64,000 nt of DNA from Thermodesulfobacteriota bacterium (lineage in GTDB: Bacteria > Desulfobacterota > Desulfobacteria > Desulfobacterales > JAUWMJ01). Position numbers and translations under genes: made by a program. The stretch is taken from contig JAXHVO010000006.1 of the NCBI GenBank assembly GCA_034189135.1, forward strand, positions 1,943 through 65,942, given 5' to 3'. A model generated the notes under the pieces. It saw only the letters and a program-made list of their open reading frames with translations. It had not been told where the DNA came from and did not search any database. Positions within the stretch are counted from its first letter, which is position 1; each line of letters starts with the position of its first letter. Below, one piece after another: positions 1-64,000 of the stretch.

Positions 1-449
1 CCACCAGAGAGCTGATGAGGATAGTGATCTTCAAACCCTTCAAGTTCAACCATTTCAATAAATTCTTGTATCTTTTCTTTTTTCAGATCGATATCCTTCA
101 TATGCCGCAAGCCAAGCTCAATATTCTCCCATACGGTCATCCAGGGAAGAAGACCGCTGTGCTGAAAAACAAAAATATTATCTGAACTCGGTCCGTCAAC
201 CTGGTTATCATCAATAAGAACACCCCCCGAGGTCGACTTATCGAAACCGGCTATTATACCAAGCAAAGTAGATTTTCCGCATCCGGAAGGGCCTAAGATA
301 CAAACCATTTCTCCATGATCAAACTGAAGGTTTATATTGTCCAACACACGGATTATCTCTCCGAACCCTTCCGGGTCATCAGGCTCCCGGCGAATCCGCC
401 GCCTGTTTTTAAACTCCTTGGTTATATTTTTTAAAACAATATGCCTCAT
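1..449 (-). CDS. ABC transporter ATP-binding protein (NitT/TauT-like), N-terminal ~149 aa only; C-terminus lies beyond the window edge
   Basis: Own minus-strand translation from ATG at 449..447: MRHIVLKNITKEFKN...GEMVCILGPSGCGKST (Walker A), ending ...PHQLSGG (ABC signature) at the window edge. Not in the ORF track because there is no stop in the window. Lies directly downstream of the permease gene. Confidence 0.85.
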   Translation of the reverse strand, partial: MRHIVLKNITKEFKNRRRIRREPDDPEGFGEIIRVLDNINLQFDHGEMVCILGPSGCGKSTLLGIIAGFDKSTSGGVLIDDNQVDGPSSDNIFVFQHSGLLPWMTVWENIELGLRHMKDIDLKKEKIQEFIEMVELEGFEDHYPHQLSG

Positions 450-532
450 ACTTTTACTACTTCCCAGCTGTAACCGCCAGTTTGCTTATATTGCCTTCTT
501 CTATGTTCTTTGTGTGTTTGTGGTGAAATTTG

Positions 533-1306
533 TTAAACCACAGATCCCCAAAAAGCCGAATCTATCCTGCCTAGCCGTCTCATGATGTAATCGAGCAACA
601 AACCTATTATGCCGATAACTATCATTCCGTCCATCACATAATCCATACGAAGGGCATTCCGGGAATCTAAAATCAGGTACCCCAAGCCCGACTGGACTGC
701 AATCATCTCAGCGGCAACCACAACAAGCCAGGCTATGGTTACAGTTAATCTCAAAGCTGTAACCACTTCCGGGATTATTGCAGGAATGACAATTTTCAAT
801 ACTACTTCAGACCTGCTGAAGTTAAAGTTTGAAGCAACCTGGAAATAGATTGGATTGATTGAGCATACAGCTACGGTAGTTGACACAACAAGAGGGAAAA
901 AGCTTGACAGGAAAATAAGAAAAACAGCGGGTTTATCACCTATTCCAAACCATAGCATTGAAAGCGGAATCCAGGCAAGTGGAGATATGGGACGTAAAAA
1001 CTGAATAATCGGATTCAGTAAAAGTCTGGCTGACTCCAGTCGTCCCAATAAAATACCAAGCGGGATCCCCAACAGTATAGCAAAGTAGAACCCGGTGGTA
1101 ACCCTGAAAAGGCTTGCCACAGAGTGCTTAAATAAAGTACCGTCGGCAGTCAATTCCCACAATCCTATAATAACTTCAGACGGCCCTGGGAAAACATGCT
1201 CACTCCAGCCGCTGAAACGCGCTGTCAATTCCCATAACAAAAGAGCAAGGGAAAAAATGAAAATCGACAGAATAAAAGGTGAATTTCTTGTTGGTATGGT
1301 AGTCAC
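533..1306 (-). CDS. ABC transporter permease (SsuC/TauC, nitrate/sulfonate/taurine type)
   Basis: 257 aa, multi-pass membrane protein. It has the typical BPD-transporter core (..LRPISPLAWIPLSMLWFGIGDKPAVFLIF..). Its start overlaps the stop of the upstream gene by 4 nt. Confidence 0.85.
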   Translation of the reverse strand: MTTIPTRNSPFILSIFIFSLALLLWELTARFSGWSEHVFPGPSEVIIGLWELTADGTLFKHSVASLFRVTTGFYFAILLGIPLGILLGRLESARLLLNPIIQFLRPISPLAWIPLSMLWFGIGDKPAVFLIFLSSFFPLVVSTTVAVCSINPIYFQVASNFNFSRSEVVLKIVIPAIIPEVVTALRLTVTIAWLVVVAAEMIAVQSGLGYLILDSRNALRMDYVMDGMIVIGIIGLLLDYIMRRLGRIDSAFWGSVV

Positions 1307-2028
1307 TTTAGTTGTTCTTCAGCTATTATTTTTTCTTTATCAAACCGAACATTATAATAATCAAAGGCTTTAACCATGTTTTGCATATCCTCGATATCCT
1401 GCCGGACTATTCTAAGATCATCTTTTATTTCCTCAGGGATACCGTCTCCCCCTGATTTTGCACCGCATACCCTGACAATCCTATCCATCAGTATAATATC
1501 CTGGCCGGTATGACTCCAGACATGCAGCAGTATTTCCTGCAAATCTATTGCCAGGTCATTGATCAGCTCTCCGATCTTATTGATTTCGCTATTGGCGCAT
1601 TCCGACACCATTGCATCCAGATGTCCCCTGGTCATCTGGTATACAGTCTTTCCCATGTGATCAATAGGTCTGACAAAATAACGCATAAAAACATACATGG
1701 ATGCGATCACACACAGCAACAAGGCGGATATGCCCAAGATCACGCGATCTTGTATGCGCCTCAGTATATTTGTTATTTCATTCACCTCCGGAAGTGCATA
1801 TTCGCTCTGCGAAAACTGCCTGACCATGTCCTCTGCGATTTCCTTTTGCAGGCGGTCACGCCCCAACTCGTAAATCAAACCGATCCCAACAAGAAAAATG
1901 ACAAAAAATACCAGGGAGAAATAGATCAATATTTTTTTGCTAATACCGGGAACGCGATTTCTCCTGATCTCATCTATAACATTCCCAGACCGCTTTAGGT
2001 AATGACCTCTTTTTTTATTATCTTCCAC
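1303..2028 (-). CDS. Membrane protein with two TM segments and a HAMP domain, no recognisable output domain
   Basis: 241 aa. TM1 is ILIYFSLVFFVIFLVGIGLIY and TM2 is LGISALLLCVIASMYVF. A HAMP-like segment follows: RYFVRPIDHMGKTVYQMTRGHLDAMV...EINKIGELINDLAIDLQE. Confidence 0.7.
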   Translation of the reverse strand: MEDNKKRGHYLKRSGNVIDEIRRNRVPGISKKILIYFSLVFFVIFLVGIGLIYELGRDRLQKEIAEDMVRQFSQSEYALPEVNEITNILRRIQDRVILGISALLLCVIASMYVFMRYFVRPIDHMGKTVYQMTRGHLDAMVSECANSEINKIGELINDLAIDLQEILLHVWSHTGQDIILMDRIVRVCGAKSGGDGIPEEIKDDLRIVRQDIEDMQNMVKAFDYYNVRFDKEKIIAEEQLK

Positions 2029-2066
2029 TGCACCTGATCCTTAATATGAATCATGATTCTCTGAAA

Positions 2067-2420
2067 TTACGGATTTTCTATAATCTCAAGTATTTCTCTC
2101 GATTTGTTCTTGTTGACATACCCTACGGCACCCAGACGCTGAGCATCCTCACCATATTTATCCTTGTCCAGATTGGAAAGGAAGAGGATCCTTGCTTCAT
2201 CGTCGTATCGAAGAATTTCCTTTGCAGCGGCAAAGCCGTCCATATCCCGCATGGTAATATCCATTGTCACCAGATCCGGTTTTAAAGATTTGTAAAGCTC
2301 CACCGCTTCCTTACCGTTTTTGGCTTCCCCGACTATGTTATGGCCTTCGGGTTGCAAAATTTTAGTAATCATCTTTCGCATCATGGAAGAGTCATCAACA
2401 ATTAAAATGCGCTTGCTCAT
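2067..2420 (-). CDS. cheY: Single-domain response regulator (CheY-like)
   Basis: 117 aa. Receiver motifs are ILIVDDS, DLVTMDITMRDMDG (phospho-Asp) and a conserved Ser/Lys later in the domain. Confidence 0.85.
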   Translation of the reverse strand: MSKRILIVDDSSMMRKMITKILQPEGHNIVGEAKNGKEAVELYKSLKPDLVTMDITMRDMDGFAAAKEILRYDDEARILFLSNLDKDKYGEDAQRLGAVGYVNKNKSREILEIIENP

Positions 2421-2500
2421 TGGCCTTCACCTTTTCATTGATAAGTTTTAAAGCTGTTGTCCATTACAGTTAACGTCTGAAAAATTGAGCACTGGTTAGT

Positions 2501-3223
2501 TTACTTGCCCAAAAAGATACCATCCAGCCATCGCCCGGTCTTTACGGTTCCGTCCGCATAAGTCAACGTTCCATAACCGGTAATCATTCCATCTTTCCAT
2601 TGCCCGGTATATACCCTGCCATCCGGAGATGTCAGCGTACCATGCCCGTTTCGCTTGCCGGCATTGAATTGGCCGACGTACCTTCGCCCATCGGGGAATA
2701 TGTATGTGCCGTAGCCTTCCTGCCGATCGTCGATAAAATCGCCTTCGTATTCCAAACCGTCGGGATAAATCAGTCTGCCGAATCCGTATCTCTTCCCATT
2801 AATAATTTTCCCTTCATATATCTTTCCGTCCGGAAGTATTACGGTCTTTTCTTCGGAAAACGTTTCACCGGCTTCATTTTGGGATCCGCCTTTTTCCTGG
2901 TGAGTTGAGGAAAGAGGTTTTAATGCCCGCTGCCTGCTTTTCTTTTTTCTGCCGGTACTTTTCTTGCTGAATTTTTTACGTGTCGCACTGTCCCTGCCTT
3001 CTCTATTCTTGACAGCAGTCGGTAAAGATCCGTTTAAAGACGACTCCGGCTCAAGTTCGGGCTTTTGCTTCACGAATGTAGGTTGTACAGCGGTTTCTTT
3101 CTCCAGATGTAGATCCCTGTTTAACCGGCCCTTATGGCTTCCACTGCTGATACAGCCTGCAAAAAACAATATCACCGAAAAACCGATGATTATCCGTAAA
3201 AATACAAGCGCGGTCGTTTTCAA
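2501..3223 (-). CDS. MORN-repeat lipoprotein
   Basis: 240 aa with a TTG start preceded by AAAGGGG. Signal peptide with lipobox FFAGC. A Lys/Ser-rich linker is followed by about 6 MORN repeats (YEGKIINGKRYGFG, YEGDFIDDRQEGYG, YVGQFNAGKRNGHG, YTGQWKDGMITGYG ...). Confidence 0.8.
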   Translation of the reverse strand: MKTTALVFLRIIIGFSVILFFAGCISSGSHKGRLNRDLHLEKETAVQPTFVKQKPELEPESSLNGSLPTAVKNREGRDSATRKKFSKKSTGRKKKSRQRALKPLSSTHQEKGGSQNEAGETFSEEKTVILPDGKIYEGKIINGKRYGFGRLIYPDGLEYEGDFIDDRQEGYGTYIFPDGRRYVGQFNAGKRNGHGTLTSPDGRVYTGQWKDGMITGYGTLTYADGTVKTGRWLDGIFLGK

Positions 3224-3247
3224 GGTTTTACCCCTTTCCCCAATCGG

Positions 3248-4144
3248 CTACATATTGGCGAAAATACCGTATTTGATGTCAACCAGACAATCACGCACCG
3301 GCTCATAATCGGCCGGGTAAGTCCAGCCGGTCACCTTGGAATCTCTGGAAACCTTTGAATCCGCCTCAATGAGCATCAGAGCCTTGGATACTTTTCTGGC
3401 GATTATCGTATCGGTTTTTACCGTTTTTGCCATTGGCCATACGGGATAAAGTCGCGTGCTGTGAGCAAAGGGAAAAGAGTCACGAATCTGATTAATGACA
3501 TAAAATTGACTCATACTGATCAGACCCTCTTCTTCCATCCTTTCAAGGGTGTCCGACCTCACGGTACCGACATCAACGGCTCCTGATTTTACCGCCATCA
3601 CGACCTTATCATGCGTGCCGCCTTCCAAAAAGGCCTTACAATCCTTCCTGGGGTCTATACCGTTTTCCATCAAAAGTCGCCAGGCCATGTGAGCACCGCC
3701 AAAGGAAGAATATTTCACACACATAAACTTTTTTCCTTTGATGTCGGATAATTTTTTAATGGAACTGTTTCTCCTGGCAAAGATAACACCGCCGAATTCA
3801 TAGGTGGCAAGGCCTTTTTTAGCATTCATCAGCGTTGCAATTGCCTTCACGCCGTACTTTTCACGCATCACCACATAAAATGCCGAGTTTGCCAGCAGGA
3901 AGTCAATTCTTCCGGTCTTTACTGCCTGGTCAATTTCTACAAACTTAAGAGGCACAACGGTAAACCTTTCTCCAACCCTTCTTGTCAGGTACTCTGCAGT
4001 GGAATTCCATTTTTCATAAGTCTTTTGAGCTCCCCGTTTGGCCAAAATTCCGATCTGATAATCTGCCTGCACCGAGGCGGAAAATGCCATTGTGATCATC
4101 ATTGCCATAGCAATAATGACTAATTTAATTTGATTTTTTTTCAT
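3248..4144 (-). CDS. PhnD/SsuA-family periplasmic substrate-binding protein
   Basis: 298 aa with an N-terminal signal peptide and a GGAGG RBS. It has PhnD-like motifs (IGILAKRGAQKT.., GRIDFLLANSAFY, GTVRSDTLERM). Confidence 0.75.
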   Translation of the reverse strand: MKKNQIKLVIIAMAMMITMAFSASVQADYQIGILAKRGAQKTYEKWNSTAEYLTRRVGERFTVVPLKFVEIDQAVKTGRIDFLLANSAFYVVMREKYGVKAIATLMNAKKGLATYEFGGVIFARRNSSIKKLSDIKGKKFMCVKYSSFGGAHMAWRLLMENGIDPRKDCKAFLEGGTHDKVVMAVKSGAVDVGTVRSDTLERMEEEGLISMSQFYVINQIRDSFPFAHSTRLYPVWPMAKTVKTDTIIARKVSKALMLIEADSKVSRDSKVTGWTYPADYEPVRDCLVDIKYGIFANM

Positions 4145-4200
4145 AATCTATCCTCCATTTTAATAGAACGGTTCAAGTTCAAAACCTCTCTGTTCATGCG

Positions 4201-5214
4201 TTATCTGCCGAGCATACCTTTTGCCAGGCTGTAATACTGAATCCCGGCTCTGCTCTTTTTGTTATGGTAAATGGCTGGCTTGCGCAATATTTGTGACTCC
4301 TTGATTTTCGTATCGTACTCTATAATGGTGTTAAAGGTTCTGCCGTCATATTTTTGTTTCAATTTAGTACGGATCAATTCTGATACGACAGCACTATCTT
4401 CGTACATGGTAAATAGTATCTTATAATCGATATCAGGATTGGTTTTTTCTTTGATCAGTTGAATGATCTTGATTATCCGGTTCACTCCGTATGTCGCCAG
4501 ATATTCACACTGGCAGGGAATGATTGCAAGGTCGGCAGCCGTCAAGGCATTTATGGTAAAAAATTCAATCGATGGTGGCGTGTCTATCAATATATAATCA
4601 AATTGATCTTTAATGGCATTCAGTTCATGCTTTAGAATGTATTCATAATTGGCTGCATTAAAGTATTTTTTGTTTAACAAAACCATATTCTTACCTGAAG
4701 GCAACAGTGAAAGATTCGGATAAGGCGTTTTGATGAGGATTTCGGCCAAATCCTTATTCTCGGAATTTAATATCTCATAAAAAGATTCCGTACTCTGGTA
4801 ACCCAGACAAACGGTTAAATTTGATTGGGCATCAAAATCGACCAGCAAAACCCTCTTGTTAAGCAGGGCCAGAGATACACCAAGGTTCAGGCAGGTGGAT
4901 GTTTTAGCCACACCTCCCTTTTGATTGGTAATAACGATGGTCTTCACCGGGGTTTGTTTTTCACTTTTTCCCTCCCCCACGCCAAAAAGCTGATTTGTCC
5001 CAGATGAAGCAAATTGAACTTCCTGTTGAACTGCCGCAGTTTCCACCGCATGTTTAGTGCAGTCTGCTTCTTGCTCAGGTTCCTGGATTGTGCCTGGCCT
5101 GAATACGGAAAAAACATAATTGCATTTGGAGCATCTGACCTTAACGCTTTGTTTTTTTATAACGCCTTCATCCAGCTTAAAACTGGATTCACAATTTTTG
5201 CATGTAACAATCAT
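4201..5214 (-). CDS. ParA/MinD-family ATPase with N-terminal MJ0042-type zinc ribbon
   Basis: 337 aa. The N-terminus is MIVTCKNCESSFKLD...VRCSKCNYVF (two CxxC pairs). A deviant Walker A follows (ITNQKGGVAKTST) in a ParA-like body (LLVDFDAQSN, ILIDTPPS). Confidence 0.85.
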   Translation of the reverse strand: MIVTCKNCESSFKLDEGVIKKQSVKVRCSKCNYVFSVFRPGTIQEPEQEADCTKHAVETAAVQQEVQFASSGTNQLFGVGEGKSEKQTPVKTIVITNQKGGVAKTSTCLNLGVSLALLNKRVLLVDFDAQSNLTVCLGYQSTESFYEILNSENKDLAEILIKTPYPNLSLLPSGKNMVLLNKKYFNAANYEYILKHELNAIKDQFDYILIDTPPSIEFFTINALTAADLAIIPCQCEYLATYGVNRIIKIIQLIKEKTNPDIDYKILFTMYEDSAVVSELIRTKLKQKYDGRTFNTIIEYDTKIKESQILRKPAIYHNKKSRAGIQYYSLAKGMLGR

Positions 5215-5320
5215 GACAACACCTTATTTGGTTTCTTCAAATTTCCCGAACTTTTATGGACCGATTTCAAGTTTCCAGCCGTAAACGGCTTTGAAAATTT
5301 AAGCGCATTTCTTGCACACC

Positions 5321-6367
5321 CTATGCCGACCTGCTCATTATCGATTCTATGGTCCCGGGCATTGTTTTCTCATTCACCACGATATCCACCGTTCCGCTTT
5401 GAATGGCATGGTGCGTCAGGTTGGGGTAAACACAACATTCGGCATCCTGAGCGACAGTGACCCCACCTTCGCTTTTAATTCTTCCAAAACCCTCTGCCCC
5501 GTCATCCCCAAGTCCGGTCAATAATAAACCGATGGCATCTTGGCGATAGATCTCGGCCGCTGAGGAAAAAAGAACATTCAAAGGACGCTGGGTACCATTA
5601 TGCCTCTTCAAACAGGCTTCTCCGTCAGAATTCAGATCCATACAAAATTTGTTTTTATTGGAGCTGATATAGCAGGTTCCGGGCTTAAGAGTCGTGCCAT
5701 CTCTGGCAACCTCCACCTTCCAGGGTACCAGCATATCGAACCTTTCCACGAAAGAAGAAATAATTTGCGGTGAGATTTCCTGCACCACCACCACCGCAGC
5801 CGGCAACTCCGGCGAAAGGCCCGAGATCAAACGAATGATCGTATTCGGTCCGGTCAGGTTTGTTCCCACTGCAAGAATATGATCCAATGAGCGGTACCCG
5901 TATAGATCGGACAATTTTTTAGCGGTATTTGATTTTTTTAGCTTTACCCTGCGCATGTTTTCAAGATTCACTGAATGTGCGATTTTGATCCGATCAATTA
6001 CATGCTGCCTTTCTCTGCCAATATCCTGGGAAATGGCACCGGATGGTTTTGGAATAAAATCCACTACGCCAAGCCGCAGGGCGTCAAATGTAATGGCCCC
6101 ATCGCTGAATAAAGAGCTTAAAACAACAATGGGTACCGGGGATTCGATCATAATATGTCTTATGGCCGTCAGCCCGTCCATCACCGGCATGTCAATATCC
6201 AAGGTAATGACATCGGGATGCAGCTTTTTTATTTTACTCAACCCCTCTTTCCCGTTTTTCGCGGTATCCAGAACTTGAATACCGTCATCCTTTTCCAGAA
6301 TATCAGTTACGGCTTTTCGCATGAACAAGGCGTCGTCCACCACCAGCACTTTTATTTTTTTTTCCAT
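5321..6367 (-). CDS. CheB-like response regulator (REC + methylesterase-like domain with substituted catalytic Ser/His)
   Basis: 348 aa. REC motifs are VLVVDDALFMR and DVITLDIDMPVMDG. The C-terminal domain is CheB-like, but the motifs read AVGTNLTGP (canonical GASTGG), VVQEISPQ (canonical QHMPP) and TGLGDDGAEG (Asp motif kept). Confidence 0.8.
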   Translation of the reverse strand: MEKKIKVLVVDDALFMRKAVTDILEKDDGIQVLDTAKNGKEGLSKIKKLHPDVITLDIDMPVMDGLTAIRHIMIESPVPIVVLSSLFSDGAITFDALRLGVVDFIPKPSGAISQDIGRERQHVIDRIKIAHSVNLENMRRVKLKKSNTAKKLSDLYGYRSLDHILAVGTNLTGPNTIIRLISGLSPELPAAVVVVQEISPQIISSFVERFDMLVPWKVEVARDGTTLKPGTCYISSNKNKFCMDLNSDGEACLKRHNGTQRPLNVLFSSAAEIYRQDAIGLLLTGLGDDGAEGFGRIKSEGGVTVAQDAECCVYPNLTHHAIQSGTVDIVVNEKTMPGTIESIMSRSA

Positions 6368-6492
6368 ATCATCATTAGTTACAAATTCGAGCCTGATTTT
6401 AAAAACGTTTTGCTGACGACTTCAGTAAAAATGGCCAGCAAAGCCAACACAGATTTAAATAAAATATCCTGATTCAATCGTTCACTTACTAC

Positions 6493-8334
6493 TCATTCCT
6501 TTTGCTCCAGGATCTGCTCCACGATTTCTTTGGTACCGGCCTCGCAATCCACCAGCCCGGACTGAAAGGCTTTTTCCAAGGGACCCGGAACCATACAGGA
6601 GCGCAATGGTTGAGTAATAATTCGACCATTTCTTTCTTTAATACTCCGCAAACCCTCCAGATCACCGACATCGGCACCTGACAGCAGCACTCCCTGAATG
6701 GGTCCGCTGAATGAATTGCAGACAGAAAGTAGGAAACCGTCAAAATGATGATTCGTTTGGCTGCCTGCTCCAACCGTATTTTCCATATCCACATTATAGT
6801 CGCCCTGTACGTTATTAAGCCTTAAAGAAACCCTATTCGTGCCTATATAACATTGTCCCCCAAACAAAGAAGCGCCCTTTTCCACCGGCAAAACGGTCGC
6901 ATCGCTCCTTTGGTTTAGATAATCCGACAGAGGGATTATGAACTCAGGCGGCATATCATGGAGGGCAAAAATACCGACCTGTGTATCATGGCGTAAAAGA
7001 TTGAACATATTCACCAGTTCGTTAAATGCTCCGGCCCCCGAACTGATTACCACCAACTGTTCACAGGGTAACCGTTTTCCTGAGGGGCTGGATGGCCTCA
7101 TTACCACCTTGGCATCTTTCCCCCGTTTGAATCCGCTGATTCGAGCTCCTGCGGCAATTCGTATTTTTTCTATTATTTTCAGTTGCTTTACCGCCACATC
7201 ATCGGTCTTTTTCGGCTTGTTGATAAAATCAACCGCTCCGAGACGTAAAAACTCAAAAATATTTTTCTGGGACCTGTTACCGATGCTGCTGATGATAATT
7301 ACCGGGCAGGGGTTTTTTATCATTATATGCTTTAATGTCGTGCTGCCGTTCATCACCGGCATATTCACATCAAGTGTAATAATGTCCGGCTGCAGATCAT
7401 TCATTTTTTTTAAAGCCTCTTCACCGTTTTGTGCGGTTCCGACGATTGCAACATCACCCTCAGCGATGAGGATATTTGTCAGGATTTTGCACATCATGGG
7501 CGAATCGTCCACAATTAGCACCCGTATTTGGTGAATCTTGTCAACTGAAACAACCTCGTTGGAATCTTTTTGCTTATCATGTTCAGGGTCGGTTTCCTCA
7601 TCTTCCGCCAACATTGCCTCATTTCTCATATCAGTCTTGTGCGCTGCTTCCAGAAGAAGGTACTGATAGCTCTTTTCAATTGTCGGTTCAGCAACTGGTA
7701 CACCGGTTAGCGTTTCGAAACGGCCACTCTCCCACAGCAGGATCTCGTAAAAGGCTTCTTCCCCGGTTATATCCTCATAAACAGCATGAACGATCTCCCC
7801 GTCTTCAATTACGATAGTTCCTTTCTGAAAGTCCTGCACGACGCTGATAGCCATGCTGGCCCCGGCCAGGCAGCACATTTGAATCAGATCCGACAGCTGA
7901 ATATTTTTCAAAGTGCCGGCGAATCCATTCTCTTTTGCGGTGATCTGTTCCCGCACCATCTGTAACAACTGCTCTGTCTTGAATGGTTTTTCAAGAAAAC
8001 CGAGGCAATTACTCTGTTTAACCTCATGCCTTATATCAGGAGTACTATAGCCGGTCATAAGTATTACTTTGACTCCAGGATGATGGCCCCTTATTTCGGC
8101 CAAAAGATGCAGACCAGAGATACCCGGCATCTTAATATCTGAAACAACTATCAAAACATCTTCACGGGATAAAATCTCCAGGGCCTCCCGTCCGTTTGAT
8201 GCGGTCAGCAAACCGTAGCACTCATGGTCATCGGCCATGGCCTTTGATAAACAGCTGATTATCCTCGGATCATCATCTACGATTAGAACCTTTTGGGTGT
8301 TGTCTCCCATGCCTGCCTTTTCGACTCCAAACAT
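6493..8334 (-). CDS. Multi-domain regulator: REC - PATAN/DUF4388 - REC - CheB-like domain
   Basis: 613 aa. REC1 has VLIVDDDPRI and LIVVSDIKMPGISG. The PATAN-like segment is GTLKNIQLSDLIQMCCLAGASMAISV...GEEAFYEILLWESGRFE. REC2 has VLIVDDSPMM and DIITLDVNMPVMNG. The C-terminal CheB-like domain has VISSGAGAF, ALHDMPPEF and LSGADVGDLEG. The alternative start at Met9 (8310) has the better RBS. Confidence 0.75.
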   Translation of the reverse strand: MFGVEKAGMGDNTQKVLIVDDDPRIISCLSKAMADDHECYGLLTASNGREALEILSREDVLIVVSDIKMPGISGLHLLAEIRGHHPGVKVILMTGYSTPDIRHEVKQSNCLGFLEKPFKTEQLLQMVREQITAKENGFAGTLKNIQLSDLIQMCCLAGASMAISVVQDFQKGTIVIEDGEIVHAVYEDITGEEAFYEILLWESGRFETLTGVPVAEPTIEKSYQYLLLEAAHKTDMRNEAMLAEDEETDPEHDKQKDSNEVVSVDKIHQIRVLIVDDSPMMCKILTNILIAEGDVAIVGTAQNGEEALKKMNDLQPDIITLDVNMPVMNGSTTLKHIMIKNPCPVIIISSIGNRSQKNIFEFLRLGAVDFINKPKKTDDVAVKQLKIIEKIRIAAGARISGFKRGKDAKVVMRPSSPSGKRLPCEQLVVISSGAGAFNELVNMFNLLRHDTQVGIFALHDMPPEFIIPLSDYLNQRSDATVLPVEKGASLFGGQCYIGTNRVSLRLNNVQGDYNVDMENTVGAGSQTNHHFDGFLLSVCNSFSGPIQGVLLSGADVGDLEGLRSIKERNGRIITQPLRSCMVPGPLEKAFQSGLVDCEAGTKEIVEQILEQKE

Positions 8335-8479
8335 TGTTTTGTTTAGGGCTTGCTAATAATTGTTTCTTTGGGCGCGTTGTGCCCGGCTGTAAACATAAAA
8401 TATTATAACCGGTTTTATTAAAGAATATATGTGCTCATGATTTGTGCAAATCCTGAACCGCTGTTTCTATCTATCGTTC

Positions 8480-11254
8480 TCAGTGAATGGAATGCTCCGG
8501 TTGATGCTCTGCTTCGGCCCTAGCATCGGAAATCCAGGACGGATTATATCCCGCAATTTCTATAAGGTCAGGATTTACTATGGTATTTAACTGTTTCCCA
8601 ATGGAAAGTTCAACCAGTTCAAATATATCAAGGATAAGGGATATTCGCCCGTCTCCGATGATGGTGGCGCCGGAAAATCCACTTTTTTCCTGTAAATAAT
8701 CCACCAAGGGTTTTATCACCACTTCCGCCTGACCTTTCAGTTCATCAACGACCAGTCCGACCCTTCTTGTGCCCGTGCTAACGATAACCACAAAAATCCT
8801 GTCAGGATCGAGCGCTTTCGACACTGTGCCAAATTCTTTCGACAAACGTACAAGGGGAAGGGTGCGATCCCGGAGTCGAATGATTTCCACGCCTTCTAAA
8901 AACGAAGTTTCCGATTCGCTAATTCGGATCGTCTCTTCCACATTGGATAGGGGAATGGTATAAATCTCGGTACCCACCCGGACCAGCAAAGCCGGAATAA
9001 TGGCAAGCGTCAACGGTATTTTAATGCAAAAACGGGTTCCTTCGCCAACCACAGAGTCGATGTCGATGGTGCCGTTTAATTTTTCAATGTTTCTTTTGAC
9101 GACATCCATGCCGACCCCGCGACCGGAAGTGTTGGTTACTTTCGCCGCAGTAGAAAATCCCGGTTTCACTATAAGATCCAGCACTTCCCTGTTGGTCATT
9201 TGATTCAACTCGGCTTTCGAACAGAAATTTTTTTCTACAGCCGTGGCCTTTATTAAATCGGGGTCGATGCCCTGTCCGTCGTCGGACACTTCTATGACCA
9301 CATGATTGCTTTCATGGTATGCCTCCAGCGTCAGCCTTCCAAAATCTGGTTTACCAAGGATTTTACGCTCCTCAACAGCTTCGATCCCGTGATCAACGGA
9401 ATTGCGAATAATATGAATAAGCGGGTCGGAAATTTGTTCGATAATCATTTTATCCAGTTCAGTGTCTTCACCCTTGACTTTCAGCCGCACTTCCTTTGAG
9501 GTATTGTGAACGAGATCTCTGACCAGCCTCGGGTAACGATTAAAAAGCTGGGAAATAGGCAGCATTCTTATTTTCATCACATCTCCCTGCAGTTCGCCGG
9601 CGACTCTGCCTAAAGAGACGGTTGCTTCGCTGAGTCTGAAAGCAAGGCCGTTAATCTTTTTCACCTCGCCTTTGCTCATTCTATAGCTTTCCTTTAAATA
9701 TTGCTGTAACTCCCTTAACTCGTTGTGTAACTGTGAAAACCAGGCCCGACTCACCACCAGCTCACCCACCTGGTTCATTAAATTATCTATTTTTTTGGCA
9801 TCTACACGAATGTTGCGCTGAACTGATTTTACATGTGCCTCAGGAAAGGCTTCTTCTTTAATCAGATGTCTTTCGGTTCCTGTCCGATCGTTTTGTTGTT
9901 CCTGGGTTGCATGCAGGCCGTTTGGTAACTCATTGGCTGCAAGGTTTTCTGGCAAGTCGTAAGAGCCACTGCCGTCTGTAACGCCCTCACCGCTTGAGAA
10001 TAAGCCCTCCTCCGCTTCGCCGTTCGTGTTTTGAACAGCCATAACCGGTTTTATACCGGTTTCACTGCCGTCATGATCTGGATCGGTAATTTTGCAAGTC
10101 TCATCGCCCTGGGTAAACAGCAGCTTTTCTATTTCATTTTGAAGATTTTCTTCTGAGACATCATGTTCCGGCATCATGAAAGCATCAAAGGCTGTGCTTA
10201 GTTCATCGCGAAGTTGCCGATCTTTCCCTGTCCCTTCCGATTCATCCTTTGCGGTATGCTTGCCTGTCTCAGATATCGGTTCATCCACGGGATTCACTTC
10301 CGGTTTTTCTTCCAAAGAGTCTTTTATATTAGAAGCGTCGATCCCATTATGGTTTAAGTCTAATAAATCTGTTTCCCTAAGTTGAGGAAAAAACCCCAGC
10401 ACCTTTTTAACATTTTCCTCCATAAATCCAATTAACACCTCATTGCCTGAAGCCAATTCCTCTAATGCCTGGGCAATACACTTACGCCAGTCATCATAAA
10501 ACGCTACCAGGTTTTCATACCCCATGTAGTTTGCAGATGATTGAAGGCTTTCGACGCAGTCCGAACAGTTGTTCAACATCTCAGTCTTGTTTTCCGCACT
10601 ATCTACTGACCATATGCTCGATCTTAACGTAGACAGGTTCTCCTTCAGCTGCTCAATAAAGATGTCAAAAAGCTCCTTGTCATATTCTTCTTCATTTATC
10701 TCTTTGCAAACAGCCCTTAAGACAGTTTCCTTATCAGTAACGGTCTGTGTTGTCCTATCGTCTTCGTCCCCGGGCTCACGTAAAGCTTCTTCAAGGTGCT
10801 CAACGATTTCTTCAGGCTGTGCACGCTGATCTTCAACGGCGCATTCCTTTTCGGAATTCTCTTCAATATTCACATCACCGTTTGATAATTTGGTGATTTC
10901 TTCGATAAGATCGTCAATTTTTGTCTCTTCCTTTTGACTGTGCACAAGGTCATCGACCAGTGTTGACAGTCGGTCCTTAGCCTTAATGAGAATATCGATG
11001 ATTTCTTCATTGAGCTCTTTATCACCATGTCTCAGCGTTTCCAGAAGGCTCTCCAGTTTATGGGACAACGTGGAAATTTTCTCCGTACCGATAAATTCTG
11101 CAGCGCCCTTTATGGTATGCATCGATCTGAAAATATCGTTTAAAATTTCACTGTTCTCGGGGTCTGTCTCCAGTTTCAACAGACTGGCTTCGAGTTCTTC
11201 AAGATGTTCCCCCGCCTCGGTTATAAAATCTTGAAGTAAGGATAAATCAATCAT
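8480..11254 (-). CDS. cheA: Chemotaxis histidine kinase CheA
   Basis: HPt motif SMHTIKGAAEF and dimerisation segment IRVDAKKIDNLMNQVGELVV. HATPase boxes are IIRNSVDHGIE, VSDDGQGID and SGRGVGMDVV, followed by a C-terminal CheW-like domain. I moved the start to the ATG at 11254, which is preceded by AAGGAGAA. The ORF-track start at 11338 adds 28 aa without an RBS. Confidence 0.9.
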   Translation of the reverse strand: MIDLSLLQDFITEAGEHLEELEASLLKLETDPENSEILNDIFRSMHTIKGAAEFIGTEKISTLSHKLESLLETLRHGDKELNEEIIDILIKAKDRLSTLVDDLVHSQKEETKIDDLIEEITKLSNGDVNIEENSEKECAVEDQRAQPEEIVEHLEEALREPGDEDDRTTQTVTDKETVLRAVCKEINEEEYDKELFDIFIEQLKENLSTLRSSIWSVDSAENKTEMLNNCSDCVESLQSSANYMGYENLVAFYDDWRKCIAQALEELASGNEVLIGFMEENVKKVLGFFPQLRETDLLDLNHNGIDASNIKDSLEEKPEVNPVDEPISETGKHTAKDESEGTGKDRQLRDELSTAFDAFMMPEHDVSEENLQNEIEKLLFTQGDETCKITDPDHDGSETGIKPVMAVQNTNGEAEEGLFSSGEGVTDGSGSYDLPENLAANELPNGLHATQEQQNDRTGTERHLIKEEAFPEAHVKSVQRNIRVDAKKIDNLMNQVGELVVSRAWFSQLHNELRELQQYLKESYRMSKGEVKKINGLAFRLSEATVSLGRVAGELQGDVMKIRMLPISQLFNRYPRLVRDLVHNTSKEVRLKVKGEDTELDKMIIEQISDPLIHIIRNSVDHGIEAVEERKILGKPDFGRLTLEAYHESNHVVIEVSDDGQGIDPDLIKATAVEKNFCSKAELNQMTNREVLDLIVKPGFSTAAKVTNTSGRGVGMDVVKRNIEKLNGTIDIDSVVGEGTRFCIKIPLTLAIIPALLVRVGTEIYTIPLSNVEETIRISESETSFLEGVEIIRLRDRTLPLVRLSKEFGTVSKALDPDRIFVVIVSTGTRRVGLVVDELKGQAEVVIKPLVDYLQEKSGFSGATIIGDGRISLILDIFELVELSIGKQLNTIVNPDLIEIAGYNPSWISDARAEAEHQPEHSIH

Positions 11255-11447
11255 AATATTCTCCTTTGAGGCAGTTTCAAAATGCTTCCCAGTGAAAGCT
11301 GAATTTGAAATCAGGGAAGGTGACTGCGGCGTCATCAAGGGACAAAAAGAGCGTTATAAAATTTTCTCCTGTGGATATTCGCCATTTTCTCATTCAGCTG
11401 AGTATCGATTAACTTCAGCTTTCGCCGGAATTTCGGTTTTCTAAATT

Positions 11448-11972
11448 TTAGGCCGATTTGACTTCTTTGAGTAACTTGATATCCTCTATCTTTAGAATAT
11501 TATTAAAATCCAGCAGGATAAGCAGGTTCGCATCAATCTTGCACACACCCTGAATATAATGCCTTTTCAGCCCTGCCACCACCAGGTCGGGTGGCTGCTC
11601 AATTGTACTCTCCCCGATCTTGAGGACCTCTGTTACTTTATCGACTATAAAACCGGTCACACGCCCACCGATGTCGAGAATCAGAATCCAGGTATCTTGC
11701 GACTCATTGCTGTTGGTCTTTCCTTCCCGCTTGATAAGATTTAGCCGTTTCCGCAATTCTATCACCGGAATAATGCTTCCGCGAAGGTTAATTATACCTT
11801 CAATAAAATCCGGTGAATTGGGTACCGGAATGACCTGAGCCGATCTGATAATTTCCTGAACCATAAGAATATCTACACCGAACATTTCTTTTCCGATAAC
11901 AAAACCCACCAGTTGCCTGATTTTTTCTTTTACCGGTTCGTTCTGCGTTACGGTTGTGTTTGCTTCTGGCAT
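11448..11972 (-). CDS. cheW: Chemotaxis coupling protein CheW
   Basis: 174 aa single CheW domain (FGVDILMVQEIIR..., INLRGSIIPVIELRKRL, LLILLDFNNIL). Confidence 0.9.
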   Translation of the reverse strand: MPEANTTVTQNEPVKEKIRQLVGFVIGKEMFGVDILMVQEIIRSAQVIPVPNSPDFIEGIINLRGSIIPVIELRKRLNLIKREGKTNSNESQDTWILILDIGGRVTGFIVDKVTEVLKIGESTIEQPPDLVVAGLKRHYIQGVCKIDANLLILLDFNNILKIEDIKLLKEVKSA

Positions 11973-12105
11973 TTCAAACCTCTTATTTAATTAATTAAAC
12001 AATATTGCCTGATACCAGCAATATGGGGTTTTTAAGCGCAGGCACCATCTGTCGTTTAACATTTAATGAAATGGGTGACTGGGTGTTTTTCGCTTATTTA
12101 TCCCT

Positions 12106-14592
12106 TCAGCTTATATCTCCGGAAACTGCCTGTATACTTCTATCGATCTTGAACTGCGCCACCTGCTTGGTTAATTCCTTTGAAAGGTTTTGCAGTTCAT
12201 TTGTAATCTCCACTACCTGCCCGGCCCCTTGAACGGTTTGTTTCGCTCCGGCTGCCTGTTCTTCGGCAATAGACGTCACCTGCTGAGACCGTTCAGCCTG
12301 CATGCTGGTCAGTTTCTGCATTCTGTCGGTACGTCCGGCAATTTTCTCCATTTCCCCGGCGATGGCAACAGCATCCATGTTTGCCTGTTCAACCATGCCT
12401 GCGATTTCTTTTGATTTGCCTACCAGCACTTCGAGCGCAGCCTGAGTCGTTTCACGCCGCTCACCCTGTTTCCCGGCCATTCCACCGATTTCAATGGCTA
12501 GCACATTCAGCTCTTCCATCATGGCATTTACTTTTTCGTTAGATTCCGCCATGAGTTTTGCCGCGTTTGATATTTCCTCGATCGCTTTCAGGTTGGTCTC
12601 GCTGCCCTCAGCAATTTTTTCCAGGGCCTTTTTGGACTGGGTGGAAAGCTTGGTTCCTTCGGAAACACGGTTCGCCGAATCCTTTATAAGCTGCGTAATC
12701 TCCTTGGCGGCTTCGGAAGAACGCTGCGCAAGTTTACCAACTTCGTCCGCAACCACTGCGAACCCCTTTCCGTGCTCTCCTGCACGGGCCGCCTCAATAG
12801 CAGCGTTGAGTGACAGCAGGTTGGTTTGCTCGGCAATTTCGGTGATCACGGTGATGATTTCCGCGATTTGCTCGGAAGATTCGGAAATGGCACGCATACC
12901 ATCAACCGTAGCGGCAACCGATTCGGAACCTTCCTCAACCGCCTTCAGTGCCCTTTCCCCGAATCGAGTAGCCTGAGCGGACGCTTTGTTCATCTCCTTA
13001 ACTGATTTGGCCATTTCACTCACAGTCTCGTTAACCTTTTTCACTGATTTTTCCTGTTTCTCAGCCAATGCCACCACCTGGCCTCCGGTTTCCCCCATTT
13101 CGGCCACACGTTCAGTCGCCGTTTTCGCTTCCTGGTCCTGGGCTTTTACAGATTCCACCACCAAATTCATAGCCCTGGTAAGTTTCTCAGTCGTTTTGGT
13201 TGATTCCTCGGCGGCTTCCTTCTGGGCGGAGGATCCTGAAGCGACTTCACCGGCCGTTTCTCCCATTTTGCCGAGGACATCGGCAGCCCTTTCCACTTTC
13301 GGCACCGTTCCCTCAGCACGTTCCTTGTTGGCCGCAGCTCGTTTCGCCACATCTTCGGCATGTTTCACCACATCTACGGCTGATTTCCCCACCACCCCGA
13401 AAGAACCGCTGAGCTGGTGAAGCATGTTGTTAAATTCCCTTCCCATTTCACCGATTTCGTCATTGCCTTTCACCGGTACCTCAATGGTGAGGTCACGCTC
13501 CGTGGCAACCTTGTGGATGACCTCCGATGCAGCCACAATCGGATTGGCTATACCTCTGGCCACAAAAAACACGACAGCTACGAGTAGCACTAGCGCGACA
13601 ATACCAATTGCGATACTGATATTCCTGATTTTCATCACGCCGGCTAAAACCTGCGCCTTTGGAACAGAGGCAAGAACCAGCCAGGGAGTACCGGTCTTTC
13701 CGATTTCAACCGGCATACCGATCCTTTTAACAAACGCCTGCGCCGTCTTTGACCAGCTATCAGCGGTAAAACCGTTACCCGATTTCATGTCGCCTAAATA
13801 GGGCTCTGCCCACGGGTTGGTATTTATAAAAGAATTACCGTGTCTTTCCTTTTTTGGATGGCAGGCATAGAGTGCCCCATTGGATATCAGACTAATATAG
13901 CCCGTGTCGTAGAGTTTGGTAGTCGACATAATTTCGTTCAGTTTAGTCAATTCCATATTCACACCGGCCACCCCGACAATTGTATTGGCATACTTGATGG
14001 GAACGCACAGAGTCGTTATTAACACATCCTTGCCCTTTACCTTTGATTTATAAGGCTCGATAATTGTCTCTTTTCCTGTTTTTTTGGGGAGCAGATAATA
14101 GTTCCCTTTCCCTTCTTCAATATAGTCCTTTAAAGGCTCAATATCGACTTCTCCCTCCATCTTATTCCAATGAGGTACATAACGGCCTGTACTGTCATGC
14201 CCCACGGCGTTAATAAAGTCCTGATCCCTGCCGTCCAAAGCATTCGGTTCCCAGCATGTCCACACTCCGACAAACGACGGGTTCTGTTCGAGTACGTTTT
14301 TCAAAATACCGTCGATCATGTCTCTGGGAGGAACACCCCTTTTTTTCATACCCTCCAAAGATTGTGACAGTGTTCTGGCGGCTTCCATACCGACCTCCAG
14401 CTCTGCCAGCACTCTTCCAGCCATCTTGCCGGCGGTTTCAGTTGCGCTCTCGATGGCCATTTTACCGGCAAGGGTGGACGACTGTTGAGTAATGATAAAA
14501 ATTGCAGCCGCAAAAGCGATGGTGGTCACCGACAAAATGTAAACCAGCATCTTTGTTCTTAATTTGAGTTTTAATTTCAGCTTTTTTAACAT
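12106..14592 (-). CDS. Methyl-accepting chemotaxis protein with periplasmic double-Cache-like domain and HAMP
   Basis: TM, periplasmic region of about 280 aa (Cache-like), TM, then HAMP ([22 protein letters not shown]...[13 protein letters not shown]). The conserved MCP hairpin is [39 protein letters not shown] set the start at ATG 14592, which follows GGAGGA. Confidence 0.9.
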
Positions 14593-14684
14593 AACGAATT
14601 CCTCCACTGATTTTTTGTTGAAAACACCCGTAGTTACCGGTGGCTTCCATAGTTTGTTTTAAATATATAAAGTTTATGAATCTG

Positions 14685-14712
14685 ATATCGGCCTGTTAGA
14701 CGAATTCCTTTA
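14685..14712 (-). promoter_or_regulatory. Candidate sigma28 (FliA)-type promoter upstream of the MCP gene
   Basis: The minus strand reads TAAAGGAA-...-GCCGATAT (TAAA, 16 nt, GCCGATAT). The E. coli-type consensus is TAAAGTTT-N11-GCCGATAA, so the spacer is 1 nt longer. It lies about 90 nt upstream of the MCP start. Confidence 0.35.
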
Positions 14713-14765
14713 ATATATATTATTCTCTTCCAACGGTGCATCATCCAATGGATGTTTCGGTAATG

Positions 14766-15827
14766 TTAATTGTTCCTGTTAAGATGGTTGCGGCTCAACG
14801 CATTGATCTTTTCGGCGATCTTCACATCCGGTATAATTAGCGGGTGTTTGCATTTATCGATGGCGGCACAGGGCATCTCTCTAAACAAACAACATTTCGG
14901 ATCCTGAACAATGGCTCTTCCCCCCACTCTGACAACCTCGCCAAGTCCCTCTGCCCCGTCATCACCGGAGCCTGAAAGTATTACGCCAACCGCACGGTTT
15001 TTCATGACCTCTGCCACAGAAAACATAAGCATATTTACAGAACCTCTTCTCTCTGAAAAAGGAGAAAGGCTTATCTGTAAATTATACCTATTGCCCGACG
15101 AATGAACCGTCACATACTCCTCACCTGAGCAAAGATAACAAACACCCCCTTTGATGGCATCTCCATCTTTTGCCCGCCTAACTTTTACAAAACTATGGCT
15201 GTCAAGATAGCCTGCAAAAGCATCCACATGCTGCGAATCTGCATAAATAACTACCAGCAGTGCAACCGGAAGATCAGGAACAATTTGTGGTATAATTTTT
15301 AAGAGTGCGCCGTATCCGCCCTCGGACGAACCGATTGCAAAAATACCTTTGCACTCATTTTTATTCGGTTTCTTTTTTGACTTTTCTTGGGGAATCGATC
15401 TAATATAATGGACCGATTCAATCTTAACTTCGGCTGCAAGCTTTACCTTCTTAATTATATTCAGTTCCTGCTCTCCGAGACTGTTTCCATTTGTTTTGGA
15501 TGGTTTTGGAATAAAATCGATCGCCCCGTATTTTAACGCGTCAAATGTCACCGACGCTCCTTCCTGAGTCAACGAACTTAGCATAACCGTGGGTGTTGGA
15601 CTCTTAATCATAATGTGTTTCAATGTGGTAAGCCCGTCCATGACAGGCATATTTATATCCAGAGTAACCACGTCAGGATTCAACTTGGGTAGAAGCTCCA
15701 AAGCTTCCCTGCCATTGCCGGCCTCTCCCACCACCTGAAACTTATCCTGATCCTTAAAAATATTTGAAACAGCTCTGCGGATTAACCTAGAATCATCGAC
15801 TATTAAAAGTTTATACGGATCACTCAT
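14766..15827 (-). CDS. cheB: CheB-like response regulator/methylesterase (Ser and Asp motifs retained)
   Basis: 353 aa. REC motifs are LLIVDDSRLIR and DVVTLDINMPVMDG. The esterase domain has AIGSSEGGYGA (Ser motif) and LSGSGDDGAEG (Asp motif). The His-motif region is divergent (VIYADSQHVDAF). Confidence 0.8.
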   Translation of the reverse strand: MSDPYKLLIVDDSRLIRRAVSNIFKDQDKFQVVGEAGNGREALELLPKLNPDVVTLDINMPVMDGLTTLKHIMIKSPTPTVMLSSLTQEGASVTFDALKYGAIDFIPKPSKTNGNSLGEQELNIIKKVKLAAEVKIESVHYIRSIPQEKSKKKPNKNECKGIFAIGSSEGGYGALLKIIPQIVPDLPVALLVVIYADSQHVDAFAGYLDSHSFVKVRRAKDGDAIKGGVCYLCSGEEYVTVHSSGNRYNLQISLSPFSERRGSVNMLMFSVAEVMKNRAVGVILSGSGDDGAEGLGEVVRVGGRAIVQDPKCCLFREMPCAAIDKCKHPLIIPDVKIAEKINALSRNHLNRNN

Positions 15828-16273
15828 AACGTATTCTTTCTACTAGCAATTTGGCTTGATCTACATTGCATAAAATATATATCGTCCAATTGGTTAAAAA
15901 ACTTAAATTTTTTTTATCTATTTTGCTTTTTCGACGGATGTTTCAGTAATCCACAAAACTGCCTTTAATTGTCAGCCATAAGTAAACCCACCGGCAAATT
16001 GCTTTCCTCAGTCAAGATATTGACGCCAAATCGCTTGCACATGCGACAGCACCGCCTTATAAATATCCCGGTTAAAACAGCACTATTTACCTGAAACCAT
16101 AAGGAATATGCCATATCGGTCCAACCGAACTTAAGTGATTTGTCCCTAAGGTTTTTCTATTCCCAGTAAATTATCAGCAATAACTATGCCACAGAAGTTT
16201 TTCCTCTGGAAAAGGAATAGTTATGCCGGTAAATGGATGTAATAAAATGAAGTTATAAAAACAGGGAGAGGAA

Positions 16274-16911
16274 AACGGGATGCCCTGGACCAATAAAAAA
16301 GGGACACCGCTTTCTTGCTTCGGTATCCCTTATCTTTTAAAATGGCGTCCCCAAGGGGATTTGAACCCCTGTCGTCCCGCTTGCAAAGCGGGATGTCCTG
16401 GACCAATAAAAAAGGGACACCGCTTTCTTGCTTCGGTATCCCTTATCTTTTAATGTGGCGTCCCCAAGGGGATTTGAACCCCTGTCGTCCCGCTTGCAAA
16501 GCGGGATGCCCTGGATCAATAAAAAAGGGACACCGCTTTCTTGCTTCGATATCCCTTATCTTTTAATGTGGCGTCCCCAAGGGGATTTGAACCCCTGTCG
16601 TCCCGCCTGCAAAGCGGGATGCCCTGGACCAATTAAAAAGGGACACCGGATTCTTGCTCCAAGGTATCCCTTATCTTTTAATATGGCGTCCCCAAGGGGA
16701 TTTGAACCCCTGTCGCCCCGCCTGCAAAGCGGGATGTCCTGGACCAATTAAAAAGGGACACCGGATTCTCGCTCCAAGGTATCCCTTATCTTTTATTGTG
16801 GCGTCCCCAAGGGGATTTGAACCCCTGTCGTCCCGCTTGCAAAGCGGGATGTCCTGGACCAATAAAAAAGGGACGCCGGATTCTCGCTTCGGTATCCCTT
16901 ATCTTTTAAAA
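16274..16911. repeat. Tandem array of 5 full units (starts 16343, 16456, 16569, 16684, 16799; periods 113/113/115/115/113 bp) plus a truncated distal unit (16274-16342). Each unit is a tRNA-like 76-nt segment plus a terminator-like hairpin.
   Basis: Read directly. The minus strand of each unit is GTCCCTTTTTTATTGGTCCAGGACATCCCGCTTTGCAAGCGGGACGACAGGGGTTCAAATCCCCTTGGGGACGCCA, followed by a 37-39-nt spacer. The spacer contains the hairpin GGGATACCG-(11 nt)-CGGTGTCCC followed by a T-tract. There are two spacer subtypes (..caataaaaaaggg.. and ..caattaaaaaggg..). Confidence 0.9.
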
Positions 16912-16989
16912 TGGCGTCCCCAAGGGGATTTGAACCCCTGTCGCCGGCGTGAAAGGCCGGTGTCCTGGACCAGGCTAGACGATGGGGAC
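16912..16989 (-). tRNA. tRNA-Glu (anticodon UUC), CCA encoded
   Basis: Minus strand GTCCCCATCGTCTAGCCTGGTCCAGGACACCGGCCTTTCACGCCGGCGACAGGGGTTCAAATCCCCTTGGGGACGCCA. It folds manually into a cloverleaf with a 7-bp acceptor, anticodon stem CCGGC/GCCGG, loop CTTTCAC and T-loop TTCAAAT. Confidence 0.9.
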
Positions 16990-17046
16990 GGATGCCATCT
17001 TTGCGTCCCCTACCCCAAACTACGTGATCTTTAATAGCCCTTTATT

Positions 17047-17102
17047 CCTGTCGTCCCGCTTGCATAAGCGGGATGTCCTGGACCAGGCTAGACGATGGGG
17101 AC
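17047..17102 (-). pseudogene. 5' fragment of a Glu-type tRNA carrying the array-type anticodon arm; the T-arm and 3' acceptor strand are missing
   Basis: Minus strand GTCCCCATCGTCTAGCCTGGTCCAGGACATCCCGCTTATGCAAGCGGGACGACAGG, then unrelated sequence. It starts 3 nt after the CCA of tRNA-Lys. Confidence 0.75.
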
Positions 17103-17105
17103 GCA

Positions 17106-17181
17106 TGGTGGGCCGTGCGCGGCTCGAACGCGCGACTCTCTGCTTAAAAGGCAGATACTCTACCAACTGAGTTAACGGCCC
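17106..17181 (-). tRNA. tRNA-Lys (anticodon UUU), CCA encoded
   Basis: Minus strand GGGCCGTTAACTCAGTTGGTAGAGTATCTGCCTTTTAAGCAGAGAGTCGCGCGTTCGAGCCGCGCACGGCCCACCA. Acceptor is GGGCCGT/ACGGCCC, the anticodon stem is TCTGC/GCAGA and the loop is CTTTTAA. Confidence 0.9.
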
Positions 17182-17243
17182 GATGAAAAACTGTTTATTT
17201 AACCATATATTTTGTTGTTGTCAACAAAAAGTATCGAAATTTT

Positions 17244-18689
17244 TTATTTGCGCCAAAATTCGGGGACCAGAAAAATAATTACCGTAAATATCTCCAGCCT
17301 CCCTAAAAGCATGCACCATATCAGCAGCCATTTGCCCAGATAGGGTATCTGCGAAAAATTTTCTGCAGGGCCCACCATCCCGAACCCCGGGCCGATATTC
17401 CCAATACAGGCGGCAACCGCACCAAAAGATGTCACCAGATCAACCCCTAAACCGGCAAGAAGAACCGAGCTTAACGCAAATATCCCAATGTAAAGTGCAA
17501 GAAAACCCAGGATGCTTCTCATCACATCTTCAGGCACTGTTTTTCCGCCTATTTTTATATGGGTCACCGCACGGGGATGAATGATGGAAAATAGTTCCTT
17601 ATAACAAAACTTAAAACAGAGCATCACCCTGAGGCATTTTACCCCTCCCCCGGTGGAACCGGCTGAAGCACCTAAAAACATACATATTAAAAGAATAAAC
17701 TGGGACATGGCCGGCCATTTTTCATAGTCCGCTGTGGCATAGCCCGTGGTGGTCACAATCGATACCACTTGAAAAGCGCCATAACGTATGGCCTCTCCAA
17801 CCTTCTCATATACACTGCCATAAATATTGAAACTCACAACGGCAGTCAGGAGAATCACCCCTCCGAAAAAAAACCGGCATTCCGAATCGCGCCAGAAAGC
17901 AAGCGGCTTTCCCTTTAGCATCTGGTAATGAAGAGAAAAATTGATACCTGCCAACAGCATAAATACAATAAATATGATGTCAAAATAAACGCTGTTAAAA
18001 TGAGCGATGGAAGTATTTTGAGTTGAAAAGCCACCGGTGGGCATGGTTGTAAAAGTATGACACAGTGCATGATATAAGTCCATGCCTCCCAGCATGAGGA
18101 GGATGACTTCTGCCATTGAAATAAGCGCATAAACCTTCCAGAGAAGCCTGGCCGTATCCCTGATGCGGGGTTTCAGTTTGTCGGGAACAGGGCTTGGTAC
18201 TTCCGCCTTATAAAGTTGCATTCCTCCCAGCCCTAAAAAAGGAAGAATCGCCAACGACAGGACAATAATACCCATTCCACCCAGCCATTGAATAAAGCTT
18301 CGCCAGAAAAGAAGTCCTTTGGATTGAGACTCAATATTGGCTATAATCGAAGATCCGGTGGTGGTAAAACCTGACACCGATTCAAAAAAGGCATCGATAA
18401 AACTAAAGTCGGTTCCGATATAAAACGGAAGTGCGCCAAACAGACCGGCAGCCGTCCATCCCATGGCCACAATCGCCATACCTTCACGCTGGCTGATAGA
18501 GTTGGTTTTTTCGCTTCTGAAAAGAATATGAAATATGAAACCGAAAAGGATGGTGATCCCCATTGACTTTAAAACAGGGAACACACTTTGATCCTGGTAA
18601 TACAGACCGACAAACAGCGGGAAGACCATGGTGAATCCCAAAAAAAGGGTCAATATTCCCGTAATATTCAGAATATAACGCCAGCGCAT
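17244..18689 (-). CDS. trkH: Trk-type potassium uptake protein TrkH
   Basis: 481 aa polytopic membrane protein with repeated pore-loop motifs (GFTTTGSS, TMPTGGFS, TTTGYAT, GSTGGGVK). It lies immediately downstream of trkA. Confidence 0.9.
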   Translation of the reverse strand: MRWRYILNITGILTLFLGFTMVFPLFVGLYYQDQSVFPVLKSMGITILFGFIFHILFRSEKTNSISQREGMAIVAMGWTAAGLFGALPFYIGTDFSFIDAFFESVSGFTTTGSSIIANIESQSKGLLFWRSFIQWLGGMGIIVLSLAILPFLGLGGMQLYKAEVPSPVPDKLKPRIRDTARLLWKVYALISMAEVILLMLGGMDLYHALCHTFTTMPTGGFSTQNTSIAHFNSVYFDIIFIVFMLLAGINFSLHYQMLKGKPLAFWRDSECRFFFGGVILLTAVVSFNIYGSVYEKVGEAIRYGAFQVVSIVTTTGYATADYEKWPAMSQFILLICMFLGASAGSTGGGVKCLRVMLCFKFCYKELFSIIHPRAVTHIKIGGKTVPEDVMRSILGFLALYIGIFALSSVLLAGLGVDLVTSFGAVAACIGNIGPGFGMVGPAENFSQIPYLGKWLLIWCMLLGRLEIFTVIIFLVPEFWRK

Positions 18690-20054
18690 CTAAAAATACT
18701 CTAGTTTTACCGCAAGAATTTTTTCAATTTTGGAAACCGCTTTTCTTCTGGCAAAAATAATGACCTTGTCATCCGGCATAATGACACTTTCCCCGGAAGG
18801 AATAATAATTTCATCTTTCCTTATTATTCCGGCAACCATGGCTCCTTTGGGAAATGAAATGTCTTTTAAGGGCTTGCCCACAATATCGGATGTTTCCAGC
18901 GCCACCGCTTCCATGACCTCAGCCTGTTCCCCTTTGATGGATATGGAGGAAAGCACCTTACCCTTTCGGATGTGCTGCAAAATCGTATTAATGGCCGAAA
19001 GTCTGGGGCTCACCACCTGCTCAATACCGATGGCTTTCATCAAGGGGAAATAGCTGAATTTGCTGATTCTAGCAATGGATTTTCGGGCCCCCATCCGTTT
19101 TGTTAAAAGTGAAGTTAAAATGTTGGTTTCTTCATCATCGGTAAGGGTGATGACAAAATCAGTATCCTGTATATTCTCTTCCGAAAGAATTCCCTGATCC
19201 GACCCGTCTCCACAAAGGACCACTGCCCGGTTTAATTTTTCTGCCAGCTCGGTGCACCGTTCGGGCTTAATTTCAATGATTTTGCTGTGAATCGGCTTTT
19301 CTTCCAGAAGTGCGGCCAGACGAAATCCGATTCGCCCCCCTCCCACAATCAAAACACGGCGCAGGGGCTGAGCATGCTTATCAAAAACACCTAGGGTATC
19401 TGACAGCTTATCGGCTTCACTTATAAAATAGACCAGGTCTCCTGCCATCAGTCGATCATTCCCCCGCGGGATAATCAACTCTTCATCACGAACAATGGCA
19501 GCAATCAGCGGCCGTTTCCCCCCTGTTTTTTCGGGAAGATCTGAAAGTTTTACCCCGGAAAGCCCGGCGCCCTGGTCAAGGTAGATCCCGATAAATTTGA
19601 TGCGGCCATCGGCAAATTCCCCCACATCGGCCGCACCCGGCACACTCATCAGGCGGTCAATGGTTTTTACCACTTCAATCTCAGGATTGATCACCGTATC
19701 GATGTGGGGTGCATATTTTTTAAAATTTTCATGATATCCATCATAATCCGCATTGCGGATACGTGCCAGTTTTTTGGTGGTGGGAGAAATAATGTCCGCC
19801 ACCAGACAGGAAACAAGGTTTGCTTCATCGCTGTTGGTGACTGCCAGAAATATCTCGGCGCTTTCGATGCCTGCTTCCGCCAATACCACCGGACTGCTTC
19901 CGGAGCCCTTCAACACCTGGACATCTATATTATCCGACACGCGGCGCAGGGCCCCATCGTCCTTATCAATCACCACCACATTTTTATTCTCGTCGGCAAG
20001 ATGGCTGGCGATATAAAAACCAACTTCACCTGCGCCCACAACCACGATTTTCAA
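18690..20054 (-). CDS. trkA: Trk system potassium uptake protein TrkA (tandem RCK/NAD-binding domains)
   Basis: 454 aa with two Rossmann motifs (IVVVGAGEVG, VLIVGGGRIG), each followed by an RCK_C-like segment. Confidence 0.9.
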   Translation of the reverse strand: MKIVVVGAGEVGFYIASHLADENKNVVVIDKDDGALRRVSDNIDVQVLKGSGSSPVVLAEAGIESAEIFLAVTNSDEANLVSCLVADIISPTTKKLARIRNADYDGYHENFKKYAPHIDTVINPEIEVVKTIDRLMSVPGAADVGEFADGRIKFIGIYLDQGAGLSGVKLSDLPEKTGGKRPLIAAIVRDEELIIPRGNDRLMAGDLVYFISEADKLSDTLGVFDKHAQPLRRVLIVGGGRIGFRLAALLEEKPIHSKIIEIKPERCTELAEKLNRAVVLCGDGSDQGILSEENIQDTDFVITLTDDEETNILTSLLTKRMGARKSIARISKFSYFPLMKAIGIEQVVSPRLSAINTILQHIRKGKVLSSISIKGEQAEVMEAVALETSDIVGKPLKDISFPKGAMVAGIIRKDEIIIPSGESVIMPDDKVIIFARRKAVSKIEKILAVKLEYF

Positions 20055-20141
20055 ATGAGTTATTCCTTTGTTTTACTTTTAATTCAACCACCACGATCGC
20101 CAAACATGGCGAGGTGATAAAAAAGACCTATTACTATGCCA

Positions 20142-20897
20142 TCATAGTACCACGGCCACTGAACACAAGCATACGATAATGAAAAGTGCAACCCAATCTT
20201 TTCCTGAGGCCGAAAGTACCGGATCTGTCCTGTGTTCAGAAAAGCATCTCGCCTCCATGGCCAGTGCCAGGTCATCTGCACCATCAAAAGTACGCCGGAT
20301 CACCGGGATTAGCAGTTTTATCAAGCGGAATAGCGGATTTTTTCTAGCTTCGATACCCCTTGCCCGCTGGGCATCCGCCGTATCTTTTACCTGCGTATAA
20401 ATCACCGGCATAAATCTCAAAATCAAACTCATCATCACGGCAATCCTTTTCCGCGGAATAAAAGGAAAAGGAAGTAAAAACCATTCAACGGCGGCCTTTA
20501 TTTCTGAAGGCCGGGTGCTTAACACAAATGACAGGCTGAAAAAAACCACCAGTAAAAGACGCCAGCAGACCATCGCGGCCTCATAAACACCCTGTTGGGA
20601 AAGAACGATAAACCGCCACTCGACCAAAGCGGATCCTGTAGTGGAAAATGCCCGGGCAAAAAATATCAAAATCATCAAAATGAAAAAATACCTTAGGTCC
20701 ATTAAAGACGATCGTAGGGGAAAACGTATGTAAAGCAAAACCGTGATAAGCATCAAACTGATAATAAATAGTGCCGCATGGTCTGCTTGAATAACCGTCA
20801 AACTGACTAATACCAGGGAAAAAAGCTTAAACCGAACATCAAGTTGGTGCAACATTGATTTTCCGCAGTGATAGCTTAAAACCGTCAGCTCAGCCAT
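20142..20897 (-). CDS. Energy-coupling factor transporter transmembrane component (EcfT/CbiQ/BioN-like)
   Basis: Membrane protein containing ...ADAQRARGIEAR..., which is typical of EcfT. I set the start at MAELTV (ATG 20897), overlapping the upstream ATPase stop. The track start at 20930 adds 11 aa. Confidence 0.8.
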   Translation of the reverse strand: MAELTVLSYHCGKSMLHQLDVRFKLFSLVLVSLTVIQADHAALFIISLMLITVLLYIRFPLRSSLMDLRYFFILMILIFFARAFSTTGSALVEWRFIVLSQQGVYEAAMVCWRLLLVVFFSLSFVLSTRPSEIKAAVEWFLLPFPFIPRKRIAVMMSLILRFMPVIYTQVKDTADAQRARGIEARKNPLFRLIKLLIPVIRRTFDGADDLALAMEARCFSEHRTDPVLSASGKDWVALFIIVCLCSVAVVL

Positions 20898-21634
20898 GAG
20901 ACAACCTCCATCCCCAGTCGGGTCGCGCATGGCATTTTTACCCCGAACATTTCTGCATCCCGCATTATTTCAGCAGGCACCCCGTCCCTGGCCACCTTTC
21001 CATCCTGCATGATCAACAGTCGATTTGCATGGGCAATCACCTTTTCAATATCGTGAGTGGTCACAATAATGGTGTGTCCTGAATGATGCAAAGATACAAT
21101 CTGTTTTAGCACCTGTCTGACTCCGGGATAGTCAAGGCTGGAAAAAGGTTCATCAAAAACGATAATTTTCGGCTCCATGGCAAGAATGCCTGCAATCGAT
21201 AGCCGCCTTTTCTCACCACCCGAAAGCAAATGAGGACTTTTGTCTGCGTGCTGTGTCAAATCAACCGATACCAGGGCGGTTGAAACTCTTTTATCTATCT
21301 CCTGCCGGTCAAGGCAAAAATTCTCCGGGCCAAATGCCACATCCGCATATACCGTTTCTCCCACAATTTGGCTGTCGGCATTTTGGAATACCATGCCGAC
21401 CATTTGCCTTGCCTTTTTAATATGGCGTGATACCTCGAGTCCTTCTAGTAAAACCGTCCCCTGGGTTGGCAGAAGAAGGCCGTTTAAATGTTTTAAAAGG
21501 GTGGTTTTGCCACTACCGTTTTGCCCTCCGATAACGATGAACTCTCCTTCACAGATTGAAAGGTTGATTCCGTCTAGTCCAACAGTACCGTCTACAAAAC
21601 GGTGAGTCATATTTTTTATTTCGATAATGTTCAC
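20885..21634 (-). CDS. ECF transporter ATPase (EcfA/CbiO/BioM-like)
   Basis: 249 aa with Walker A GGQNGSGKTT, signature LSGGEKRRLSIA and Walker B IIVFDEP. Confidence 0.9.
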   Translation of the reverse strand: MNIIEIKNMTHRFVDGTVGLDGINLSICEGEFIVIGGQNGSGKTTLLKHLNGLLLPTQGTVLLEGLEVSRHIKKARQMVGMVFQNADSQIVGETVYADVAFGPENFCLDRQEIDKRVSTALVSVDLTQHADKSPHLLSGGEKRRLSIAGILAMEPKIIVFDEPFSSLDYPGVRQVLKQIVSLHHSGHTIIVTTHDIEKVIAHANRLLIMQDGKVARDGVPAEIMRDAEMFGVKMPCATRLGMEVVSWLS

Positions 21635-22168
21635 TCAATTCCTCATTATTACCGGCCGCAGTGACTTTGCAATAGCCGCAGCAGCTGCAATCTTTAATGC
21701 GTCACCGATTAAGAATGGATACATCCCCACTGCCAGAGTTTTTGAAACAGTCATGCCGGTCAGGATCTTTAGCCATGTCACCCCACATAGATAAATAATA
21801 ATACAACCACAACTCATTGCAATTACATCAAAAACCATATTTTGCTTTACTTTTTCCGTGATAAGGCCGATGACGTATACCGCAGGAAGATATCCTAAAA
21901 GATATCCACCGGTAGGTCCGACCATGCGTGAAATTCCCCCAAGACCACCGGAAAAAACAGGCAGTCCGCACGCCCCGGCTAAAAGGTATACACCAACACT
22001 GGCAAGACCCCACCTGCTTCCGAGCAAAAGACCGGAAAGCATGACAAACATATTTTGCAAAATAATTGGAACCGGCCCGATCGGTATGGACAGATATGCC
22101 CCGGCTGCGGTTAAAGCGGCGAGCAAAGAGGCATATACCGTCATTCGAAGTTGCATTGACGTGTTCAT
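21635..22168 (-). CDS. bioY: Biotin transporter S-component BioY
   Basis: 177 aa with 5-6 TM segments and BioY-like motifs (PVPIILQNMFVMLSG, GPTGGYLLGY). It sits between birA and the ECF A/T genes. Confidence 0.85.
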   Translation of the reverse strand: MNTSMQLRMTVYASLLAALTAAGAYLSIPIGPVPIILQNMFVMLSGLLLGSRWGLASVGVYLLAGACGLPVFSGGLGGISRMVGPTGGYLLGYLPAVYVIGLITEKVKQNMVFDVIAMSCGCIIIYLCGVTWLKILTGMTVSKTLAVGMYPFLIGDALKIAAAAAIAKSLRPVIMRN

Positions 22169-23088
22169 ATTTGATGAAAGCAGTCTCCGTAAATAATTTT
22201 TTTTATGGATCCGTTTTCCAGTTCCAGAACCAATGCACCGTTGTCATCCACATCGATTGCCAAGCCTGCGGAAACCTCCCGGTTGGTGACTATTTTTACC
22301 CGTCGACCGATAGTGGTGTTGCACTTTTTCCACCTGGATATCGTCTTTTCCAGTGTATTCAGCTGAACTGTTTTTTCAAATTCATCTAAAAATTCGGACA
22401 GAAGTTTTTTTCTGGTTAGCTGTCTTCCGATCATTTTTTTTAATGATGTGGCCCCCGGTTCTTTTTTTTCTGGATCATTATTCACATTGATTCCCATGCC
22501 TACGTTTATAAAGGTAACCATATCCCCTTCCGCTTCCATTTCAGAGAGCATACCTGAAACCTTTTTTCCATCACATAGAATATCGTTGGGCCATTTTACC
22601 ATGGCATCCACGCCGTATAATTTGCGCAATACCCTGACCAGGGCCAGAGAAGCGGCAAAGTTTATCCTCGGGCTTAGGACCGGGGATATCGGAGGCCTTA
22701 GAATAATTGTAAAATACAGACCTCCTTGGGATGAATACCAGGTCCTTTTTAACCGCCCTCTTCCCTTTGTCTGACATTCGGCAATCACCACAGTAAAATC
22801 AGGACTCCCTTTTCTGGCAAGATTTCCGGCGATGTCCATGGTAGAAGTCACTTTAGGAAAATATTGAATCTTTGGTTCCCTTTGGGGAAATTCCCATGGA
22901 AAAAGAACGTCAGGGGATCCTGCAAGTTGATATCCCTTTGAGGTGGTGATGATATCATATCCAAATTCCTGAAGCTTATTCATATGTTTCCAGATGGACA
23001 CCCTTGAAATCCCCAGCTGGGAACTGAGTTTCTCCCCGGAAACAACTCCCTTTTTTTGTTGTAAGATACTAAGGATGCGTCCTTTCAT
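22165..23088 (-). CDS. birA: Bifunctional biotin-protein ligase / biotin operon repressor BirA
   Basis: 307 aa. The N-terminus is a winged HTH (GEKLSSQLGISRVSIWKHMNKLQEFG). The ligase core has GRGRLKRTW and KWPNDIL. There is a 4-nt overlap with bioY. Confidence 0.9.
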   Translation of the reverse strand: MKGRILSILQQKKGVVSGEKLSSQLGISRVSIWKHMNKLQEFGYDIITTSKGYQLAGSPDVLFPWEFPQREPKIQYFPKVTSTMDIAGNLARKGSPDFTVVIAECQTKGRGRLKRTWYSSQGGLYFTIILRPPISPVLSPRINFAASLALVRVLRKLYGVDAMVKWPNDILCDGKKVSGMLSEMEAEGDMVTFINVGMGINVNNDPEKKEPGATSLKKMIGRQLTRKKLLSEFLDEFEKTVQLNTLEKTISRWKKCNTTIGRRVKIVTNREVSAGLAIDVDDNGALVLELENGSIKKIIYGDCFHQI

Positions 23089-23108
23089 TTCCCAAATAAC
23101 CTTTTTTT

Positions 23109-23138
23109 GGTTAACCTTTAAAGAAAGCTACGTTAACG
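23109..23138. promoter_or_regulatory. Candidate BirA operator
   Basis: GGTTAACC-N14-CGTTAACG lies 21-50 nt upstream of the birA start. It resembles the BirA site type I recall, TGT(T/A)AACC-N14-16-GGTT(T/A)ACA, matching 13/16 half-site positions. Confidence 0.4.
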
Positions 23139-23318
23139 ACACTTTCATCGGGTGTCAACTAAAATTATTTTTCGGCGAGCCTGAGTAAATCTTTTCACAA
23201 AATTAGGGTAATTTTTTCTATATTATTATATTATTTCGTTTAGTTATAAATTCTTATTATTTTGTAATAGTTGAATAACTGTCTTATAAACTTGACAATT
23301 ATGGGTTATTATTGTAAT

Positions 23319-23334
23319 TGGCATAAAGCTTGCT
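23319..23334 (+). promoter_or_regulatory. Candidate sigma54 (-24/-12) promoter
   Basis: TGGCATaaagcTTGCT has the exact GG-N10-GC spacing and is a near-consensus match to TGGCAC-N5-TTGCW. It lies 67 nt upstream of the 23401 ORF. Confidence 0.55.
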
Positions 23335-23400
23335 TTGACCTATGGGGAAAAAGGTCAAACCGGACAAGCAGGATTAAATTAATCATAAAAAGGCTGCCCC

Positions 23401-23619
23401 TTGATAAACACATTAAAAAAAGAAATATTTAAAAATGATAATGGCGGAAGACGTTCGGGTGAAGACAGGCGGGAATTTGCATACTCTGATTACACGCCGG
23501 AAAGAAGATCATTCAAAGAACGCAGAAGCGGGTTTGACCGCAGAATCGAACTTTGTCTTGAAAAAATAGCCACAGAACGCAGAAAATATTTTAATAATGC
23601 CTCATTATCTCTCTGTTGA
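23401..23619 (+). CDS. Small Arg-rich protein with repeated (D/E)RR motifs (hypothetical)
   Basis: 72 aa with a TTG start and a weak RBS. Repeats are GGRRSGEDRRE, PERRSFKERRSGFDRR and TERRKY. It is the only open frame of this size behind the sigma54-like promoter. Confidence 0.4.
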   Translation: MINTLKKEIFKNDNGGRRSGEDRREFAYSDYTPERRSFKERRSGFDRRIELCLEKIATERRKYFNNASLSLC

Positions 23620-23646
23620 ATCTGTAACAGGACGAATGAAAGACCT

Positions 23647-23880
23647 ATGAAAGGAATCACTTTCATGCTGGAAGGCAACCCGAAACCCGTTATTATTAAA
23701 ATGGTAGATGGAACAAAGGCCAGAGGCTCTATTTACGTTTATGAAGGAAAGAGAATAAGCGATATTATTAAAAATGCGGATAAATTTATCGCGCTTTACA
23801 ATACTTCAATCGCAGGTTTTCGCGATAAAACGGCCATCTTGAATAAAGAACAGATACTATATATCATTCCGGAAGATTGA
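23647..23880 (+). CDS. Small hypothetical protein (77 aa; alternative start at 23665)
   Basis: Clean ORF with plausible AAGGA RBS before the internal Met7. It is co-directional with its neighbours. No family recognised with certainty. Confidence 0.5.
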   Translation: MKGITFMLEGNPKPVIIKMVDGTKARGSIYVYEGKRISDIIKNADKFIALYNTSIAGFRDKTAILNKEQILYIIPED

Positions 23881-23908
23881 TATTATTCACCCCGCCAGAG
23901 ACCCGGTA

Positions 23909-24346
23909 ATGAACATACTAAACAGAATGACTAAAAAAAAGAAAACCCCTGAGGACCTGACGGAAATATCAAAAATTATTGCACCGTTAATTGATAGAAC
24001 CGCCAATGATATTTTTATGTCCCACTGCAACGAGCTGCTGGAAAAACCAATCACCTATATTGTTCCGGCAATATGGGGAAAAGGGGTAAATGGTGATCTC
24101 ACTTTAACCCAGGCAAAAATAAACGATAAAATAGCGCCGGTGATTGCACGAATAAAACGGCTGTTTGAATTTAAAAATTCCAGCGGTGAGCAAGAGTTTG
24201 CCTTTGAATATCTTTTGCGAGGTTTGTTTGTCGCCAAAATTACCTTTATGATTGAATTGAAGAAAAATCTTGATTTAAAATCAATCGTTGCGGCAAAGGC
24301 CGGCAACGAAATTCTTTCCAAGACCAGGCCCATCGGAAATGCGTAA
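23909..24346 (+). CDS. Hypothetical protein (145 aa)
   Basis: ORF of coding-like composition and the third gene of the co-directional small-gene cluster. No motif recognised. Confidence 0.5.
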   Translation: MNILNRMTKKKKTPEDLTEISKIIAPLIDRTANDIFMSHCNELLEKPITYIVPAIWGKGVNGDLTLTQAKINDKIAPVIARIKRLFEFKNSSGEQEFAFEYLLRGLFVAKITFMIELKKNLDLKSIVAAKAGNEILSKTRPIGNA

Positions 24347-24368
24347 AGCATAGATAATTTGTCATATC

Positions 24369-25790
24369 CTACAACCTTCCCAATAGCTTATCGTGTATAT
24401 TGTCAAACCCGCCGTTAGACATAATCAGTATAATATCATTCGGCTTTGCCCTGTCCAGCAGAAAATCAATCATCAATTCGGTGTTGGGAAAAAAGTAAGC
24501 ATCCTTTCCCCGCTTTTTCAGGTCATCCACCAGCTTTTCAGATGAAAACCGCTCAGCACGAGGAATCTTGTTCAGCAATGGGGGTTTGCGGATACATATC
24601 AGGTCCGCCGATTCAAATGAATCCGGATAGCTATGCTGAAAAACCTTCCGCATGGAAGAATTTGTCCTGGGTTCAAACACCGCAATAATCCGCCCGCTAT
24701 TATAAAAAGGTCTGACCGCATGGATGGTTTCTTTAACCGCAGTGGGGTGATGGGCAAAATCATCCATCACCGTTACCCCACGTTTTATCCCTCGAACCTC
24801 CTGCCTTCTTCTTATACCCTGAAAGGTTTCCAGGGCACCGGCAATGACTGCAGGTGGGATATTCAACCTGTCGGCCACTGCGATGGTGGATAAAATATTT
24901 AGCAGGTTATGCAGGCCGATAAGGTTTGTCTTAAAGGCTCCAAAGGTCAGTCCCCGCTTTAAAACCTCAAACAATGTCCACGGAGGTTCTATGGAGATAT
25001 TATTTAGCTGCCAGGTTGACCCCATGTTCCGACCATAGCTGTCAACCTTGCATTTTTTGCCTCTTATAAGTTCCTGTACATGTTTATCACCATCATAGGC
25101 AACAAGGGTGTTCCTTGGCGAAATTGAAGATATAAACCGGTTAAACGCTTCCTTTACATGATTCATATCTTTAAATATATCCGCATGATCGAATTCTATA
25201 CTGGTAAGCAGTGCCATATATGGATGATAATGTAAGAATTTAGGACCTTTATCAAAAAAGGCCGTATCGTACTCATCACCTTCTATGATAATATGATTGC
25301 CTTTCCCCAGCCGATAGTTGCTGTCAAAGTTTTTTAATAATCCCCCTATCATGAAGCTGGGATCAAGACTCGCTTTATAGAGTATCCAGGCAAGAATCGA
25401 TGATGTGGTTGTTTTGCCGTGCGTCCCTGCAATAACAATCGGTTTTTTGCCCGCCGCAACAAAGCGGTTTAGGGCCTGTGGCATGGAACAAAAATGAAGC
25501 CCCATTTTATCCGCTTCCACCACCTCGATGTTATCCTGGGAAACTGCATTTCCCACCACCACCAGATCTGTGTTGTGGGTGATATTTCTCTCGTTAAAAC
25601 CATCGGCGACCTTTATGCCTTTCTGGGTAAGAAAGCTGCTCATGGGGGGGTATATTTTCCGGTCTGAACCGGTGACCTCAAAGCCCATATCCTTGAGCAT
25701 GCTGGCAAGGGCTCCCATACCCGTACCGCACACTGCAATCAGGTGAATTTTTTTAACCTGTGGCGGAATTCGGTTTTTGCTTAAATCCAT
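24369..25790 (-). CDS. mpl: UDP-N-acetylmuramate:L-alanyl-gamma-D-glutamyl-meso-diaminopimelate ligase (Mpl)
   Basis: 473 aa. The N-terminus is IHLIAVCGTGMGALASMLKDMGFEVTGSD. The Mur ligase P-loop is GTHGKTTTSS, and the protein has a Mur ligase C-terminal domain. Confidence 0.85.
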   Translation of the reverse strand: MDLSKNRIPPQVKKIHLIAVCGTGMGALASMLKDMGFEVTGSDRKIYPPMSSFLTQKGIKVADGFNERNITHNTDLVVVGNAVSQDNIEVVEADKMGLHFCSMPQALNRFVAAGKKPIVIAGTHGKTTTSSILAWILYKASLDPSFMIGGLLKNFDSNYRLGKGNHIIIEGDEYDTAFFDKGPKFLHYHPYMALLTSIEFDHADIFKDMNHVKEAFNRFISSISPRNTLVAYDGDKHVQELIRGKKCKVDSYGRNMGSTWQLNNISIEPPWTLFEVLKRGLTFGAFKTNLIGLHNLLNILSTIAVADRLNIPPAVIAGALETFQGIRRRQEVRGIKRGVTVMDDFAHHPTAVKETIHAVRPFYNSGRIIAVFEPRTNSSMRKVFQHSYPDSFESADLICIRKPPLLNKIPRAERFSSEKLVDDLKKRGKDAYFFPNTELMIDFLLDRAKPNDIILIMSNGGFDNIHDKLLGRL

Positions 25791-25928
25791 TTATTCAGAT
25801 CCCGTTATGCGTTTCACTCAAATTTCACATCCTTTCATTAATCAAAAAAGTTTTCAAGAAATCATTGAATGATCTGTTTTTTTAGCACATGATTGGCAAA
25901 CATAATTGACCCACACGGATGGCAATAT

Positions 25929-26750
25929 ATGGACCAGGGAATTAAAAAAGTTTTAAGAAATTTTGCCAAGGGTTCGGGGCATATCACCGTTCTCACCGGA
26001 GCCGGTATCTCTGCGGAAAGCAATATCCCCACCTTTCGCGGGCCGGAAGGATTTTGGACCATCGGCTCAAAAGAATACCATCCCCAGGAAATGGCCACTT
26101 ACCGGATGTTTATGCAAAAACCTGATGAAGTGTGGAAATGGTATTTGTATCGCCTCGGTATCTGTAACCAAGCCGAGCCGAATAAAGGGCATCTTGCTTT
26201 GGTGGAAATGGAAAAGTTCTTTCAAGACCGTTTCACCTTAATCACGCAAAATGTGGATGGGCTGCACTTGCGCGCGGGCAATTCCTTGGAAAGGACCTTT
26301 CAGATACACGGAAATATTTTTTTTACCCGTTGCGCTGATGAATGCACTTCAACCATTTACCCTGTCTCCCCAAATCTTCGAGCCATAACCAAAGGTGAAG
26401 ATCTTGACGAAACTCACAAAAGGCTACTACTGTGTCCAGAATGTGGAAGGTACACCCGCCCCCATGTTTTATGGTTTGATGAAACCTATAACGAAGAATT
26501 TTATCGCTATCATAGCTCCTTAAATGTTGCCGGACGAACCGAACTGCTTATCATTGTCGGAACATCAGGTGCAACAAACCTTCCCAACATGGTGGCCCGG
26601 GAAGTAAAAAACCACCACGGGATCATCCTGGATATAAATATTGAGGAAAACCCGTTCTCAAATCTGGCTTTAAACAGCCGGAGAGGCTATTTTATCAAGA
26701 AACCGAGTAGTGTGGCCTTGCCTGCAGTAATGGACATATTTGCCGGTTAA
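25929..26750 (+). CDS. cobB: NAD-dependent protein deacylase, Sir2 family
   Basis: Motifs are TGAGISAESNIPTFRG, QNVDGLH and the Zn ribbon CxxC...CPECG. I prefer the ATG at 25929 to the TTG at 25893 in the track. Confidence 0.85.
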   Translation: MDQGIKKVLRNFAKGSGHITVLTGAGISAESNIPTFRGPEGFWTIGSKEYHPQEMATYRMFMQKPDEVWKWYLYRLGICNQAEPNKGHLALVEMEKFFQDRFTLITQNVDGLHLRAGNSLERTFQIHGNIFFTRCADECTSTIYPVSPNLRAITKGEDLDETHKRLLLCPECGRYTRPHVLWFDETYNEEFYRYHSSLNVAGRTELLIIVGTSGATNLPNMVAREVKNHHGIILDINIEENPFSNLALNSRRGYFIKKPSSVALPAVMDIFAG

Positions 26751-26751
26751 C

Positions 26752-28041
26752 TTATTTTATCAAATCGCTGAACACTTCCTCTGCAGCCTTAATCGTTTGA
26801 TCAATGTGTTCATTTGTATGGGCCGAAGAAACAAAAAGGGCCTCGAACTGAGACGGAGCAAGATAAATCCCCTTGTCCAACATCCGTTTATAATAGGCGG
26901 AAAACATATTTAGATCACTGGTTTTGGCCTCGTCAAAGTTATTGACCTTTTTATCGGTAAAAAAGAGCCCCATCATTGAACCGACCCGGTCCACTGAAAC
27001 CTTTACACCTTCTTGTTGGGCAGCTTTTTTTAGACCGGCAGCCAGTCGGCTAGACTTTTGGTCGAGTTCCTGGTAAAACCCCGGTTTTTTTATCTGTTCA
27101 AGGGTGGCAATACCGGCCGCCATGGCCACGGGATTGCCGGAAAGCGTCCCCGCCTGGTAGATAGACCCCTGCGGAGCGATTTTTTCCATGATATCATGCC
27201 TGCCGCCATATGCGCCCACCGGCAAGCCGCCACCGATAATTTTTCCAAAACAGGATATATCCGGAGAAATTCCGTATAAGGATTGTGCCCCACCATAGGC
27301 GACTCTGAAACCGGTCATTACCTCATCAAATATAAGCAAGCTGCCGTTTTTCTCAGTCAGCTCCCGTAATCCTGCTAAAAAACCGTCCGCGGGCACCACC
27401 AGGCCCATGTTCCCCGCCACAGGCTCCACAATGATACAGGCTATGTTTTTCCCCTGCTCATCAATGATTTTTTTCACCCAATCAATGTCATTATAGGGTA
27501 GTGAAAGGGTGTGTCCGACAAACGATTCCGGCACACCTGGGCTTCCGGGAATGCCCAGTGTGGCAACTCCGGATCCTGCTTCCACCAGAAGTGAATCCGC
27601 ATGCCCATGATAGCATCCGTCAAATTTAATGATCTTATCCCGCCCGGTAACGCCGCGGGCGAGCCGTATGGCGCTCATGGTGGCTTCCGTACCGGAGTTT
27701 ACCATTCGCACCATCTCCACCGATTCAACCGCTTCAATAACAAGTTCGGCAAGCCGGACTTCAAGATCGGTTGGTGCGCCGAAACTGGTACCTCTCTTCA
27801 GGACATCCCCGATCGCTTGGACCACTTGAGGATGCCTATGCCCAAGGATCATCGGGCCCCATGAACCGATATAATCGATAAAGCGATTCCCGTCTGAATC
27901 ATAAACCATGCATCCGTCTGCACGATCGATGAAAAGCGGCTTTTCCCCCACCGATTTGCATGCACGTACGGGACTGTTGACACCCCCCGGGATCATACCC
28001 AAAGCCTTGTTAAAAAGTGCATCTGATTGTTCGCGTTTCAT
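26752..28041 (-). CDS. hemL: Glutamate-1-semialdehyde 2,1-aminomutase
   Basis: 429 aa with class-III aminotransferase motifs ([36 protein letters not shown], and the PLP Lys in CFGKIIGGG). Confidence 0.92.
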
Positions 28042-28275
28042 GTTAAATTCCTTTCCCTATTATTTCCAAACCTGTTGACATTTCTAATGATAAAGATAAA
28101 AAATATCAAACGGAATATACATATTTTTTTAAACAATGTAAATAGTACCGTTTATGAACGAATAATCAGTACCCATCACCAAACAAGAACAGGCGAAATC
28201 ACATATTTTGGGTTTTTGTGCTTTGGTGTAATTTTTCCAATCCCGCTTTTCATTTCTTTAAAAAGGTTTTAATAC

Positions 28276-29034
28276 ATGGGGCATCAAAAAAGATCTCCTC
28301 AGCAACTTGCCAAGCTTATTTTCTACATGCTGGGTCGCAAACCGGATGAGTTCGGACTGGTGCCGGATACGGATGGGTTTATCAAAATCAAGGAATTATT
28401 AAAGGCCCTTGGTGAAGAAGAAGGCTTAAGATATGTACGCAGGTTTCATATCGATGAAATCCTTTTGACCCTGCCTGACCCGCCCATTGAAATTTCACAA
28501 AACCTTGTCCGGGCAAAATCCCGTGAACATTTGCCTGAGCGGATACCGGCACCCAATCCCCCCAAACTCCTGTATACCTGCATCAGAAGAAAAGCGTATT
28601 CCGTTGTCATGGATAAAGGAGTATCCCCCATCGGCCGCGGGCATGTGATTCTTTCATCGGAGAAACAGCTGGCTGAAAAAATGGGAAACCGGATCGATAA
28701 CCCCCCGGTGCTCCTTACAGTTCAGACCCAAAAATCGGCTAACAATGGTGTGATATTCTTTCGCGCAGGCGATTCGCTTTTTATGGCGGACAGAATTCCT
28801 GCCGGCTGTTTTACCGGTCCGCCCCTGCCAAAAGAAACACCTGAGCCTAAAAAAGAAGATCCCTTAAAAAAAGAAAAACCAAAAAGCCTTCCAGGGACTT
28901 TCTTAATGGATCTAACCGATGAAAAAGACGGCCATAAGAGATCCAAACAGCAAAGAAGACGAAAGGAAATCGCCTGGAAAAAGGAAAGGAAAAGGATGAA
29001 ACGGAAAACAAAAAATAGGTGGGAATGGCAATGA
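28276..29034 (+). CDS. Tpt1/KptA-like (RNA 2'-phosphotransferase family) protein with divergent active-site residues and a basic C-terminal tail
   Basis: 252 aa. LAKLIFYMLGRKPDEFGLVPDTDGFIKIKELL parallels KptA [37 protein letters not shown] parallels FLYHGT, and GRGHVILS parallels ERHYVHLS. The tail is KKEDPLKKEKPK...KQQRRRKEIAWKKERKRMKRKTKN. Confidence 0.6.
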   Translation: MGHQKRSPQQLAKLIFYMLGRKPDEFGLVPDTDGFIKIKELLKALGEEEGLRYVRRFHIDEILLTLPDPPIEISQNLVRAKSREHLPERIPAPNPPKLLYTCIRRKAYSVVMDKGVSPIGRGHVILSSEKQLAEKMGNRIDNPPVLLTVQTQKSANNGVIFFRAGDSLFMADRIPAGCFTGPPLPKETPEPKKEDPLKKEKPKSLPGTFLMDLTDEKDGHKRSKQQRRRKEIAWKKERKRMKRKTKNRWEWQ

Positions 29035-29144
29035 GCTTTATTGCTGTGACCCAACCCGGTGATCCGATTGTTTTTGTCAAAAAATAAATTGACAGTCAGT
29101 TTTAAAACTGATACCAAGCTTACCGTCTGTTTGCATCCCTTACC

Positions 29145-29221
29145 GGGCCGTTAGCTCAACTAGGCAGAGCACCTGACTCTTAATCAGTAGGTTGAAGGTT
29201 CGATTCCTTCACGGCCCACCA
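29145..29221 (+). tRNA. tRNA-Lys (anticodon CUU), CCA encoded
   Basis: GGGCCGTTAGCTCAACTAGGCAGAGCACCTGACTCTTAATCAGTAGGTTGAAGGTTCGATTCCTTCACGGCCCACCA. Acceptor is GGGCCGT/ACGGCCC, the loop is CTCTTAA and the T-arm is GAAGG-TTCGATT-CCTTC. Confidence 0.88.
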
Positions 29222-29556
29222 TAAATTTTTTTTCAGTAAACACCTGCCCGGAAAAAATCCAGATTTTCCTCTGAATCGATCATTACCACAGCTGTTACAT
29301 AAATTTCACATCTGGAAATAACAGTCTCTTGATTTGAAACAGATTTTCAGTTATAATTAGTGTTTATCTTTATTTTAAATCAATCGGATTCGAACTATCA
29401 TCCGGATGGTTTTGGAGCGTTTATTTGCCAAGGGTACAAAATATTAAAAAATGTCCTGGCTATGATTTAATTTTTCCGAAATTAGATAAATGCATAAAAT
29501 CATAAATCCCAAACCTTACCAAACGACAAACATCTTTTATAGATGATCCAGGGACA

Positions 29557-32310
29557 ATGATGGCTGAAAAACCGACCTATGAAGAATTGGAAAAAAGAAT
29601 CCTCGAGTTAGAAAGCGCTGGATTGGAGCGGAAGCCGGCAGAGGAATGGCAGCGAGACAGCGAGCAATTGATGACCGACATATTTGAAAGTATTCAGGAT
29701 GGCATTTCTGTTTTAAATCCTGATCTTTCTATCCGCCATGTGAATGGTGTCATGAAAAAATGGTATTCGGCAAACCTTCCCCTTGAAGGCAAAAAGTGTT
29801 TCCAGTGCTATCAGAATGCCAACAAGCCCTGCAACCCATGCCCCACACTGCGATGTCTCCAATCAGGGAAGACGGAAATGGATATAGTGGCTGGACTCCC
29901 GGGTAGTGATATTGAGTGGATACAACTTTTCAGCTATCCGATTAAAGATCGGAATTTAGATAAAATAACAGGGGTGGTGGAATTTGTCCGTAACATCACC
30001 GAAAGAAAGAAAAGGGAAAACGCATTAAAAGAAAGCGAGAAAAGATTAAACATCATATACGAATCTGCACCTGATGCATACTACATCAATGATTTTGCTG
30101 GTGTGTTTGTTGACGGAAATAATGCTGCAGAGAAGCTGCTGGGATATTCCAGAGAAGAGCTCGTCGGCAAGAACCTTGCGGAAGTCGGATTATTGCCCGA
30201 GCATGAGGTTGAAAGAGCAATCAAAGCCTTAAACGAAAATATTAATGGAAAAGGCACCGGACCGGACGAGTATACCCTGAAAAGGAAGGACGGCACCATG
30301 GTCCCAGTGGAAATATCCACCCATCCGGTAAAAATGGGTGGCGAAGACAGGGTGCTGGGCATCGCAAGAGACATCACTTTACGTAAAAAGGCTATGGAAG
30401 AAAACCTCAAACGCCAGCAATACCTCGAATCGGTGTTGTATCACGCACCCGACGCCATCATTACCCTGGATTCTGAACACCGGGTGGTCGACTGGAATCG
30501 CGGCGCGGTCAATATATTCGGCTATACCCCAAAAGAAGCCATCGGCATTAACTTGGACGATCTGATTGCCCCCGAAGAAAGTCACATCGAGGCCGGCGGA
30601 AAGACCCGGCAGGTACTGTCCGGAAAACGGGTGGAGGCGTTTGAAACGGTACGCTACCGAAAAGACGGGACGCCGGTGCAGGTGATTGCCTCCGGTTCTC
30701 CCATTATGATAAACGGAGCCATTGCCGGAGTGGTGGCTGTGTATACCGATATTAGCGACCGGACGCGGGCCGAAGTCGCACTGAAAGAAAGTGAGCAAAA
30801 GTTTCGAACCCTGGTTCAACAATCGCCGTTCGGAATCTCCCTGATCGAAAAGGATGGCCGCTACCTTTATGCCAACCCTGAATTTAGAAAAATGTTCGGA
30901 TATACCATCGAAGATATCCCCACCGGTGCCGCCTGGTTTGAGAAAGTTTATCCGGACAAAGCGTATCGGGACAAGGTGATTCAAACATGGAAAGCAGACC
31001 TTAAACAAACCGCCTCCGGACATCCGCGACCGCGAGCGTTTACAGTCACATGTAAGGATGGAACCTGTAAAGACATCTATTTCAGGCCGGTCACTATGGA
31101 AAACATGAACCAGTTTGTCATTTACGAGGACATCACCGAAAAGACAAAACTGGAGCGACAGCTCCAGCAGACCCAGAAATTTGAAGCCATTGGCACGCTT
31201 GCCGGTGGAATCGCTCATGATTTCAACAATCTGCTTATGGGGCTCCAGGGCCGGGCCTCACTCATGTCGGTTGACCTTGAATCTTCCCACCCCCATTGGG
31301 AACATGTCAAAGCCATCGAGGATTACGTCCGCAGCGCGACCGATCTGACCAAACAGCTTTTGGGTTTTGCCCGGGGAGGCAAATATGAAGTGCGACCCAT
31401 CGACATCAATGAACTACTGCATGAAAGTGCAACCATGTTCGGCCGGACGAAAAAAGAAATACGTATCCACACCAAATTGCAAAATCCACCACCGGTGGTT
31501 GAGGCAGATCGGAGGCAAATCGAGCAAGTCCTGCTGAACCTGTATGTTAACGCATGGCAGGCCATGCCGGATGGCGGTGAGCTCTATCTGGAAACCAAAA
31601 TCTTCACTTTGGACGATGCTCGCTGTAAATCCTACCAGCTGGAACCGGGCCACTATGTCAAGATTTCGGTTACAGACACCGGCATCGGTATGGACGAGTC
31701 TGTCTGCCAGCGCATTTTCGATCCGTTTTTCACCACCAAAGAAAAAGCGCGTGGAACCGGATTGGGATTGTCCTCGGCCTATGGAATCATTAAAAACCAC
31801 GCCGGCACCATTACGGTATACAGTGAGGTCAATCAGGGAAGCACCTTTAACATCTATTTGCCGGTATCCCAGGCAGCGGCATATCGAGATGATGGTCCCA
31901 CAGAAAATCATCTTGTCAAAGGATCGGAAACCGTTCTGTTGGTTGACGATGAAGACATGATCATTAAGGTAGCCCGGGCCATGCTGAAAAAATTGGGTTA
32001 CCGTGTGGTGGTGGCAAAAGATGGCGAGCAGGCGGTGGATACGGTCAATACAAAGGGCGACCAAATTGACCTGGTCATCCTCGACCTGATCATGCCGGGG
32101 ATGAAAGGCGGCGAGACTTTTGATCTCATTCATAAAATTCAACCGGCGATGCCGGTGATACTTTCCAGTGGTTACTCTCTCAACGGTCAGGCACAGGAGG
32201 TGATGCAACGGGGATGTAACGGATTTATTCAAAAACCATTCAACATTTCTGAATTATCTCAAAAAGTTCGAACAATCCTGGATGAAGCCAACAGCGTTGC
32301 TAAAGGATAG
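29557..32310 (+). CDS. Multi-PAS hybrid sensor histidine kinase / response regulator
   Basis: 917 aa with several PAS/PAC modules. The H-box is GGIAHDFNNLL. HATPase motifs are LNLYVNAWQAM, DTGIGM and GTGLGLS. The C-terminal REC has VLLVDDED and DLVILDLIMPGMKG. Confidence 0.9.
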   Translation: MMAEKPTYEELEKRILELESAGLERKPAEEWQRDSEQLMTDIFESIQDGISVLNPDLSIRHVNGVMKKWYSANLPLEGKKCFQCYQNANKPCNPCPTLRCLQSGKTEMDIVAGLPGSDIEWIQLFSYPIKDRNLDKITGVVEFVRNITERKKRENALKESEKRLNIIYESAPDAYYINDFAGVFVDGNNAAEKLLGYSREELVGKNLAEVGLLPEHEVERAIKALNENINGKGTGPDEYTLKRKDGTMVPVEISTHPVKMGGEDRVLGIARDITLRKKAMEENLKRQQYLESVLYHAPDAIITLDSEHRVVDWNRGAVNIFGYTPKEAIGINLDDLIAPEESHIEAGGKTRQVLSGKRVEAFETVRYRKDGTPVQVIASGSPIMINGAIAGVVAVYTDISDRTRAEVALKESEQKFRTLVQQSPFGISLIEKDGRYLYANPEFRKMFGYTIEDIPTGAAWFEKVYPDKAYRDKVIQTWKADLKQTASGHPRPRAFTVTCKDGTCKDIYFRPVTMENMNQFVIYEDITEKTKLERQLQQTQKFEAIGTLAGGIAHDFNNLLMGLQGRASLMSVDLESSHPHWEHVKAIEDYVRSATDLTKQLLGFARGGKYEVRPIDINELLHESATMFGRTKKEIRIHTKLQNPPPVVEADRRQIEQVLLNLYVNAWQAMPDGGELYLETKIFTLDDARCKSYQLEPGHYVKISVTDTGIGMDESVCQRIFDPFFTTKEKARGTGLGLSSAYGIIKNHAGTITVYSEVNQGSTFNIYLPVSQAAAYRDDGPTENHLVKGSETVLLVDDEDMIIKVARAMLKKLGYRVVVAKDGEQAVDTVNTKGDQIDLVILDLIMPGMKGGETFDLIHKIQPAMPVILSSGYSLNGQAQEVMQRGCNGFIQKPFNISELSQKVRTILDEANSVAKG

Positions 32311-33547
32311 AAACCCTCTTTACCAGCAGACCGGCATGGGTAATGGCTGCGATTGAACCAGAACAACTTTCAATGTCATGCTTTGCTCGACTCATGGTTA
32401 TTTTGTTCACTCCGATCGTTTGGCATACATCGTTATTTAGTTGAGTCACCACACCGATATTTATGCGGCGAAGTTTTGACATCATGGAAAGTGCGGTTCC
32501 TCCGTTTCCTGCATAATTTTTTGCTAGCCGGTCAAACGCCCTTTCCCATGTTCCGATTTCAAACCACGGCAGAAATGTTTTTGAACCGATACCGTCATGG
32601 CATTCGGCCAGCACGATCAAATTTCCTCCATCATTTACAAACATAGCGGCATGATGCAGAGCCTTATGACTTTGAATGAAATTGATATCTTTCGGATATC
32701 CCCCGCAGGAAGCAATGACCAGATCATAATTTTTATCAGTAACTATCTCGCAATTTTTCCCGTGTTCTGTGCATGCCTTTTGAAAATGCCCTTTCCCGCT
32801 GCCAACCAATAAATCACTGACATTTCCCCTGCGGTCAATAATTCCGTGAATGGACAAATCCGCCGGACAAAAGGTTTCATACTCCGCCAAATCTTCTGCC
32901 AGGGGATTTCCATCAAGCACACCCGGCATACAGGATAGGGAAAGTGTTCTGTTTTGTCTGTCTAAAAACAATCCATGGTTTTTATAAATCGCCTCCAATC
33001 GTCCCAACCCAGGAAAAATCAATTTCCGCCCTCCACCATATCCGGCAAAATAGTGGTGGGAGACCGCACCAAAGGTAATAATAAAACTTGAATCTAAAAT
33101 ATCCCTGCGAATATAAACCGGAGTGCCGCGCTTGGTTTCACCCAATTTTTTAAAAAGGGCGTGATCTCGACAATCATGGTGAACAAAAGTATAATTCTTG
33201 TACGTATCTCCGTAAAGCGCGTAAGATTCATCATCGGTTTGACGCATGTGGGTGCCGTAAGCAATATACAGTGAGATATTGTCTGTTTTCGCCCCGAACG
33301 CTTTAAGCGTTTCAATTAACACCGGCAGCAGAAGCGGATAGCCGCAAAGACGGGTTTTATCTGCAACCACGATAGCGACATCAGAAAAATCGGGCCGTAA
33401 TCGTTCAAGCTCGCCTTCCAGTCGGCTTTTAAACTCTGCAGGTGTTATGTTAGCATCGGATTTATTTATCTCATAAATCCTATCATGATCCGGCAGTTTA
33501 AATTGAAACTCCTCTTTACCGTATTTCAACAATACTTTTTGGGACAT
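32300..33547 (-). CDS. LarA-like (lactate racemase N-terminal domain, DUF2088) protein
   Basis: 415 aa with LarA-like architecture (VADKTRLCGYP.., AYGTHMRQT.., SHHYFAGYGGGRKLIFPG). Its 3' end overlaps the convergent kinase gene by 11 nt. Confidence 0.7.
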   Translation of the reverse strand: MSQKVLLKYGKEEFQFKLPDHDRIYEINKSDANITPAEFKSRLEGELERLRPDFSDVAIVVADKTRLCGYPLLLPVLIETLKAFGAKTDNISLYIAYGTHMRQTDDESYALYGDTYKNYTFVHHDCRDHALFKKLGETKRGTPVYIRRDILDSSFIITFGAVSHHYFAGYGGGRKLIFPGLGRLEAIYKNHGLFLDRQNRTLSLSCMPGVLDGNPLAEDLAEYETFCPADLSIHGIIDRRGNVSDLLVGSGKGHFQKACTEHGKNCEIVTDKNYDLVIASCGGYPKDINFIQSHKALHHAAMFVNDGGNLIVLAECHDGIGSKTFLPWFEIGTWERAFDRLAKNYAGNGGTALSMMSKLRRINIGVVTQLNNDVCQTIGVNKITMSRAKHDIESCSGSIAAITHAGLLVKRVSIL

Positions 33548-33728
33548 CCAGTTAATTCCTTAAAAATTTATATCATTAGAGCCGAATTCAAGGGCCGATC
33601 GCCTCATTTCCCAGTATTGCCCTGTCCTACAAAAGAGCATATATTTTAAAAAAAAGAAGTTGCCAAGCATTACAGTAGTTGTAATAAATTTTCCTGCACG
33701 ACTAGATATAACGAAGCACGAACCTAAA

Positions 33729-33968
33729 GTTCGACCGGGGAGTTGCCTATAGGCCCGTTACCAGACTTAACAATTTTATCTATAAATGAAAGTACGGCAG
33801 CTATCTCGCTTCAATTAGATTTGAGCCAGCCCCAGGGGGAAGAATCCCACGGCGGCGTTGATCGTCTCTGCCTATGTGGATTTAACTGAGAAGATAGGGG
33901 GCGTTTTAAGATACCGATCTCATTTGTTATGTCTGGTAACGGGCCTATAGGCAACTCCCCGGTCGAAC
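33729..33968. repeat. 240-bp palindromic element with perfect 38-bp terminal inverted repeats (MITE-like; an invertible segment or a long-hairpin RNA are alternatives)
   Basis: 33729-33766 is gttcgaccggggagttgcctataggcccgttaccagac. 33931-33968 is its exact reverse complement. After one mismatch, pairing extends inward about 6 more bp. The element is intergenic between the LarA-like and CBS genes. Confidence 0.85.
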
Positions 33969-34099
33969 CGAGCTAAGATTGAAAAACGAGTGTTTGTTTC
34001 TGATAAATATATTAATACGGTGACCCTGGTTCTTATTGCTTGCTCCCTTGATGCTGTTTGTGTATGATAAAAGTGATACCTTTGGAACAGGAGGAAACC

Positions 34100-34564
34100 A
34101 TGATTACTGTTAGAGACATTATGACCGACGAACTCATCACCCTTACCCAGGATATGGATATTGCCGGAGCGGCTAAAATTCTACTCGATAACCGGATTAA
34201 CGGTGCGCCGGTAGTGGACGATAGCGGACAACTGGTGGGCATTCTGTGTCAAAGCGATTTGATTACCCAGCAAAAAAAGCTGCCAATCCCCACCCTTTTT
34301 ACCTTTCTCGACGGTCTCATCCGGTTGACCTCTATGAAACAGCTGGAAAAGCAGGTCGGTAAAATCGCAGCCCTGCGGGTTTCGGAAGCCATGACCCCTA
34401 AACCGGTTACGGTAACCCCTGACACCAGGCTTGACACCGTAGCCGCCCTGATGGTGGACAACAATTTTCATACCCTGCCCGTGGTCGATGGCCCGAAACT
34501 GATTGGAGTCATCGGTAAAGAGGATGTGCTTCGCACCCTTCTACCCACCAGTAAAAACCATTGA
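34100..34564 (+). CDS. CBS-pair domain protein
   Basis: Two CBS motifs (VRDIMTDELITL..., VSEAMTPKPVTV...HTLPVVDG..LIGVIGKEDVL). I set the start at ATG 34100, which follows AGGAGGAAACC. Confidence 0.85.
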   Translation: MITVRDIMTDELITLTQDMDIAGAAKILLDNRINGAPVVDDSGQLVGILCQSDLITQQKKLPIPTLFTFLDGLIRLTSMKQLEKQVGKIAALRVSEAMTPKPVTVTPDTRLDTVAALMVDNNFHTLPVVDGPKLIGVIGKEDVLRTLLPTSKNH

Positions 34565-34593
34565 AAGTTGTATATTATTGCCTTATCGCCTGT

Positions 34594-34860
34594 TCACAGT
34601 CTAACACGTAAAATCATAATGGTAAAAAAGACCAGGCCCAGCAGGGAAAAATACAGACCATTGAGGATTCTTTGATATTTCATTTTAAGTATCTGGTCGG
34701 GTTCATTACGAATCAAATCTTTGAATTTCCGATAGTCCCCAAGCGAACCCTTAATCACATCCACTGTTTGTCCTTTTTCTTTCAAGATCATCTTGATTTG
34801 TTGCAAATTATACAGGGTAAAAACTACGGTGAAGATCAATGCAAACTCGAGCAGTCCCAT
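34594..34860 (-). CDS. Small membrane protein, 2 TM (hypothetical)
   Basis: I prefer Met29 of the track ORF (MGLLEFALIFTVVF...), which is preceded by AAGGA. It has two hydrophobic segments. Confidence 0.45.
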   Translation of the reverse strand: MGLLEFALIFTVVFTLYNLQQIKMILKEKGQTVDVIKGSLGDYRKFKDLIRNEPDQILKMKYQRILNGLYFSLLGLVFFTIMILRVRL

Positions 34861-35102
34861 GGCAATATTTTCCTTTTGTTGGTGATATGAGACCTTTGAA
34901 AAATGGTAATTTTTGTTCGAGTTCAAGAAAGGCGAAAATTTCAACCACAGGAATATATTGAATATTTCGAGGATTGAAATTTGAGCCTGACGCAGAAATC
35001 GGACAAAAAGTGCCGTTTTGCAAAAGTCTCGATATAAAGTGTCTCTACAGCCATACCATCCGTATTGGCCAGCACCATGTCTTCTGGCCAGGCGGTCTCA
35101 TT

Positions 35103-35939
35103 TTACTGTCCCATTGCGCCGTAACTGTGCAACCCGGGCAATAGGTTTACCCCAAAATAGGTAAAAAGAACCGCTGCAAAACCGGCGATGGAAAGGTAGG
35201 CAATCCTTTTGCCATGCCATCCCCGCATCATCTTGGCATGCAACAGTGTGGCGTAGACAAACCATGTAATAAGTGACCATGTCTCTTTAGGATCCCAGCC
35301 CCAGTAACGCCCCCAGGCCGAATTGGCCCAAACCGCCCCGGTGATGATACCTATGGAAAGGAAAAGAAATCCTAACATGATCATCTGATAGGTCAGTTCA
35401 TCGAGTGTATTTGTGTTAGGAAATCGTTTGAGCAAAAGGCTTTTCTCTTTAGTATCGATTTTTTTGATGATGAACATCAGGCTTGTTCCAAAAGCGATGG
35501 CAAAGGAAGCATAACCAATAAAGCAGGTAATTACGTGGGCAATCAGCCAATTACTTTTTAATGCAGGTATCAGAGGCTGTATGCGATCACTGATCAGGGA
35601 GGCATACGCCATGGCAAAAAAAGCAAGTGGTGTCACAAATGCGCCTATGGTACGATTTTTATATTTTTGCTCAACAAACAGATAAATGATTAGAATGGTC
35701 CATGAAAAAAAGACCAGGGACTCATACAGATTGGAAAGGGGGGCATGACCGATACCCATCTGGTAGGATTCTATCCATCTTAACATAATGCCTGCCGTAT
35801 TACCTGCCAGTCCTAAAACTGCCGCCCAGAAAGCCGCCTTACCAGGGGTTTCCTTTTTAAAAACCCACGACACAATATATAAAAAGGCTGCCAATCCGTA
35901 AACAAAGGTGGTCACTGATAATATCATTGAGCTGTTCAT
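35103..35939 (-). CDS. ccsA: Cytochrome c biogenesis protein CcsA (System II heme lyase subunit)
   Basis: 278 aa membrane protein with the WWD/tryptophan-rich motif WANSAWGRYWGWDPKETW and conserved His residues. Confidence 0.9.
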   Translation of the reverse strand: MNSSMILSVTTFVYGLAAFLYIVSWVFKKETPGKAAFWAAVLGLAGNTAGIMLRWIESYQMGIGHAPLSNLYESLVFFSWTILIIYLFVEQKYKNRTIGAFVTPLAFFAMAYASLISDRIQPLIPALKSNWLIAHVITCFIGYASFAIAFGTSLMFIIKKIDTKEKSLLLKRFPNTNTLDELTYQMIMLGFLFLSIGIITGAVWANSAWGRYWGWDPKETWSLITWFVYATLLHAKMMRGWHGKRIAYLSIAGFAAVLFTYFGVNLLPGLHSYGAMGQ

Positions 35940-35981
35940 AATATTTTTTACCTCATTACTTCAATTCTCAAGTATGAATCC

Positions 35982-37361
35982 TTACGGTCCCGGCTTATCA
36001 AGTTTTTCCGCCAGTACTTCAATCTTTCTTTGCATCCCCATTTTATTTTTATTTGAAGTGCCGGCAACCATAACCATGCTGCGATTCCCCTTGCCGGTGA
36101 CTTCAATGCAAAGCCGCTGATGGGACATGAAAAATGTGACGAAACATCCGATGATCATTAAAATAAACCCCGAATAGACCACCCACACTCCAGGATCCTT
36201 TGTCACCTGAAGACCGGTAAAATATTGGTGACTGTGGCTTGCCACCGCAATAACCACATCACCCTTTCTCATCTTATCAAAGCTGGAAAAACGCAGAGGA
36301 AGCAGTATGTTAATCGGGTCTCCGGTTTTTGGCGTTAGCACCCCGATAAAAGCCTCGCCAATATTATGGCCTTTAAAACCGGCAGAACTGCTGTAATCTT
36401 TTATGATAAAAGTCCCCAGGCCTTCCGGTATATCAACCGTCTGGTTAATGACAGCCTTTTTTCTGTATTCCATACCGGTTTCTCTATTGGTAAAGCTCAG
36501 GGTAACTTCTTTAGGAGCCAGGGTGCCGTAGCTTTGCTGAAATATATTAATCCCCTTGTAACGAAGAGGATCATTTACAATGATATCTTTTTTTAAAACA
36601 GGTTTTCCCTTTTCCATAATGACAAGTCTGGAGCGAAATTCTTTGGGTGCGCCGGAATCATAAAAACTGACACTGAAGTCTTCGCATGTAATCTCAAAAT
36701 CGAGCACATGCCTCTGGTTGGCATTTCTTAAATTTATACTCTTTGCCGATTCCCCCTCGGGTATATTGACAAATCCTTCAAACCCGAAAATTGAACCGAT
36801 CAACCCGCCAAGCAGCATTAATATAATGCTCAAATGTACGATATAAACGCCCAGGCGTGTCCAGCGCCATTTCTCTGCAAAAAGACAAAACCCGTTATCC
36901 GCCTGCTCAATTCTGCTGTATCCATAGCTTCGCGAAATTATCGGCTTATAGATCTGTTCCAGTTTGTCGGGACGACGACTTTGGGAAAATTCTTTTTTAT
37001 AATCAAGACGCCTGAAATTTGAAACATTGAACGGCGGAACTTTTACCAATATAATCTTTAGGGTGGCTTTGATGCGATCAATGGAACATATAATGATATT
37101 TAGGGTCAGCAAAAGGAGAAGAATCTGAAACCACCAGGAATGGTACATGTCAAAAATATCAAAGACTGAATCCAAAAAAGAAAGAATTTTATACCAAAAC
37201 TCACCGTACTTGTGAAAATATTCAGATGCAGTCCCGCTTTGCGGTATAACGGTTCCGATAATGGAAGTCACTGCAAGGGAAAGCAGAAGGACCACGGTCA
37301 ACTTCACTGAAGTGAAAAATTTCCACACTCTGTCTATAGTATCAGGCGAGTTCGCCTTCAT
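35982..37361 (-). CDS. ccsB: Cytochrome c biogenesis protein ResB/CcsB
   Basis: 459 aa. N-terminal TM segments are followed by a large soluble domain and a C-terminal TM. It lies upstream of ccsA, the classic System II pair. Confidence 0.85.
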   Translation of the reverse strand: MKANSPDTIDRVWKFFTSVKLTVVLLLSLAVTSIIGTVIPQSGTASEYFHKYGEFWYKILSFLDSVFDIFDMYHSWWFQILLLLLTLNIIICSIDRIKATLKIILVKVPPFNVSNFRRLDYKKEFSQSRRPDKLEQIYKPIISRSYGYSRIEQADNGFCLFAEKWRWTRLGVYIVHLSIILMLLGGLIGSIFGFEGFVNIPEGESAKSINLRNANQRHVLDFEITCEDFSVSFYDSGAPKEFRSRLVIMEKGKPVLKKDIIVNDPLRYKGINIFQQSYGTLAPKEVTLSFTNRETGMEYRKKAVINQTVDIPEGLGTFIIKDYSSSAGFKGHNIGEAFIGVLTPKTGDPINILLPLRFSSFDKMRKGDVVIAVASHSHQYFTGLQVTKDPGVWVVYSGFILMIIGCFVTFFMSHQRLCIEVTGKGNRSMVMVAGTSNKNKMGMQRKIEVLAEKLDKPGP

Positions 37362-37519
37362 TATTTTTCCTTTATATTTCTTAACAGACCTTTGAAAAAT
37401 CGTATCCGGTTACACCCATTGGGAACAAAAAGGCTGCACAATTTAACCCTTGCCCATATCAGAACATTAATCATTAGGCAACGGGAAAGGAATTTTTATA
37501 ATTTTTTACAACGCCATCA

Positions 37520-40432
37520 CTATTTATCCACCGGTTTTATGATAATCGTTGCCGCTTTACTGTTATCAAGGTATTTTTCTGCAAGTGCGGATACTTCATC
37601 CGCACGGATTGAAGCATAGTCTCTTAAAATTGTCCGGCTCCACTTCAATTGCTGCGGATAGGTTACCGATTGACACAGAACCGTGCCCAGCCAGTAGCTG
37701 TTTTTCTCCAGCATTTCCTTAATGCCTGTAAGGGTGGGTTTAAGTGCGCGCTTTAGTTCTTCCTGTGTCACGCCGTTTTGGGAAATATCTGATGCTATTT
37801 TCTTTATCTGTGATTGGATTAAACCGGCCTGTGCTGGATCTATATATGCCATGGAATAAAATACGCCATACCCGGGATATGCCCGTTTTGGCGAGTTAAA
37901 GGCAAAGGTTGAATAAACTGCGCCCAGCTTTTCCCTGATATTTTCCCTGAGTCTGTCGGAAAATATCTCTGCCAGCACGGACAGGCGGCGTGACCGGTTA
38001 ATATCCCATAAATCCTCACTGGGATAGGCAACAATCACAATTCCTTTATTAATTTTTGTGGGAACCTCTGTTTTTAAAATTTGGGCCGCTGGGAACTCAG
38101 GCAGGTCCGATCTTTTATCGTGCTCGGACTCCTTGCGCACCGGAAGGCTTCCAAGATATCGCGATACGGTATCTATCATCAGGTCGATATCAAAATCCCC
38201 CACCACGGACACTTCAAGCCGGCCATGTTTCAAAGGTTTGTCGATCCATGACCGGATATCCTTAAGCGTCAACTTTTTGAGTTCATCAAATCCAGGAAGT
38301 CCGAACCGGCTGTCTCCTCCCGCTAAAAAGCGCCTGCCGGAAAGCATCATGGCACCGTCTATGGAACTGGAAAGGGCCTTGTACTCTTGCTCAAACCGTT
38401 TGATTGAAAGCTGATAAGCATTTTCCCTATATCCCGGATCAACCAGGTGTGCATAAATAAGCTGAAACAGCAATTCAATTTCCTTGGTCACTGATGTTCC
38501 ATTAAGAGAAAACTTATCTTCGTCTATTTCAAAAAAAACGGATGTATTCTTTCCTGCAAGGGCGCGTTCAATATCATCTTTCTCAAGTGAGCCGAGTCCG
38601 CTTTCATTAATCACCGCTTCACTCAATTGAGCAAGTCCGGCTTTGTCAGCAGGCTCCTCTGATCTGCCCGAACCAAACGCAAGCAAAACTTTTACTTCAT
38701 CTGCCTTAAAATCGGTTTTTTTAAGATTCAGACGGACACCGTTTTCAAAATCAACCTGGACAATTTTAAGATCATCTATGACTGTTTTGGCAACAATCCG
38801 TCCCCTGTGTTCCGGTTCCGCAAGATATGGAAAAGTAACCGATTTTTTATCAACCGGTGGCGAAACTTTTACCTTCCGGCTTTGGTTAAAGGAAGACAGG
38901 ATGATATCTTTTGGATCAATTTTACCGGAAGAAATCTTTGCATTGCCTGTAACCAGAACCAGCCTGTGTTCGGGCGCCCATGTTTTCCGGAAAGATTCAT
39001 GCACATTCTTTAATGCCGCCGAACGGATAACCGGGGTAAAAAGCGTTTTTCCCTGGCCGGGCGACTGCAGCACCCTGTCATTATTTACATGGCTTATAAT
39101 GTCCCGGGCAAGAGTACGGCTGTTTCTGGTTGGCGCCTTTTTTACTGCATTATCAAGACCTGAAATAAAATCTTTTTTAACCCTGTTAAGTTCTGATTTA
39201 GTAAACCCGTGTTCTATGGCCTGTCTTAATGTCTGTTCGACAACGGATAGAGTTTCTTTCCAGTTTTCCGGGCTGCAGTCTGCGGTAATCGCAGCATATT
39301 CTATCTGACGCAGGTAAATTCCCGAGCTAATGGCTGCCGATGTAAATGGAGTACCGGGTTTGCCGACCATGGCATCCAGACGGTCCTGCACCATCCGGCT
39401 GGCAATATCCCTAAGCAGCCACTTTTTCTGCAATGCAAAGGAATCCGGAGTTTTATCAGTCTTTGCTATCACTTCAATGCTCACAGTTGTATTCCCGGTT
39501 TCCTTTTCAAAATGATAGAACGATTTGATTCCTTTATGATTGATCTTCCCTATATCAGAATCAGGCTTAGGTGACGCCCTGGGAGATATGGAAGAAAAGT
39601 TATCTTGTATGAGTTTTGCCGCCACTTCCGTGTCAAAATCTCCTGCCATAACAATGACCATCTTTTCAGGCCGATACCATGTATCGTAGAATTTTTTGAA
39701 AAGGCTCTGGTCTGCATTTTTAATAATAGATTCTTTACCGATGGGAAGCCTTTCAGTTATCCGGGTATCAGGAAGCTCAAACTTTAAAGTTGAAATAAAG
39801 GTGCGGTACGATGCACTGTCACGGGTCCTTTTTTCAGCCAGAACCACCTTCCTTTCTCTGTCTATTTCGGATGGTAATAGCAAAGCGCCCTGAGCATAGT
39901 CTTTTAATACCACCAGGCCTTTTTCAAGATCTTCCCGATCTCCATGAGGCAAAAGGACATCATAAACCGTTTCGTAAAATCCGGTATGGGCATTTGCGTC
40001 GGCGCCGAACTGCATGCCAATGCTCTGGAAATACTTTACCAGTTCTCCCGGTTTAAAATGGGTGGACCCGTTAAACAGCATATGTTCAAGAAAATGCGCC
40101 AGGCCCTGCTCGCTGTCCGATTCATTCATTGAACCTGCCTGAACATTAAGATGCATGCTCACCCTGGCTTTGGGCTCGTGATTCTCCATGAGTACATATC
40201 TCAAACCGTTTGGCAGTTTTCCGAACACAATTTCCGGGTCAGGATCAAGATCGCTTTTTTCATGGGGCCAGCATGGCATTTCATCAGCACCACATGCATT
40301 TATGGTACCCGGTAAGGCGCTATTTTGTTTAGGTTGATTTGAATCGGCGGCTTGAGACAACCCCGTGACTGGAAACACAACCGCCCATATAAAAAAACCG
40401 ATAACCAAGCTTTTAAACGAGCTAACGGACAT
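37520..40432 (-). CDS. Secreted M16-family zinc peptidase, fused double (four-domain) insulinase/PqqL-like
   Basis: 970 aa with a signal peptide and the inverted zinc motif HFLEHMLFNGS. A second inactive M16 half follows. Confidence 0.88.
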   Translation of the reverse strand: MSVSSFKSLVIGFFIWAVVFPVTGLSQAADSNQPKQNSALPGTINACGADEMPCWPHEKSDLDPDPEIVFGKLPNGLRYVLMENHEPKARVSMHLNVQAGSMNESDSEQGLAHFLEHMLFNGSTHFKPGELVKYFQSIGMQFGADANAHTGFYETVYDVLLPHGDREDLEKGLVVLKDYAQGALLLPSEIDRERKVVLAEKRTRDSASYRTFISTLKFELPDTRITERLPIGKESIIKNADQSLFKKFYDTWYRPEKMVIVMAGDFDTEVAAKLIQDNFSSISPRASPKPDSDIGKINHKGIKSFYHFEKETGNTTVSIEVIAKTDKTPDSFALQKKWLLRDIASRMVQDRLDAMVGKPGTPFTSAAISSGIYLRQIEYAAITADCSPENWKETLSVVEQTLRQAIEHGFTKSELNRVKKDFISGLDNAVKKAPTRNSRTLARDIISHVNNDRVLQSPGQGKTLFTPVIRSAALKNVHESFRKTWAPEHRLVLVTGNAKISSGKIDPKDIILSSFNQSRKVKVSPPVDKKSVTFPYLAEPEHRGRIVAKTVIDDLKIVQVDFENGVRLNLKKTDFKADEVKVLLAFGSGRSEEPADKAGLAQLSEAVINESGLGSLEKDDIERALAGKNTSVFFEIDEDKFSLNGTSVTKEIELLFQLIYAHLVDPGYRENAYQLSIKRFEQEYKALSSSIDGAMMLSGRRFLAGGDSRFGLPGFDELKKLTLKDIRSWIDKPLKHGRLEVSVVGDFDIDLMIDTVSRYLGSLPVRKESEHDKRSDLPEFPAAQILKTEVPTKINKGIVIVAYPSEDLWDINRSRRLSVLAEIFSDRLRENIREKLGAVYSTFAFNSPKRAYPGYGVFYSMAYIDPAQAGLIQSQIKKIASDISQNGVTQEELKRALKPTLTGIKEMLEKNSYWLGTVLCQSVTYPQQLKWSRTILRDYASIRADEVSALAEKYLDNSKAATIIIKPVDK

Positions 40433-40454
40433 ATGACTATCCCCTGTTTGAGTG

Positions 40455-40501
40455 GAAAATAAAAAGTCTTCAGTCTGCTACCAGGCAAACTGAAGACTTT
40501 T
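40455..40501 (-). terminator. Rho-independent terminator downstream of the H1-like gene
   Basis: 13-bp perfect stem aaaagtcttcagt / actgaagactttt with a 14-nt loop. The minus strand is followed by TTTTTATTTT. Confidence 0.7.
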
Positions 40502-40656
40502 AAAGATTCACAGTTGTTTACGGTTTGAAACTTTAACCGGGAAAATAGAAATTCGGTAGAGATCGGTGGCCAAATCTCCAATTTCTATTTTTCTAATTTC
40601 AACGTTCCCTGAACGCTCACAACCGATTCCTGAATTTAAATCGCTTTTAATATATA

Positions 40657-41103
40657 CTACTTCTTAATATAAACACCTCGTGAAACCGTCTTGATTTTGC
40701 CTTGTTTAGTCAGTTTATACAGTGCATTGCTAAGCTGTCTTCCCTCAAATCCGGTTTTTTGTTTTATTTTTTCAATGGCAATTCCCTTCTTGGTCCGCTT
40801 AATTGCATCAAAAACACTGCCAAGAACGGTTGTGCCTTTTGCAGCCGCCGGTTTTTTAACTGCTGCTTTTTTCCGCACCGCAGGTTTTTTCTTGGTAGCA
40901 GGTTTTCTCTTAACGGCAGCTTTTTTCTTTGCCGCTGCCTCAGCTGCCTGCATCTTCTCCACGTTTTTAGAAAGTTTCTCCAGCTGTTTTGAAAGGTTCA
41001 CCAGAGACTTTGACGCCGATGCCAGTTGTCTTTTCAACTGTTGCTGTGAAAGTGTCACCAGTTTTTTTTGTACGGTTTTTAGCTGTTTTTTTACTTTCTT
41101 CAT
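40657..41103 (-). CDS. Histone H1-like Lys/Ala-rich nucleoid protein with C-terminal winged-helix-like domain
   Basis: 148 aa. A coiled-coil N-terminus is followed by AAAKKKAAVKRKPATKKKPAVRKKAAVKKPAAAKG repeats and then a small globular tail. Confidence 0.75.
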   Translation of the reverse strand: MKKVKKQLKTVQKKLVTLSQQQLKRQLASASKSLVNLSKQLEKLSKNVEKMQAAEAAAKKKAAVKRKPATKKKPAVRKKAAVKKPAAAKGTTVLGSVFDAIKRTKKGIAIEKIKQKTGFEGRQLSNALYKLTKQGKIKTVSRGVYIKK

Positions 41104-41251
41104 TTCTTATTTTCCTCCCGGGTTTTTGGGTGAATATTTATGAAGAGATATCCTTTTTTAAGTAGTATATAATACTCTTTTAATTGTCAACCATTTATGC
41201 GATAAAGTAATAGAACTATTGACAACACAACTGTTTCCATGAAAGATAATT

Positions 41252-41279
41252 TGCAACCGTTCAGGGGTTCAAGGTTGCA
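41252..41279. repeat. GAAC-heptamer repeat block (left, inverted orientation)
   Basis: tgcaacc gttcagg ggttcaa ggttgca. The reverse complement gives TGCAACC TTGAACC CCTGAAC GGTTGCA. It pairs in inverted orientation with 41471-41503. Confidence 0.6.
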
Positions 41280-41470
41280 TTCTTGTCTCATGGCTCCATT
41301 TTGGAGGTGTATTTATATGAGTAGCGACTGGCTTTGCTTGAAAGATACGCCAGGACAAGCCCGGCTTCCTCATTCCCAATCTGATAATTTGCGGCGCTTT
41401 GGCAATTATGTGGCAAAACCGGCATTTTTTATGAGAACTTCGGGTCTTTACTTTTGCCCTTGTTTCTAAC

Positions 41471-41503
41471 CCTGAACGTTGAACCCTGAACCTGTGAACG
41501 GTT
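41471..41503. repeat. GAAC-heptamer repeat block (right)
   Basis: cctgaacgt tgaaccc tgaacct g tgaacgg tt. TGAACNN is repeated with 7-nt phasing. Confidence 0.6.
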
Positions 41504-41538
41504 ACAATAAAACCCGATATACCCTATAGTGATGGAAA

Positions 41539-43500
41539 ATGGTAGAGCAATCACATCTTTACAACCACAAACAACGCTTTAATATCAAATACGAAGAAGA
41601 GCTTAACCCCGCCCAACTAGAAGCAGTCACTTCTCTAGACGGTCCCATGCTCGTTATAGCCGGAGCTGGTAGTGGAAAAACCCGAACACTGACCTACCGG
41701 GTGGCACGTCTTGTTGAACGGGGCATTTCACCTGCCTCGATTCTACTTTTAACCTTCACCCGCAAAGCTTCGGCAGAAATGCTCAGCCGCGCAGCACAAC
41801 TATTGGACAACAGGTGTGAAAGGGTTTCCGGAGGAACTTTTCATTCTTTTTCCAATTCCATGCTGCGAAAGTATGCGTCCATCCTTGGCTTTGACAACAA
41901 ATATACCATACTTGACCGCGTGGATGCGGAAAGTTTAATCGGCATGCTGAGAAAAGAACTAAATCCCGGACCAAAACATCGCTCGTTTCCCAGAAAGCGT
42001 ACTTTGGCAAATATTTTCAGCAGATCGGTGAATAAAGTAATTTCCCTTGAAGATGTCATTTATAATGATTATCCCCATTTTCTACCTTATCTGGATGATA
42101 TTGTTAATCTTGCCATCGAGTATAAAAACCGAAAAGTGATGCATGGCTTTTTTGACTACGATGATCTGTTGGTCTCTTTCGACCTTCTGTTGAAAAATCA
42201 CACGGATATACGGGACAGTATATCATCGTTATACCAGTATATCATGGTGGACGAATATCAGGATACCAACCAGATACAGGCCTCTATTTTATACTCCTTA
42301 ACCAGTAAAAATAAAAACGTGATGGTGGTGGGAGACGATTCTCAGAGCATCTATGCTTTCAGGGGGGCAAATTTTAAGAATATCATCGATTTCCCCCAAC
42401 TGTTTCCGGAAACCAAAATTATCAGCCTGGAAGAAAACTATCGCAGTGTCCAACCCATATTGGATCTGACCAATGTTATTATCGACCGGGCGGCGGAAAA
42501 ATTTTCCAAGAAGCTTTTTACCCGAAAAACCGGCGGGGTAACACCCTTGCTGGCTTGCACCCAAAGTGAAAACGACCAGTCGATGTTCGTTGTTGATAAA
42601 ATCCAAGAGCTGAACATGAGCGGGGTTCCCCTGAGCCGAATGGCCGTTTTGTTCAGGGCCGGATTTCACTCCTTTGACCTTGAAATCGAACTTGCCAGAG
42701 AAAAAATTCCTTTTATCAAGGTCGGCGGTTTCAAATTTACTGAATCTGCGCATATTAAAGACGTGCTGGCACACCTGAAAGTGATCGCCAACCCGCATGA
42801 CCGCATAAGCTGGTACAGGATCCTGCTTTTAATAGAAAAAATAGGGCCCAAGACCGCCCAAAACATATATCAGGCAATACATAATGAGCGGTCGGGATAT
42901 ACGGGGATTTTCACCATCAAACTCAAATCAGGCCTGAACCAACGTCTAAGCCGGCTCAGGCAGCTTTTCTCCAATATAAATTCCAATCCTTTGTCGGTTG
43001 CTGAAATGGGAGAAATCATTTTACACTACTATTTGCCTGTTTTAAAGGACAGGTATGACAATCACCCCAAGCGCGCAAGGGATCTCGAACAACTGTTAGC
43101 TATTATGCAACGTTATAACAGCCTTGAACAATTCTTAACCGATATGGCCCTTGAACCACCGAACACCAGTATGGATAATACATTTACCGAGACTTCGACC
43201 GATAACAACCGCCTGGTTCTTTCAACCATTCATTCTGCAAAGGGCCTTGAATGGCACACCGTGTTTATTATCTGGACGCTTGATGGTCGTTTCCCTTCCA
43301 TACATTCTTTAAACAACGAAGAAGACCTGGAAGAAGAACTCAGGCTGATGTATGTGGCGGCCACCCGTGCACAAAATAATCTTTTTTTTACCTATCCAGG
43401 TCATACTTATGATAGGGGTTCAGGCATGATATTTTCCAGGCCGTCGCGCTTTATTGACATGATACCGGATGATATACTTGAAAAGTATTATGTTGATTAA
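41539..43500 (+). CDS. UvrD/Rep/PcrA-family ATP-dependent DNA helicase
   Basis: 653 aa. Motif I is AGAGSGKTRTLTYR, motif II is VDEYQDTN, motif III is VGDDSQSIYAFRGA, and later motifs include TIHSAKGLEW and YVAATRA. Confidence 0.9.
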   Translation: MVEQSHLYNHKQRFNIKYEEELNPAQLEAVTSLDGPMLVIAGAGSGKTRTLTYRVARLVERGISPASILLLTFTRKASAEMLSRAAQLLDNRCERVSGGTFHSFSNSMLRKYASILGFDNKYTILDRVDAESLIGMLRKELNPGPKHRSFPRKRTLANIFSRSVNKVISLEDVIYNDYPHFLPYLDDIVNLAIEYKNRKVMHGFFDYDDLLVSFDLLLKNHTDIRDSISSLYQYIMVDEYQDTNQIQASILYSLTSKNKNVMVVGDDSQSIYAFRGANFKNIIDFPQLFPETKIISLEENYRSVQPILDLTNVIIDRAAEKFSKKLFTRKTGGVTPLLACTQSENDQSMFVVDKIQELNMSGVPLSRMAVLFRAGFHSFDLEIELAREKIPFIKVGGFKFTESAHIKDVLAHLKVIANPHDRISWYRILLLIEKIGPKTAQNIYQAIHNERSGYTGIFTIKLKSGLNQRLSRLRQLFSNINSNPLSVAEMGEIILHYYLPVLKDRYDNHPKRARDLEQLLAIMQRYNSLEQFLTDMALEPPNTSMDNTFTETSTDNNRLVLSTIHSAKGLEWHTVFIIWTLDGRFPSIHSLNNEEDLEEELRLMYVAATRAQNNLFFTYPGHTYDRGSGMIFSRPSRFIDMIPDDILEKYYVD

Positions 43501-43618
43501 CCGCATATCCCGTGATATGCACAGCGGAAATTTATAAACTCATTTTATAAGGTACTGTTGAGACAGTCAGCCGTTATATTTAAGAACGGCTTAAACCAGC
43601 AACTCGAAACCTGTAACT

Positions 43619-44845
43619 ATGTCCCCGGAAAATTACATCCTGATTATCGGCTACATCTTTGGATTTTACATGGCGTGGAATATCGGCGCTAATGATGTGG
43701 CCAACTCCATGGCATCCGCCGTCGGTGCGAAGGCGATTACCATACGCCAGGCAATCTTTATTGCCGGCATCCTGAATGTTCTCGGTGCGGTCTTTATCGG
43801 TTCTCATGTCACCAATACCATACGCAAAGGAATCGTCTCGACTGACATTCTCACCGACCCTCATCTGGCCCTTATCGGTGCATTGTCCGCCCTTCTTGCC
43901 GCTGCCCTGTGGGTGAGCTTTGCCACCTGGAAATCCCTTCCTGTTTCCACTACCCATTCCATTGTTGGCGCCATGATCGGTTTCGGCATCATGACCGGCG
44001 GTTTCTCTGTAATAAACTGGGGGAAACTGGCTGCCGTTGTAATGAGCTGGGTTATTTCTCCTGTTTTTAGCCTTATCATTTCATTTATCATGTTTAAAGT
44101 TATCATACGGTTGGTTTTATCAAAAAAAGACCGGTTTATCATGGCACTCAAATCATCACCGTTTTTTATCGGGCTTGCCTTTTTCGTGGTAATCCTGTCT
44201 TTTCTATTTAAAACACCTTTGGGGAAAACGCTTTCGGTCAGCACACCTGAAGCCTTGATTATCGCTCTGATTTTGGCCGTTTTGTTAGGATTTTCCGGAA
44301 AGATGCTTTTAAAACGCTTCATTAAAAGTGACCCGTCCAACGGAACTGAAGAGGTTTTCCGACGGATCCAGATAGGCACCTCATGTTATGTTGCACTGGC
44401 CCAAGGTGCAAACGATGTGGCCAACGCCATCGGCCCTCTTGCGGTGATCTATTTTCTGGCCAAAACGGGAGGCGTAGGAGCAAAAGTGCCGGTACCTTTC
44501 TTTCTTCTTTTATTCGGCGGGGTAGGTATTGCTTGCGGAATATCAATGGCAGGCTACCGGGTCATGGATACCATCGGTAAAAGAATTACCACCCTCACCA
44601 ATACTCGCGGATTTTGTGTTGATTTTGCCGCGGCAACCACCGTCCTTGTTGCCTCGAAGTTGGGCCTTCCGGTTTCAACCACCCATGCGGCAGTCGGCGG
44701 TGTCATGGGGGTGGGAATCGCGCGTGGAATCGAAGCGGTCAACTTCTCGATTATTTTTAAAATTATAGTTTACTGGGTTTTGACCGTTCCGGTGGCGGCC
44801 ATCACCAGTATAATCATTTTTAAAATACTTCAACTCATTATATAA
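43619..44845 (+). CDS. Inorganic phosphate transporter, PiT family
   Basis: 408 aa with the duplicated PiT signature GANDVANSMA... and GANDVANAIGP.... Confidence 0.9.
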   Translation: MSPENYILIIGYIFGFYMAWNIGANDVANSMASAVGAKAITIRQAIFIAGILNVLGAVFIGSHVTNTIRKGIVSTDILTDPHLALIGALSALLAAALWVSFATWKSLPVSTTHSIVGAMIGFGIMTGGFSVINWGKLAAVVMSWVISPVFSLIISFIMFKVIIRLVLSKKDRFIMALKSSPFFIGLAFFVVILSFLFKTPLGKTLSVSTPEALIIALILAVLLGFSGKMLLKRFIKSDPSNGTEEVFRRIQIGTSCYVALAQGANDVANAIGPLAVIYFLAKTGGVGAKVPVPFFLLLFGGVGIACGISMAGYRVMDTIGKRITTLTNTRGFCVDFAAATTVLVASKLGLPVSTTHAAVGGVMGVGIARGIEAVNFSIIFKIIVYWVLTVPVAAITSIIIFKILQLII

Positions 44846-44856
44846 AGGAGGTGACT

Positions 44857-45525
44857 ATGCGTTTACCTTTCTTTTCAATGTTTATCACGTCGCCTTTTGA
44901 TGGATTACAGGAGCATGCTGAGAAGGTTACAGAATGTGCATGGTCTTTCCAGCAGGCAATGGAATGTCATCTTTCACAAAAAAGCAAGCCCTTTGAAAAA
45001 TTCAGACAGGAAGTGGACACACTGGAAAGTGAGGCCGATGCCATAAAAAGGCGAATCCGCGGCCATCTGCCCAAAGGGACCATGATGCCTGTGGATAAAT
45101 TCCAACTGTTCAGGTACTTAAGAGAACAGGACCAGGTTCTTGATGCTATGGAGGATGTGCTTGACTGGCTTTCTTACAGACCCGACCCCGGAATCAGAAA
45201 TGAAATTAAAAAGGATTTTCGCCTTCTGGTAGATGCAGTGGTAAGCCCGGTGGAAGAAATGACCAAAATGGTGACCGAAGCAAGAGAATACTTTACAAAT
45301 TTTTCAGAAAAGCAGCGAAATCTTGTTAAGGATATCATCAGGGAACTTCGCGGGCATGAACATCAGGCAGACAAACTGGAAGATAATATAAAACAAAAAG
45401 TATTCAACATGGAGATAAATCCGGTCACCGTATTTCATACCATAAGATTGGCTGAATTCATCGGATCCATCGCAGATCACGCAGAAAATGCCGGGGATAT
45501 GATGAGAGCCATGCTGTCAAAGTAA
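44857..45525 (+). CDS. DUF47/TIGR00153-family protein (PhoU-like partner of PiT)
   Basis: I set the start at the ATG after AAGGAGGTGACT. It is a helical protein with the E..AD..KR motif (ESEADAIKRRI) and the usual position downstream of a PiT gene. Confidence 0.8.
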   Translation: MRLPFFSMFITSPFDGLQEHAEKVTECAWSFQQAMECHLSQKSKPFEKFRQEVDTLESEADAIKRRIRGHLPKGTMMPVDKFQLFRYLREQDQVLDAMEDVLDWLSYRPDPGIRNEIKKDFRLLVDAVVSPVEEMTKMVTEAREYFTNFSEKQRNLVKDIIRELRGHEHQADKLEDNIKQKVFNMEINPVTVFHTIRLAEFIGSIADHAENAGDMMRAMLSK

Positions 45526-45672
45526 GGGATAGGCAGAAAGCAAAGAGGCACAAAGGCAGAAGAAAAAAGTAAAGAATTGACGCTCGTCGGAGATCCCGCC
45601 AGACGAGGAAGGGCGTGGGTTCCAAAATTGAACAAATACCGTATTTAGACGGTTAGGTAAAAAACATAAGCA

Positions 45673-45768
45673 CCTGATGGCATCGTTCCAAGGCTTATAT
45701 ACCCCCGTTAAAAATCAGCGGGATAAAAAGGCGTAGCAGTAGATGAGCCTTGGAACGATGCCATCAGG
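45673..45768. repeat. Perfect 23-bp inverted repeat with 50-nt loop between convergent genes (hairpin / possible bidirectional terminator or REP-like element)
   Basis: 45673-45695 is cctgatggcatcgttccaaggct. 45746-45768 is its exact reverse complement. The right arm overlaps the stop codon of the AMMECR1 gene. Confidence 0.8.
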
Positions 45769-46330
45769 ATTCAGAAAAATACTCTGCCGTGTAAACCTTA
45801 ACCGTTGTTTCCCTGTCCTTCCAGCATTCCCTTTCCATACCTCCTTTCTGACAGAGGTGCCCCAGGAAATCTTCTCTGTCAGGAAGTTGATCCCAGACCT
45901 GCGGAAGAAATGTGGCACTTTGCCAACCTCGGGAAAGTATGACTCCGTGGATTTTTGGTTTAAGCTTGTTTTTTAAATCGTCACCATCTTTAAAATCAAC
46001 TTGTCGAGGAGCAGTCAGCACGCTGATTTCGATATCTATATCCGGCAGTTCATTCATTTCCACCTCCGGAAACCGTGGATCGTGAAATGCTGCATTCAAT
46101 GCGTTTTCCTCAACATTGAACACCAGGGATCGAACAGGCTCTATGGTGCCGATACACCCCCTGAGAATTCCGTCTTTATGGAGGGTGACAAAACATCCCC
46201 TCTTTTCCTTTAAACCGGAAGAGGTCTTCTCCGGCCGCACTATCTTTGAACCGGCATCAATCTCCGCCTCTATGGTGGTTCGAGCCAGTTTAAGCAGGCT
46301 TCTTCTATCTTCATCCGTCAGCTTAGACAT
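45764..46330 (-). CDS. AMMECR1-domain protein (AmmeMemoRadiSam system protein A)
   Basis: 188 aa with the signature RGCFVTLHKDGILRGCIGTIEP. Confidence 0.88.
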   Translation of the reverse strand: MSKLTDEDRRSLLKLARTTIEAEIDAGSKIVRPEKTSSGLKEKRGCFVTLHKDGILRGCIGTIEPVRSLVFNVEENALNAAFHDPRFPEVEMNELPDIDIEISVLTAPRQVDFKDGDDLKNKLKPKIHGVILSRGWQSATFLPQVWDQLPDREDFLGHLCQKGGMERECWKDRETTVKVYTAEYFSES

Positions 46331-46352
46331 GCTTTTTCCAGTTCATATCGGA

Positions 46353-46583
46353 TTAACTTAAAAATTCCCACCAGATATAAAAAGCAAAGGCCAGAAAAGC
46401 AATAAAAAATGAAAGGTAAGACATCCAGTTTACCTGCCTTTTAGCCATGCCGTGCTTTTCAACAGCTCCAAGCCTGGTTTTACATTCAGGACATCTTTTC
46501 ACATCAAGCTTCACGTAAGTGAAACATTCCGGACACCTCTTTGTCGCGTGAACCACTTCTTTTTTTTCTGCATCATCCGGCAT
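46353..46583 (-). CDS. Zinc-ribbon protein with C-terminal TM anchor
   Basis: 76 aa with CPEC...CPEC and the TM segment WMSYLSFFIAFLAFAFYIWW. It has a strong RBS, AAAGGAGATAAGGAAAG. Confidence 0.7.
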   Translation of the reverse strand: MPDDAEKKEVVHATKRCPECFTYVKLDVKRCPECKTRLGAVEKHGMAKRQVNWMSYLSFFIAFLAFAFYIWWEFLS

Positions 46584-46598
46584 CTTTCCTTATCTCCT

Positions 46599-48497
46599 TT
46601 AATCTAAAAAGCCGTCCTCAATTGAAATTTCACTTTGGCCTTCCAACTGTGTCACCCATGCATTAAATGTTTGATATTTTTTCTGTTGCAGCAGTCTTTC
46701 CACAACACTCTTCTTTTTCTCTGCGAATTCTTTCACAGGCGGCTTTTTCCTATTTTTAAATCTGATCACATAATATCCTTTTTTCCCTTTTATCACGTCA
46801 TCGGGAAATTTCTTTTTATTTGAAAGCAAAAAGGCTGATTTTGCAATTTCGTTTTCAAATCCGATATTTTTAATTGAACCATTTCTTTTAAAAAAACCGG
46901 TGGTCTCCATTTTTAAACCGGATTTGACACTTTCTCCTTCCAGAGATTCTATTCCCCCACCGGCCTTGAGTGCAGCCAGTAATTGTTTTGCGTCTGCCCT
47001 GGCCTTTTCTTCCCGTTTTTTATCTGTCAGGACCACCTTTACTTCTTGTTTTACATCTTCTAAAGGAGGAATCTTTTCATCAATTTTTTCAATCACCTGG
47101 ATGATATAAAACCCGTCTGTTAAATCCTGAATATCGCTGATTTCCCTAAGCTCCATATTAAACGCTGCTTCGGTAAATTTAGCGCTGTCTGCAACACCTT
47201 TCACCGGATTCTTTTTAGTAAAAAAATCCGTTGTATGTAAGGTGAAATTTTGCAAATCAGCAAGTTTTTTCAAATCGTCTCCCTCATCGGATGCCTCATA
47301 AACTTCATCTGCCTTATCATATGCCAGGTTACCGGCTTTCTGAGTCAGCAGTTTTTCCTTAATTTTAAGCCTGGCTTTGTCAAAAGATACGGTAAATTCT
47401 TGGTTTATTTTATCCACCTTGATAATATGCCAGCCGAACCGGGTACGTACCGGCTCGCTGATCTCTCCGGATTTCATGGAAAACGCCTTGTCCGAAAATG
47501 GTTTTACCATGGCTTCCTTTTTGAATGCACCCAGGGATCCCCCTTTAAACCTTGTCGGGCCTTCGGAATATTTTTTTGCCAGGTCTGAAAAATTTTTTCC
47601 TTCCCTGGCCATCTTCATGATTTCAAGTGCTCTCTTTTTTGCCTTTTCTACCGTCTGGGCATCGGCATCTTTGGCGACCTTTATCAAAATGTGACTGGCC
47701 TCAACCGTTTTCGGAGTGTAAAATTCACTCTGATTTGTTTCGTAATAGTCCAGCAACTCGTCGTTATCAATTTTTACCTCCGGCTTGAACGAATCCGGAT
47801 TAAAGTGCAAATACTTCGCTTTCAACCTGACTTCCGTTTTATAAGTCTCTTTGTGTTTTTCAAAATATGCCTTTATTTCATCATCGGTCGGTCTGACATT
47901 TTTATACCTTTCAGTTGCAAAAAGAACGAAATCAATATCAACAGAGGCGTCCTGGTATTCAAAATATTCCCTAGCTTCCTGTTCGGACACCTTCACATTT
48001 CCCGTGATAAATGCCCTGAGTTTTTCGGTTAACATGGCCTCTTTCTGTTCAACTTCAAATGTTTCAGGAGTGAGCCGGACGCTGCTTAAAATTCTATTAT
48101 ACCTGCGACTATCAAACACCCCGTCTGTCTGAAACGCGTCAATGTTTCTGATGGCTGCTTTGAGTTCCTCATCAGTCACCCTGAAATTCAGCCTTTTGGC
48201 TTCCATCAGCATTAACTTTTTTTCTACCAGTTGGTTTAGGGCCTGTTTTCTTAATCCCAGGCTTGCGATCATCTCGTCGTTCAACCTGTCCCCAAATCTT
48301 CTCCTGACCTGTTCCTTAAGATTGTCGTAGGTTCGGTTGTATTCATCCAGTGTAATCGGCTCATCATTGACACTGGCAATGGTGCCTTTGGCTTTGTCAC
48401 GAATATTAACTCCCCAGAATACAAACACAACGGCAATTAGAAATATAATCGCTTTTACCATCCAGCTACCGGCTTTTTTCCTAATTAAATCGAGCAT
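46599..48497 (-). CDS. ppiD: Periplasmic chaperone / peptidyl-prolyl isomerase PpiD-like
   Basis: 632 aa with an N-terminal TM anchor, a SurA_N-like domain and a parvulin domain (ASHILIKV...GGSLGAF...GWHIIKV). Confidence 0.85.
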   Translation of the reverse strand: MLDLIRKKAGSWMVKAIIFLIAVVFVFWGVNIRDKAKGTIASVNDEPITLDEYNRTYDNLKEQVRRRFGDRLNDEMIASLGLRKQALNQLVEKKLMLMEAKRLNFRVTDEELKAAIRNIDAFQTDGVFDSRRYNRILSSVRLTPETFEVEQKEAMLTEKLRAFITGNVKVSEQEAREYFEYQDASVDIDFVLFATERYKNVRPTDDEIKAYFEKHKETYKTEVRLKAKYLHFNPDSFKPEVKIDNDELLDYYETNQSEFYTPKTVEASHILIKVAKDADAQTVEKAKKRALEIMKMAREGKNFSDLAKKYSEGPTRFKGGSLGAFKKEAMVKPFSDKAFSMKSGEISEPVRTRFGWHIIKVDKINQEFTVSFDKARLKIKEKLLTQKAGNLAYDKADEVYEASDEGDDLKKLADLQNFTLHTTDFFTKKNPVKGVADSAKFTEAAFNMELREISDIQDLTDGFYIIQVIEKIDEKIPPLEDVKQEVKVVLTDKKREEKARADAKQLLAALKAGGGIESLEGESVKSGLKMETTGFFKRNGSIKNIGFENEIAKSAFLLSNKKKFPDDVIKGKKGYYVIRFKNRKKPPVKEFAEKKKSVVERLLQQKKYQTFNAWVTQLEGQSEISIEDGFLD

Positions 48498-48551
48498 GTG
48501 ATTCCTTTCCTTTTAAACAACAGCTTAATTCTATTATACCAATGAGACCTA

Positions 48552-48824
48552 TTAAATAATTAACCGGATCTCCTGTTTTTTCTTGTCAATCTTTGACCCG
48601 ATAGGTTCCAGGCAAATGGCACACAGGTATTCGTACTTGTCACCCTCAGGCAAGACCAAAAGAAGGCGCTTTCTCACCGGAACCGCCCGTTTACATTTAG
48701 GACAATACAGCTCGGTGGCATCGAACTCTTTAAACATGCCCTGCTTATTCTCTTGGCTAGCGAACCCCTTGTTCTGTTTTAAAAAATTTTCCGGATTCAA
48801 TGTGAAACCTGTCTCGGTAATCAA
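48552..48824 (-). CDS. Small zinc-ribbon protein (hypothetical); may start at Met30 (48737)
   Basis: CPKC...19 aa...CAIC motif. It has no strong RBS at either start. Confidence 0.45.
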   Translation of the reverse strand: MITETGFTLNPENFLKQNKGFASQENKQGMFKEFDATELYCPKCKRAVPVRKRLLLVLPEGDKYEYLCAICLEPIGSKIDKKKQEIRLII

Positions 48825-49031
48825 TTTTTAAAATTTATAAACTAGAAATTTTAATTTCTTACCCGACTTTTGTCAAGAATTACCTATCTGCCAAAAGCTT
48901 TTTTCAGCAAAACATGGATTTAAACCTTAAAGTGACTGGAGACAATGGTGGTTGAAATAGATTGACGTTTTTAAATCCAAAATAAATATTGACACCCCTA
49001 GCGGTTTTTGTTAGTTCCTCCTTTATTATTC

Positions 49032-49107
49032 GGGGCTGTAGCTCAGCTGGGAGAGCGCATGACTGGCAGTCATGAGGTCAGGGGTTCGAGCCCCCTCAGC
49101 TCCACCA
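49032..49107 (+). tRNA. tRNA-Ala (anticodon GGC), CCA encoded
   Basis: GGGGCTGTAGCTCAGCTGGGAGAGCGCATGACTGGCAGTCATGAGGTCAGGGGTTCGAGCCCCCTCAGCTCCACCA. The G3:U70 pair is present and the loop is CTGGCAG. Confidence 0.9.
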
Positions 49108-49343
49108 CCATATAATTCAGTTCCCAGTTCGTAGTAACTTGCTGATCACACACAGATTACTGCTGACAAGTCGATTTCAGTATTTTGCCCGATTGCAACG
49201 GAATTCATGACCAAACCTGCTAGGCGTAGCCGTAACAAACAGTAAAGGCGATCCCGCTGCCTAATCCCCATCTCCCCCTTGACATCATTCACGCATTGTC
49301 CTAAAAACGTGTCTGTTTTTGAAACAGGAGATCACGCGTAACC

Positions 49344-49904
49344 ATGAAAAAGAAACGCCTTATTTATATTTTAGTACTTTCCATACTGGTGGGCAGCTTT
49401 GGATCCGCGTTTTTTTTTGTTATATCGGTGATAGCATCCGGACCTGATACAGTGACCACCCCGGAAAAGGAAAAATATACTCAAGGGACGATTGTTCACT
49501 TGTATTTTGCCAATAAGGAAAACTCCTTTCTGATGGCAGAAAAAAGAGTGCTGGTACAATCTGATAATCCGGCACAAAGGGGAAAACTGATCATTGAGTC
49601 CCTTATCAAAGGGCCGAAGGAAGGACTCATGCGAACCATCCCTTTGGGTAGCACCTTACGGACGTTTTTTGTCACCAAAGATAAAACAGCCTATGCCGAT
49701 TTTTCACCGATCATCAGTGAGAAACATCCGGGTGGATGCAAAGCGGAAATCATCACCATATATTCAATTGTGAATTCATTAATATTAAATGTCCCCGAAA
49801 TAGATACCGTAAAAATACTCATTGGCGGACGTGAAGCTTTGACCCTTGCAGGTCATATTGATTTGCGTTTTCCATTAAAAGCTGACATGCTTCTGGTGAG
49901 ATGA
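49344..49904 (+). CDS. GerMN-domain protein with N-terminal TM/signal anchor
   Basis: 186 aa with GerM-like motifs ([42 protein letters not shown]). Confidence 0.75.
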
Positions 49905-51934
49905 AAAAAGCACACAAAATAAAAGATATCCGCAATATCGGTATCATCGCCCATATTGATGCCGGGAAAACCACCGTAACCGAGCGGATCCTATACTATA
50001 CCGGTCGCTCCCATAAGATAGGCGAGGTTCATGACGGTGAAGCCGTAATGGACTGGATGCCTGACGAGCAGGAACGCGGCATTACCATCACGTCTGCGGT
50101 AACCACCTGCCAGTGGAAGGGAAATGAAATCCATATTATCGATACCCCGGGGCATGTCGATTTTACCATAGAGGTGGAGCGCTCATTGAGAGTCCTCGAT
50201 GGAGCCATCGGTGTCTTTTGTGCGGTGGGAGGCGTTGAACCCCAGTCGGAAACGGTCTGGCACCAGGCTGATAAATATCTTGTCCCTAAAATCGCCTTTA
50301 TCAACAAGCTTGACAGGGTGGGTGCAGATTTTTTCGGCACTGTTGAAATGATGGTAGACAGACTCAATGCAAACCCTTTAATTTTACAACTTCCGGTTGG
50401 TTCTGAAGATCATTTTTCCGGTATCATCGATCTGGTGGAAATGAAACAAATCATATGGGATGAAGAAACCCTTGGTGCCACCTATAGAACCGAAAGTATA
50501 CAACCGGATCTTCTCGATCGTGCAAACCAATATCGCGAAAAGCTGATCGAAACAATCGCAGAACATAATGATGATATTATGGAGGACTACCTGGCGGAAA
50601 AACCGGTGGACGCACAAAGCCTTTATGATGCAATCCGAAAGGCAACCATCGATTTAAAACTGGTTCCCATATTATGCGGATCCGCTCTAAAAAACAAAGG
50701 AATCCAACCGCTCATCGACTCGATCGTCCGCTTTCTCCCGAGTCCTATCGACATTCCACCGGTAAAAGGAACGGACCCTGAAACAGGAAAAGTCCGTGAA
50801 TGTGAAGCAAAAGATACCAAGCCCCTGTCAGCACTTATCTTCAAAGTCTCTATGATAGAAGGAAGAAAGCTTTCTTACGTGAGGGTCTATAGCGGAAAAA
50901 TGAAGGCCGGTGGAGAGGTTTACAACCCCACCCTTAAGAAAAAGGAAAAGCTTTCCCGCATACTGGAGATGCATGCCAATAAAAGGGAAAGAGTCGATAG
51001 TACAGCAGCGGGAAATATTGTCGGGGTGGTCGGGTTAAAGAATTCTTCAACCGGTGATACGCTTTGCTCAATTGACCATCCGGTTTTGCTGGAAAAGATA
51101 GAGTTTTATGAGCCGGTCATTTCGGTTGCGGTTGAACCTAAAACCCACAGTGATCAGGAAAAGCTGGATCAGGTTCTGGAAAAATATATGGTGGAAGACC
51201 CCACCCTGAGGGTTCGGGAAGATAAAGATACCGGGCAGACGATTTTGTCGGGCATGGGAGAGCTTCATCTTGAAATTATAATCAGCCGTATGTTGCGCGA
51301 GTTTAACACCAGCGTGAATGTGGGGAAACCACAGGTTGTTTACCGGGAAAGCATTGAGAAAGAAATCAAAGCCTGTTCAACATTCGACAAAGAAGTTGCC
51401 GGACATCATCATTTTGGAGAAGTTGAATTAAAACTCAAACCTCTGGCCCGGGGTACCGGCAACAGGTTTTTATCGAATATTACACCGGAAACCATACCTG
51501 ACGCGTTTGTGCCTGCAATTGAAAAGGGCGTCATGGAGTCTTTCGAAAGCGGTGCATTGATGGGATATCCTGTGGTTGATGTGGAGGCTGTTCTTACAGG
51601 AGGATCGTACCGAGAATCTGTTGGCACTGAGCTGGCTTTTACCGTAAGTGCATCCATGGCATGTAAGGAGGCTCTGGCAAACGGCAACCCCTATCTTCTT
51701 GATCCCATTATGAATGTTGAAGTGCTTGTTCCCGAATCTTATATGGGGGATGTGATCGGTGATTTAAATTCCAGAAACGGAAAAATTGAAGCCATCACAG
51801 CCAAAATGAACACCCAGGAGATAAAGGCCACCGTACCACTTGCTCGCATGTTTGGCTATTCAACCGCCTTAAGGTCGGCCACCCAGGGCCGAGGCACATT
51901 TACCATGATGTTTTCTCACTTTGATCGCAGTTGA
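49901..51934 (+). CDS. Elongation factor G paralog (EF-G2-like; not in an str-operon context)
   Basis: 677 aa with G1 [10 protein letters not shown]3 DTPGHVDF, G4 NKLD and EF-G domains II-V. The start overlaps the GerMN stop (ATGA). Confidence 0.88.
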
Positions 51935-51944
51935 AAAAGGCTAT

Positions 51945-51965
51945 GAACGTCGAATATTGAATATT
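51945..51965. repeat. GAAC-heptamer repeat block (short)
   Basis: gaacgtc gaatatt gaatatt lies immediately after the EF-G stop. The heptamers are the same as in the left arm of the 58508 element. Confidence 0.45.
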
Positions 51966-51982
51966 ATCATATTATAAACAGC

Positions 51983-53416
51983 TTAATTCGCTTTAGCCTC
52001 TTTTTTCCTCTCCTGCGCATACCTTTTGCTGACTTTTTTCAGCAGATTTTTAATCTCTTGTCTTCTATGCGGATCTGTCGTCTTTTCTAAAGCCTTTTCA
52101 AACTGGATCACCGCATTTTTATTCTCTCTTTTTTTGGTATAATAAATGCCGAGCGTATAATGCGCATCGGCCAGCTTGTGCTGCTTGCCATAGGTATTCC
52201 CCAGAAAATAGAACCCCGGCTTATAACCTGGATGTTTTTTGGTAAGCATTCTTAGCGTGGATTCGGCATCTTTAAATCTTCCCAGTTCCATCTGGGACCG
52301 TCCAATATAAAAGAGTCCTTCCGGATCGTCCGGAGCAATGCTGACAGCGCTTTCAAGCATAGTGAGTGCTTTTTGATACTGCCCGTCAAGAAAATAGATC
52401 CGCCCCAGAGCAACTAAAAATGTCGGGTTAAAAGCCTCTTTTTCCAGTGCTTTTTTAATATATGCCGCCGCATCTTTTCTGTTTCCCATCCTTGCCAGTA
52501 CCAGTCCGTATCCATAGTTCGCCATGGAATTTTGCGGATTTTTGCTGACCGCATTTTTATATTTCCTTAAGGCAAGTGCTTCATCAGAGTAGAGTGCAAC
52601 CAGGCGTGTGTTAATTTTTTTAAATTCAGCGGAATCTGTCTTTGAGAACTGTTTTTTTCCGTTTTTTTCCAGCCACGTATCAATATAAGCCAGTCGTTCC
52701 TCAGGTGCGGGATGAGTGGTCAGGTAGGGAGGAATTTGTTCTGTCCCAAACCATTGTTTGCTTCGAATTTTAGCTAACATGGTAAGCAAACCATACCCCG
52801 AGTAGCCTGCTTTGGTGAGATGATTAAGCCCGATCTGATCTGCCTGCCTCTCGTCTTCACGACTGTATGCCAGTGCCATGGATTGACCGGCGGCCATCGA
52901 TCCCACTATTACGGCACTGCCGACTTCTCCAGCCCCTTCTGCGCCAAGGAATATTCCTGCAGCAATACCGGCTAAAGTTGCAATGGAAATCTTTTTGGAT
53001 CTATCTATCTTCTGTGAAATATGACGGCATAAGACATGTGCGATTTCATGACCCAGGATACCTGCAAGTTCCTCTTCGTTTTCCATTGCCGCCATCAGCC
53101 CGCTGTATATAAAAATGTGGCCGGCCGGTGTGGCAAAAGCGTTAAATACATCATCCTTAATCACATAAAAACGGTAGGTAAATGGCTGGGGGGAAAGAAT
53201 CGAGACAATTTTCGCCCCCACCTTATTCACATAATTGACAATAGCAGGATCTTCCACAAGCTCTAAATTCTTTAGAACAACCCTCATGAACTCTCGGGAA
53301 AGTTCTTCTTCCTCGGCAGCCGTTATACTTAAAGCCGCTTTTGGCATAAAAAACCCGGTGACAAACAAAAAAAACAGGGAAAGCAATAATAATTTGGTGA
53401 CAAATTTCATCGGCAT
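51983..53416 (-). CDS. M48-family metallopeptidase with C-terminal TPR repeats (BepA-like)
   Basis: HEIAHV zinc motif and several TPR units. I set the start at MPMKFVTKLLLL (a good signal peptide) rather than the GTG at 53461. Confidence 0.85.
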   Translation of the reverse strand: MPMKFVTKLLLLSLFFLFVTGFFMPKAALSITAAEEEELSREFMRVVLKNLELVEDPAIVNYVNKVGAKIVSILSPQPFTYRFYVIKDDVFNAFATPAGHIFIYSGLMAAMENEEELAGILGHEIAHVLCRHISQKIDRSKKISIATLAGIAAGIFLGAEGAGEVGSAVIVGSMAAGQSMALAYSREDERQADQIGLNHLTKAGYSGYGLLTMLAKIRSKQWFGTEQIPPYLTTHPAPEERLAYIDTWLEKNGKKQFSKTDSAEFKKINTRLVALYSDEALALRKYKNAVSKNPQNSMANYGYGLVLARMGNRKDAAAYIKKALEKEAFNPTFLVALGRIYFLDGQYQKALTMLESAVSIAPDDPEGLFYIGRSQMELGRFKDAESTLRMLTKKHPGYKPGFYFLGNTYGKQHKLADAHYTLGIYYTKKRENKNAVIQFEKALEKTTDPHRRQEIKNLLKKVSKRYAQERKKEAKAN

Positions 53417-53619
53417 ATTTCTTGTTACGAAAGGTTTATCCACTGAGATCACACCAAACACAGAAAATATATAGTTTTATTAATTTGTTACCTCTGTGTG
53501 CGTTGTGTACCCGGTGACAAATTCGGTTTTTTACCAGTCTTACAATTTTGACGCTTTATCTGTTTACCTTTTTTTTAAATCCTTTTCAAACACCTTTTTT
53601 TGTGTTAGAGATTTTTATT

Positions 53620-54393
53620 ATGGCACAAATTTTATGCATAGCCAACCAAAAAGGCGGAGTTGGCAAAACCACCACTGCGGTGAATCTATCAGCGGCTTTA
53701 GCCGTTTCAGAAAAAAGAACGCTTCTGGTTGACTGTGATCCACAGGGCAATGCGACGTCTGGAATCGGAATCGATAAAACCAGTATAGACCGCACTTTAT
53801 ACCACGGCATGCTCGGGGAAGCTCCGGTTCAAAGTCTTGTTGTTGACAGCGAAATAGACAGCTTAAAGGTGATACCGTCGAACGTGGAGCTTATCGGCTA
53901 TGAAATCGAAATGATTTCAAATTCCCAGCGAGAAAATGCGTTAAAAAAGCTTCTTGCCGATCTGGAAAATTCTTATGAATTCATTATTATAGATTGCCCC
54001 CCTTCTCTGAGTTTGCTGACAGTGAACGCACTGACAGCGGCTAATTCTTTACTGATCCCCCTGCAGTGTGAATTCTACGCCTTAGAAGGCCTGGGCCAGC
54101 TGTTGCAAACGGTAAGACGAATCAAACACAATTTGAATCCCAATCTAAATATTGCCGGAATCCTTTTAACCATGTTTGACAAAAGAACCAACCTGTCTTA
54201 TCAGGTAGCTGAAGATGCTAAAAAGCACTTCAATGACAAGGTGTTCAAATCGGTCATTCCTAGAAATATTCGGCTGAGTGAAGCCCCAAGTTTTGGCAAA
54301 CCGATACTGATGTATGATGCAACATCCACTGGCGCGCAAAGCTATTTTGATCTGGCAAAGGAAATCATCAATTTTTATAAAGAGAAAACATAA
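53620..54393 (+). CDS. parA: Chromosome partitioning ATPase ParA/Soj
   Basis: MAQILCIANQKGGVGKTTT deviant Walker A, LLVDCDPQGNAT and IIIDCPPS. I set the start at ATG 53620; the track ORF adds 24 aa of hydrophobic read-through. Confidence 0.9.
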   Translation: MAQILCIANQKGGVGKTTTAVNLSAALAVSEKRTLLVDCDPQGNATSGIGIDKTSIDRTLYHGMLGEAPVQSLVVDSEIDSLKVIPSNVELIGYEIEMISNSQRENALKKLLADLENSYEFIIIDCPPSLSLLTVNALTAANSLLIPLQCEFYALEGLGQLLQTVRRIKHNLNPNLNIAGILLTMFDKRTNLSYQVAEDAKKHFNDKVFKSVIPRNIRLSEAPSFGKPILMYDATSTGAQSYFDLAKEIINFYKEKT

Positions 54394-54437
54394 ATGAGTT
54401 CAACCCAAAGAAAAGTGGAAAAATCTCCGTGCCAAAC

Positions 54438-55301
54438 ATGAAAAAACGAAAAAAATTAGCCTTGGGAAAAGGACTGGATGCGCTTATTCCAGACATTAAA
54501 TCTTCGGAAGACAAGCCTTTGGACTATTTCTTTTGTGAAACCGATCTGATCAGCCCCAATCGTTATCAGCCCCGTCTTCAGTTTTCTGAAGATGAACTTA
54601 AGGAATTGTGTGATTCCATAAAAACACAGGGCATTCTTCAACCGCTGCTGGTTAGAAAAGACAATATCGGTTATGAACTTATTACGGGTGAAAGACGCCT
54701 GCGAGCAGCAAAAATGGCAGGACTCAATAAGGTGCCCGTGGTTATAAAAAATATTTCAGATGCAGAGCTGCTGGAAATGTCAATTGTGGAAAATATCCAG
54801 CGGGAAGATTTTAATCCCTTAGAGGAGGCCGAAGCCTATCATCGTCTGATCACCCAATTCGACCTCACCCAGGACCAGGCAGCCATTCGTGTGGGAAAAA
54901 GCAGATCCGCGGTGGCCAACTTTTTAAGACTCAGGCAACTGCCGGATGAGATAAAGGCCAGTATTTTGGATGGCTCTTTAAGTATGGGTCATGCCAGGGC
55001 TTTGTTAAGTGCCGAAGTACCTTCTCAACAAATCGCCGCCTGGCGTGCGGTGGTATCTAAAGGTCTATCAGTCAGGGAAACGGAAAACCTGATAAAAAAA
55101 TTAAAAGCAGGAAAGAAAAAACCCAAAGAATCACAGCCAAGTTCAGAAGATATATACTTTTCGGATCTGGCCGGTAACCTTTCTAGTTATTTTGGGACCA
55201 AAGTTCAGATAAAAAGAAAGGGACAAAAGGGAAAGGTTGAAATCGAATTCTACAACAATGACGACCTCGATCGACTCATAAACCTTTTTAAACGAGATTA
55301 A
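54438..55301 (+). CDS. parB: Chromosome partitioning protein ParB/Spo0J
   Basis: LGKGLDALI, ParB box ITGERRLRAAKMAGL and an HTH segment. It lies directly downstream of parA. Confidence 0.9.
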   Translation: MKKRKKLALGKGLDALIPDIKSSEDKPLDYFFCETDLISPNRYQPRLQFSEDELKELCDSIKTQGILQPLLVRKDNIGYELITGERRLRAAKMAGLNKVPVVIKNISDAELLEMSIVENIQREDFNPLEEAEAYHRLITQFDLTQDQAAIRVGKSRSAVANFLRLRQLPDEIKASILDGSLSMGHARALLSAEVPSQQIAAWRAVVSKGLSVRETENLIKKLKAGKKKPKESQPSSEDIYFSDLAGNLSSYFGTKVQIKRKGQKGKVEIEFYNNDDLDRLINLFKRD

Positions 55302-55401
55302 GACCAATGGCGTCGAAAAGAGTCTCATCTACTAATTTATATATGGGCCTCTTTTTCTAGCCGTCAGGCGCGAAGCCTTTTTTACCCATTCATCAACACC
55401 A

Positions 55402-55923
55402 ATGTCTATCCATATAATAATCGATGGCTATAATCTGATCCGCCAGTCATCTTCTTTGAGCCCGCTTGACCGCCGGGACCTGCAACTTGGCAGAGAAGCG
55501 CTGGTTGATTTGCTGGTAACATATAAAAGAATAAAACATCATAAAATAACGGTCGTTTTTGACGGAACCAATGCTGCTTCCTCTTCCGGCCACAAAGACT
55601 ATATTGGCGGAATTGAAATAAAATTTTCCCGTAGCGGTGAATCGGCTGATTCGGTTATCAAAAATATGGCCGCAGGAGAAAAAGAAAAAGCCCTGGTGGT
55701 AAGCTCTGATCGGGATGTGGTGGATTCCGCCTATTTATCCGGAGCTGCTGTCATCAGCTCCATTGAATTTGAAAAAAGGCTTGAAATGGCTGCCCATTTA
55801 GACGGTTTTAGTGTTGACGATACAGATGAAGTGGGCTGGATTCCCACAACCAAAAAAAAAGGTCCCAGCAGAAAGCTTCCCAAAAGAAAAAGACGGAGTG
55901 CCGCTAAAATTAAAAAACTATAG
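55402..55923 (+). CDS. NYN/PIN-like YacP (Rae1)-family protein
   Basis: 173 aa with an IIIDGYNLIRQ N-terminus, VVFDG and SSDRDV motifs, and a basic tail. Confidence 0.7.
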   Translation: MSIHIIIDGYNLIRQSSSLSPLDRRDLQLGREALVDLLVTYKRIKHHKITVVFDGTNAASSSGHKDYIGGIEIKFSRSGESADSVIKNMAAGEKEKALVVSSDRDVVDSAYLSGAAVISSIEFEKRLEMAAHLDGFSVDDTDEVGWIPTTKKKGPSRKLPKRKRRSAAKIKKL

Positions 55924-55995
55924 GGCTGGAAAGCTGGGAGGTTATAAAGCCATGAAGTTTCATCACATTAAATATAAACTTTATTTGAAGGTCAC

Positions 55996-56421
55996 ATGAA
56001 AAAAATATGTGTCATTGACGGACAGGGCGGTGGTATCGGCAGTACGATCATTAAGAAATTAAAAGAGCTGTTTCAGGAATCTGTCGAGATTATGGCACTG
56101 GGAACAAACGCAATTGCCACGGCCCAGATGCTAAAAGCCAGAGCAAACCGGGGCGCCTCCGGGGAAAATGCCATTGTTCAAACCGTAAAAAAGGTCGATA
56201 TTATCATCGGTCCGGTTGGCATTATTATGGCCAATGCCATGTTGGGTGAAGTCACCCCGAAAATTGCAAAGGCCGTGGCAACCAGCCCGGCAATTAAATT
56301 TCTCATACCACTTACACAGGAAAATGTTGAAATCGTGGGCATCCCTGCTATGCCCCTTCCGCATCTTATTGAGGAGCTGATCGAAGTTAATTTAAAACCA
56401 ATACTGCAAAAAAAGGAGTGA
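55996..56421 (+). CDS. DUF3842-family protein
   Basis: 141 aa. MKKICVIDGQGGGIGSTIIKKLKE is the N-terminus I recall as typical of this family. Confidence 0.6.
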   Translation: MKKICVIDGQGGGIGSTIIKKLKELFQESVEIMALGTNAIATAQMLKARANRGASGENAIVQTVKKVDIIIGPVGIIMANAMLGEVTPKIAKAVATSPAIKFLIPLTQENVEIVGIPAMPLPHLIEELIEVNLKPILQKKE

Positions 56422-56427
56422 TATATC

Positions 56428-56613
56428 ATGTGTGAAGCCAATGCTTACCTGATTGAGGGTGACCAAAACAAGCTATTAATGGAGGCGGTTGATACAGTTG
56501 AACCTGAAGAGGACGGCATCAGACTCATCAGCATTTTCGGAGATCAAAAATTTATTAAAGCCCACATCCATTCTCTTTCCCTGGTGGACCATAAGGTTTT
56601 TCTGAAGGAATAA
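56428..56613 (+). CDS. CooT-family nickel-binding protein
   Basis: 61 aa beginning MCEANAY (Cys2 motif), with the size typical of CooT. Confidence 0.7.
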   Translation: MCEANAYLIEGDQNKLLMEAVDTVEPEEDGIRLISIFGDQKFIKAHIHSLSLVDHKVFLKE

Positions 56614-56748
56614 ATCCTGTCGCAATGGTTTGGCCTCTGAGACACAAAGCCGCGAACCAAGGATAGAAATTTTATTACCATCTTTGTGCCTTAATGGCTG
56701 ACATGAAATCCAGTTATTGCTTCTGGATAGACACTTTAAATTTCCAGT

Positions 56749-58494
56749 ATGAAAATATTAATCGCCAAGACCGCAGGATTTTGCATGGGGGTGCGCCGGG
56801 CAGTGGAAATGGTTCTGGATGCACCCCAAAAGCTTAAAGGACCTATCAGCACTTACGGCCCTCTGATCCACAACCCTCAGGTGCTTAAACTTCTGGAAGA
56901 AAAACAAATATCTGTGATTAACGACATCCCTGATCATGGATCCGGCACCATTCTGATCAGGGCCCATGGAGTTCCCCCGGATGTAAAGCAGAACCTTGAA
57001 AAGGCCGGCTTTAATGTGTTGGATGCCACCTGCCCCCGCGTAATAAAGGTTCAGTCGATAATTAAAAAGCATGCGGGAAACCATTATGCCTCAATCATAT
57101 TGGGAGACAAAGACCATCCGGAAGTGGTTGGATTGCTCGGTTATGCCGGAGAAAAGGGCCATGTAATCGGTAGCGTCAGCGATCTTCATTCACTTCCGCG
57201 CTTTGAAAAGGCAATTATCGTTGCCCAGACCACCCAAAATACACTCCTTTTTGATGAAATAAAAAAACAGGCGACGGATAATTTTCCTCACTACAAAGTC
57301 TTTAATACAATATGTGACTCTACCGGCCGTCGCCAGGCCGAAGTAAAACGCCTGGCATCATCGGTCGATACCATTGTTGTGGTTGGAGGATTCAGCAGCG
57401 GAAACACAAAACGGCTGGCTGAGATCGCCAAAAACACCGGAAAGACGGCCTATCACATAGAAACCGAATCAGATCTCAAAGCAATTGACTTAAAGCCACT
57501 GTTATCCTCTGCACGCATAGGAATCACCGCCGGTGCCTCCACCCCGAACTGGACCATCAAAAGAGTTTACCGGGCGCTTGAAGCGCTATCCTTTAAGAAA
57601 GGCCACGGCTGGCAAAAACTCGGTTTTTTTATTCAGCGCACCCTGCTGCTTACAAATATTTATGTATCTATAGGGGCAGGCTGTCTTTGTTATGCCTGCA
57701 CCATGCTTCAGGGAATTTCCCGCTATCTGCCCTATGTGATCATTTCCATTCTCTATGTTCAATCCATGCACATTCTCAATCACCTTACCGGAAGTGCGTC
57801 AGATCGCTATAATGATCCGGACAGAGCGTCTTTTTATAAAAAACATAAAATCTTCTTAACCGGCCTTGCCGTTATTTCCGGTGGAGCCGGCCTTATCACC
57901 GCCTACACCATGGGCCCCACTGCATTTTTAATTCTTTTCATTATGAGCATCATGGGGCTTTCTTATAATTTAAGACTGTTGCCCAGGCGTTTTACCGGCA
58001 ACAGATATTTTAGAATCAGGGACATTCCGGGCTCAAAAACCTTCCTCATAGCAATGGCCTGGGGAATAGTCACGTCTATATTGCCCTCCTTGTCGGCATC
58101 AGGGAAAATCAGTGTAAACGCTGCATTTATTTTTCTATGGTCAACCAGCCTGGTCTTGGTGAGGACCGCATTTTTTGATATACTCGACATGCAGGGAGAT
58201 CGTATCGTGGGCAAAGAAACACTGGCAACCTTGCTGGGAGAAAACCGGACCATGCGTCTTTTGAAGACAGTACAAATAGCCAGTATTTGCTTTTTATTAT
58301 TATCCGCTGCATTTGGTTATATTTCAAGTCTTGGGTTTGCTCTTTTGATGTGCCCTGTTTTGCTGTTTGTTGTTTTAATGGCTTATGAACGCGGGTATGT
58401 TTTACCCGGCATACGGCTGGAATTTCTCGTTGAAACGCATTTTCCCCTGGCAGGGATTGCCGCTTGGGTGTGGTGGGTATTTTGGGGTGTCTGA
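56749..58494 (+). CDS. ispH: Fusion protein: 4-hydroxy-3-methylbut-2-enyl diphosphate reductase (IspH/LytB) + C-terminal UbiA-superfamily prenyltransferase-like membrane domain
   Basis: Residues 1 to about 285 are IspH (AGFCMGVRRAV, DATCPRV, NTICDST supplying the three cluster Cys, and SSGNTKRL). Residues from about 290 to 581 have 8-9 TM segments with Asp-rich motifs NHLTGSASDRYNDPDR and FDILDMQGD (DxxDxxxD). Confidence 0.85.
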   Translation: MKILIAKTAGFCMGVRRAVEMVLDAPQKLKGPISTYGPLIHNPQVLKLLEEKQISVINDIPDHGSGTILIRAHGVPPDVKQNLEKAGFNVLDATCPRVIKVQSIIKKHAGNHYASIILGDKDHPEVVGLLGYAGEKGHVIGSVSDLHSLPRFEKAIIVAQTTQNTLLFDEIKKQATDNFPHYKVFNTICDSTGRRQAEVKRLASSVDTIVVVGGFSSGNTKRLAEIAKNTGKTAYHIETESDLKAIDLKPLLSSARIGITAGASTPNWTIKRVYRALEALSFKKGHGWQKLGFFIQRTLLLTNIYVSIGAGCLCYACTMLQGISRYLPYVIISILYVQSMHILNHLTGSASDRYNDPDRASFYKKHKIFLTGLAVISGGAGLITAYTMGPTAFLILFIMSIMGLSYNLRLLPRRFTGNRYFRIRDIPGSKTFLIAMAWGIVTSILPSLSASGKISVNAAFIFLWSTSLVLVRTAFFDILDMQGDRIVGKETLATLLGENRTMRLLKTVQIASICFLLLSAAFGYISSLGFALLMCPVLLFVVLMAYERGYVLPGIRLEFLVETHFPLAGIAAWVWWVFWGV

Positions 58495-58507
58495 CAATTA
58501 AAAAAAT

Positions 58508-58630
58508 ATGAACTTCGAACTTCGAACGTCCAACGCCGAATTTTGAATAAGGCATTCTGCCTATTTTAAATGGAAGAGTGAAGCGATTTTATCTTTCGAT
58601 GTTCAACGTTCAATGTTGGGGATGTTCAAA
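58508..58630. repeat. REP-like element: inverted blocks of GAAC-containing heptamers flanking a core of about 50 nt
   Basis: The left arm is gaacttc gaacttc gaacgtc caacgcc gaatttt gaataag. The reverse complement of the right arm is gaacatcc ccaacatt gaacgtt gaacatc. The element is intergenic between ispH and plsY. Confidence 0.7.
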
Positions 58631-58685
58631 AACGGTAAAACCTTTTAGGATCGATCAGCATGGCCCGGGGTTTGATTAAAAGCAG

Positions 58686-59315
58686 CTATTTCCCCTTCTT
58701 CCTGATAACATTTTCCGTACCGGCGATTAGCCGTTTGATATTATCCTGGTGACGGTATGCAATAAATATGGTTATCACCGCAGCACAGGCGGTCATAACC
58801 AGTGAATTTGTTTTTATCCACACAGCAATCGGAATAACGCCGGCTGCTGCAAGGGAACCGGCAGATACATGGTTAGTTGACAGAGCCACGATCAGAAATG
58901 CCACCAGAGCAGCCAGACAGGCAACCGGTGAAAGGACCAGGAAGCACCCTAAAGCAGTGGCGACCCCCTTTCCTCCGGTTTTAAACTTCATGTAGACAGG
59001 ATACAGATGCCCTAAAAAGGCGCATAGAGCGGTCAGACAAACACATATTTCATATATCAGAGGACTGGGATAAGAAATAGCCGTTGCCGCATAAACCGGG
59101 ACCACACCCTTTAGCACGTCACCGGCAAGGGTCAGAAGCCCGATAGGTGTCCCGGCAACCCGTCTTACATTGGTTGCGCCGATATTGCCGCTTCCTTGTT
59201 TTCTGATATCAACCGAAGTAAATATTCGGGTAAAAACCAGACCAAAGGGAATGGAACCCAGTAAATAAGCGAAAACTATAATTCCAATAGAATAAATAAA
59301 ATTTATATCTTCCAT
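58686..59315 (-). CDS. plsY: Glycerol-3-phosphate acyltransferase PlsY
   Basis: MEDINFIYSIGIIVFAYLLGSIPFGLVF, SGNIGATNV and KGGKGVAT motifs. I set the start at ATG 59315. The 39-aa extension in the track covers a repeat element. Confidence 0.9.
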   Translation of the reverse strand: MEDINFIYSIGIIVFAYLLGSIPFGLVFTRIFTSVDIRKQGSGNIGATNVRRVAGTPIGLLTLAGDVLKGVVPVYAATAISYPSPLIYEICVCLTALCAFLGHLYPVYMKFKTGGKGVATALGCFLVLSPVACLAALVAFLIVALSTNHVSAGSLAAAGVIPIAVWIKTNSLVMTACAAVITIFIAYRHQDNIKRLIAGTENVIRKKGK

Positions 59316-59376
59316 TTTGATTTTCCACTTTTTGCGTATTAAGCAAAATTGTTGAATTCTTAAAAAACCAGCTTTA

Positions 59377-59456
59377 CCACAGAGAACACAGAGCTCACGG
59401 AGATAACAAGTTAAATCAACAGAATAATCCATGTGTTCTCTGGGAACTCCGTGGTG
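59377..59456. repeat. REP-like element of the CACAGAGAACAC type
   Basis: ccacagagaacacagagctcacggag ...30 nt... gtgttctctgggaactccgtggtg. The sub-motifs cacagagaacac/gtgttctctg and ctcacggag/ctccgtg are each inverted. It lies in the divergent intergenic region. Confidence 0.6.
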
Positions 59457-59507
59457 TAAAATAACTTTTCACCATGCGATCGGAATTATAAAGGAGAACA
59501 TGTGTAA

Positions 59508-59777
59508 ATGCAACCGGTGAAAATTGATATTGAAGATGTCCTTGACCTGCACACCTTTAAACCGTCAGACGTGCCCGACTTGCTGGAAGATTATATCATT
59601 GAGTGCATCAAGGCAGGTATATTTTCCCTGCGTATTATTCATGGAAAGGGCAAGGGGATCCAAAAAAAAAGAGTACAACAGCTGTTGAAAAATAATCCCA
59701 AGGTAAAATCCTTTCTGGATGCGCCTCCTGAAGCCGGAGGCTGGGGTGCCACACTGGTGGAGCTTGAAAGAATTTAA
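59508..59777 (+). CDS. Smr-domain protein
   Basis: 89 aa with LDLH..., LRIIHGKGKG and the small MutS-related fold. Confidence 0.8.
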   Translation: MQPVKIDIEDVLDLHTFKPSDVPDLLEDYIIECIKAGIFSLRIIHGKGKGIQKKRVQQLLKNNPKVKSFLDAPPEAGGWGATLVELERI

Positions 59778-59959
59778 GCACTTAAGGAATATCTCAACAG
59801 TGGTACTGAATATCAGACGACCTATTGTGCTCTATCTTCTACTTGAATGGATAGGATCGAAAGATCAGCTAAACTTCGATTGGAGTATGATAACACTACC
59901 TTTAAGTAAACTGCCAAAGCTTGTGTACAGGTTGAATATTTTTATCATTAAACAAAGTA

Positions 59960-61456
59960 TTAGCGCTGTTGGTCTAAAAAGCCTGGCGGGGCTTTGAATC
60001 CACCCACGAGATCAGATAAGCTCATAGCAAAGGCAATGGTTGTTCGATCCTCGAATTTGGCACCGATAATCTGGATGCCTACCGGAAGGCCGGATTCGCT
60101 CAGCCCGACCGGAGCCACCGTCGCAGGCAAACCAGACACAATAGCCATCGCAGTCCAGGAAAGGTTGTCAAAATACGGTTTCTTCTTTCCGTTTACATCC
60201 AATCTACGGTTTATAACAGGCTCTCTATGGTTATGAGGGAATGCCACAGAAAGAGCAACAGGAGCGAGCAAAACATCGTAGCGCTCAAAGAATTCAGCCC
60301 ATTTAGATTGCTGTTTTTTTTGCCTCGAGACAAGACCATTAGACAGAGGTAATGACCCTGCCGTTAATTCATCGCGCATTTCCCTCCACAAATGAACGGT
60401 TTCCCACAGCTGTAGATCCGGACGTGCTTCTTCGTCAACGGCAAGACCAGCTTCGCGTAATTTCCCCACTGTTTTTTGAAGCGGCGCCAAAACATCCGCA
60501 TCGATTTCAGCTGCAGGAGAGCTATCAGTGAACCAAACGGCAACTCGATAATCACTGAATTGTTTTCTTCGCGTCGGTAAAAGTTCTGAGCTGTGGCCGC
60601 TTTTTTCCGAACGACCCGGAGTCGTCAAGATCTTTAGAGATAACGCCAAATCCTCGGCACTTCGGGACAGAGGCCCGATCACAAAAAGTGGAATCACCGA
60701 CATTTGGTGCGGCTGAACCCGGCCGGGTATGGGAGGTATATGCCCATATCTTGGAACGATTCCAAAGGTGGTCTTGTGGCCGAAAACACCGGTATAATGG
60801 GCCGGAAAGCGAACCGATCCCCCTAAATCGCTACCCAACTCAAGGGAAGTAAATCCCGCGGCAAGCGCTGACGCCGATCCTCCTGATGAGCCGCCGGGAG
60901 TTCTGGTCAAATCCCAGGGATTGTTCGTCGTACCATATACTTTATTAAAGCTTTGAAAATCGCGAGCATGGTATGGAACATTGGTTTTGCCGAAGATGAT
61001 CGCACCGGCGTCGATCAGGCGTTGGACCGCTATCGCATTACGATCCGGTATATAGCTTTTGAGCTTGAGGTCGCCAGAAGTCGCCGGCATTCCCGCCACT
61101 TCGAATACATCCTTTACTGTCATCGGCAGCCCATGAAGAGGCCCCCAGATTTGGCCTCGGGCGAGCGCTTGGTCTGCTTCCGCTGCTCGTGCTCGGGCGG
61201 CATCCACATCTAACGCCACGACCGCGTTGATGCTGCCATTATTGCGTTCAATGCTATCCAGGTAACGGTTGAGAAGATCAAGTGAAGTGATCTCGCCGCG
61301 CCGAATTGCGTCTGTTAACTCAACAGCGGATTTGAAAAGGAAAGGATCGATCTTTTGAGGAAATCTGGAACTGGAATCTTGCTTCCCGCAGCAAATGAGA
61401 GCACTGATGAGAATAATGAGCAAGCCTGTCTGGAGAACCTTTTTGATAAAATCCAT
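59960..61456 (-). CDS. Amidase-signature family amidase, probable lipoprotein/secreted
   Basis: Motifs are GGSSGGSASALAAG and the Ser-cisSer-Lys family core. I set the start at MDFIKK after GGGAGGTGAAACG. The signal peptide has LICCG. Confidence 0.85.
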   Translation of the reverse strand: MDFIKKVLQTGLLIILISALICCGKQDSSSRFPQKIDPFLFKSAVELTDAIRRGEITSLDLLNRYLDSIERNNGSINAVVALDVDAARARAAEADQALARGQIWGPLHGLPMTVKDVFEVAGMPATSGDLKLKSYIPDRNAIAVQRLIDAGAIIFGKTNVPYHARDFQSFNKVYGTTNNPWDLTRTPGGSSGGSASALAAGFTSLELGSDLGGSVRFPAHYTGVFGHKTTFGIVPRYGHIPPIPGRVQPHQMSVIPLFVIGPLSRSAEDLALSLKILTTPGRSEKSGHSSELLPTRRKQFSDYRVAVWFTDSSPAAEIDADVLAPLQKTVGKLREAGLAVDEEARPDLQLWETVHLWREMRDELTAGSLPLSNGLVSRQKKQQSKWAEFFERYDVLLAPVALSVAFPHNHREPVINRRLDVNGKKKPYFDNLSWTAMAIVSGLPATVAPVGLSESGLPVGIQIIGAKFEDRTTIAFAMSLSDLVGGFKAPPGFLDQQR

Positions 61457-61700
61457 CGTTTCACCTCCCAACTCAAAGGTTGGGCACTTCACCCCATAAG
61501 CACATATTACCAACTTACTGATATAATAAAAAAATTATCAACTATCGTCGAACTTATGATATCGCTTAATCCGACCATATCACCACAATTACAGGGGTTT
61601 AAAAAACTGTCATTCGTTGGAGCAACCTGGATCTTAACATGCGCTTCAGCCGCACAAGTTACGAGCGTCTGCAGAAAGCATTGGATATGCATTCCTTTGA

Positions 61701-62285
61701 TTAACTTTTTTTTGAATCTCTCAACATGTATCGATTTTTAACATTGAATATTTCGGACTCGGAAACAACTTCGAACCCGAATTTCTTATAAAAGCGTACA
61801 TTTTTATCCCCTTCTGTCTCCAGGTAAGCTTTGGCAAGACAGGCATCCACTTCCTTGCAGAAGCGTTCCATAAGTATGGATCCAACACCTGATCCTTGAT
61901 GAGACGGCAGCACACCAATCGGACCAAGATGCCAATGTTGACTCAACGGATCGTGACGTGCCCACTCCGTATGCCATATATACTTCCGCCAGCCTATATC
62001 ATTTTCATCTTTTGAGTCTATGTGGTTATTCGTGGCTTTACTCCCCTCGCATGATTTCATCCGCATCACCCCGATAATATTTTGTTTATCTTTTGCCAGA
62101 AAGACTATGCCAGGCAATTCAATCAAGAGGTTAGAAAACATTTTTTCAATTTCTATTCGTTCTTTTTCACCTTTACCCTGAAAAACAGCATCATGGAGAG
62201 GATTGTCGAGCATAGCAACACTGAGAACCCTTGCCGATTCCTGGATGTCCCTTTTTTCCATAAATGAAATCTGAAAGCTGCACAT
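61701..62285 (-). CDS. GNAT-family N-acetyltransferase
   Basis: 194 aa with acetyl-CoA motif A (HQGSGVGSILMERF) and a good RBS (AAGGAATAAAT). Confidence 0.8.
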   Translation of the reverse strand: MCSFQISFMEKRDIQESARVLSVAMLDNPLHDAVFQGKGEKERIEIEKMFSNLLIELPGIVFLAKDKQNIIGVMRMKSCEGSKATNNHIDSKDENDIGWRKYIWHTEWARHDPLSQHWHLGPIGVLPSHQGSGVGSILMERFCKEVDACLAKAYLETEGDKNVRFYKKFGFEVVSESEIFNVKNRYMLRDSKKS

Positions 62286-62412
62286 ATTTATTCCTTTTCT
62301 GGATAGATATTTTACATCAACTGACCTTGTTTGTGATTTGTTAAATGTTGCATTCAGCAGCTTGTCCGCTGCAATGCTTATGCCTCGAACTCATCTTAAT
62401 TATAACAAATTT

Positions 62413-63786
62413 TTATTCAAGTGAGTTAACCCTTTTTCTGTATTCCCAGTAAGGTTTATTCACCTGAACAGCACAATTCTCTCTTGTTTTCAGTGATTCT
62501 ATAAGACTTATCATATAATCTTTTGGGAGCTCAGGAGATATGTAATAAGCACCATCAAATAGTTCCCGTTCATTCTTTAACTGCCCGTCTCTTTTTGCAG
62601 CATCTAATACATTTTGATGATGTGTCCAAAGATAAAGGCCAATATTTATCCAAATACTTTCTGTCATCGGAAAACTATCAACGATACTAAAGGTTTCCGA
62701 GATTGTTTTCGGGGTCTCTCCTGGTGCACCAATTAGAATGGAAAGTCCAAAAGGAATATCTGAATTACTTAGATTACTCAAAGCTTCCCTGATATGGCTG
62801 GTCCTATAACCACGCTTCATATTTGCAAGCATCTTTTCAGAAGCTGTTTCGATGGAGAGGCCGACATAATCACATCCGGATTCTTTCATCAACCTACAAA
62901 AGTCTTTTGTAATCCCCAGCGGTTTAATGGCGCCGGATCTCCATTTGATCTTAAGCTGACGATCAATTATCTCCTTGCAGATCGCTTCCGCATGCTTTTT
63001 GGGACAATTAAAACTGTTATCGCTAAAGTTAATATTTCCTGAGTTCGTCGTTTTCATTACATGCTTGATTTCTTTTATTACTCGCTCTGGGGATTTTAAA
63101 CGATAGCGTGTCCCTTCAAGTGAACTATGGGGACAAAAGGTACACCGAAAGCCGCAGCCTCGTTTGCTATACAAAGCATAAGCTATATTCTGCTCATTGT
63201 ATTTATTACTTTCGAACAGATCATAAGCAGGAAAAGCTGTATCATCCAGATCCGCAACCAAATCTCTTGCTACCTTATTAATCTCACCTGCCTTTCTGAA
63301 AATACATCCCGGCACACTGGATATGTCTCCATTTTTCTCGAGTCTATTAAGATATAGCGGAAATGAGTATTCTCCTTCACCCCTTATTCCATAATCCATG
63401 CTTAGATAATCCAGCCATTCTTTTGCATAGTAATTGAATCCGGGGCCACCCAATATAATGTGAGCATTTGTATTTTGTTTGATAGTATCGACAATGCTTT
63501 TTATTTTTGGCCGCATATCGATATATTTTGTGCCAAAATCGGCTTCTTCATCACGGATATCACTGGTAACGATGGTGATGGAAATACCAATAACATCCGG
63601 TCTGAATTTAGACAGCTTTTTTTTGAGTTCCTCAATTAAGTTACTGGCGACATAACAATCAAATATTTCAACAGTATGGCCTTCTTTACGGGCAGCTCCT
63701 GCAATATAAGCAGCACCAGAAGGAGACATTTGAAGACGGGAAGAGGTCAGTGGAAGAAAGGTTCCTGAAATAATGAGAACTTTCAT
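62413..63786 (-). CDS. B12-binding-domain radical SAM protein
   Basis: 457 aa. It has an N-terminal Rossmann-like cobalamin-binding-type domain and the CxxxCxxC cluster motif RGCGFRCTFCPH. Confidence 0.85.
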   Translation of the reverse strand: MKVLIISGTFLPLTSSRLQMSPSGAAYIAGAARKEGHTVEIFDCYVASNLIEELKKKLSKFRPDVIGISITIVTSDIRDEEADFGTKYIDMRPKIKSIVDTIKQNTNAHIILGGPGFNYYAKEWLDYLSMDYGIRGEGEYSFPLYLNRLEKNGDISSVPGCIFRKAGEINKVARDLVADLDDTAFPAYDLFESNKYNEQNIAYALYSKRGCGFRCTFCPHSSLEGTRYRLKSPERVIKEIKHVMKTTNSGNINFSDNSFNCPKKHAEAICKEIIDRQLKIKWRSGAIKPLGITKDFCRLMKESGCDYVGLSIETASEKMLANMKRGYRTSHIREALSNLSNSDIPFGLSILIGAPGETPKTISETFSIVDSFPMTESIWINIGLYLWTHHQNVLDAAKRDGQLKNERELFDGAYYISPELPKDYMISLIESLKTRENCAVQVNKPYWEYRKRVNSLE

Positions 63787-64000
63787 ATATTAAACCCCGG
63801 TTGATTCAATAAACATTTTTTTATCTTTTAGGCATAATATATATGTTATACAGTTTTCTCGATAAGTCATGAAAATCGAACTTATCGAGATATATATGTG
63901 GTGATATTGAAAATAGTCAACCTATCGAACGTAATGGAATTTTAACAGGTAAGATTTGGATATATGAAATCTACATCGGGAACGCCCGGTTTGTCAAATC

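Follow-up and report, generated by a model that had tools for sequence, protein, structure and literature searches.

Tandem repeats directly behind the last tRNA gene of an operon are known from Escherichia coli, where the tyrT-distal repeats (rttR or RtT RNA, RF00391) are co-transcribed, cut at their pseudo-3′ ends to give a stable RNA whose function is unclear, and rely on Rho-dependent termination. In strain MG1655 we found tyrV to be followed by 3.1 repeats of 178 bp, each ending in AATCCTTCCCCCACCACCA, the 3′ end of tRNA-Tyr. Other described systems that resemble parts of our locus are tRNA pseudogenes arising by tandem duplication and decay, the repeats at integrase att sites, and E. coli 3′ETS-leuZ, a tRNA 3′ external transcribed spacer that acts as an RNA.

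The locus we analyzed lies in a 64 kb stretch of DNA (the window) from an uncultured lineage of Desulfobacteraceae near 'bacterium 4572_123' and Eth-SRB1. Its minus strand carries tRNA-Lys(UUU) and tRNA-Glu(UUC), behind which lie five repeat units and a truncated sixth (Table 1). The tyrT-tyrV repeats are the closest analogue, since in both cases tandem repeats stand right after the last tRNA of the operon and each unit ends in the 3′ segment of the resident tRNA with its CCA. The window array differs in that its tRNA-derived part is much longer (positions ∼17-76) and has a dedicated hairpin for the anticodon arm, in that every unit carries its own intrinsic terminator, and in that 5′-type copies occur upstream of tRNA-Glu in a family that is order-wide and variable in copy number. 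There is no sequence similarity to RtT, and the RF00391 covariance model had no match in the window, even at E≤1. Literature searches yielded no relevant prior description of the tRNA-Glu/terminator arrangement. It offers a second, independent case of the long-known and unexplained tyrT-type organization, with many natural variants to compare.

Table 1. Features of the tRNA-Lys/tRNA-Glu operon and its array in the window
Feature	Position	Strand	Remarks
Probable promoter of tRNA-Lys/tRNA-Glu operon	17197..17224	-	TTGACA, 17 nt, TAAATA-like; read from sequence
tRNA-Lys(UUU), intact	17106..17181	-	ARAGORN; Rfam tRNA 68.5 bits
Pseudo-tRNA-Glu, 5′-type, 113 nt	16990..17102	-	between tRNA-Lys and tRNA-Glu
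tRNA-Glu(UUC), functional	16912..16989	-	ARAGORN; Rfam tRNA 61.9 bits; cloverleaf fold −33 kcal/mol
Unit 1, 113 bp	16799..16911	-	terminator 16864-16898, X hairpin 16831-16849
Unit 2, 115 bp, long-spacer subtype	16684..16798	-	terminator 16750-16785, X hairpin 16716-16734
Unit 3, 115 bp	16569..16683	-	terminator 16635-16670, X hairpin 16601-16619
Unit 4, 113 bp	16456..16568	-	terminator 16521-16555, X hairpin 16488-16506
Unit 5, 113 bp	16343..16455	-	terminator 16408-16442, X hairpin 16375-16393
Unit 6, truncated	16270..16342	-	trailer, terminator 16295-16329, then TGGTCCAGGGCATCCCGTTTTCC

TRF reports a single array at 16272-16972 (period 113, 6.2 copies, 93% matches), in which the CCA ends set the boundaries of five units (113, 115, 115, 113 and 113 bp across 16911-16343) ahead of the truncated sixth; this confirms the tandem array behind tRNA-Glu that an earlier, sequence-only reading had described. 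In each unit an AU-rich trailer leads into an intrinsic terminator (hairpin plus U-tract), after which come the 3′-terminal ∼63 nt of a tRNA-Glu copy; in this copy a different hairpin, here called X hairpin, replaces the anticodon arm. In the window the X hairpin reads UCCCGC-UU/UGC/AA-GCGGGA, with two U.G wobbles in unit 2 (one loop-proximal and one basal A>G change). The 31 nt of T arm and acceptor 3′ strand are identical to tRNA-Glu in all five units, and this block occurs 6 times in the window where shuffles predict 0. The 76-nt sequence that the sequence-only reading gave for each unit is exact in units 1 and 5 (16799-16874 and 16343-16418), whereas the other three carry 2-3 A<->G changes; its TTC at positions 54-56 and its T arm matching that of tRNA-Glu were borne out, and instead of two spacer subtypes we count three variants. 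The truncated unit breaks off at ∼16270 inside the X hairpin (5′ strand or loop) and is orthologous to a single truncated remnant in Eth-SRB1, where the breakpoint is identical. Peptide coding was rejected, as the periods of 113 and 115 bp are not multiples of 3, and the plus-strand ORFs across the array are repeat artefacts.

An array of this kind breaks short-read assemblies at the tRNA-Glu locus, and two such assemblies of the same organism stop there, which would fit an expansion of a single terminator-plus-fragment module to 5.5 copies by the assembler. We consider such an artefact highly improbable. The units differ among themselves, in three variants of the spacer and in A<->G changes specific to single units; one of the short-read assemblies, an independent sample, reproduces the truncated terminal unit and its junction, with the end of a full unit before it; and arrays of the same kind exist in unrelated MAGs, with five units of 125 bp in L007, at least four units in L003 and at least two in L025 (L numbers denote related loci throughout).

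To tRNA detection programs the units are borderline cases. ARAGORN calls all five 'tRNA-Ala(tgc)', with 67-71 nt and a shortened D region, and Rfam searches, whether at E≤1 or at gathering thresholds, matched no family but tRNA, with weak scores on the units (31, 31, 29.4, 26.5 and 25.8 bits, with a gathering score of 29 and 62-69 bits for the real tRNAs of the window). The T arm and the 3′ CCA are present in all five units. The D arm is not: a U-tract stands in place of the 5′ strand of its stem, leaving a D-loop remnant and the 3′ strand. Nor is there an open 7-nt anticodon loop. The 5-bp anticodon stem with a 7-nt loop that had been proposed zips up into 8 bp with a 3-nt loop, and the Ala-type UGC anticodon fails in relatives, whose central bases are UCC, UUC, AUC or GAC or whose loop has 4-8 nt. 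The pairing of the 5′ acceptor strand at 5-6 of 7 positions does occur, through the GTCCC of the terminator, in the window and in L025; it falls short of a 7-bp stem, rests on just 5 matching nt (not significant compared with shuffles), and is not conserved in the other lineages. Local alignments compared with shuffles support tRNA homology from the D arm onward only, and the idea that a whole tRNA was remodelled, its acceptor 5′ strand having diverged into the terminator 3′ strand, was dropped as unproven.

Lacking a D arm and an anticodon loop, and in relatives also the acceptor 5′ strand, the units cannot decode. Real tRNA-Ala genes are ruled out by the missing D arm, the zipped loop and the non-conserved 'anticodon', so that the calls are false and inflate tRNA counts in Desulfobacterales genomes. 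The array units are truncated, non-decoding copies of tRNA-Glu and no new kind of tRNA, and the earlier suggestion of amplified tRNA pseudogenes was essentially right. They resemble pseudogenes in being partial, non-functional, homogenized, decayed at the distal end and situated beside their parent, as well as in their marginal ARAGORN and Rfam scores. Unlike ordinary tRNA pseudogenes, they show one specific replacement of the anticodon arm in all lineages, which is still perfectly paired.

The operon has a probable promoter, whose TTGACA lies at the same place in five relatives (L014, L022, L024, L030, L033); it is below the threshold of a consensus promoter scanner. For the units themselves the scanner finds no internal sigma-70 or sigma-54 promoter and nothing of the kind is conserved; a pseudo-promoter in the T loop and trailer, judged by eye only, was discarded as it is not conserved either. 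The terminators of the array are GC-rich hairpins with stems of 9-11 bp, fold energies of −13.7, −18.3 and −17.9 kcal/mol and fold z-scores between −2.4 and −5.3, each followed by 5-6 U; a consensus terminator scanner misses them solely because their 11-nt loop exceeds its limit. The weakest (−13.7 kcal/mol) is that of unit 1, directly after the real tRNA-Glu. An equivalent hairpin of unrelated sequence is found in every related lineage, and old, diverged modules each retain a good terminator. As an intrinsic terminator precedes each unit, transcription of the units would depend on read-through.

The terminator and the cloverleaf-like fold had been read as mutually exclusive. In silico this holds for the window and its nearest relative, L025, and is probably incidental: the overlap is missing in other lineages, where homology to tRNA-Glu starts at differing points of the D arm. 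A co-transcriptional switch is not expected, since the terminator is already folded when transcription is still ∼70 nt short of the competing 3′ strand.

Related loci came from two scans. A hairpin-specific scan of species genomes returned seven loci, all in Desulfobacterales MAGs and six of them at the Lys-Glu operon. A hairpin-agnostic scan of metagenomes returned 17 loci; three were plain tandem tRNA-Glu genes, and among the other 14, which are fragment units, 13 have the X hairpin. The hairpin base UCCCG/CGGGA recurs in more than 30 related loci from Desulfobacterales MAGs and metagenomes, with a loop that varies freely (UGC, UCC, UUC, AUC, GAC; 3-8 nt). The 5′ boundary of tRNA homology ranges by lineage from the 5′ strand of the D stem down to AGGACA only, the conserved core beginning at tRNA position 21 in at least four independently eroded lineages, and the spacers are unalignable between lineages. 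In this last respect the units also differ from 3′ETS-leuZ, with which they share a trailer and terminator hairpin straight after the CCA end: their spacers hold no conserved single-stranded 'seed'.

Relatives with the same trkH synteny differ widely in content. The module is absent from L035 and L037, reduced in Eth-SRB1 and L030 to a remnant truncated at the same breakpoint, and decayed with a broken hairpin in L033; L014 and L022 have one module and L024 has three different ones. L014 differs from L035 by exactly one module, between CCA ends. Decayed copies are the distal ones in L004, L024 and L025, and what L008, L018 and L023 retain are solely units without acceptor 3′ strand and CCA. 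The cassette of the window is one local form of a labile module seen beside tRNA-Glu in many sulfate-reducing Desulfobacterales. The T arm of the units tracks the host gene (AGCGG/CCGCT in L003; TTCGAAT versus TTCAAAT), and such a constant match of T arm and acceptor to the resident tRNA-Glu indicates gene conversion.

With moderate confidence, we favor the view that a pseudo-tRNA/terminator cassette was amplified by unequal recombination and is a by-product with local effects at most. Copy number would shift by unequal homologous recombination or slippage between direct repeats of 32-113 bp, with whole modules gained or lost exactly between CCA ends, and gene conversion would keep T arm and acceptor identical to those of the resident tRNA-Glu. 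The five near-identical units would then represent a recent, lineage-specific amplification and the truncated terminal unit an older one. Pairing of the hairpin could be kept by template switching at a quasi-palindrome or by selection on structure. The weakest step is that the units would have no tRNA-like activity in trans; any effect would be in cis, through six serial terminators and structured pseudo-3′ ends that close a very strong tRNA operon, and a benefit of such a 'terminator stack' is conjecture. The locus illustrates how a single essential tRNA gene can lie amid partial copies that are homogenized with it and appear or vanish through recombination.

Repetition of a tRNA 3′ part downstream of the intact gene, in an identity block reaching to CCA, is also what integrase att repeats look like, and tRNA-Glu is a hotspot of integration in this clade, used by serine-recombinase elements in relatives. 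The units might accordingly be products or targets of site-specific recombination, that is cargo-less att duplications or, as a variant, decoy attB sites serving as spare landing sites that protect the real gene and its terminator. Intact genes for large serine recombinases of 528-530 aa converge on the 3′ half of tRNA-Glu, antisense to it, in L027 and L028, and the same gene follows directly after a unit, and not after the real tRNA-Glu, in L019 and L021. Isolated 12-18-nt tRNA-Glu 3′ ends lie beside the unit in L009, L013 and L023, close relatives have arrays pieced together from different spacer modules, the decayed ones distal (L024, L025), and the T stem of one L003 unit is a hybrid (AGGGG...CCGCT), the product expected of crossing over within the T loop.

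Against this stands the uniform layout of the loci: in all of the 30+ nothing but a terminator spacer of ∼45-60 nt separates the real tRNA-Glu from the unit, with neither cargo nor integrase between, and the flanking genes are housekeeping genes. The period of just 113-125 bp and the tRNA-like region with a conserved hairpin 5′ of the identity block are likewise unlike att repeats. Target duplication is not a feature of serine recombinases, the sequence beside the recombinase genes is unrelated to any spacer, hybrids of real and X arms do not occur, and the 5′-type copies upstream of the gene are left unaccounted for. In the window, no integrase was found within ±5 kb of the array and no serine recombinase by tblastn over all 64 kb. 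The array's neighbors are trkA/trkH and, after it and co-directional with the tRNA operon, cheB/MCP/cheW/cheA, which upholds the earlier remark that no integrase or cargo is nearby. X-type units had no match in IMG/VR, and INPHARED gave genuine phage tRNAs only; the recombinase relatives in IMG/VR, at ∼22% identity only, were uninformative. We rate an origin of the units in site-specific recombination, decoy variant included, as improbable.

In the X hairpin, three pairs carry compensatory changes, pairing holds in 98.4% of cells, and the covariation score is 0.208 compared to 0.072 in shuffles. Its wobbles (9 cells, from at least 6 events) are all U.G when read on the tRNA-sense strand and none is C.A, a signature expected of a transcribed and selected RNA hairpin. 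The motifs GGRCA 5′ and CGAC 3′ of it are invariant. Between orthologous modules, hairpin and spacer change at the same pace (12/95 and 36/318), and the changes in the hairpin are always compensated. L007, L008, L017 and L023 contain the real anticodon arm a second time, inverted and attached at a palindromic GTCCNGGAC, a pattern that supports template switching at the tRNA-Glu locus. All lineages have one and the same hairpin base in place of the real anticodon arm, which suggests that it arose once, long ago, and has persisted since. Such persistence would be surprising in DNA that is dispensable and open to deletion by homologous recombination; together with the compensated hairpin and its sense-strand wobbles, the invariant flanks and the good terminators of old modules, it speaks against the by-product interpretation. 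The maintained hairpin leaves room for a functional RNA.

Such an RNA, released by read-through or processing, would combine X hairpin, T arm and CCA-ending acceptor 3′ strand and would act in trans as a non-decoding mimic of tRNA-Glu, for instance a decoy or sponge for a factor that recognizes its T-arm/acceptor end, such as a processing enzyme or an acceptor-end toxin. In the window lineage a D-armless cloverleaf could close, and the array would raise the dose. Besides the compensated hairpin with its sense-strand wobbles and the invariant flanks, the recurrent start of the core at position 21, the T arm and acceptor always as in the host tRNA-Glu, the ability of the 76-nt unit to fold into the proposed cloverleaf-like form (−29.6 kcal/mol) and the weakness of the terminator after the real gene speak for a mimic. 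We nevertheless consider it unlikely. Close relatives lack the module or have it only in truncated or decayed form (L035, L037, L030, L033), and three loci keep only units without acceptor 3′ strand and CCA; neither a promoter nor the 5′ acceptor strand is conserved, a terminator precedes every unit, hairpin sequence turns over as fast as spacer, and Rfam families give no match beyond weak tRNA hits. More specifically, the X-hairpin unit (tRNA-Glu 21-76) could be an undescribed, order-wide functional ncRNA, a non-chargeable acceptor/T-arm mimic whose dosage is set by amplification, and we see this as doubtful; the same holds for the joint proposal that it would come from read-through or processing of the Lys-Glu operon and serve as decoy for a tRNA-Glu-binding enzyme, toxin or recombinase.

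Several known element types were considered as well. CsrA-type GGA sites were rejected because several units have GGGCA; type III antitoxin repeats, CRISPR-like arrays and IS200/REP-type hairpin elements were set aside, as no toxin or cas gene is adjacent, the window has no dispersed copies of the hairpin, and the hairpins within a unit do not resemble one another. If the hairpin is selected as RNA, it would define a new family of tRNA-derived RNAs in syntrophic sulfate reducers (relatives of SEEP-SRB1/Eth-SRB1). If instead template switching keeps it paired, it would provide a clean natural case of apparent covariation without selection, and a caution for RNA-structure discovery.

The 5′-type copy between tRNA-Lys and tRNA-Glu had been overlooked in the sequence-only reading. 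Its acceptor 5′ strand and D arm are identical to those of the real tRNA-Glu; after the D arm follow an X hairpin, TCCCGC-TTATGCAA-GCGGGA (17054-17073), a T-arm region that is decayed or expanded, and GGGGACGCAA as an acceptor-like 3′ strand. The other tRNA genes of the window (Lys-CUU, Ala-GGC, Lys-UUU) have no partial copies, and 5′-type copies recur elsewhere in L004 (two), L005, L006, L021, L026, L027, L033 and L034.

The tandem array on the minus strand behind tRNA-Glu(UUC) is real. It has a period of 113, 6.2 copies and 93% matches (TRF), and the 64 kb contain no other sizeable tandem repeat. Each unit starts immediately 3' of a CCA end and consists, in this order, of an AU-rich trailer, a terminator hairpin, TGGTCCAGGACA, a closed hairpin standing where the anticodon arm of tRNA-Glu should be (X), CGAC, the T arm, the acceptor 3' strand and CCA. 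The terminator has a 9-11 bp stem, an 11-nt loop and 5-6 U, with a folding energy of -13.7 kcal/mol behind the real tRNA-Glu and -18 kcal/mol in the other copies. TGGTCCAGGACA corresponds to the D-loop and the 3' strand of the D-stem of tRNA-Glu, and X reads TCCCGC-TTTGCAA-GCGGGA. The final 31 nt of all units equal those of the real tRNA-Glu (6 matches in the window, 0 in shuffles), which bears out the T-arm identity noted in a sequence-only reading. That reading was accurate in nearly all details of the array but overlooked a copy upstream of the real gene (5'-type pseudo-tRNA-Glu in the table). This copy falls within the tRNA-Lys/tRNA-Glu operon transcript; its acceptor 5' strand and its D arm are intact, its X has an 8-nt loop, and its T-arm region is decayed.

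Features of the tRNA-Lys/tRNA-Glu locus in minus-strand order
Feature	Position	Strand	Remark
trkA, trkH			head of the layout, before the promoter
TTGACA-type promoter	17224-17197	-	
tRNA-Lys(UUU)	17181-17106	-	ARAGORN
5'-type pseudo-tRNA-Glu	17102-16990	-	113 nt; between tRNA-Lys and tRNA-Glu
tRNA-Glu(UUC)	16989-16912	-	real gene; ARAGORN
Five complete units	16911-16343	-	113/115/115/113/113 bp
Truncated sixth unit	ends ~16270	-	
cheB-MCP-cheW-cheA		-	440 nt past the truncated sixth unit; co-oriented with the array

The tRNA-derived parts of the five complete units differ by A<->G exchanges only, on the tRNA-sense strand (GGACA/GGGCA, CAA/CAG, GGGA/GGGG, TGGTCC/TGATCC). One of these, A24>G (GGGCA), arose again independently in L005 and in L010/L018 (L numbers denote related loci from Desulfobacterales MAGs and metagenomes).

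ARAGORN calls the units tRNA-Ala(UGC) of 67-71 nt (UGC was also the anticodon in the sequence-only reading), and with the Rfam tRNA model they score 25.8-31 bits, on both sides of the threshold of 29, versus 62-69 bits for the window's four real tRNAs. The Ala-type anticodon does not survive folding: the loop UUUGCAA forms two extra pairs, giving an 8-bp stem with a 3-nt loop. The acceptor 5' strand of the apparent cloverleaf is the 3' half of the terminator and, among the loci compared, occurs only in the window and its nearest relative, L025. The zipped 8-bp arm, the missing D arm and the acceptor 5' strand, whose 5-nt match to the 5' end of the real tRNA-Glu is not significant against shuffles, rule out the units as tRNAs.

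Modules of this kind, each a spacer with terminator plus a tRNA-Glu fragment, recur in other genomes. A first scan, of one genome per species and requiring the X stem beside a Glu-type T arm, yielded 7 loci, all in Desulfobacterales MAGs and six of them at the tRNA-Lys/tRNA-Glu operon; L007 has five units of 125 bp, L003 at least 4, and L004 two 5'-type copies on the upstream and two units on the downstream side. That the array is an assembly artefact is very improbable. A second scan, of metagenomes, searched for a tRNA-Glu 3' end followed after 72-100 nt by the start of a Glu T arm and left the arm free. It yielded 17 loci, 3 of which were ordinary tandem tRNA-Glu genes; X was present in 13 of the remaining 14 and is thus a genuine shared feature, not an artefact of the first pattern. 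The spacers are unalignable across lineages, yet each is an intrinsic terminator. The retained extent of the D arm differs by lineage, from the D-stem 5' strand onward in L026 and L006 to AGGACA only in L003, L004, L019 and one unit of L024; the core that all of them share therefore spans tRNA positions 21-76, the anticodon arm being replaced by X.

The five basal pairs (UCCCG/CGGGA) are invariant across the 28 distinct X arms, and the loop, of 3-8 nt, has no conserved base. Pairs 6-8 vary with compensation (one is C-G/A-U/U-A, the next U-A/A-U/C-G/U.G), and wobbles occur exclusively as U.G on the tRNA-sense strand. When 20 distinct cores were aligned, 98.4% of the cells were paired, with double changes at four pairs and a covariation score of 0.208 (0.072 in shuffles), which 0 of 500 shuffles reached. 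By themselves, these data look like those of a selected RNA hairpin; that the units serve as a functional tRNA-Glu mimic we nevertheless consider unlikely. Between orthologous modules, X differs as often (12/95 positions) as the spacer (36/318) and stays paired, so that both arms must change together and fast; between L010 and L018, 3/66 spacer positions differ versus 5/18 hairpin positions, with pairing still perfect. Further, in one clade (L007/L015, L008, L017, L023) the real anticodon arm is present a second time in inverted orientation, with the near-palindrome GTCCNGGAC as the joint; this is a footprint of replication strand switching at the tRNA-Glu locus. Template switching in quasi-palindromes is an established mutational process; by copying one arm onto the other, it yields hairpins that are perfect and extended, and an apparent covariation that needs no selection. 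The fast joint change of the arms and this footprint temper the reading of X as a selected RNA. What stands out is the order-wide persistence of X and its perfect pairing; for the latter, selection and template switching are both candidate causes.

In the same five loci, the D-stem 3' strand and anticodon arm of the real tRNA-Glu recur as their reverse complement (GCCGGCGTGAAAGGCC..GTCC) 27-30 nt 5' of X; if transcribed by read-through, this stretch could base-pair with the real tRNA-Glu across ~27 nt.

The window's TrkH, with 90% identity to that of 'bacterium 4572_123' and 80% to that of Eth-SRB1, places the window in an uncultured lineage of the Desulfobacteraceae. Traced by trkH synteny, the locus takes many states in relatives: tRNA-Glu and terminator with nothing more (L035, L037), a truncated remnant alone (L030, Eth-SRB1), a pseudo-copy upstream plus, downstream, a decayed unit whose hairpin is broken (L033, 4572_123), two upstream copies (L034), a single unit (L014, L022), three units with three unrelated spacers (L024), and the same spacer type as in the window, with decayed units after it (L025). 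The Eth-SRB1 remnant and the window's sixth unit have the breakpoint CATCCCGCTTTCC| in common; the truncated sixth unit is therefore old and predates the expansion that gave the five full units. The distal terminator is the same in L014 and L035, and what distinguishes these two loci is precisely one module between CCA ends. The decayed copies are the distal ones, and in every genome the T arm of the units tracks that of the resident tRNA-Glu, down to an exchanged base pair in L003 and an A/G T-loop variant. These observations point to unequal crossing-over among direct repeats, which would change the copy number, and to gene conversion, which would match the T arms to tRNA-Glu. The description that fits the array best is that of a cassette, amplified recently, in which truncated, anticodon-dead copies of tRNA-Glu are combined with terminators; in Desulfobacterales the cassette is a labile accessory to the Lys-Glu operon. 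We give an even chance to its being a recombination product with solely local effects, which would lie in the serial terminators ahead of the co-oriented che operon.

A miniature inverted-repeat element of ~190 bp, whose ends are GAGACCTTTGCAAAA...TTTTTCAAAGGTCTC, occurs in L030 (~5310-5525) and L035 (~4070-4270) and as a remnant in L033; in L035 it interrupts the terminator after tRNA-Glu.

In this clade, tRNA-Glu is a recombinase target (L027, L028, L019, L021). L027 (887-2473) and L028 (2488-4080) hold intact large serine recombinase genes (528-530 aa, zinc-ribbon domain PF13408) that converge on tRNA-Glu (UUC and CUC), run antisense through its acceptor and T arm and have their stop codon in its anticodon loop; both MAG contigs end within the presumed element. 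In L019 and L021, partial copies of the same gene follow a pseudo-unit instead of the real tRNA-Glu, so units can replace the real 3' end as landing site. Such landing does not explain the formation of units, because serine recombinases are not known to duplicate their targets and the sequence at the junction has no relation to any spacer. In none of the examined loci is a unit separated from the real tRNA-Glu by cargo or an integrase, and we found no match to the unit in viral contigs or phages. The window's neighbours are housekeeping genes and tblastn found no serine recombinase in the window, in agreement with the earlier claim that no integrase or cargo is nearby. We regard an attachment-site origin or role of the units as distinctly improbable.

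Literature searches found no prior description of the array or module. The closest described case is the E. coli tyrT-tyrV operon, where, as we checked in the sequence, 3.1 repeats of 178 bp immediately follow tyrV; each has the final 19 nt of tRNA-Tyr at its end and overlaps the small RNA annotated as RttR. Both are tandem repeats distal in a tRNA operon that end in pseudo-3' ends. However, the window array has no homology to RtT, keeps much more of the tRNA, replaces the anticodon arm by a dedicated hairpin, has a terminator in each unit and belongs to an order-wide family.

Several related loci have other genes nearby. In L009 (~870-1075), a hipA-like toxin gene ends ~120 nt before GCGTCCCC-TTGGGGACGCCA, a tRNA-Glu without its entire interior and with its two acceptor strands fused, followed by a terminator and a full unit; HipA acts on glutamyl-tRNA synthetase, and the proximity may be coincidental. 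An IS200-like transposase gene begins immediately 3' of the unit in L010 (~360-680), and a putative Y1 transposase fragment, recognised by eye, lies ~1.2 kb past the array in L004. Downstream of the unit in L017 (~10650-11215, tRNA-sense), a DUF4276 gene is accompanied by several ORFs that match no family, a region that looks like a variable, possibly defence-related island beside the tRNA locus.
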